Virus record (IMG/VR): IMGVR_UViG_3300038393_003173
Span: 1-28,726 of that record
From: a virus
Taxonomy: Duplodnaviria; Caudoviricetes
DNA: 28,726 nt
Reading direction: 5' to 3' (one strand)
Below are positions 1 through 28,726 of this stretch, piece by piece. The position numbers were made by a program, and so were the translations under genes. Below the pieces are notes generated by a model that saw only the letters and a list, made by a program, of their open reading frames with translations, had not been told where the DNA came from and searched no databases. Numbering within the stretch: the first letter of the stretch is position 1; every line of letters starts with the position of its first letter.

Positions 1-576
1 CCAGCAGCTCCAGAGCGCCAGATCCGGCATCTGACCCACGCTCAGTTCGAGAAGTGGTACGCCGAAGTGAAGGCTCCGCACGCGCGGCTGTACGCATTGC
101 TTGGGCTTTACACGATGGCGCGGCCGACTGCGATCCTCGAACTTACTTGGGATCGAGTGGACTTCGAACGGGAACAGATAGACCTGAACCCGCGCGGGCG
201 CCGACAGACGAAGAAGCGCCGGCCAGTTGTGGCGTTGAACGAAGAGGCGATGGATGCGCTCAGAGAGGCCTACAAGGGCCGTCAGAGCGAATATGTGATC
301 GAGCGTGGAGCCAAGCCCATCGCCAACATCAAGAAGGCGTTCCAGGCGGCTTCCGCACGTTCTGGGATCAAGGTCACGCCCTACACCCTTAGGCACACCG
401 GAGCCGTGTGGGCAGCAGAGGCCGGAGCCTCAATGGACGAGCTAGCCCAATTCATGGGTCACGACGACAGCGCGACCACTTCAACGCACTATGCGCGGTA
501 CTCACCGGGGCATTTGAGAGGAGTTGCGACGAAGGTTCAAAGGGCCAAGAATCAGGCCCCAGAGTTCATATCGTGA
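1..576 (+). CDS. int: Tyrosine recombinase / phage integrase, C-terminal catalytic domain (5' end lies outside the window)
   Basis: Frame is open from base 1 (PAAPERQIRHLT...). Catalytic motifs: YTMARPTAIL (Arg), YTLRHT (box II, Y in place of the usual H), MGH, HYARY (Tyr). Adjacent to a tRNA-derived att core. Confidence 0.93.
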   Translation, partial: PAAPERQIRHLTHAQFEKWYAEVKAPHARLYALLGLYTMARPTAILELTWDRVDFEREQIDLNPRGRRQTKKRRPVVALNEEAMDALREAYKGRQSEYVIERGAKPIANIKKAFQAASARSGIKVTPYTLRHTGAVWAAEAGASMDELAQFMGHDDSATTSTHYARYSPGHLRGVATKVQRAKNQAPEFIS

Positions 577-629
577 CAGCAACCCCTGTCTATTTTGCTT
601 GCTACTCTGGCGGATTTCCGCTAGAAAAT

Positions 630-677
630 TGGTCGGGGAGAGAGGATTCGAACCTCCGGCCCCTGCCTCCCGAAGGC
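630..677 (-). mobile_element. attP core: 3' half of tRNA-Pro (anticodon CGG), from anticodon arm to CCA
   Basis: Reverse complement is GCC-TTCGGGA-GGCAGGGGCCGGAGGTTCGAATCCTCTCTCCCCGACCA: anticodon loop with CGG, T-loop GGTTCGAATCC, CCA end. No D-arm or 5' acceptor strand beyond 677. Begins 53 bp after the int stop codon. Confidence 0.9.
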
Positions 678-771
678 GTTGCTCCTCTCTATCGCACGAT
701 AGCGGGCAGCGATTTTCCTTTGGAACGGAATAGCACCGGAGACGGTACGGATTGGCACAGTTCGGGCCGGA

Positions 772-788
772 AGGTTCAGCATGAACCT
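772..788. promoter_or_regulatory. Palindrome AGGTTCA-gca-TGAACCT; candidate integrase arm-type or regulator site
   Basis: Perfect 7-bp inverted repeat. GAAGGTTCA also occurs at 531-539 on the other side of the att core. Confidence 0.4.
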
Positions 789-814
789 CAGCCCCTGTCT
801 ATTTGGGATGGCCG

Positions 815-1204
815 ATGATCTACTTTATTCGGGCTGGCAGGAAGCGCCTTGTGAAGATCGGCTACAGCAAGGGCCATCCATCGATCCGCCTAAAGACGCT
901 TCAGACGGGCAGCATAGAGCCGCTAGAGCTTATCGGGATGCTGGACGGCGATCCGCGGGATGAGGCGGAATGGCATCGGCGCTTCAGGCATCTGCGAGTT
1001 ACTGGCGAATGGTTCCGCTGGACCTCTGAGCTATCGTCCGCCGCCAAGCCCTACCTGCGCTCCACTGCCGAGAGAAGGTTCGAGAAGAGCCTGCGCGAAT
1101 GGAAGGCGCTCGCCGACAAGCTTCCGAGCCTCCGGATCGCGGTTGCCAGAATTGAGGATCGCCTGGGCGCAGAGGAAGTCGAAAGGCTCAACAATGGCGA
1201 ATAA
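815..1204 (+). CDS. GIY-YIG superfamily protein (T5orf172/MUG113-like)
   Basis: MIYFIRA...VKIGYS...RLKTLQTG...E..WHRRF...GEWF pattern. ATG at 815 preferred over TTG at 803. Confidence 0.85.
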   Translation: MIYFIRAGRKRLVKIGYSKGHPSIRLKTLQTGSIEPLELIGMLDGDPRDEAEWHRRFRHLRVTGEWFRWTSELSSAAKPYLRSTAERRFEKSLREWKALADKLPSLRIAVARIEDRLGAEEVERLNNGE

Positions 1205-1224
1205 AGACCCAACACATCAGGGGA

Positions 1225-1545
1225 ATGATGATGACTGATTCTGGGCTCGATCCTTCGCGCTTCGAGTGGCGCGAGCAGACAGCCAAATATTCGCGAGGCC
1301 AGGACTTGCTAATCAGCAATATCACAGTCGGCAGCGTGTTCTATGACGGCGTTTCGAGCAGAGATATCAACGATCGCTACAAAATAACGACCGCTCTACC
1401 CGGCGTGCGTCCGCGTGTGGACAGGTTCGCCAGTGAGGACGAGGGCAAGCGAGCGCTAGAGCGTCTGACTATGGCGTGGTTTGCGCGCACGGTGCCAGCG
1501 ATAGCGCTCAGTCCCACCACCCAGAAAGGGTCCGACAATGCCTAA
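1225..1545 (+). CDS. Hypothetical phage protein
   Basis: 106-aa ORF preceded by CAGGGGA and overlapping the next start. No recognisable family. Confidence 0.65.
   Translation: MMMTDSGLDPSRFEWREQTAKYSRGQDLLISNITVGSVFYDGVSSRDINDRYKITTALPGVRPRVDRFASEDEGKRALERLTMAWFARTVPAIALSPTTQKGSDNA
1243..1260 (+). repeat. Collapsed left-type cloverleaf element
   Basis: GGGCTC-GATCC-TTCGCGC equals the two outer arms of element A (GGGCTC[42 nt]GATCC-CTCGCGC) joined directly. Confidence 0.6.
1496..1507 (-). repeat. Collapsed right-type cloverleaf element
   Basis: CAGCGAT-AGCGC equals the outer arms of element B (CAGCGAT[46 nt]AGCGC) joined directly. Confidence 0.55.
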
Positions 1546-2197
1546 CCCAACCGAGCTGATAATGACTGGGCGCGTGGCTGACGCCACCGGGCTCTCGCAA
1601 GCCGAGCCTGTTTCACGTCTCGGCCCTTCGGGCTTCGATCCCTCGCGCCGCGACCTCTTCGGGTCAGATTGGTTGCCGGTAATCACGCTGTGGCAACCAA
1701 TAGCATCGCTGTGTTTCGTCGACGATCCCGATCTACGTAAAGAGCTTGAGACACGTGGCTACCCTCCTCCAGAGAAGTATGTCGGAGGCGATATAGCAAT
1801 TCACGCGGCGGCTGCGTTCCCAGCCGCTAAGCACTTGTGGCCTGAGTTGAACGACCTTGCCTACGATGCCTTCGGGTGCGGCTACAACTTCTCACTCCCA
1901 CGCGGATGCATCCTAGGGCTCGTGACGCTCGGCAGGCCAGTTCGTGTCGAAACGATCCGCGACGCTATCAGCGCAGAGGAACGCGCGGCGGGGATATACA
2001 CTGACGGGCGTTGGGCGTGGCCGCTCAGCAACCCGCGCCAACTGCCCATTCCGCTTCCCGCGAAGGGCAAGCAAGGTTGGTGGAAAATCGCCGCGTCAGC
2101 GATCGAAACGCAAAGCGCCAAGACCGAAGGGCTTGGTCCGAAGGATGAGAGCGCGGTGGCGAAGCCAGACGCCCAAGGAGGCCAGCATGACACCTAA
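1538..2197 (+). CDS. ASCH (PUA-like) domain protein whose N- and C-terminal extensions are translated through structured repeats
   Basis: ITLWQPIASL...KELETRGY...IAIHAA...LPRGCILGLVTL...WAWPLSNPRQLPIPLPAKGKQGWW is the ASCH signature. Confidence 0.88.
   Translation: MPNPTELIMTGRVADATGLSQAEPVSRLGPSGFDPSRRDLFGSDWLPVITLWQPIASLCFVDDPDLRKELETRGYPPPEKYVGGDIAIHAAAAFPAAKHLWPELNDLAYDAFGCGYNFSLPRGCILGLVTLGRPVRVETIRDAISAEERAAGIYTDGRWAWPLSNPRQLPIPLPAKGKQGWWKIAASAIETQSAKTEGLGPKDESAVAKPDAQGGQHDT
1568..1648 (+). repeat. Structured cloverleaf element A (left type)
   Basis: Hairpin TGGC-tgac-GCCA; closing stem GGG(C)TC 1589-1594 / GA(T)CCC 1637-1642; central stem CCGAG 1602-1606 / CTCGG 1619-1623; hairpin CCC-ttc-GGG; conserved CTCTC and TTCGATC. 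Confidence 0.85.
2093..2174 (-). repeat. Structured cloverleaf element B (inverted relative to A)
   Basis: On +: GCG-ATCGAAA, CGC-aaa-GCG, CCAAG 2118-2122 / CTTGG 2132-2136 with inner CC-gaa-GG, TCC-gaa-GGA, GAGAG-CGC, TGGC-gaa-GCCA, GACGCCC. The reverse complement aligns to A block by block. Confidence 0.85.
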
Positions 2198-2408
2198 CCC
2201 ACATCGAGAAGCAGAGGCTGCGCTGCCTACGCGGCTGCACATCGTTTTCGATGGCCCGCCCGGTCCCGAGGGTGGGCGTTTTGTAGAGGTCGAAACGGCA
2301 GACGGCCGCAGCCAGAAGGCCGGCGAGTGGCACAAGCGAGCGGACGGCTATTGGGAGCTACGCATTGACGCCCTCCTCGCCAAGCTCGAAACAGGAGAGG
2401 GGAAATGA
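2187..2408 (+). CDS. Small conserved phage protein (IVFDGPPGPEGGRFVEVE...GEW...DGYWELRI), 73 aa
   Basis: AAGGAGG RBS then ATG at 2187; ATGA overlap with the next gene. The longer ORF call from 1944 overlaps the ASCH gene. Confidence 0.75.
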   Translation: MTPNPHREAEAALPTRLHIVFDGPPGPEGGRFVEVETADGRSQKAGEWHKRADGYWELRIDALLAKLETGEGK

Positions 2409-2671
2409 ACCAATATCGCAAGCTTCCGGTCGAGGTTGAGGCTATGCAATTCAACAACGATGAAACCACTTTCGATCTGCTCCATTGGGCAAACGCTTCG
2501 AGGACCGGGCTTCCTTTCGTCAGGTGGATCAATGATCGGCTAGAAGTGCCAACGTTTGAAGGCACCATGACCGCCAACGTCGGCGACTGGATTATTCGCG
2601 GTGTCGCTGGTGAACTCTATCCATGCAAGCCCGACATCTTCGCCGCTACTTACGAACAGGTAGCATCATGA
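2405..2671 (+). CDS. Conserved small phage protein, YRKxPVEVEA...GDWIIxGVxGExYPCKPDIF family (PGDYG-like)
   Basis: Motif recognised as common in phages; GGAGAGGGG RBS; coupled start. Confidence 0.85.
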   Translation: MNQYRKLPVEVEAMQFNNDETTFDLLHWANASRTGLPFVRWINDRLEVPTFEGTMTANVGDWIIRGVAGELYPCKPDIFAATYEQVAS

Positions 2672-2690
2672 CACTTGCCCTGAAGTCGTA

Positions 2691-2900
2691 ATGGGTGAGG
2701 TTGAGCTGTTGCCCTGTCCATTTTGCGGCCACAAGGCGAAGCTGATGAAGCTTCCCGAAACGCGCCCGTTCGTGGAATGTCAGAGTCGGCCAGCTTTCGA
2801 CACTACCGGCTTCCCGTGCGGCGCTAGGACAGGTTACTATTCGACCGACGCCGAAGCAATCGCCGCATGGAACACCCGCCAAGCCCTGAAGGACAAATGA
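2691..2900 (+). CDS. lar: Lar-family restriction alleviation protein (Zn ribbon)
   Basis: LLPCPFCG...VEC...CGA...EAIAAWNTR signature. Confidence 0.85.
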   Translation: MGEVELLPCPFCGHKAKLMKLPETRPFVECQSRPAFDTTGFPCGARTGYYSTDAEAIAAWNTRQALKDK

Positions 2901-3103
2901 CGATGGGGTACTATTTAGCGTCAGTCGCCACCTTGGGTATGATCTTCTTCGTGCCGTGGTCCATCATTGCCGCTTCTCGCGACTTGCGCAGCGTGGACAA
3001 GGATGAGCGACGACTTGCAATAGGAGTAATCGCGTTCACTATTCTCGGCGCGGCCCTGATTCTCCCATTGTTCTGGATGATGGCCGCCCATGAACCGCTA
3101 TGA
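2897..3103 (+). CDS. Small two-helix membrane protein, 68 aa
   Basis: ATGA overlap with the lar stop; two hydrophobic stretches separated by a charged loop. Confidence 0.7.
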   Translation: MTMGYYLASVATLGMIFFVPWSIIAASRDLRSVDKDERRLAIGVIAFTILGAALILPLFWMMAAHEPL

Positions 3104-3137
3104 TGACACAAGCAATGCCGAGTGACTGCTTAGTGTT

Positions 3138-3210
3138 GGACGTAATCCGGCTCTCGCCCTTCGGGCTGGGCCACTCTACGGTGTCCCAGCGCTAACGCGC
3201 TTCGATCCGG
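3138..3210 (+). repeat. Structured cloverleaf element C (left type, intergenic)
   Basis: Closing stem CCGG(C)TC 3147-3153 / GA(T)CCGG 3204-3210; GCCC-ttc-GGGC; central stem CTGGG 3166-3170 / CCCAG 3185-3189; CGC-taac-GCG; conserved CTCTC and TTCGATC. Confidence 0.85.
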
Positions 3211-3229
3211 CGTAAAGGGGGAAGAAAGA

Positions 3230-3835
3230 GTGACCGCCGTTCGCTCCCGACGCAATGCGCGCCTGAAGCAAATGACGCGCCCCGACCTGCCGCAAGAGCG
3301 CAGGCCAACGGTGTTCTTTGCTCGCCAGCTTGGCGCGGCAGAGGACGTTCGCCCATCACACGAGAACGACAACGTGAGCGGCTTCGCTCTACGTCATGGG
3401 CGCTATGAAACGCTCGGCACAATCTATCGCCTCGCGGATGGCGTTGGAGAGAGCCGTATAGTCCACAGAACCGTCACGATCTTGGACGGGTGGTTCGACG
3501 ATGATGTTTTCTATCGTTCGCATGTAAGGACTATCGAGCGGATCAGGGACTTATGGCGCCGCATCAAACGTCCGACACACCCATACTTCGATAGTCACGA
3601 TCCAGAAGACCGGCAGGATGGGCCAGATGCCGAGCGCGCAAAGAACGTGCTCCGCAATTGCCGCCGCTTGGTCGGCAACTATCGCTGGAATATCTTCGAG
3701 AATGTAGCGCGCTGGAATGAGCCGACTGGTGTTCCAGGATCTCGCATCGCGCGCGTCAGTGCAGCATCAGTGCGAGCCGCGCAGATGATCGTCCGCGAGG
3801 TGGCAGACGACATTTGGAGGGCTCAGATCTTATGA
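3230..3835 (+). CDS. Putative Q-like / DUF6456-like phage transcription regulator
   Basis: C-terminal WNIFENVARWNEPTGVPGSRIA...IVREVAD resembles alphaproteobacterial phage late regulators (from memory). Purine-rich RBS before GTG. Confidence 0.55.
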   Translation: MTAVRSRRNARLKQMTRPDLPQERRPTVFFARQLGAAEDVRPSHENDNVSGFALRHGRYETLGTIYRLADGVGESRIVHRTVTILDGWFDDDVFYRSHVRTIERIRDLWRRIKRPTHPYFDSHDPEDRQDGPDAERAKNVLRNCRRLVGNYRWNIFENVARWNEPTGVPGSRIARVSAASVRAAQMIVREVADDIWRAQIL

Positions 3836-4722
3836 GGTCTGTCCCGTTGGCTACCCTCGAAGATAGGATCGTGCGCCCCGGCATAGAGGCACATCTGAAG
3901 CCGCTAATCATGTACCGAGGGCGAGTGACGCTAGGTGACGCGCACCGCATGTGGAACCTCGTTGTTTCGGGAATGGAGCACGAGGCCACGATCTCGGACC
4001 TCACCCAGCGCCTACAGAAGAATGGGTCCTACTCCCAACTCTGCTGCCCCAATGCGGTGAAGCAGAAAATGGCGATTTGCAGCTTTCTCAGCCGTCTGGA
4101 GGACAACCCCAAGGTCATGGCGCTGATTCCCGGCCTGGACGAATACGTCGATTGGCTTGGGGGCTGGCGCTTCGACCTCACTCCCGTAGACGAGGTTTCG
4201 CATCGCAGCCGGAATGTCGGAGCGGGCGGATGGCGATCCTTCACTGACGCCCGAATTAAGCCGCCCCCGCCGGAGTTCGCGGAACTCGCACGGCGTATGA
4301 CCAGCACGGAGCTGACGAAGCATTTCAATGTTGGCTTCCAGACGATCGCCAATTGGCGCAGAAAGATCGGCATTCAACCGTTCAGGAGGGCGCCAGAGCG
4401 CCCCCAAGCGCTACTCTATCCCTTCCTAATTCACGACGCCGGAAGACCGGAACACGCCCTGCTGCGCAAAGTGAATGCAGCTGTTCCAAGGTCAATGGAG
4501 CCAAGCCTACGCGCAGACGTTTGCCAAGACCTGATTGTCGGCATTTTGGCTGGCGAAATCAGCGAGGACGTTCTGCATCTCCCGAGCAGCGAGTTGACAC
4601 GCCGCGTGTGGAAATTTGCGCCGTCCCGCTACGGGGATCGCTCGCTTGATGAAGCCCTGTCCAGCGATGGCGAAACCACCTTCATGGACATGCTCGTGGA
4701 CGAAGGAAGGGATTGGGCATGA
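3832..4722 (+). CDS. Multi-domain DNA-binding protein: helical N-domain, HTH, and sigma-factor region 2/3.2-like C-terminus
   Basis: ATGA-coupled start at 3832. HTH MTSTELTKHFNVGFQTIANWRRKIG; RADVCQDLIVGIL; SLDEALSSDGETTFMDML. Confidence 0.6.
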   Translation: MRSVPLATLEDRIVRPGIEAHLKPLIMYRGRVTLGDAHRMWNLVVSGMEHEATISDLTQRLQKNGSYSQLCCPNAVKQKMAICSFLSRLEDNPKVMALIPGLDEYVDWLGGWRFDLTPVDEVSHRSRNVGAGGWRSFTDARIKPPPPEFAELARRMTSTELTKHFNVGFQTIANWRRKIGIQPFRRAPERPQALLYPFLIHDAGRPEHALLRKVNAAVPRSMEPSLRADVCQDLIVGILAGEISEDVLHLPSSELTRRVWKFAPSRYGDRSLDEALSSDGETTFMDMLVDEGRDWA

Positions 4723-4748
4723 CCGACACCTCAGACGATAGCCGTGGA

Positions 4749-6290
4749 CTAAGGCACCGCCACCTTCTGACCAATCGGGAAGTCCGTGTTAGGATAATGA
4801 TCGGCCTTCAGTATCTGTGAGCCGTCGCCCAGATCCCCGCCCGCGCATGACAGCTTCAGGTTGATGCAGGTGCGGTGCCATGTCGCTTTGATCATGGGGC
4901 TCCAGGCTTCCCAATAATCCATATGCCACGTCGAGCCGGGAACGACATTCATCCCTGCAGCATTCATCTGGCGGTCGCTGTCGAGCAGCCATTTGCCGTC
5001 ACGGAAGTTCTGATCGGTCGTGTAGGCCACCTGCACCTCAAGGTTCGGGATCACGTAAGGATGATCCGAGGGACAGGCGCGGAAGAACTGGCCGGGATAC
5101 ATCGGGCCGTTCGACCATGACATGTGCGAGCGATGGTCAGCACTATCGAGGTTCTTTCCGTCCCAGCAATTGGGAGCCGCGGCGATAATCATCAGCCGAG
5201 CTCCAACCGGACAACCTGCTAAGCGAACCTCTTCCATCGAATGATAATATCCGTTGGCGCCGTTGTTGCCGACTGAGCCATCAAAACTCGCCCAGCATTG
5301 AAATGTAATGGCGTCGTGGTTCTGCGAACTTACATCGGTCGGGCCATCGGTCATGGTTTTCATGTTAGCGCCGAACACGAAGCGGAGTCCGTTGGGAAGG
5401 TCAGTGCAGATGCCTACCCCTCCAAGATCAGGCGATTTGCAATATGGGTCGCTCAGAGGGTTTCTCTTGTAGTAGAGGTTCATGTAATCGGGTTTCACCA
5501 CATGGCCCGCGCTGTCGAGCATGGCGGGCATCCAATAAGCCGAGCGGTTCGTCGGGGTATTTGAGCCTCGATTGCCGCAGGTGGATTGGCCGGTCGTTCT
5601 GAGGCTCGTGTAATTGGAGTTGCTGTCCGTTCCGAGGTTGCCGAAGAACTGGTGAAGGTGCGGACTTACGCCGCCGGGATAAACCAGCGGATCTTCCCTC
5701 AGCAGCTGGCCAGGTGAGCAGAACTCGCGAAAAGCCCCAACCGGATCGGCTGAAGCCGGGGCGATCCCTCCCCTTCCGTTGGGACCGTACCATGTGGGCT
5801 CGGTTGCCTGGGATACGTCGAAATTGTCGGGGATGGATGTCTCGCCTGAAGTGCCTGTCGGAGGAGTAACCACCGGAGGCGTTTCATCATCGCTGATCGT
5901 GACAGTGGTAGGCGTGTAACTGGCGCTCACCTGGGCAAAGCGAAGAACCGTGATCCTGACCGCGAAGGTGCGGCTTCCCTGATAGGTGGCATTGTCGATC
6001 AGGGAGAGAGGGACTGAGAGCTTCGTCTGATTGTTGGCCAGCGTGTAAGTGGCGTTGAGCGTCCGATAATCGGTTCCAGCCTTGGCTGTTCCGTCAACCG
6101 TCTGAAGCTGGATCTTGGAGTAGCTGTTCGCCTTGGTCTTGGTGACGGTGAGCGTGCAGGGTGCGTTCTCGACGCAGGTGACATCAGGCACGGTGATGAT
6201 GGGAGGCGCGGCATGAGCCGGACATGCCGCCAGCACCATTACTGCGACAGTAAGCAGCACCGCGAGGGTGAAAGCGTGGTAGCGGTTCAC
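4749..6290 (-). CDS. Secreted DUF1996-domain protein with a Calx-beta-like domain, 513 aa
   Basis: GTG at 6290 overlaps the upstream stop. Signal peptide ending AHA/APP; TVDGTAKAGTDY...DDE (Calx-beta); DPLVYPG..SPHLHQFFGN, NRSAYWMP, CWDGKNLDSADHRSHM, CPSDHP, HMDY (DUF1996). Confidence 0.88.
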   Translation of the reverse strand: MNRYHAFTLAVLLTVAVMVLAACPAHAAPPIITVPDVTCVENAPCTLTVTKTKANSYSKIQLQTVDGTAKAGTDYRTLNATYTLANNQTKLSVPLSLIDNATYQGSRTFAVRITVLRFAQVSASYTPTTVTISDDETPPVVTPPTGTSGETSIPDNFDVSQATEPTWYGPNGRGGIAPASADPVGAFREFCSPGQLLREDPLVYPGGVSPHLHQFFGNLGTDSNSNYTSLRTTGQSTCGNRGSNTPTNRSAYWMPAMLDSAGHVVKPDYMNLYYKRNPLSDPYCKSPDLGGVGICTDLPNGLRFVFGANMKTMTDGPTDVSSQNHDAITFQCWASFDGSVGNNGANGYYHSMEEVRLAGCPVGARLMIIAAAPNCWDGKNLDSADHRSHMSWSNGPMYPGQFFRACPSDHPYVIPNLEVQVAYTTDQNFRDGKWLLDSDRQMNAAGMNVVPGSTWHMDYWEAWSPMIKATWHRTCINLKLSCAGGDLGDGSQILKADHYPNTDFPIGQKVAVP

Positions 6291-6595
6291 CCGAAGATCC
6301 TTCCGAAGAAGCCACGTGTCGCACGCTTCACTGCGGCGGCATCCCGCGCCTCGCAGCGTTCGACAATTCCTATGGCGTCTTTCGTGCGGCCGTTGGCCTG
6401 GTCGAGCTTGCCGGTCTGAGCGTCTCCGAAAGCAACCCAATCGGCGACTGTTTGGCCTTCAGGGAGTGGCGCGCCAGCTACGCCCTGCTTCCATTCCTGT
6501 GGAAGAAGCGCCGCGCACGAGTTCGGCGTTGCAGTGACAATGGGGGCCGCACAGGCCGATAGGCTAAGGACGGCGGCAGCGAGGATCATTCGCAT
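6287..6595 (-). CDS. Outer-membrane lipoprotein, o-spanin (Rz1-like)
   Basis: MRMILAAAVLSLSA-C lipobox; overlaps the 3' end of the upstream single-TM gene; lysis context. Confidence 0.78.
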   Translation of the reverse strand: MRMILAAAVLSLSACAAPIVTATPNSCAALLPQEWKQGVAGAPLPEGQTVADWVAFGDAQTGKLDQANGRTKDAIGIVERCEARDAAAVKRATRGFFGRIFG

Positions 6596-6932
6596 AAGCT
6601 TGCCTCTTGCAAAGGGCCGCAAGCCCAGCATCACGGACTGCGGGATTTACCTTGTCGTTCGCACCTTGAGCGGCGCGGATATCGCGCTCGTTGGATCGAG
6701 TGAGGTCTTCAGATGCCCGTGAGGCTTCGCCAGAAGCCGCTACAGTGTTGATCGCATCCGCTGCGCTGTTGGATGCCGCTTCGTCCTGTGAGCGCTCGAC
6801 GCGGCTCTGAGCGGCCTTTGAGCGGCGTTGGTCGCAGGAGTGGACGCCGAACGCGATAATGCCGAGCAGGAGAACTGCCCCAACGATCATGGCGATGAGC
6901 TTGAGCGCAATCTCTTTGCCGAAGATCATCAT
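6564..6932 (-). CDS. i-spanin (Rz-like): N-terminal TM plus periplasmic helical domain
   Basis: One TM (LIAMIVGAVLLLGIIAFGV), Ala-rich coiled coil, C-terminal Cys residues; overlaps the lipoprotein gene. Confidence 0.75.
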   Translation of the reverse strand: MMIFGKEIALKLIAMIVGAVLLLGIIAFGVHSCDQRRSKAAQSRVERSQDEAASNSAADAINTVAASGEASRASEDLTRSNERDIRAAQGANDKVNPAVRDAGLAALCKRQAYANDPRCRRP

Positions 6933-7063
6933 AGGGAATCGCCTTCATCGCGCAGCACGCGCTCGCGCACCGAGGTTGCGGGGTGTGCCTCTGCTTCATC
7001 GCGAGAGATGAAACGACCGGTCACTGCGCTGCGCCATAGCCAGCGGAAGAGACGGCGGATCAT
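6929..7063 (-). CDS. 44-aa small protein MIRRLFRWLWRSAVTGRFISRDEAEAHPATSVRERVLRDEGDSL (absent from the ORF track)
   Basis: ATGA overlaps at both ends fill the HNH-to-spanin gap exactly. RSAxTGRF...A..HP.T.V.E is a recurrent small phage protein motif. Confidence 0.75.
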   Translation of the reverse strand: MIRRLFRWLWRSAVTGRFISRDEAEAHPATSVRERVLRDEGDSL

Positions 7064-7554
7064 ATGACGTGTCTCCATGTTTTGCCTCTAATGAGCTGAT
7101 AGATGCAGCTCTCATCCACACCGAAGCGACTAGCGATGTCGCGGTACGAGAGACCGGCGGCGTGCATGTTGCGCGCTTTTCTGACAGTTGCCTCATTCAG
7201 CTTGGCGTGCGCGCCTTTGCCCGCTCGAATCGTGTCGATCAGGTTGTCGCTTCGAGACGCCCAGCGTAAATTGGAAAGCCTGTTGTCGCTCTTGTCCGTA
7301 TTATTGTGGCAGGCATCTGCGCCGAGTGGCCGTGGTCCGACAAACGCCAAAAGCATCAGGACATGAACAAACATTCCCTTCCGCTGCCCGCCTGTAGACA
7401 GCACTATGTGGCGGTATCCCTTGCACAACCCTGGCTTTAGAATCCGTCCACAGTACTCGGAATAAACCCGTCCGTTGTTGCTTACCTGGTAGCGAGGGAA
7501 GCCAGGGATGCTCTTCCAGATTTCCAATTGCGGAAGTACGATATCATCAGCCAT
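7060..7554 (-). CDS. NUMOD4-HNH homing endonuclease with C-terminal HTH
   Basis: EIWKSIPGFPRYQVSNNGRV (NUMOD4); VHVLML.AF...ACHNNTDKSDNRLSNLRW (HNH); SYRDIASRFGV (HTH). AAAGGA RBS before ATG 7554. Confidence 0.92.
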   Translation of the reverse strand: MADDIVLPQLEIWKSIPGFPRYQVSNNGRVYSEYCGRILKPGLCKGYRHIVLSTGGQRKGMFVHVLMLLAFVGPRPLGADACHNNTDKSDNRLSNLRWASRSDNLIDTIRAGKGAHAKLNEATVRKARNMHAAGLSYRDIASRFGVDESCIYQLIRGKTWRHVI

Positions 7555-7556
7555 TG

Positions 7557-7616
7557 CGCGGTCCTTTCGCGTGGTGGTCAGGGCTGAAGGCGGTGTTGCA
7601 AGCACCCCTTCGGCCC
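7557..7616 (-). promoter_or_regulatory. Structured leader of the HNH gene: a long hairpin plus a small hairpin holding the SD in its loop
   Basis: GGGCCGAAGGGGTG-cttgcaa-CACCGCCTTCAGCCC (7616-7581); CGCG-aaaggac-CGCG (7571-7557). Confidence 0.6.
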
Positions 7617-7648
7617 GCTTTTGTTCTAGCAGAATCACCGTTCGTTCT

Positions 7649-7984
7649 CTACTGTTTTGTCTCCACGGGAACGGGTTCGTCCGAGGTATTCACCACTGTG
7701 ACTGGGGCGGGCTCTGCTGGTAGTTCGTTCGCGACAGTCTGCCGCTCGATCTGGCGGACTGCGCTCTCTGCAACCTTGCGGCCTGTAGTGCTCGCGCCGT
7801 ATTCCGAGCTGATGACGCTGCCGCCCCAGCCCAGGACAATGCCGATGGCGAGCAACAGCGGCTCCTTGTTGCCGGGTGGGATATCAACCACGTAAAGCCC
7901 CGCCAGCGCGCCAAGCCCTCCGACAAGAACCATCAGGCCAATGAGACCGCGAAACCATCCGCTGTCGTGGTGATCACCGTTCAT
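7649..7984 (-). CDS. Putative holin (2 TM)
   Basis: Two hydrophobic helices, a YGAS motif and a charged tail; ATGA-coupled to the endolysin. Confidence 0.75.
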   Translation of the reverse strand: MNGDHHDSGWFRGLIGLMVLVGGLGALAGLYVVDIPPGNKEPLLLAIGIVLGWGGSVISSEYGASTTGRKVAESAVRQIERQTVANELPAEPAPVTVVNTSDEPVPVETKQ

Positions 7985-8679
7985 GCCCACCTCCCCGCGA
8001 TCAAGGACGCTTCGAATTGCTGCGCTTCCTTGGCGATCTCCTGAGCTTTATCGAGACCGTTGATGATCCGGCGCGCCTGAGTGTAGGCGTCGAAGCCAGC
8101 CTGCTCTGCGAGCGGCAAATAGTCCTTCAGCGACTTGCCGGTGAACCATCCGGCTTCCATTCCATGGACCATGATGCGGGCAGCGATATCCGGCTGAAGC
8201 GCCAAGTCCTCGTTTGAGATCAGCTTCCCGCCAAGGTCCAATTCATCATCTGCCCGAGCGTAATTCTTGGCCCAGGTCAGCTGCACATAGCCGCGGCCAT
8301 AATGCGGATAGTATTTGAGGTTATTGCGTCGCCATTCCTCGGATAACCAGTATGCCTCGCGCACTGGCTGAAGCGTCTTGTTCGTCTCATGCCATGCGGT
8401 CGCAAGTCCATACGCGGACCAACTGAGCGGCCAGCGGGCGACACCGAAAGCTTGAAGCAGCGTCTCGAAACCGTTAACCTGAGGCTGCGTCAGCGTGCCG
8501 AATACTGACCGAACCGCATCAAAGAACTTGCCCCCGTCACCCAGAGCAGTGGGATTGCGAACAGTCTGCCATTTGGCAATGACGGCATTGAGCGCATCGA
8601 CTTCTGACTGTTCAAGGCCCTCGCCCGTCAGTTCACGCTTAAGGGCACGCGCGGCATCAAAAAAGGCAGCAGCGCTCAT
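7981..8679 (-). CDS. Endolysin, glycoside hydrolase family 19
   Basis: AYGLATAWHET...PVRE...YGRGYVQLTWAKNY...ARRIING. Confidence 0.92.
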   Translation of the reverse strand: MSAAAFFDAARALKRELTGEGLEQSEVDALNAVIAKWQTVRNPTALGDGGKFFDAVRSVFGTLTQPQVNGFETLLQAFGVARWPLSWSAYGLATAWHETNKTLQPVREAYWLSEEWRRNNLKYYPHYGRGYVQLTWAKNYARADDELDLGGKLISNEDLALQPDIAARIMVHGMEAGWFTGKSLKDYLPLAEQAGFDAYTQARRIINGLDKAQEIAKEAQQFEASLIAGRWA

Positions 8680-9065
8680 TCAGGCTTCCCCTTTTTTTCG
8701 GCATCCATCTGTCGCTCGATCGAGACGATGCGCTGAGCTGTCTGGAGCGCTTCCCCCTCGCCGATGTGGTACGCCTCGGCGGCTATGGCGCGGCGCATCC
8801 ATTCGCCCTCACGTTCGCGGCAGGCATCCACCTCTACCTGGAGGTGATCGCAGCGCTCATCGAGGCGCCTGATCTCTGCTAGCAGGCGATCCCAATAGGC
8901 CGTGCGCTCAGCAGCTTTCGCTGCGCGCCACGCAAGCCACTTGTCGAGAATGGCCGGTGCTCCGCTCCACAACCTCGCGACGAACAGCGCCAGAATAAGT
9001 ACTGCCGTCCACGCCGCCGACGAGGTTGAGAACAGCTGGCTAACAGCCACACTGTCAAGTTCCAT
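8676..9065 (-). CDS. Single-TM plus coiled-coil protein (holin/antiholin-like)
   Basis: TM AAWTAVLILALFVARLW followed by a charged heptad region; coupled to the endolysin. Confidence 0.7.
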   Translation of the reverse strand: MELDSVAVSQLFSTSSAAWTAVLILALFVARLWSGAPAILDKWLAWRAAKAAERTAYWDRLLAEIRRLDERCDHLQVEVDACREREGEWMRRAIAAEAYHIGEGEALQTAQRIVSIERQMDAEKKGKPE

Positions 9066-9558
9066 CTCCGGCCCCGACCAGTGCGAGGCCGCCCGGCGGC
9101 CGATTGGGCATTACGCGACCCTTTCTTGAACCGAGCGTGGATTGAATTGCTTCTCCGCTGACCAACAAGAACTGGGCAACTACCAGCCAGTAGAGGCACC
9201 ACCACTTGAGCCACGGACTGATTGTCAGGACATAGATCGGCCAAGCCACGAGGATGTAGCTCGCGACCAGCCAGCGGTCCCACAGGCTGACGGCACGGCC
9301 AAAGCATTTGATCTGCTCACGAATGGTCGGGTAGGTTCGGCATCCTTCCCGCAACGTGGCTTTCATGCAGACCGCTGCAATGACGGCGATATCGGCCATG
9401 AAATAGACGGTGAGCGGGAGGTTATCGCCGCTCACCATCCATGAGAACTCGCCTATTGCCCAATTGCCGACCAACGCCGCCGCGACTGGATTACGAACTG
9501 CGGAGGGCAATCCAATCCCGATCACGACAACGTAGATCAGGACATGCGGCCAGCTCAT
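9055..9558 (-). CDS. Polytopic membrane protein (about 5 TM), unknown function
   Basis: Five hydrophobic segments; start overlaps the stop of the upstream peptide gene. Confidence 0.78.
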   Translation of the reverse strand: MSWPHVLIYVVVIGIGLPSAVRNPVAAALVGNWAIGEFSWMVSGDNLPLTVYFMADIAVIAAVCMKATLREGCRTYPTIREQIKCFGRAVSLWDRWLVASYILVAWPIYVLTISPWLKWWCLYWLVVAQFLLVSGEAIQSTLGSRKGRVMPNRPPGGLALVGAGDGT

Positions 9559-9671
9559 TTCTTGGGCGGAGGAGGTGGATCGCCGGAGCCGCCGCCGTCC
9601 GCTGGCTGAACAGGCGGGCCGTTGGGGTCTGGGATGTCCGGATGTTCAGGATGCGGTTTATCGTTGTGCAC
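9555..9671 (-). CDS. 38-aa Pro-rich peptide MHNDKPHPEHPDIPDPNGPPVQPADGGGSGDPPPPPKK (absent from the ORF track)
   Basis: AAGGAGG RBS 7 nt before GTG 9671; TGA overlaps the next ATG (ATGA). Confidence 0.75.
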   Translation of the reverse strand: MHNDKPHPEHPDIPDPNGPPVQPADGGGSGDPPPPPKK

Positions 9672-9700
9672 TGGACTTCCTCCTTCTGGTTGGCCTTCTT

Positions 9701-9716
9701 GTTAAACTTGCGTTAT
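9701..9716 (-). promoter_or_regulatory. CtrA-like box ATAA-N7-TTAAC between divergent small genes
   Basis: One mismatch to TTAA-N7-TTAAC, in an AT-rich patch of the 74-bp divergent gap. Confidence 0.45.
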
Positions 9717-9745
9717 TGATGCGCCCGCTCGGGTGAGGAGGCGAC

Positions 9746-9877
9746 ATGGTTACGAGTGCGGTGCGCGCAGTGCTTCGCGCCGAAGTTTTATTCGGGGCAG
9801 GGTTCGTTGCTGGATGCCTGCTGAGCGGCCTTGCTCGCGGCATCTACATGGGAATTTTCGGCATCCACGGCTGCTGA
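9746..9877 (+). CDS. 43-aa hydrophobic peptide MVTSAVRAVLRAEVLFGAGFVAGCLLSGLARGIYMGIFGIHGC (absent from the ORF track)
   Basis: GAGGAGG RBS at 9735-9741; one TM-like Gly-rich segment. Confidence 0.6.
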   Translation: MVTSAVRAVLRAEVLFGAGFVAGCLLSGLARGIYMGIFGIHGC

Positions 9878-9918
9878 ATTTTCCGTCCCGGCTTGATACG
9901 CTTCGCTAATGCGAGTGG

Positions 9919-9934
9919 TTGACAAAAAGTTAAC
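9919..9934 (+). promoter_or_regulatory. CtrA-like box TTGA-N7-TTAAC overlapping a TTGACA -35 hexamer upstream of the pilin gene
   Basis: TTGACAAAAAGTTAAC; a GANTC site (GACTC) lies at 9951-9955. Confidence 0.55.
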
Positions 9935-10027
9935 AGAAGCGCAGCCAACCGACTCGGGGCACCAAGATCAACAAGCTCCACACTTGATCCGCATTGAATG
10001 CGGGGCACATTCAAGGAGGACGTTGTT

Positions 10028-10222
10028 ATGAAGAGCTTTGCTTATATGCTGCGCGACGATTCAGGGGCGTCTGCTGCTGAATATGCGCTGATCCTCGCCA
10101 TCATCGGAGGAGCTATTGCCATTGCCGCGGTGACGCTTGGTCACACGATCGGCAATTCGATGGACAAGGCCGCGAACTGCATCAGCGCCGGATCGAACGC
10201 CAAGACGACTGACTGTCCGTAA
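10028..10222 (+). CDS. flp: Flp-family (Tad) prepilin, 64 aa
   Basis: AAGGAGG RBS; leader MKSFAYMLRDDSG then ASAAEYALILAII (Gly at -1, E5-Y6 Flp motif); hydrophobic helix; two C-terminal Cys. Confidence 0.92.
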   Translation: MKSFAYMLRDDSGASAAEYALILAIIGGAIAIAAVTLGHTIGNSMDKAANCISAGSNAKTTDCP

Positions 10223-10229
10223 TGCGCTT

Positions 10230-10280
10230 GCGGGAGGGGCTGGCGGGTTTTCCCACACGTTTTCCGCTGGCCCCTTCCGC
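10230..10280 (+). terminator. Long GC-rich hairpin between convergent pilin and tail-associated genes
   Basis: GCGGGAGGGGCTGGCGG...CCGCTGGCCCCTTCCGC. Mismatches are G-U pairs on the + transcript. No clear downstream U-tract. Confidence 0.6.
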
Positions 10281-11188
10281 TACACGTTGAAGGTCTTTGT
10301 CTCCGGAACGCTCCAGCCTGTCACCCCGCTTTGGCTATTCAGGTCGGTCCACGATGAATTATCGTTCGAACCCTGAAGCTTGAAGTCCTTCGGGCAGCGT
10401 GAGTTGGCACTGTCGCAGGAGATCGCGTATTGCGCGCAAACCACTGTGTTCGGAAACGCATAGGCAATCGACTGCGGTAGCGCAGTTGAGGCCGTATCGA
10501 TCGCGTAACCGGAACTCGTATTATTATCGAACAGTGCCGCCGCTGCATCCACAACGGTCGGCTGATCGGAAGCGAAGCTGACACCGCCGTTGGCCTGATC
10601 CGATCCGCCAACTGTGGCGCGGAACTCAAGCTCTGACGGATAAACAAAGCGATCCCCGTTGCCAGCCGTAATGTAGATTCGCAGCATCTTGTATTTGCCG
10701 CCAGTGTAATCCTGCGGCCAGGTGCGGGTTGCATTTCCAGATGCCGGCCAGCTCGGCTCGTAAATCTCGAAAGCGGTTGTGTAAGTTGAGCCGTCATCGG
10801 AATATCTGAGGCGACACGTTTTCGGCGCTCTTGCCGTGGCCGTGGTGGTGATAATATCGATCGAGGCGACCGCCTGGGCGGACGTAAATTGATAGCCTAC
10901 GTTCGTATTTGTAGCGGACGAACGATCCCAAGTCGTGCCGGTGTTTCCGTCGAACAAATTGCTGACTGCAGAAGTGTCTGATCCGCTGCCACCGGAAAAT
11001 GCCGTGCCGCCGCTGGTCGCGATTTGCGAACTGGACTGGTCGTAGAACTTGAACTCAGAGAACGAGGTATTGCTCGCATGTCCGTTGTTGGCGTCGATCT
11101 CCAGCTTCCAATAAGTGTGCGCACCGTAGGGACCGCTTGGAGCTGATGCCGCCTGATGCCCGAGCATCCGCGTAAGTGCGCCGCTCAA
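10280..11188 (-). CDS. Tandem discoidin / F5-8 type C-like protein, probable fibre-associated receptor-binding protein
   Basis: Two homologous halves (SEFKF..LFDGNTGTTW..APKTCRLRYSDDGSTY and SELEF..LFDNNTSSGY..CPKDFKLQGSNDNSSW). TTG at 11188 overlaps the upstream stop. Confidence 0.8.
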   Translation of the reverse strand: MSGALTRMLGHQAASAPSGPYGAHTYWKLEIDANNGHASNTSFSEFKFYDQSSSQIATSGGTAFSGGSGSDTSAVSNLFDGNTGTTWDRSSATNTNVGYQFTSAQAVASIDIITTTATARAPKTCRLRYSDDGSTYTTAFEIYEPSWPASGNATRTWPQDYTGGKYKMLRIYITAGNGDRFVYPSELEFRATVGGSDQANGGVSFASDQPTVVDAAAALFDNNTSSGYAIDTASTALPQSIAYAFPNTVVCAQYAISCDSANSRCPKDFKLQGSNDNSSWTDLNSQSGVTGWSVPETKTFNV

Positions 11189-12285
11189 GTGATGCCGTCT
11201 CCAGTGAGGCGCCATGTCGTGGAAGCGACTTTGATCGCCGTGGCAGTCCCATTGGCGGCTAGTGTCCGCGATCCGGTCGAGCTTCCCCAGCGAAGCGTGT
11301 CTGAGGTGATGGCTATGGTGACGTTGCCGCCGCCGTTCTCGTTGATGAAGGTGAGAATGGTCCCGATTGGATAGGCAACATTCGCGTTGCTATCGATCGT
11401 CCAAGTGTGGGCCGATCCGGAGGTGTGGTAGATATGTTTTCCGGCGTCCGACATTACGGTCGTGTAAGTGCCGTTTTGCGTATTTTGCGGACAGCCAAGA
11501 TACCCAGGGGCGTTGGTCGGCGGTGTTCCGGTGGCGGTTATCGTGGCCGAGTAATTGATGTTGGCAACTGTCGCGGCCAATGTTCCACTTGTCGTTACGT
11601 CCCCTGACAAGTCACCATTGGTGATCGAGCTCGCGCCGGAGAACTTGGTTAGGTTGCCGTTCGCTGGACTGCCGGTGGTCGATACCGTGCCGCCTGATCC
11701 GGAAGCGCTCAGCGTGCCCGCCGAGAAAGATATTCCAGAACCGATGGTTACGCCGGTCCAAGTGTTAGCCGCAGAGCGATAGTAGATCGTGTTCGTGCCG
11801 GTCAGGGCCGCCAGTGCGTCAAGGTCCGCATCCCACGCCTGCACATTGGTTCCGATGGCAACGCCAAGATTGGTGCGCGAGGTTGAGGCGCTGGCGACAT
11901 CGGAGAGGTTGTTCGCCGCTAGAAGTGCGCCAGTGGTTCCGCCGAATGATGCCCAAGCACTGCCAGTGTAATATATGGCGACGTTCGACTCGTCATTGAC
12001 GGTCGCCATGAACCCCTGCTTGGCGGTCAGGAAAACCCAGGCCGTATTCTCATAGAAGGCGATCTTGCTGGCGTTGCCGCTCCAATGTGTTCCGGTCGGA
12101 GAGCCGGTCAATAGGTAGCAGTCACCGTCAGATGGAGAGCCTGGTTCGGCGGCCGTGGTCCTGCTCTTGAACGTGAACTTGGCCGCGCCCTGTTCGAGAT
12201 AGCGCGCGATCTCGTTGACGGTAGATTCGGGCACGGCTTGTCCAGCCGTCAGCTCGGTGTAACCGAGCTTCGGTGATGTGCTCAT
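11185..12285 (-). CDS. Tail fibre with N-terminal DUF2793-like domain
   Basis: TSPKLGYTELTAGQAVPESTVNE...PSDGDCYLL...WSG...AWVF; NNLSDV and GTNVQAWDADL fibre motifs; Gly/Ser/Thr-rich. Confidence 0.85.
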   Translation of the reverse strand: MSTSPKLGYTELTAGQAVPESTVNEIARYLEQGAAKFTFKSRTTAAEPGSPSDGDCYLLTGSPTGTHWSGNASKIAFYENTAWVFLTAKQGFMATVNDESNVAIYYTGSAWASFGGTTGALLAANNLSDVASASTSRTNLGVAIGTNVQAWDADLDALAALTGTNTIYYRSAANTWTGVTIGSGISFSAGTLSASGSGGTVSTTGSPANGNLTKFSGASSITNGDLSGDVTTSGTLAATVANINYSATITATGTPPTNAPGYLGCPQNTQNGTYTTVMSDAGKHIYHTSGSAHTWTIDSNANVAYPIGTILTFINENGGGNVTIAITSDTLRWGSSTGSRTLAANGTATAIKVASTTWRLTGDGIT

Positions 12286-12297
12286 GAATTTCCCTTG

Positions 12298-15200
12298 TTA
12301 TGCGGCTAGCGCGAAACCTCGGCCGACAGTCGTGCTCATCTGATAGGCGTTGATCGCCGGAGGCGTCGGGAGAGTGATTCCATCCGCCGATGCCATTGCC
12401 GCCGTGTAGGTAAAGACGTTTGTTCCGCTTACGCTGATCGTGCGCTTGAACGTCGAACCGTTGTAGATATCCACTTCGTAAGCTTCGATCGTCTCGCCGA
12501 GCGGAATCGTGCCGCCGCTGCTCGACCACGATCCGCCCACGCGCGTACGCCGATAGATCGTGCCCGTGAGGTCGGTTCCGTCATAGGCCCATTTCACCCG
12601 CGCCGGAGCGTAGGGTTTCAACGTATTGCCGTCATAGGTGAGATCAATCGCCGGAGCTGCGTCAACGTCCCGGCCCAGCGACTGGATCTTGAACGACAGA
12701 CTGTCGCCAACCGCATCTGTCCCGATTTCGCTCGGGATGGCATTGGAGAGAACAACTAGCGAATCCCCGCTCGTATGGTTGCCGACATTGCCCTCCGTTC
12801 CTCTCCGACCTCTCTTGAAACCGGACAGGGTGTAGAGATTGGCGTTGCCCGATGTTCCCGTGAGTGTGGCAGTGGCGAACTGGATATATTCCCAGCGGTC
12901 GTCTGCTCCCAGGGCGATGAGGTTAAGCGACGGATCGGCATTGATCTCCGCCTCGGTATGGCTGGTCAGCGTTCCGTAGACGTTGGCGGTTAAGGTGTTC
13001 CCGCGATCCCACAGGTTAGGATTCGCGGTTCCCAAAGCCGAAGTAGCAAAGCCCCACGTCGCGCCGTTGGTCGTGTCCACCGAGCCGAACAGAATGGAAT
13101 AATCGCCTCTGGTGTCCCGCTCGTTGACAGTGGCCCCAAGCCAGGTTCCGGCGCCGTAATTGCCAGCCGCATAATAGATGATCGGGTTCACATCGTTGTC
13201 CGCGTCCTGAATCAGCGGAGCGTCGATGATGAAGCCTCTGGTTTCGGTAGGAACGGTGATCGTCTGGACATCATTGCCCTGCATGTCCGCGCCGGTCGTC
13301 GCTGAATTGACCGCCGCAACCGAAACCTCGTCACGGATGAACTCGCACTGCAGAACGCTTTGCGCTTTCGTCCATTTGTCGAGACGGGCATTGCGAAGCA
13401 CACCGTCGAGAGAGAGAGTGGTTACGTCCCCCGGCTCCAGCGCCAGCTTCTGGGCTGTCAGGGAGTTCTTGATCCGCTCCCGGCTGTTCCATACCCTCCT
13501 TATATACCGATCGGCTTTCTGCTGTGCGCCGTCCGCCGTGTCGGCATAGGTTGAAAGGTCAACCGTCTCTTCGCGTGTCGTGTCAGCAGCATCGAATGGT
13601 CTTTGAGCAATGGCGTTGTTCGCCTGCTGCTCGTGATCCACATCGGCGTAATTGAACGTCAGTTTGCGTGGTAGGTCCGTGTCCTGCTGGATGGTGACGG
13701 TGTAACGATTGTCCCCGTCCCTCACGAAGTCTTCCGTCAGGATCGTTCCCGATGGCGAACCGCCGCGGTTGACGAACTGAACCCCGAAATCATGCGGCCG
13801 GCAATCAACATCGTGAATGTCGAGCAGCGGGCCGATCATCTCCTTTCCCGCACCCTGAGTTACTGAGTATCCCTGAACGATCTGTGTCAAAGCAGTGGTG
13901 TCAGGCATCGTGGCGCCGGTCGGGAAAGCCCAGCCCGAAACTCCGTCAACGATGGTCTTGAGCGTAACTCCACTGGAACCGATGCGGTGAAGGTAGCGCC
14001 AGATGATGGCTGGATCGTTCGCAAAGCTTACTAGCGCGTCCAAAACACTGGAATAGGTCTGCCCTGTGTGCTCGGTAACGCCGGTCACGGGCCAAAGCGA
14101 AATGTCTATCTCTTCGATCACAGAAAGATCGAGAGCGTTGTAATGCGTCGGGCCTTCCCAGAAGTCCGTGGCTCCAGGAGCGATGTTCGGATAGGTCGAG
14201 TTCGGGTAGGCGGCGGGATCGCCCTCGTTCACCGCGGAAACGATGGTGTGGGTCGTCTTATCGATCAGGTACAGGTGATCTTGCTGCCGAACGACATAAT
14301 GGGTTCCGTTGTCGAAACCGTAGGCCACTCCGGATGTCGTGTAAGCCGTGGTATCGATGATCGTGGCATTACCAGGAACATCAGCCACGCACAGATTGTA
14401 GGTCGTTGACGGAGACCATCCGAGAGCTACCGCGTCTCCATCGGTATTGTTGAAATAGAATGTCGGCCAGAAATTGGTTGCAAACTGAGCAACTGCTGGT
14501 CCGCCAGCCCACAAACCATAATACTGACCGGTGAACGAACCCGGAATAAGCCAGATGGAGCCCCCGGCGAGCATGGCGCCGCTCCAGCCGACATGATCCA
14601 GCGAATCGACCGAAAGGACACTGCCGTCCAAACCAAGGACAACACCCGTGTCACCGCTGATGTTGACGCCGTAGATCGCGCTATCGGTGATCGCATAGAC
14701 ATATGAGATGCCGGAACCGACCGGAAGGACGCGATACACAAGAAGGGTGCGGTTCGGAACGTCCCAGACCTGAAACTCAGAGCTGATCGCATAAAGCCGA
14801 GTACCATCAGGCGAGAATTGCGACGGGGATCCCATGGTGCTGGGCGTATCGTCAACTTCCCAGGGGTAGGTGTCCGTCTTGTTGTTGACCGCTTCGACCG
14901 TGATGTTCGGAATGCGGTTGCCGAAATTGTTTACTGGAAGGCGTTCGAAAGCGATGTACGCAGAACCCCTGTAGGCTGGGCAGGAGTTGGGTCCGTAGCG
15001 ATCGTCGCACCATGCCTCGATCATCGGGTCCGGTTCCTGGGTCTCCGTACCCAGATAAATCCGCATGTTGCCGCCGACCGTGAGGCCAGCCGCAGCTCCT
15101 ACCGAAACCGGCCCCGCATCAGTGGTTTGATAGACGAGCTTTTCGTCCATCCATATCCGGGTAACGGCGTCGATCTCGTGGTCACAAATCAGGATCGCGA

Positions 15201-15453
15201 AGTCGGCGAAGTACTTGTATTGGGTGTTCTTTCCTCCCTTGGTTTTCGACGTTTTCTTGGTCTCGATGAGGTCCGCCGCCATAATGACAGGGCACTCGAA
15301 CTTGCGCTTGCCCCAGAACCTCGGAATTGCAGTGCCGTATTCAGCGGTTGTGGTCTTGAGGCTGTCGAGGCGCGGACCCTTGATCTTCTGCGTCATTTGC
15401 AGCGCGGTCTGCGCCGCCATCAATGCGACGGTGACGACGATCTTAGGTATCAA
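12298..15453 (-). CDS. Tail tip / host-specificity protein (GTA megatron / J-like)
   Basis: GPRLDSL...YGTAIP; YLGTETQEPDP; PAYRGSAYIAFE.LP..FGNRIPN; LEPGDV; RGRRGTE. Follows the NlpC gene. Confidence 0.9.
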   Translation of the reverse strand: MIPKIVVTVALMAAQTALQMTQKIKGPRLDSLKTTTAEYGTAIPRFWGKRKFECPVIMAADLIETKKTSKTKGGKNTQYKYFADFAILICDHEIDAVTRIWMDEKLVYQTTDAGPVSVGAAAGLTVGGNMRIYLGTETQEPDPMIEAWCDDRYGPNSCPAYRGSAYIAFERLPVNNFGNRIPNITVEAVNNKTDTYPWEVDDTPSTMGSPSQFSPDGTRLYAISSEFQVWDVPNRTLLVYRVLPVGSGISYVYAITDSAIYGVNISGDTGVVLGLDGSVLSVDSLDHVGWSGAMLAGGSIWLIPGSFTGQYYGLWAGGPAVAQFATNFWPTFYFNNTDGDAVALGWSPSTTYNLCVADVPGNATIIDTTAYTTSGVAYGFDNGTHYVVRQQDHLYLIDKTTHTIVSAVNEGDPAAYPNSTYPNIAPGATDFWEGPTHYNALDLSVIEEIDISLWPVTGVTEHTGQTYSSVLDALVSFANDPAIIWRYLHRIGSSGVTLKTIVDGVSGWAFPTGATMPDTTALTQIVQGYSVTQGAGKEMIGPLLDIHDVDCRPHDFGVQFVNRGGSPSGTILTEDFVRDGDNRYTVTIQQDTDLPRKLTFNYADVDHEQQANNAIAQRPFDAADTTREETVDLSTYADTADGAQQKADRYIRRVWNSRERIKNSLTAQKLALEPGDVTTLSLDGVLRNARLDKWTKAQSVLQCEFIRDEVSVAAVNSATTGADMQGNDVQTITVPTETRGFIIDAPLIQDADNDVNPIIYYAAGNYGAGTWLGATVNERDTRGDYSILFGSVDTTNGATWGFATSALGTANPNLWDRGNTLTANVYGTLTSHTEAEINADPSLNLIALGADDRWEYIQFATATLTGTSGNANLYTLSGFKRGRRGTEGNVGNHTSGDSLVVLSNAIPSEIGTDAVGDSLSFKIQSLGRDVDAAPAIDLTYDGNTLKPYAPARVKWAYDGTDLTGTIYRRTRVGGSWSSSGGTIPLGETIEAYEVDIYNGSTFKRTISVSGTNVFTYTAAMASADGITLPTPPAINAYQMSTTVGRGFALAA

Positions 15454-15894
15454 TCAAGACCTCCACCGCCACACGCTGTCCAATGGGTATTTGTGAAATA
15501 GGCTTCTCAAGGTCCGCGACTTCACTCCTGAATCCGGAAGCGCGTTCCACGCTCTCTCGCCGTCAAAAATCGCGATATGCCCAACTTGGCCGTCATGCTT
15601 GCAGAGCAGGATGTCGCCCGGCTTCCACTCGTCCGTGACCGGATCGAACAGCGCCGCGAAGCCTTCCCTCAGACGATCAGAGGGAATGCCGTTTCGCGAG
15701 CGAAGGTTGTAATCAATCGCCTTCGCATACAGGCTTTGAGCCTCGGGGAAGCCGAGCTCGTCCGCCACGCCCCACAGCAACCCCTTGCAATCGACGCCAG
15801 CACCCTTGCAGCGCTGGTGATCCTGAAAGGGTGTGTCTTTCCATGACGGAACCGCAGCCGCCACGAGAGCGCCGCGATCCTTCTTTTTGCTCAT
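15454..15894 (-). CDS. NlpC/P60 tail-associated peptidase
   Basis: WKDTPF..QRCKGAGVDCKGL...PGDILL...HIAI; coupled ATG at 15894. Confidence 0.9.
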   Translation of the reverse strand: MSKKKDRGALVAAAVPSWKDTPFQDHQRCKGAGVDCKGLLWGVADELGFPEAQSLYAKAIDYNLRSRNGIPSDRLREGFAALFDPVTDEWKPGDILLCKHDGQVGHIAIFDGERAWNALPDSGVKSRTLRSLFHKYPLDSVWRWRS

Positions 15895-16748
15895 TGTCCC
15901 GGAATGGCGGGCATGAGCGCCTTGCGGCCAGGCACTTCGGGATAGCCCCGGAAGTTCAGAATCTGCCCATGCGCCATGCAATCGTCGCGGGTCTTGCCGC
16001 AGCCATCCTTGATCGTGAGCGTGTCTCCGATTGCCGGATTCTCGACCGCTGGAGCAAAGAGCGTTATCGCCCCCGCCGAAGTCCAGTCCTCGATCTCGAT
16101 CTTGTCTGTTCCGGCCATCGCGCCAGTCAGAAACTGGACCGTGCCCTTGTTGAAAAAGTCGTTGGCGTAGGAGCCTGTAAAGGACACCGTGAAGCGCATT
16201 GCATCGGTTACGGCAGTGACTGTCCCGACAACTGACGTAGGCGTTCCGTGACACCTGATCCCGTCGCCGAAGTCCGCATCGCACATGTTCGTGATGACGC
16301 GGCCAACCATCTGGTTGTAAAAATCGACATCGGAGCGGATTTCAAAGACGAACTTGCCGCCCTCGATCCTCGCTTCCGAAACGTATCCGGCGAGGATTTT
16401 AATAGCGCCAGCCGACAGGTCTTTCCAATTGACCTCGAACAGCCTTGCCCGCGCCCGGTTGTAACGACCGCCGAGAACGGCTTCCTTCGTGACCAGATCG
16501 CTTAAGGGTCCGGTGACTTCGTAATTGTCAGCATCCAGCCCGCACGAGGCCGACACGTTGGAGATGAGAATGCCGGTCCCTGAGGAATAGGTTATCGTAC
16601 CGTCGCCGATATCGAAATCTATGTCCCGGCTGTTGCTCGTGATCCCGAAACTGTTTCCGTCCCGCAAGTCGAGAAGAAGCATGTCGCAGCGGCTGTGCGA
16701 ATGGCTGGCAAGATGCGTTGCCATTGCGGCAGTGAGCGTCCTACTCAC
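15891..16748 (-). CDS. Baseplate hub protein, DUF2163 / BR0599-like
   Basis: ARARLFEVNW, CDADFGD..C, GC.KT..DC, NFRGYPEVPG. Confidence 0.92.
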   Translation of the reverse strand: MSRTLTAAMATHLASHSHSRCDMLLLDLRDGNSFGITSNSRDIDFDIGDGTITYSSGTGILISNVSASCGLDADNYEVTGPLSDLVTKEAVLGGRYNRARARLFEVNWKDLSAGAIKILAGYVSEARIEGGKFVFEIRSDVDFYNQMVGRVITNMCDADFGDGIRCHGTPTSVVGTVTAVTDAMRFTVSFTGSYANDFFNKGTVQFLTGAMAGTDKIEIEDWTSAGAITLFAPAVENPAIGDTLTIKDGCGKTRDDCMAHGQILNFRGYPEVPGRKALMPAIPGQ

Positions 16749-17112
16749 CGAGGCATTCCTTCAGCGTGAAGGTGTCAATGTGTCTTAAGTGACCCGCAGG
16801 TGCGGTGATTTGCAGCTCGCTCTCAAAGCGGACCAGAACGTCCTCTTGGTCAACGAAGTCATGGAAGTAGAACGGCTCCAGACCTCTTCCACTGTCGGCC
16901 CACATTTGCCGCACGGAATCATAGTCGGCGGTGTCGTCGCTCTCGATATCCACAACCGGAAGTGCAACCTGATATCGTCTGGGCTCGTCTTCGGCGCGAA
17001 GGTTCCTGACCTCTTTGCCGCCGTCCGTGGTTACGACCTCAAGCGAATCCTGACCGTGAATGCGGATCGCGCCGATCTCTACATTCTCGGTAAACCGCGT
17101 GCCGATCGGCAT
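16741..17112 (-). CDS. Distal tail protein, short DUF2460-like
   Basis: VVTTDGGKEVRN...RRY...F.F.DF...VRF; position before the DUF2163 gene. Confidence 0.75.
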   Translation of the reverse strand: MPIGTRFTENVEIGAIRIHGQDSLEVVTTDGGKEVRNLRAEDEPRRYQVALPVVDIESDDTADYDSVRQMWADSGRGLEPFYFHDFVDQEDVLVRFESELQITAPAGHLRHIDTFTLKECLGE

Positions 17113-17525
17113 TAGGAAACCGCAACCCCCGATTCCAGAATGTCCACGTCAAGAACAGTCGTTGAAGTGGCGATACCGAGGATCGTGGGGTATTCACCGG
17201 AGGCCAGATCGGCGACAGGGCAAATCCCACCCGGCGTATCCGATAAGAAATAGACAGCCCCAGGTTCGAGCGTGGCCCCGATGGTGAGCGGTCCTTCCTC
17301 GATAATGACCAAGGGTTGACCATCAGAAGCGCCATTGAGCGCTATCCCTTTTGGCGAACGGATGGCTGCGGTCGAACTGTTGTTGTCCGCCAGCTTGTAC
17401 TTGCTGACCGAGGTATCGAGATAGACAACCTTGCCTGCCGTGATCGTCGCGCCAGCGGTTCCGAGAATCTTCCTCGCGCCCGTTCCGGCGATGACGTTTG
17501 CGGCTGTGATAATCAAGTCGCTCAT
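17112..17525 (-). CDS. Conserved virion structural protein (decoration/cement-like)
   Basis: AGATITAGKVVY...KLAD...GIAL...YFLSDTPGGI; beta-rich. Confidence 0.65.
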   Translation of the reverse strand: MSDLIITAANVIAGTGARKILGTAGATITAGKVVYLDTSVSKYKLADNNSSTAAIRSPKGIALNGASDGQPLVIIEEGPLTIGATLEPGAVYFLSDTPGGICPVADLASGEYPTILGIATSTTVLDVDILESGVAVS

Positions 17526-19850
17526 CTAGAAGCCTTTCGTTCTCGCCTGTGCGATGCGCGCGTTGAGTTCGCGGCCAAGTTGCCCTGCCGTTTCTCTGGA
17601 CACCGGAGATGTGATCGTGATCGGAGCGTGGACGGTGACACCGCCCCCGCGTGGCATATTGTCGTTGCCGATGTTCAGCCGTTCACCGTAGCTGACCTTC
17701 GCGATCGGCAAACCATTGAGCGATAGCGTGTTGTTATCGACTCCAGTGCGGCCCATGACATTGAACGAGCCGCCCTTGGCGAATCCTGGGAGGAACGAGA
17801 ACGCTGCGCCACCGGAAAAGAAGGACGGCTTTGCCGCAGAGGCAATTCCGGCTCCCCCAATGTCTGGTACGAGGCTTCCAGAACCGCCAAGCCCAAGGCT
17901 ACCAACGAGGCCACCGCCGCCGCTCATCCCCGCGCTGAGAAACGAGAAGAACATCTTCTGAATCTGCATTTTGATCAGCGCGGAAACGATGTCCTGTATG
18001 GTGCGAAGGGCAATGTCCCGCATCGACTTCCATCCCTCCCCGACATGGGAGAGAGCATCGGCCAACCCCTCAAGCCCCTGAACCTCTAGGTTCTGGAGCG
18101 CTTCGTTCACCTGATCGGCGGTGTGAGGAATGCTGTTCAGATAGTTTTCGAGTGGACCAGCTGTCCGTTGCATCACGCCTTGGCGGTCGTTGGCGTAAGT
18201 GGCCTTAAGGTTGATGAGATCGCGGCGCGCGTCTTCGATCGCTTTCCCGTCTTTTGAAGTGTCGATGATGTTCTGGAGTGCCTGGCGCTTTTGCTCATAG
18301 GCCAGCTGAAGCAGTTCCAGCTCGATTCTTCGCCGCTCCGACTGGGTAGTGGCGATATCCTCCTGGCTTTTCAGGATGTCGGCGCGACGGTCAAAATCGT
18401 GCTGTATGAGTTCCTGCGTATCGCGCTGGCGTTGCTCGGCCTCATCCTGCACGACCTTCTGGCGCTTGAGGCTGTCGGCGATGTCGTACTCAGCGAGGAG
18501 ATGTTGTTCCTGCGCTTGGGTGATTCCGTCCTGCCCTTTGGTCAGGGCATATTGCTTCACCTTGTAATCGAGTTCGGCCTTGTACTGTTCGCGCTGGTTG
18601 TCGAGTATTTGGATGGCGAGGGTGGTCTGCTCGACATAATCTGATGAAAGGTCTTTCTTCGCCTCCAGAATATCGCGCTGTGCGTCCAGCTCTTCGCGCT
18701 GAAGCTCGTACTGTTCGCGGGCCAGTTTCTCGGCCGTGTGGTCAACCCTTCCCCCGCCGCCTCCACTTCTTGCGCGGCGCGAACCTCCACCACCTCCACC
18801 AAGGAATTGGCCGACGCTTCCAGTACCTGATGGCTTTGTTGGAGCTGGACCAGCGCCTATCGCAGCCTTGAACCTCGCCGCACGATCAGCAGCCGTTCCC
18901 TTACTGGCCTGCTGCATCCGGAGATCCATCAGCTCAACTTGGCCCTGTGCAATCCGAAGTCGCGCATTGGCCTTGTTCTGAGCAGAGTTGGTTGGATCGA
19001 ACGCATCGATCTTACCGCTAAGAACGGTCATCTCGGCCACGAAGGCACGATATGCCCTGACTACCGTTCCGAGCTTTCCGATAAGTGTTGCTAGTGCATC
19101 GGCGAAAGCGAGAATGGAATCAGCATTGTCGGCAACAACGCCAGCGATTCTCGCCTTCAAAACAGTCTGAAGCGCTTCGATCTTATCAGCGGTCGCGTCG
19201 GCCTTTTGAATCTGTTCGTCGCTGAGCACGATCCCCAGCCGCTCGGCGGCATCAGAAAGCTCACTCAGCCTCCCCTGCGAACCGGAAAGAAGATTATCGA
19301 GCTTGGCCCCAGCCTTTCCGAACAGCGCAACTTCAATCGCCGCCCGTTGTGATCGATCGGATACATTTTCCAGCTTCTCGGCAATCATGCGGAATACATC
19401 ACCCGCGTTCTTGCCTCTCAGCTGATCAACGCTGATCCCGATGGCGTTGAAAGCAGCGATTTGCTTCTTCGCCCCAGATTCAGCTTGCCCCATGCTGATG
19501 GTGAGCTTCTGAATCCCTGTCTGAAGCTCTTCCTGGCTGATCCCAACCTGACCAGCGGCGTAGCTGAATGTCTGAAGGTCTTTGGTCGTCAGCCCTAAAG
19601 TGTCGGCCAGCTCGCCAAGGTGTCCCGCATATTCCAGCGCTGCCTTGCCCGCTTGAATGAGGCTGCTGATGCCGATGCCGCCGATGAACCCAGCCAGGCC
19701 AGCGCCCAGCGCTCCCTTGAGGCTATTGAACGAACCCCTGATCGACGAAGCTGTCTGCGCGGCCTGACGCTGCGAGCGCTTCATTCCCGCTTCGAAGGCG
19801 GTTGTCTCGGCGGACAAAGAGACACGCAAAGCGCCCACAAGTGCGTTCAC
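17526..19850 (-). CDS. Tail tape measure protein
   Basis: 774 aa, Ala/Gln-rich helical; VGALRVSLSAET start; LFGKAG; FAKGG; follows the chaperone genes. Confidence 0.95.
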   Translation of the reverse strand: MNALVGALRVSLSAETTAFEAGMKRSQRQAAQTASSIRGSFNSLKGALGAGLAGFIGGIGISSLIQAGKAALEYAGHLGELADTLGLTTKDLQTFSYAAGQVGISQEELQTGIQKLTISMGQAESGAKKQIAAFNAIGISVDQLRGKNAGDVFRMIAEKLENVSDRSQRAAIEVALFGKAGAKLDNLLSGSQGRLSELSDAAERLGIVLSDEQIQKADATADKIEALQTVLKARIAGVVADNADSILAFADALATLIGKLGTVVRAYRAFVAEMTVLSGKIDAFDPTNSAQNKANARLRIAQGQVELMDLRMQQASKGTAADRAARFKAAIGAGPAPTKPSGTGSVGQFLGGGGGGSRRARSGGGGGRVDHTAEKLAREQYELQREELDAQRDILEAKKDLSSDYVEQTTLAIQILDNQREQYKAELDYKVKQYALTKGQDGITQAQEQHLLAEYDIADSLKRQKVVQDEAEQRQRDTQELIQHDFDRRADILKSQEDIATTQSERRRIELELLQLAYEQKRQALQNIIDTSKDGKAIEDARRDLINLKATYANDRQGVMQRTAGPLENYLNSIPHTADQVNEALQNLEVQGLEGLADALSHVGEGWKSMRDIALRTIQDIVSALIKMQIQKMFFSFLSAGMSGGGGLVGSLGLGGSGSLVPDIGGAGIASAAKPSFFSGGAAFSFLPGFAKGGSFNVMGRTGVDNNTLSLNGLPIAKVSYGERLNIGNDNMPRGGGVTVHAPITITSPVSRETAGQLGRELNARIAQARTKGF

Positions 19851-19859
19851 GCTGTTCTC

Positions 19860-20195
19860 CTAGTTGATTTCGCGCTTCGAAATTTTCACCGGAACACCAC
19901 GCGCCTTCAGGCTGTGGAAGAAGGCCAAGGCTTTCGCGTGATTCGACTTGCCAGAAGGTCGGTCGTTCCCGAGATATGATGACAGCTTGTTGAGGCGCTT
20001 GGTTCTAGCGAAGGCTTCGTTATGCCAAGCCCCGACTATCGCCAGATCCATCTGCCGATGAACTTGCCGCGCAGCCCCCTCCATCGCATTGACGAAGCTG
20101 CGCGGTGTCTCTTTCCAGAAATCAGCAGGCCTGAAGCCGGCCGCTACCCATTCCCTGCGGAACTCTTCGACCGACCATTTCGCTTCGGAGGGTTT
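19860..20195 (-). CDS. Tail assembly chaperone T portion, reached by -1 frameshift
   Basis: The -1 frame reads PSEAKWSVEEFRREWVAAGFRPADFWKETPRSFVNAMEG..., continuous with ORF 19860..20084. Confidence 0.8.
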   Translation of the reverse strand, partial: KPSEAKWSVEEFRREWVAAGFRPADFWKETPRSFVNAMEGAARQVHRQMDLAIVGAWHNEAFARTKRLNKLSSYLGNDRPSGKSNHAKALAFFHSLKARGVPVKISKREIN

Positions 20196-20524
20196 GGTTT
20201 CTTCCTATCCTCCGTCACCACCGGGAAGGCGCGCTCGAGAAGGGCGTCGAGCGCGTATCCCACTTTTCCTGCATCTTCTGAGAACATGATCCCCGCCGCC
20301 TGATCCAGCGTTATTTCTGAATGATGTTCGCGCAGCATCGCCCAGAGCATCTGACCGAGAACGCTGAGCTGGGGATGCCCGCTCCTGAAGTTGGCAACGA
20401 TCGACGGCATATCGACCTTGAGCGCACCTTCCATGATGGTGATGACGCCAAAGTCCAACCGTAGGATCAACGATAGATCGCCGACCGTTACCTGTTCTTC
20501 ATGCCCGAACGCTACAAGGGCCAT
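20144..20524 (-). CDS. Tail assembly chaperone G (GTA-gp10-like)
   Basis: Lies between tail tube and tape measure; LRLDFG and LWAMLREHH motifs. Confidence 0.85.
   Translation of the reverse strand: MALVAFGHEEQVTVGDLSLILRLDFGVITIMEGALKVDMPSIVANFRSGHPQLSVLGQMLWAMLREHHSEITLDQAAGIMFSEDAGKVGYALDALLERAFPVVTEDRKKPNPPKRNGRSKSSAGNG
20189..20195 (-). other. -1 slippery heptamer A AAC CCT
   Basis: X XXY YYZ in frame with chaperone G; the -1 frame opens just after a TAG a few codons upstream. Confidence 0.78.
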
Positions 20525-20982
20525 TAGGAGCCGCTCTCACCCGTTCCCTGCTCCTGTGCACCGGTAACGCGGAACGTCGCCGTCGCAGTGATCTTGTTGC
20601 CGACCGACATGGTATCGGGAGCATACTTCTTCACGAACGCGCTGGTGACGATGTTCCAGTCAGCCGCGCCGGTTCCGCTATCGTCGGGAATGACGATGCG
20701 GATTTTGCGGATCGTGCCCGCATCCTTGGCCGCGGTAAGCAGCAAGTCCGTGGCGGCGCCCGGCACATAGTTGAGCGTGGCGGTGAACTCGCCTCCGTCG
20801 ATCAGGCCGGCAATGAATTCCTTGCGCCGACCGGGGGACTTGAGGTGCGTTGCCTCAACTTCCTCGGTCTCGTCGCTCGGAAAGCCGCATTCGACGACTT
20901 CAACAAGCTCAACGAGATTGGCTTCGGTGTTGTCGGTTGAAACATGTAGTTCCCCCCCCCAACCAATGCGAGCTTCGGTCAT
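20524..20982 (-). CDS. Major tail tube protein
   Basis: EVEATHLKSPGRRKEFIAGLIDGGE...NYVPG; AAGGAG RBS. Confidence 0.92.
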   Translation of the reverse strand: MTEARIGWGGELHVSTDNTEANLVELVEVVECGFPSDETEEVEATHLKSPGRRKEFIAGLIDGGEFTATLNYVPGAATDLLLTAAKDAGTIRKIRIVIPDDSGTGAADWNIVTSAFVKKYAPDTMSVGNKITATATFRVTGAQEQGTGESGS

Positions 20983-20999
20983 GGCCCTTCTTCTCCTTC

Positions 21000-21030
21000 A
21001 AACAAAAAGGGCGGCCATTGCTGACCGCCC
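21000..21030 (-). terminator. Intrinsic terminator-like hairpin upstream of the tail tube gene
   Basis: GGGCGGTCA-gcaa-TGGCCGCCC followed by TTTTTGTTT. Confidence 0.7.
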
Positions 21031-21055
21031 TTCGGGCTTCGGTTGTATACGGTGT

Positions 21056-21445
21056 TCAACTGTGGTGGATGATCAGGTCTGCTGATTTGCGGAAAATAAT
21101 CGTGTCCCCGTCCCGCTCGGGGATATCGCGCGGGCCTAAGTCTATATCCGCCCGCTGAAAGGTGTTGCCGTTAAATGTTCCGCCAGGGACTAGAGCCGCG
21201 AGAACGGCTTCCATGATCGCCTGCTTGGAAGCGTAAGTGTCGGTCCAAACGTCGATCTGGACCCGCGCCGCCTCAAGATCCCAGCCCTTGAGCGTCTGTG
21301 GCCTTAGCTGCGTGACATCGAGCAAGGTAACGTAGGGCCGGGCCACACCCTGCGGCGCGTTTTCCCAATAGGTCTTAGCGCCCACCAATGCCGTCACACC
21401 CGCTGCGGCACGAAGCCGCGCGAGTAGCGCACCTTGCCAATCCAT
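21056..21445 (-). CDS. Tail terminator (DUF3168-like)
   Basis: VTALVG...APQG..RPYV...RVQIDVW; synteny. Confidence 0.88.
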   Translation of the reverse strand: MDWQGALLARLRAAAGVTALVGAKTYWENAPQGVARPYVTLLDVTQLRPQTLKGWDLEAARVQIDVWTDTYASKQAIMEAVLAALVPGGTFNGNTFQRADIDLGPRDIPERDGDTIIFRKSADLIIHHS

Positions 21446-21898
21446 TCAGATTCCCGCTTTAGCCCGCTTGCGCGCCGCGCGATCGACAGCCTTCTTGATC
21501 TCAACCCAAAGCTCGGCGCCAATGATCTCCAGAGCCTTTTCCTTGTTGTGCTCCCAGGCTGGGCGCATGAACGGGTGCGCTGGCATCTTGAAGGTGCCGA
21601 ACTCCTGAAACAGACCACGGCTTAGAGCGGTCCCTACGTAAACCTCCGCAACCCCCAGCGTCCCTGCCTTGTAGGCGCTGGACCGTTGGCGGCGTGTCAG
21701 TTGCGTTCCGGTGATGATGCTGATCTCCAGCTTGCCCGTCTCCTTTGGAGCAAGCGCGGAGGCTTCGTCATCGATCGGCTTTGCGGCCTTCTTCAGAGTC
21801 CGGATGAGAATGTTCTTCTGCGTCGATTTCTTGCCGACTTCTGCGAGGGCCTGATCGGAACCGACCAGCCATTCGACCTTCGCCGTAATATCGCTCAC
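21446..21898 (-). CDS. HK97 gp10-like tail completion protein
   Basis: AP.ETGKL; QEFGTFKMPAHPFMRPAW; GTG at 21898 coupled to the upstream stop. Confidence 0.9.
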   Translation of the reverse strand: MSDITAKVEWLVGSDQALAEVGKKSTQKNILIRTLKKAAKPIDDEASALAPKETGKLEISIITGTQLTRRQRSSAYKAGTLGVAEVYVGTALSRGLFQEFGTFKMPAHPFMRPAWEHNKEKALEIIGAELWVEIKKAVDRAARKRAKAGI

Positions 21899-22236
21899 AG
21901 CTTCCTCAATCCTGTGAAGCGAATGGTCTTGGTGTCGAGCGGTGCAATCTCGCTCAAATCCCAATAGGAAGTCGGCAAGTCAGGATCGCTCAAATAGGAA
22001 ATGCGGTCCTTGGTGGTTACGGCCCTTAACGTGGCCGATGTTTCGCATTCAAAGGTGGCGGTTTGGTGTGAACCTTCCTGTGCCGCCTCACGCTTCTCCT
22101 GTGCGGTTCCGAACCTGACGTAAGCTCGGCGCGTGGCGTAGGTTGACCAGACAGGAAGCTCCTCGCCATATTCGTCTTCGGTCGGAGTGAACCGCTCGAA
22201 AACGATCAGTTCTGTCCGCTGGCTTGCGCTTGGCAT
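21895..22236 (-). CDS. Head closure / head-tail joining protein (SPP1 gp16-like)
   Basis: DEYGE...W..YATRRAYV...E; synteny. Confidence 0.85.
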   Translation of the reverse strand: MPSASQRTELIVFERFTPTEDEYGEELPVWSTYATRRAYVRFGTAQEKREAAQEGSHQTATFECETSATLRAVTTKDRISYLSDPDLPTSYWDLSEIAPLDTKTIRFTGLRKL

Positions 22237-22781
22237 CAGTAAGCCGAAACCGGGCTGATATCTTCGAGCAGCGACGTGACCGCAAAGGCGATCTCGTTCG
22301 AGACAATTCCGGTCATCGCCGCTTCTCGGAACTCGAACCAGTGTCCGATCAGAATGAGCATCGCCCGCTTGCCGATGAGATAGGCTTCGTCGGTGCTCGC
22401 CAGTGCCCCACCCGTATAGGTTACGGTGATAGTCCCGCCCGTGATCAGGTCCGGAAAACTGTCGCTTACCGCTGGCCCGATCCTGACCGGGAAGCCAAGA
22501 TTCGCGACAAACCCTGTGTAGTCAGCATCGTCATCAGGATCGGCGGTCGTGGAATATGTGACCGTATCGACGCTCGTTACAGGGTAACGCCAGATTTCCA
22601 GATAATCGCCCCAGCGGGTGAACGTCTCGGTTCGTGCACCACTGACAAACAGAAGGCGGCTGCATCGCTCGACATAGGCTCTGGCCGGCGCGATCAATGA
22701 CGTGATGAAAGTGTCCTGGCTGTCGTCGTCGTCCATCCGGCACTGAGCCTTGGCTTCCGCCAAAATAACCGGCTCAGCCAA
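22236..22781 (-). CDS. Head-tail connector (HK97 gp6-like, long form)
   Basis: EPVILAEAKAQCR..D..QD..I..LI..AR.YVE; AMLILIGHWFEFREA. Confidence 0.9.
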   Translation of the reverse strand: MAEPVILAEAKAQCRMDDDDSQDTFITSLIAPARAYVERCSRLLFVSGARTETFTRWGDYLEIWRYPVTSVDTVTYSTTADPDDDADYTGFVANLGFPVRIGPAVSDSFPDLITGGTITVTYTGGALASTDEAYLIGKRAMLILIGHWFEFREAAMTGIVSNEIAFAVTSLLEDISPVSAY

Positions 22782-23553
22782 CCTTCGCGTCCTTTCCGTC
22801 GCGCCCGCGCTTCACGGCTAATCTGAATCCGCTATCAGGCGTGTCCGGCTTCTGATCGGTGGCGCGTTGGGCAATCCACAAGCTGCCGCCCCAAGTTACC
22901 GCGTCTCCAGCGTCATATTGCTCGCCAGCCTTGTAAACGCCGCGGTCAAGAACAGTCGGCCATTTGAACGATGCAACGCGCTCTTCCTCGCCGCTGATGA
23001 ACTTGAGCTCGACCGTGCGGTCGTCATCCAGAACGATGGCGTCAAAGCTGGAAAGCTCGATACCGTCACGACCATCCTTGCCGTTGGCCCCGTCGCGGCC
23101 ATCTTTCCCAACAACTTCGCCGAAGTCGCGCGTTGTTCCATCAGAGAGCGTGGCGATCAAATGGCCTTCTCGGCTCAAAAAACCGTCAACGATTCCGGCT
23201 CCGTCTTTGCCGTTCAAGCCATCACTGCCTGGCTCGCCCTTCTCGCCGCGCTCGCCGGGTTCCCCTTTCTCGCCGCGCTCTGGCTTAGGCAGCTCGGCAA
23301 CGGCCTTTGTGATGGCGGTGACGATCATCTCCTCGGCGATAGGTAGCAACGCTGCCGCAATCGCTTCCGGCTCCGGTGAAACACCATCGGCACCGCGTTC
23401 GCCCGGTTCCCCCGTGTCGCCTTTCTCGCCGACAGGGCCTTGCTCTGGCTTACGCGCTTCAAGCTCTGCGATGCGCCGTTCTGCGGCGATTGCGCGCTCA
23501 GTCAGCTCATCAATAAGATCGAGGACGACGCTCAACGCTTCAGGCTGTTTCAA
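22774..23553 (-). CDS. Collagen-like (Gly-X-Y) head-associated protein
   Basis: GAAGGAGG RBS before TTG 23553; GEKGDTGEPGERGADG and GKDGRDG tracts; C-terminal RGVYKAGEQY..GD.VTWGGSLW...LAVKRGRDGKD. Confidence 0.82.
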   Translation of the reverse strand: MKQPEALSVVLDLIDELTERAIAAERRIAELEARKPEQGPVGEKGDTGEPGERGADGVSPEPEAIAAALLPIAEEMIVTAITKAVAELPKPERGEKGEPGERGEKGEPGSDGLNGKDGAGIVDGFLSREGHLIATLSDGTTRDFGEVVGKDGRDGANGKDGRDGIELSSFDAIVLDDDRTVELKFISGEEERVASFKWPTVLDRGVYKAGEQYDAGDAVTWGGSLWIAQRATDQKPDTPDSGFRLAVKRGRDGKDAKVG

Positions 23554-24928
23554 GCGCTGCCTCCTTCTTCCGCCAGCTAGCAACGCGCCGCTTCATTTTC
23601 ATCATGCGCGCCTGATCCGCAGCACTCACATCCTGATTGTCATTCGCCGCAGGATCTTGGGGCGGTGCGGCTGGTGCCTCGATCGGCTCCGCATCGCGCT
23701 TGGCAAGCCAGGCGAGGCTATGATCCTGCTCCTGAAGGTAGACCGTTTCTCCGCCTTCAACTGGCAACTGGCCAAGCTTGGCGCGCTGCTCATTCACCGT
23801 CAGCTTGCCCTTGGACTTCTCCAGCACGTCCATCTGTGTGATGCTGTCCATGCGGAGCAGGTTGTCTACGTCGAACTCGGTTCCGTAGACTTGGCCGTTG
23901 ATGGTCACACCCTCGCCGATTCCGAGACCTTCATCGAGGCACAGTTCAATGTCCTCGATATGCTTCTGAAGGCACTGGCTGAAATACTCGACATTCAAGG
24001 CTTGAACGTTGTTGTAGCTTGGCAGAGGCCCGACACCGATCTTGTACGGCGGTACGTGATAGACTGAGCATATCATTTCGGCAGTGAACTTCAGCTGCTC
24101 AATCAGCTGGGCTTCATCAGCCGTCATGGTCAGGGATTCGAACTTCAGACCGTCTCCTAGGATTGCGATCTTCGCCGCCCCCTGAGGACCGCCGTATTGC
24201 GTTTCCCACGTTTCCTTGAGGCGCTTGGCGTTCTCAGGATCGATCTTGCCGGGAGCCGTCAGGATGCCGCCAGGACGAACGCCGTTTGACGCCAGCCGTG
24301 CGGTAGAGCGCTGGATGTTGGTCCCCTGCGTTGCTGCCAGAGCTGCAGCATAGAGCGGAGAAATTCCTACCAGCGGATGGAACAGGCAGTTGAAACGGTC
24401 GTGGATGATTTCGCGCGCCGGAACGATGGTGTCTGATTCCGTGATCGCGGCCAGATTGTCCTGTGAGAGACGGTAAAACACCTGCCCGTCATCTGAAACA
24501 AGCGGCTGAACGCGATCCGGGTTTAGGACGTAAAGCGCAACAACGACACCGCGCCCATCGCGCTCTTTCAGAACGTATGCGTTGCCCCGTGAAAGCTTTG
24601 AATTGACCCAGTTCTCAATGAACTGGATGCGGTTCTGAAACCCATTTGGCTTGCGGAGTACCGGCGAGAAAGCCGGATTGGTCGTCTCCTGCCAGACTTG
24701 ACCGTTCTGTGCGACCAGCCGGATACGGTTCTTCGAAAGATCGGAACTGATCAGCGTATGACAGGCGAAGACCGCGAAGAACGCCATCTGCGCGTCGTTG
24801 CTGAGTTCTTCATTGCGCTGCCATGCACCTGAAAATGGCTCGCGAATGATTGGCCACCACGAACCACGGCTGTCAGGTGGCGAAAGCGTCTTCTCTGCCC
24901 GCGTGATCTGGAGACCGAAAATCTGCAC
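23540..24928 (-). CDS. Portal protein, HK97 family
   Basis: GNAYV, LNPDRV, IIHDR..LVGISP, PGGIL, YHVPPYKIG, TVNEQR. Confidence 0.95.
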   Translation of the reverse strand: MQIFGLQITRAEKTLSPPDSRGSWWPIIREPFSGAWQRNEELSNDAQMAFFAVFACHTLISSDLSKNRIRLVAQNGQVWQETTNPAFSPVLRKPNGFQNRIQFIENWVNSKLSRGNAYVLKERDGRGVVVALYVLNPDRVQPLVSDDGQVFYRLSQDNLAAITESDTIVPAREIIHDRFNCLFHPLVGISPLYAAALAATQGTNIQRSTARLASNGVRPGGILTAPGKIDPENAKRLKETWETQYGGPQGAAKIAILGDGLKFESLTMTADEAQLIEQLKFTAEMICSVYHVPPYKIGVGPLPSYNNVQALNVEYFSQCLQKHIEDIELCLDEGLGIGEGVTINGQVYGTEFDVDNLLRMDSITQMDVLEKSKGKLTVNEQRAKLGQLPVEGGETVYLQEQDHSLAWLAKRDAEPIEAPAAPPQDPAANDNQDVSAADQARMMKMKRRVASWRKKEAALETA

Positions 24929-25641
24929 TACGCGGCCTCCCTCATCCGATAATATTCAGTGGTGAAAGGATCGATCTTGAGCGGCGCGAGCGTCCACGGC
25001 TTGATCTTGCCGGGAAAGAACAGGAGGCGCGGATTGGTCTTGCGGTCGCGCACCTTGTAGTGAACGCTGCCGTACCAATAAACGCCGTCGCGCTCGCTCC
25101 AGACCTTCTCCTTGCGGCCGAGAACATAAGCTAGCCAAGCCTGATCCGAGCCGACGAAGATGTCTCCTGAGATATTCGCGCCCTTCTGGTCGAACTTCTC
25201 GAAAACCTCCGGCCTGCAACCCGCCCGAATGAGCATCATAGAACCGTTGTAAGGACGATCCTGCTGAGTGCCTTTGAACAGCACCAAGTCTTCCGGACGG
25301 TCAAAGAGAGGATCGAGCGAGCCGCCGACAACGCAATCCAGATCCATGCACACGAACCGCTCGCCGAAGATGTCTGCTGCATCCCTGCGGAACATCGACA
25401 AACGCCGGTAGCAATTCGGCTTGGCTGGTCCCCAGCGCGGAAACACGTCCTCGAAGTCACCTGGCGGCTTGATGATCGTAATGCTCTTGTCGATGCCTCG
25501 GGGCGTGTTGGTTACGCAGACAATCCGGTGGGGCGTCTTGAGGTTGCGCCTCACCATGTCAGCCCATGTATTGACGTGCTCAGAGGTGAATTTCGTTCGC
25601 CCGTGCGGCTGGGTCCACAGCCACGTTAAAATAGTCAGCAC
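24928..25641 (-). CDS. GT-A fold glycosyltransferase-like protein
   Basis: MVRRNL..PHRIVCVT; CMDLDCVV (DxD); YNGSMM; SDQAWL. Confidence 0.8.
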   Translation of the reverse strand: MLTILTWLWTQPHGRTKFTSEHVNTWADMVRRNLKTPHRIVCVTNTPRGIDKSITIIKPPGDFEDVFPRWGPAKPNCYRRLSMFRRDAADIFGERFVCMDLDCVVGGSLDPLFDRPEDLVLFKGTQQDRPYNGSMMLIRAGCRPEVFEKFDQKGANISGDIFVGSDQAWLAYVLGRKEKVWSERDGVYWYGSVHYKVRDRKTNPRLLFFPGKIKPWTLAPLKIDPFTTEYYRMREAA

Positions 25642-25651
25642 GGAAATCTTA

Positions 25652-26077
25652 TCAGTTGCCGGCTGTAAGAGTGAATGAATTGACGATGATCGTTTGTCCG
25701 TTGGTCGGCGTGTTATCGTCGAGCGTCATGTCGCCGCCGCCGCCCGTGGCGGAACAGCTGCCCTGCATCTTGCAAGTTCCGGGCGCGCCGGAGTTATTGG
25801 TGTAAAGCCGGAAGAAGTCAGCGGTCTTGGAGCCGTCCGCGCCGGATCCCGCGGTTCCAGACCAAGTGCCAGTCTTCGCCACCGCCCCGTTCGATGAAGC
25901 GGCCATCCAATCCGATGGTAGCTGAAACTCGGCCAAGACAGTCTGCGCGCCGATCGCCGTGCCTTCGTCTGTAGGAACGGTGCCGTTGTAGAGCCTGATC
26001 CACGCCGATGTGCCGATGGTCGATTCAAAACCATCGATCCCGGCATTGCGCAGATCGTCCGAAAGATAGATCGTCAT
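25652..26077 (-). CDS. Conserved virion-associated beta-rich protein
   Basis: IRLYNGTVP...LAEF.L...A.FFR...QGS....GGGDMTLD; GAGG RBS. Confidence 0.75.
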   Translation of the reverse strand: MTIYLSDDLRNAGIDGFESTIGTSAWIRLYNGTVPTDEGTAIGAQTVLAEFQLPSDWMAASSNGAVAKTGTWSGTAGSGADGSKTADFFRLYTNNSGAPGTCKMQGSCSATGGGGDMTLDDNTPTNGQTIIVNSFTLTAGN

Positions 26078-26090
26078 GTTCGCCTCTTCC

Positions 26091-28433
26091 TCAAAGTGCC
26101 GAGAATCCGCTGCTGGCGGACTTCAGCCACGCGCTGATTGGTTGCAGGGTAATTTGTGCGTCGGTCACGAGACCGAGCGAGTTGTAACAATAGAGGTTGG
26201 TGGCGGTGAGACCTGATATTGATCGGTCAGTCGTCCATGATCCGCCGTTGATGGCCCAGCGGATGACGTTGTTCACACGGTCAACCTCAATATCGACGAT
26301 GTTACCGTTTGAAATATTGCCCTGGTTGCTCTGCGTTCCGCCCGTATATGTCTCGCCGCCCGTCGCTGTGTAATAGGCGCTGTTCGTCCCGCCAGTTCCC
26401 CCGGTTCCGGCCCCCACGGTATTGTCGCAGACGCCAACGCGGAAGTTGCTGCTGAGCGTGCCCTCGATCTTGACTGCCCAGTGCTTCTTATCGGTGCTCG
26501 CGATTGGGGCGAGGCCGCGAGCATGAAAAACGGTCGAAGTATTGTCCCGGCCCACGCGCGTGTTGCTGAGCGAATATTGCATGTGCGTCGGACTGGAATT
26601 GACGGAGCTATCCCAGATCGGCCCAAGCATCGTCGCGTCGGCGCTTAGCGTTGCGGCCGCCAGATTCGCCGAGAGATCGGCGGTGATATTTCCAGCCGTC
26701 ACACTGGCATCGGCACTGAGCGTCGCCGGAGCGAGAGTGACGCCAAGGTCAGCGGTTACTGGCGAGCCCGTTGTGACACTGGCATCCGCGCTAAGTGTTG
26801 CTGCCCCAAGCGTTTTCGAAAGGTCGGCAGAGATTGGCGAGAGGACGATAATCGCCGCCGAAAGCGTGACCGGAGCCAGAGATGTGGAAAGGCTGGCATA
26901 GCTTGCTGCCACCACCGTTGTAGTGTCGGATTGCTGCTGAGTTTGCCCGGCGCTGTTCGTCGCCGTCACATAGCAAGCAACATCATGTCCAACATCGGAG
27001 GCTGAAAACACGTAGCTCGATGCGATTGGCGTGGCGTCGAGATAGAATTGCTGCGAATAGGTCGGCGTTGGCGTGCCGGTCCACGTTCCATTTGAGCAGT
27101 TTGGCGAACCCCCTTCCCACGCGGTTCCCATGACTGGCGCGACGGTGTTTTGCGGAGCGACGCCGGATGAAGTTTCGCGAACGACATGACAGAAGCCGGA
27201 AACCTCGAACGTGACCGTTTTGCCTGCCGCGACGACGAGCGTGAAATCCTTGGTGATCGTCGAACCAGAAGATGCCTGATTGATCGGATATCCACGCCAC
27301 ACCAGACCAGCCGCATCGTTCCAAGTCGAAGGAGTAAAGGCTGTTGTCGTGCTTGTGGCAGGGAATGCCGCATTTCCAATCCGCAGCATTGCCTTGAAGA
27401 TTGTGTCATCGGTCGAGACCAGAGCTACGGTTGCCCAACCGTCGATTACATCGCCAGAGTTGAAGGAGAAGCTCTCACTCTTGCTGATCTTGAAGTTCGT
27501 GGCCTGGGATCCGCCCGTCGCCACCAATCTGATCGAACGCCTGCCGGATACACCTGAGGACACAACCGAGCAAACCATCGTGCCATTGCCGGTCTGGCGC
27601 GATGAGGTCCAATTATCTGGCAGCTGGCCAGATATACCATTGCTCCCATTACCTGCGGTGCCTCCGGTGCCGGTAAGTGCATCCTGAACGAGCCCGGAAA
27701 TGGAATCTGTGTAGATCGAGCCCGCAACGGCTAGATTGGCTAGCAATGCTCCTGCGGCACCGCCGACTGCGGCTTTTTCGTCATCGTCGTAATGAGTTAC
27801 GCTTCCACTCTGCACAAGATACGGCTGGACATCCAAATAACGATTTACTGGGATGGTGCCGTTCTTGATCGCAGTGTTGATTTGATCGACGTAGCCGCCG
27901 ACCGAGCCGTTCCAATTGGGGCATGTATTCGCGATAACAAACGCACCAGCGCTTTTCCATGCTTGCACCAGGCTTGTGAGCGCCGGAATATCGACGCTTG
28001 CGGTTCCGCCGTTTGTGCCGATCTGGAACCACATGATGCAGTGACCGAACGATGCAACTTCGGCCGTGATCTTCGCCACGGTCTCGGACTGGCGGGCCAC
28101 AAGTCCATTCGGGTTGCCGGAAACCGTAGCTCCGGCCGTTGCGAAATCCCCGCCGACAGGAATGTAATAGCGCCCTCCAGCATCGGCGAGCGCGATCTTG
28201 GGCCAGCCCTGAACGGAATATGCCCAGTCGGTGTTGCTGTCACCTTCGAATAGAATCGGTGTAGAAAGTGCGAGTCCAACAGCGGCGGAGCTGCTTAATT
28301 GGCTGTCTTGCAGAGTCTTGGACAAGGATGCGACGATCGAGCCTGGTGGAATGCCAGAATCTGCTGCATTTTGCGCATATGAGGCAGAACCAGTCCCAAC
28401 CAATGCGCAAATGGCAAACGGAGACAGGTTCAA
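26091..28433 (-). CDS. Large virion accessory protein: SGNH-hydrolase-like domain, beta-sandwich/Ig-like segments, repeat stalk, SPRY-like C-terminus
   Basis: FEGDSNT (block I), ATAGAT (II), IGTNG (III), VTHY (V-like); APQNTVAP...GTWTGTPTPTYS.Q Ig-like repeat. Confidence 0.7.
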   Translation of the reverse strand: MNLSPFAICALVGTGSASYAQNAADSGIPPGSIVASLSKTLQDSQLSSSAAVGLALSTPILFEGDSNTDWAYSVQGWPKIALADAGGRYYIPVGGDFATAGATVSGNPNGLVARQSETVAKITAEVASFGHCIMWFQIGTNGGTASVDIPALTSLVQAWKSAGAFVIANTCPNWNGSVGGYVDQINTAIKNGTIPVNRYLDVQPYLVQSGSVTHYDDDEKAAVGGAAGALLANLAVAGSIYTDSISGLVQDALTGTGGTAGNGSNGISGQLPDNWTSSRQTGNGTMVCSVVSSGVSGRRSIRLVATGGSQATNFKISKSESFSFNSGDVIDGWATVALVSTDDTIFKAMLRIGNAAFPATSTTTAFTPSTWNDAAGLVWRGYPINQASSGSTITKDFTLVVAAGKTVTFEVSGFCHVVRETSSGVAPQNTVAPVMGTAWEGGSPNCSNGTWTGTPTPTYSQQFYLDATPIASSYVFSASDVGHDVACYVTATNSAGQTQQQSDTTTVVAASYASLSTSLAPVTLSAAIIVLSPISADLSKTLGAATLSADASVTTGSPVTADLGVTLAPATLSADASVTAGNITADLSANLAAATLSADATMLGPIWDSSVNSSPTHMQYSLSNTRVGRDNTSTVFHARGLAPIASTDKKHWAVKIEGTLSSNFRVGVCDNTVGAGTGGTGGTNSAYYTATGGETYTGGTQSNQGNISNGNIVDIEVDRVNNVIRWAINGGSWTTDRSISGLTATNLYCYNSLGLVTDAQITLQPISAWLKSASSGFSAL
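26628..26897 (-). repeat. Four degenerate ~23-aa repeats (ADLxxTLxxATLSADASV)
   Basis: ASLSTSLAPVTLSAAIIV, ADLSKTLGAATLSADASV, ADLGVTLAPATLSADASV, ADLSANLAAATLSADATM. A fifth copy (ASLSKTLQDSQLSSSAAV) lies near the N-terminus. Confidence 0.85.
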
Positions 28434-28726
28434 TTGAAATCGCCAACCACTCGCGCTGAAACATTGGCCCCAGTCGTAACGGAAAAAGCACCATTCTTGC
28501 TGTCGTGGCCAAAGTAGATCGTGAATGGGGCCAAGTTTGAAACGCTGCCCGATCCTCCGGCGAAGATGACCTTGGAACTCGTTCCGTCTTTCAATGTCAC
28601 CGAGCCAGGAGAGGTTGTGGCCGGGAAAATGATGACATGGCTGAGATGCTGTCCGGTTTGCGTTCCTCCGTCCCCAATCACCTGATCGGTCACTGATGCG
28701 GCAACGTCCTCATATTCCCTGGCCAT
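28430..28726 (-). CDS. Small beta-rich hypothetical virion protein, 98 aa
   Basis: ATG at the window edge; stop overlaps the next start. Confidence 0.7.
   Translation of the reverse strand: MAREYEDVAASVTDQVIGDGGTQTGQHLSHVIIFPATTSPGSVTLKDGTSSKVIFAGGSGSVSNLAPFTIYFGHDSKNGAFSVTTGANVSARVVGDFN

Follow-up and report, generated by a model that had tools for sequence, protein, structure and literature searches.

Comparison of sequences places three elements (A, B and C) of the window, the 28,726-nt stretch of viral DNA analysed here, in a widespread family of ~80-nt multi-junction structures with strong covariation. Two of them, A and B, stand as an inverted pair around an exchangeable coding core. 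A structural descriptor, composed only after A, B and C had been seen, found exactly these three in the window, where the original prediction had put them, and gave no hits in 200 dinucleotide-type shuffles. The cores of the ~55–75-nt elements proposed at that time were correct and the full fold proved larger: a cloverleaf is closed by an outer stem (5′ GCG with 3′ CGC) and followed by an unpaired 3′ CC(A), an extra hairpin is present in A and B, and C extends to 3213. In A, the fold consists of the outer stem, the hairpin and a core duplex with G.A mismatches, and the third arm of the junction is shrunk to a 2-nt loop. The purine-rich, functional-looking strand runs from 1648 to 1568 in A, 2093 to 2174 in B and 3213 to 3138 in C (Table 1).

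As had been predicted, A and B face each other and one ORF reads through both; it is the 5′ end of each that points to the core. Since C has no partner within positions 1–10000 and no ORF is translated across it, A and B form the only pair in the window. The core is ASCH-like only by way of its homologues, which are named ASCH or carry PF04266; it matches phrog_3193, and Pfam gave no direct match at E 0.01. Unrelated proteins bear the same kind of element-encoded peptides (P0033, P0035, P0039–P0042, P0049–P0056). Weak matches to the family model R1, one of 13.4 bits (E 0.028) and a non-significant one of 7.1 bits, mark the collapsed-element candidates; other contigs part from the window at 1246, and a relic of the collapsed element's partner possibly lies near 1496–1523. 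No whole tRNA was found in the window. When positions 1500–3300 were compared with named phages by blastn, the sole match was the 2405–2671 gene, and a metagenome scan with an A-specific pattern led to two loci. None of the sequencing runs listed as carrying the sequence was an RNA run.

Table 1. Features of the window (A, B and C belong to the R1 training sequences, which applies to their bit scores)
Feature	Position	Strand	Basis or remark
Element A (5′ frame element)	1568..1648	−	R1 79 bits; GCG at 1648 points into core
Element B (3′ frame element), full four-way junction	2093..2174	+	R1 78 bits; 5′ GCG at 2093 points into core
Element C, subtype without outer hairpin	3138..3213	−	R1 59 bits; unpaired; just upstream of ORF 3230–3835
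Exchangeable core, in-frame fusion of an ASCH-like domain with A and B	1649..2092	+	Homologue comparison
219-aa ORF (leader, A, core, B, tail)	1538..2197	+	ORF reads through A and B
Probable collapsed element, lacking its middle and retaining the outer and inner ends	1241..1260	−	By eye; start of ORF 1225–1545
tRNA-Pro(CGG) 3′ half ending CCA, likely attP core	630..674	−	Sequence
Phage tyrosine integrase, C-terminal part, not integron-type	1..576	+	TIGR02249 25.7 bits against cut-off 265, partial protein
MUG113/T5orf172 protein	803..1204	+	Family in 4/9 element-rich phages

The stems and G.A oppositions originally described were recovered as a covarying family. In an alignment seeded by a descriptor that itself required the stems, which makes the test partly circular, 97.0% of cells are paired and 14 of 19 pairs show double changes; none of 500 shuffles equals this, and slid controls reach 28–47%. 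The non-canonical core covaries too (C-G 181, G-C 11 and T-A 8 of 205). Single-sequence folding of the purine strand gives z values of −1.1 to −2.1 and is weak evidence by itself, so the case for structure rests on covariation. GNA triloops close 66 of 238 distinct hairpins, with 18 GNYA, 9 GNRA and no UNCG loops, and G.T wobbles make up 12 of 1021 pairs. In loops and pairing the elements look like folded DNA rather than RNA, as had been suggested. The base before the GCG is a pyrimidine in 82% of 231 elements, and the 3′ CC is followed by A in 59%. The loci were collected by patterns and are a non-random sample. Phages carry up to 14 copies, decayed relics occur, at least 7 of 150 sampled Pseudomonadota genomes are carriers, and blastn found element matches in ~3,700 plasmid records. 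Rfam 15, at gathering and E-value thresholds, returned no match in the window and only a tRNA elsewhere in nine ICE-like loci, in line with the earlier remark that the motif was not recognized as a named family. The search for homologues and covariation called for by the original prediction thus revealed a widespread family, and none of the observations that it had named as telling against it turned up.

In temperate phage contigs, neighbouring elements 150–800 nt apart are back to back in 51 of 66 cases, convergent in 8 and direct in 7. The proposal that inverted pairs bracket variable genes is borne out by A and B and by these neighbours, but not by the unpaired C. A single ORF tightly brackets 34 of the 51 back-to-back pairs, starting just before the pair and stopping just after it, where random windows give 3.5 on average and never more than 9; both element orientations are present inside one ORF. 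The framed cores (deaminase, DUF1643, Dcm, HNH, Fic and methyltransferase) are near-complete domains, and exchangeable cores have no start or stop of their own. Two loci (L172 and L135) are almost identical in their frames and unrelated in both cores and neighbours, and one 82-nt element, 99–100% identical, was found with four unrelated upstream cores. As read from such alignments, the unit exchanged is the ORF core, and the start, leader, elements, tail and next RBS remain as a frame. The elements had been viewed as recombination sites that move single genes; exchange at the elements is upheld, but the single-gene unit is not, for the core moves and the frame stays. A function for the element peptides was considered and dismissed, since more than one reading frame is used across the elements.

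In a tree of 38 of 42 ASCH rows (four were skipped), element peptides, labelled from protein ends alone, fall on 8 rows and need 6 changes, which is not fewer than under shuffling (41–55 of 500 are as low); with such labels, and with the blurring caused by collapsed relics, repeated capture and repeated loss are inseparable here. The ASCH relative L244, from a single-protein locus search, is without elements. Singletons upstream of terS are in sense orientation in 39 of 39 rows, which comprise 19 distinct cores from related phages.

At the 5′ edge, the position of exchange is sharply defined. In seven pairs the elements are at least 85% identical, the outer flank is shared and the inner flank is unrelated; in all seven, identity reaches the first GCG and the variable positions 4–5 remain with the frame (chance match 0.125 per pair). 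These pairs represent about six independent events. Seven of eight element-bearing ASCH homologues have their 3′ junction at one and the same codon, with elements of different types. About 17 conserved bases are on offer, yet the crossovers lie inside the first three. At the level of aligned sequences, the architecture and a polar junction at the GCG are shown. Exchange is not confined to this edge: six pairs, five of them from one terS-linked lineage, share the inner flank and not the outer, and L070 and L141 have the element and core in common with a different outer flank. Element-free short RBS/start linkers are also common to these phages. B is a mosaic with respect to L199, the first 15 bases (2093–2107) and the outer flank being in common and the L199 core (Fic) unrelated. 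Behind 1648, contigs from several studies part from the window sequence. Joints of 1648 to 2089–2093 occur in three studies, with sides of <30 nt at 90% likeness; these most likely come from A- and B-like elements of other phages, and we therefore count them as support only at the level of the family. No strand-change joint between A and B, as sought for the proposed inversion, is listed in four contig sets, which are uninformative on this point because contigs drop rare variants.

The family extends to DNA that is single stranded during its life cycle. Microviruses KT264808 and MH572438 carry a single intergenic copy on the coding strand. Of 76 microvirus loci retrieved through the capsid only, nine score at least 25 bits (three seeds and six new), all on the coding strand, and 67 score below 25 bits. 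Among the 57 of these 76 loci listed, one intergenic slot is filled by full copies, reduced variants or other GNA hairpins; one of the latter resembles a hairpin near the ColE1 origin, which we take to be ssiA. A single-protein locus search with the microvirus Rep returned only the query itself. The second-strand origins of phiX174 and G4 are located after the capsid gene, according to the available text of PMC9865509. Both F copies are on the strand opposite ssb/psiB, one of them starting about 95 nt past the end of the published ssiD. All copies of pT257A (2/2) and pWW0 (3/3) likewise lie on the strand presumed to be transferred, deduced from leading-gene orientation after the available part of a preprint; in F, pWW0 and ICE-like islands the copies are in direct orientation. 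In eight of eight ICE-like loci, the ArdC, DUF736 and ParB neighbours are on the 5′ side and on the opposite strand; genome loci have 16 direct neighbours and no inverted ones, and direct copies in ICE-like loci enclose defence-type cargo. In ColIb-P9, a branched GNA element of another kind starts at the same base. By these orientations, the element is found on the strand that exists as ssDNA in microviruses, F, pT257A, pWW0 and ICE-like loci. The lone microvirus copies and the direct orientation on conjugative elements suggest that its primary role is in single-strand replication.

No gene family is common to all nine element-rich phages. The ERF family is present in five and an exonuclease VIII-type protein in another; one structural family is also present in five and other families are in four or fewer, in a comparison where five of eight records missed the last 0.7–4.4 kb or used a crude ORF caller. 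The integron-type or HUH enzyme envisaged originally did not materialize, neither being common to the element-rich phages examined. No HUH family was detected among about 70 proteins scanned, mainly from three phages, and the best of four integrases scanned scored 51.7 against 265 for TIGR02249, the window's protein being partial. The MUG113/T5orf172 protein, presumably GIY-YIG-like, is a weak candidate for the partner.

Our preferred reading, to which we give a little less than an even chance, is that the element is a host-recognised ssDNA priming signal whose 5′ edge doubles as a joining point, the phage pairs being core-exchange frames. The fold would form once the strand is unpaired, during microvirus infection, conjugation or ERF/exonuclease recombination, and its G.A core duplex would be recognised by a host replication factor, most likely through PriA-type primosome loading or by DnaG. 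In an inverted pair each core strand would have a folded element on its 3′ side, with synthesis pointed into the core. A joining reaction or a template switch at the shared GCG might then resolve strand ends made at the base of the stem, so that the core is swapped and the frame kept. We infer both the priming role and the joining chemistry. By sequence the element is not a known ssi, as R1 has no match to the phiX174 PAS (best phiX174 score 8.6 bits, elsewhere), the G4 origin (nothing) or ColIb-P9. We know of no primosome priming that is base-precise, and priming alone therefore leaves the sharp junction unexplained. The terS singletons have no obvious ssDNA stage, and RNA would fit them too. 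Also speaking against this reading are the microviruses sampled, most of which (67/76) are without a copy of 25 bits or more, the exchanges away from the 5′ edge and the shared linkers that contain no element. It is conceivable, although we rather doubt it, that these are recombinase-less diversity-generating cassettes, in which a conserved proteobacterial host enzyme processes the 5′ stem base-precisely; the folded-ssDNA site would be common to microviruses, F-type plasmids, ICEs and temperate phages, and the inverted pairs would serve the phages to capture and exchange domains in frame within a preformed expression frame.

The main rival, close to the view taken originally, is a dedicated structure-specific cut-and-join site, where an enzyme would cut on the 5′ side of the outer stem, at its base, and attach a new 3′ end there. 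The enzyme could be HUH-type, an Ssn-like GIY-YIG protein or a flap nuclease with a ligase, encoded by the host or by an element in trans; inverted pairs would capture or swap cores, and the direct arrays of ICEs would excise and stack cargo like integron cassettes. The identity up to the GCG in 7/7 pairs with frame-bound positions 4–5, the same-codon 3′ junction in 7/8 homologues, the preceding pyrimidine and the defence-type cargo between direct copies would all follow from such a site. We nevertheless consider it unlikely, since no common enzyme emerged among the proteins scanned, attC boxes and the Ssn motif are absent, and such a site would have to serve some other end on the packaged strand of a microvirus or the strand that F transfers. 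A Rep-cognate nick site seems less likely because related microviruses (65–79% capsid identity) carry other hairpins in the slot; microvirus relatives often lack the element. Less probable still is an ssDNA function of the element's own combined with core exchange by short-homology recombination, that is, ERF/Red-type annealing at conserved element ends with selection for in-frame complete domains, as in PeSL-like modular shuffling. The ERF and exonuclease VIII-type proteins (5/9 phages and another), the shared element-free linkers, mosaic elements such as B and the near-complete domains of the cores are consistent with this explanation, which accounts neither for back-to-back pairs with 5′ ends inward (51/66) nor for crossovers confined to three of ~17 available bases.

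A structured RNA, such as an antiterminator, processing or protein-binding site of phage or plasmid transcripts, had been the alternative in the original prediction. The sense orientation upstream of terS, in microviruses and at ORF 3′ ends, together with the frequent 3′ CCA, would suit it, but the DNA-type loops, near absence of wobble pairs, antisense placement relative to the leading genes (F, pWW0, ICE-like loci), presence of both orientations in one ORF and lack of an Rfam match make it very improbable. We regard as most improbable of all a selfish MITE- or REP-like insertion, paired by chance or as composite transposon ends. Copy numbers up to 14 in one phage and decayed relics recall such repeats. 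Target duplications, however, occur in 1 of 51 pairs at each of 4, 5 and 6 nt, no more than chance would give, and in none at 8 nt, and no empty sites with contiguous flanks were seen here; it is the element, not the core, that the outer flank accompanies, copy number is low and the family is confined to mobile DNA, and microviruses use a single fixed slot.

The full-text literature, searched also with literal 12-base motifs and with subscription papers mostly outside its scope, yielded no description of the element, which is apparently undescribed. Considered by itself, it would add a new family to a class of signal already known, whereas the inverted, translated, core-swapping frame matches no system found. 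How phage genomes come to be mosaic exactly at gene boundaries has long been asked, and the question becomes directly testable where the boundary is a defined structure of 80 bases that has an orientation and whose junction is located to about three bases. The element is also found in the F leading region and occupies, in gokushovirus-like microviruses, the slot in which an origin for the second strand would be required; for neither place does the literature compared define the priming signal well. Annotation is misled as well, because the element peptides make the ends of unrelated proteins look alike.

Among known systems, Ssn/SRM (PMC11893778), REP/RAYT and IS200/IS605 ends resemble the element as oriented ssDNA structures, and Ssn further by cleavage adjacent to the fold (PMC11893778). 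The element differs from all three in its low copy number, its restriction to mobile DNA and the lack of any flanked nuclease gene seen; the degenerate SRM consensus occurs in 0/231 elements. T4-type PeSLs are likewise short structured repeats in variable phage regions subject to modular shuffling, but, in the available text of PMC2839356, they are intergenic promoter–terminator units swapped between repeats, whereas our elements are translated, inverted and broken at one edge. Integron attC sites share folded ssDNA, covarying stems, a short crossover triplet, variable genes and, in ICE-like loci, direct arrays (16/16 neighbours in genome loci, against 7/66 at 150–800 nt in phages). Unlike the attC hairpin, the element is branched, is inverted in phages, frames cores without their own start or stop and has no IntI among the four integrases scanned; inverted R boxes, by a consensus we recall, are found in 0/231 elements. 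Rfam presumably contains a model of the DUF1874 motif. That motif, compared through its description and the Rfam search, is similarly multistem with a conserved internal loop and has been proposed as an unusual attC-like ssDNA; its tandem occurrence in consecutive intergenic regions (PMC5737381, in the part available) would set it apart, but the two may be identical.

Closest to our preferred reading of a priming signal are the n′-pas/ssiA of phiX174 and ColE1 and the G4 primase origin, which, as far as the available text of PMC9865509, PMC5778457 and PMC3167613 describes them, are folded in ssDNA, host-recognised and strand-specific, as the element is predicted to be. Microvirus copies are intergenic after the capsid gene, as are the phiX174 and G4 origins (PMC9865509, same portion). 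The element and the hairpin near the ColE1 origin have a GNA loop and a tandem-GA hairpin style in common. In contrast to the phiX174 PAS and the G4 origin, neither matched by R1, the element has a conserved multi-junction core; inverted pairs inside ORFs are unreported for known ssi in the literature compared, and its priming is predicted. Frpo/ssiD of F shares both strand and repeated unit with the element, which adjoins both Frpo copies (PMC9849209, PMC11541004 and PMC12672017, in the parts available). The element is nevertheless outside the published ssiD sequence, is not the long −10/−35 hairpin and in phages occurs without Frpo. One Frpo* candidate, in the available text of PMC11541004, takes in the first half of the element.

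All three elements of the original prediction (A, B and C; see the table) are present in the window. A structural descriptor, designed after A, B and C had been seen, matches no other place in the window and gave no match in 200 shuffles. Read in order on the purine-rich strand, the element comprises an outer stem GCG, a core duplex arm GATNGAAR, a hairpin and a central stem that contains an invariant A.G opposition; it continues with a hairpin or 2-nt loop, YGANAGC, an optional hairpin, CGC and an unpaired CC(A). When viral contigs were scanned with the two core motifs only, 44 of 123 matches could be parsed into this fold under strict scoring, more were recognized by eye and the remainder were chance. 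A covariance model (R1) built from 77 copies bore out the predicted covariation, with 97.0% pairing and 14 of 19 pairs in which both partners changed together, figures that are partly circular since the copies had been picked by a descriptor that required the stems. Pairing exceeds that in all 500 shuffles and, by far, that in slid controls, and copies later retrieved via capsid genes show the same compensations, core included.

Loops and pairs stable in DNA include GNA triloops, C-G-closed GNNA loops, 2-nt CTTG-type loops and tandem sheared G.A pairs; RNA prefers GNRA, UNCG and G-U. The 238 distinct hairpins include 66 GNA triloops, 18 GNYA, 9 GNRA and no UNCG loops, and G.T wobbles account for 12 of 1021 pairs. 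Folding with DNA parameters favoured the purine-rich strand in 190 of 205 copies. The UNCG argument for telling RNA from DNA folds also appears in an excerpt of PMC2864571. A search of the window with Rfam and ARAGORN gave no match.

Coordinates of elements and neighbouring features (L-numbers denote comparison loci)
Feature	Location	Strand	Remark
Element A	1568-1648	-	paired with B
Element B	2093-2174	+	paired with A
Element C	3138-3213	-	
ORF with A and B	1538-2197		
Core	1649-2092		ASCH-like
Probable collapsed element pair	1241-1260, 1496-1523		around ORF 1225-1545
Short RBS/start-codon linkers	1516-1547, 2183-2229, 1220-1246		common to many contigs of four studies
DUF1996 + Calx-beta protein	4749-6440	-	between accessory cluster and lysis genes
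Two ORFs	3230-3835, 3814-4722		without clear family; 3294-4300 lies outside the coverage of the sequencing runs compared, which is no sign of absence
VSN-002 gene_19	L595:2530-3087		complete back-to-back pair
Other branched GNA-loop element	L374:12756-12886, L374:19789-19919, L368:15293-15423		beside Frpo
Direct copies	L266:7932-9636		ICE-like island

The window is a temperate phage fragment, the host of which probably belongs to the Alphaproteobacteria, judging from the hosts of related loci. Its genes run from the integrase end through a likely attP derived from tRNA-Pro and a short rightward accessory cluster to leftward lysis, tail and portal genes. The claim that the elements form inverted pairs held when 97 viral sources were searched with R1, which gave 202 elements of at least 25 bits at 88 loci after removal of overlapping duplicates: among adjacent copies 150-800 nt apart, 51 were back-to-back (5' ends inward), 8 convergent and 7 direct. 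At these loci no back-to-back pair was closer than 150 nt, and few were spaced 800-1500 nt apart. A bracketing ORF, starting at most 150 nt before the pair and stopping at most 60 nt after it, was found in 34 of the 51, against 3.5 on average when windows were drawn at random, and in 10 the core had no open frame across it. The elements are translated in several frames, which makes their peptide a by-product. Six cores that were checked encode dCMP deaminase, DUF1643, C5 methylase, HNH, Fic and methyltransferase, and in an independent protein search unrelated proteins resembled the window ORF at its two ends only. Whole phage records hold up to 14 copies each, confined to non-structural regions in the eight records mapped. 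Sphingopyxis phage VSN-002 carries its pair across one annotated ORF beside ERF and YqaJ genes; it is cultured and offers a ready experimental model.

What is exchanged can be seen by comparing loci L172 and L135, in which the start codon, leader, both elements, tail and next RBS are ~90-98% identical and the cores and neighbouring genes are unrelated; each outer stem marks, with its first base, the point where identity ends. One element, 99-100% identical across four prophage loci with common downstream flanks, is preceded by four unrelated ORFs. Since no partner was found in three of these records, the junction belongs to one element by itself. Comparison of 231 unique elements gave 11 pairs that have the outer flank (away from the core) in common and not the inner; the reverse was seen in 6 pairs, five of them from one terS-linked lineage. 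Other crossovers also occur, because L070 and L141 have element and core in common and differ in the outer flank. The window frame shares both outer linkers and the first 15 bases of B with L199, which has a Fic core. Contigs of three studies match A up to 1648 and B from ~2093 with different content between, a pattern that probably stems from other phages belonging to the family. ASCH homologues that carry element peptides and ones that do not are scattered over the tree; of the 8 that carry them, 7 are joined at the same codon. In element-free homologues such as P0004 the terminal residues are possibly collapsed 3' elements too. The RBS/start-codon linkers of the window, which lie beyond the elements, add another level of modularity. 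Searches found no target duplications at back-to-back pairs, and no attC boxes or Ssn motifs (PMC11893778) in the elements.

In microviruses the element occurs once, between genes and on the coding strand, the one that this family packages; 9 of 76 capsid-retrieved relatives had a copy of at least 25 bits, all on the coding strand. The slot 3' of the capsid and next genes held full copies, reduced copies retaining the G.A core duplex alone, or unrelated GNA hairpins, some resembling a hairpin near the ColE1 origin, in the 57 loci inspected, where a fixed offset was used and the slot was missed in many. Alternative fillers, again including ColE1-like hairpins, occur in L547, L549, L521, L533, L535 and L546; the fillers sit between two conserved hairpins, one of them upstream and the other promoter-like. 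A third setting lies 50-340 nt before the small terminase gene, terS, where L140, L125, L174, L188, L191, L194 and others have a lone element, always in the sense direction and possibly linked to genome-end processing.

Bacterial genomes yielded 69 non-redundant loci, out of 80, with element matches. Neighbouring copies there were direct in 16 of 16 cases, and adjacent genes were of ICE type (ArdC, DUF736, ParB, TraG, XRE regulators and defence cargo), all eight ArdC, DUF736 and ParB genes lying on the element's 5' side and on the opposite strand. In a Pseudomonadota sample, 7 of 150 genomes had matches, a lower bound. In the ICE-like islands L266, L262, L263 and L319, direct copies enclose CHAP, NERD and TA genes, cargo that lies between AlpA-like and XRE genes and resembles a cassette stack. 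At L259, L283, L295 and L308 (Pseudomonas, Paracoccaceae, Enterobacterales) a purine-rich motif, which we take to resemble the n'-pas consensus, abuts the element just on its 5' side. By blastn against PLSDB the element was found in 3,715 records, mostly of Enterobacteriaceae. F has two copies, each ~95 nt past an Frpo hairpin, on the template strand of the leading genes, which is the transferred strand according to part of a leading-region preprint; pWW0 has three copies with the same polarity. R1 found no element in ColIb-P9, the homology of which to F starts at the 5' boundary of F's element, and the position that the element would have is filled by another branched structure with GNA loops. 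This other structure recurs in an IncF plasmid, at a third Frpo-like unit, and seems to represent a further undescribed family.

Microviruses, F and ICEs all require one defined single strand to be converted to duplex, and in two of these three settings other folds can stand in for the element at a fixed slot, as would be expected of a single-strand origin. We therefore propose, with moderate confidence, priming as its primary role. According to PMC5778457, a PriA-type site takes the form of a fork-like hairpin. No protein family common to nine element-rich phages was found (five have ERF), nor was an HUH enzyme or integron integrase in the protein subsets scanned. Since microviruses, F and ICEs likewise have no obvious gene in common, the reader of the element is most likely a host factor. 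In a temperate phage, the inverted pair would give each strand a folded copy on the core's 3' side; strand ends would arise at the stem base and be resolved at the common GCG, such that the core is swapped and the frame retained. Resolution with core swap is the weakest step of this proposal, and a dedicated cut-and-join enzyme acting at the element would better explain the precision of the junctions, but would account less well for the microvirus and F copies.

In polarity and position the element is like ssi signals (PMC9865509, PMC5778457, PMC3167613); the phiX174 and G4 origins showed no likeness to it with R1. In F it adjoins Frpo and lies outside the published ssiD (PMC9849209, PMC12672017). 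Integrons follow a similar logic, but the element has neither R boxes nor IntI and, in phages, is not arranged in direct orientation. PeSL cassettes, as outlined in part of PMC2839356, and the DUF1874 idea, compared by its description in part of PMC5737381, are alike in outline only. Further comparison drew on parts of PMC7736820 and 10.1101/2023.02.15.528439 and on some supplement rows of PMC11541004. We found no description of the element in the literature searched, which covered neither earlier publications on ssi nor two supplements. On its own, the element probably represents a new family within a known class of signal; as a translated, inverted frame in which cores are swapped, its architecture is categorically new.
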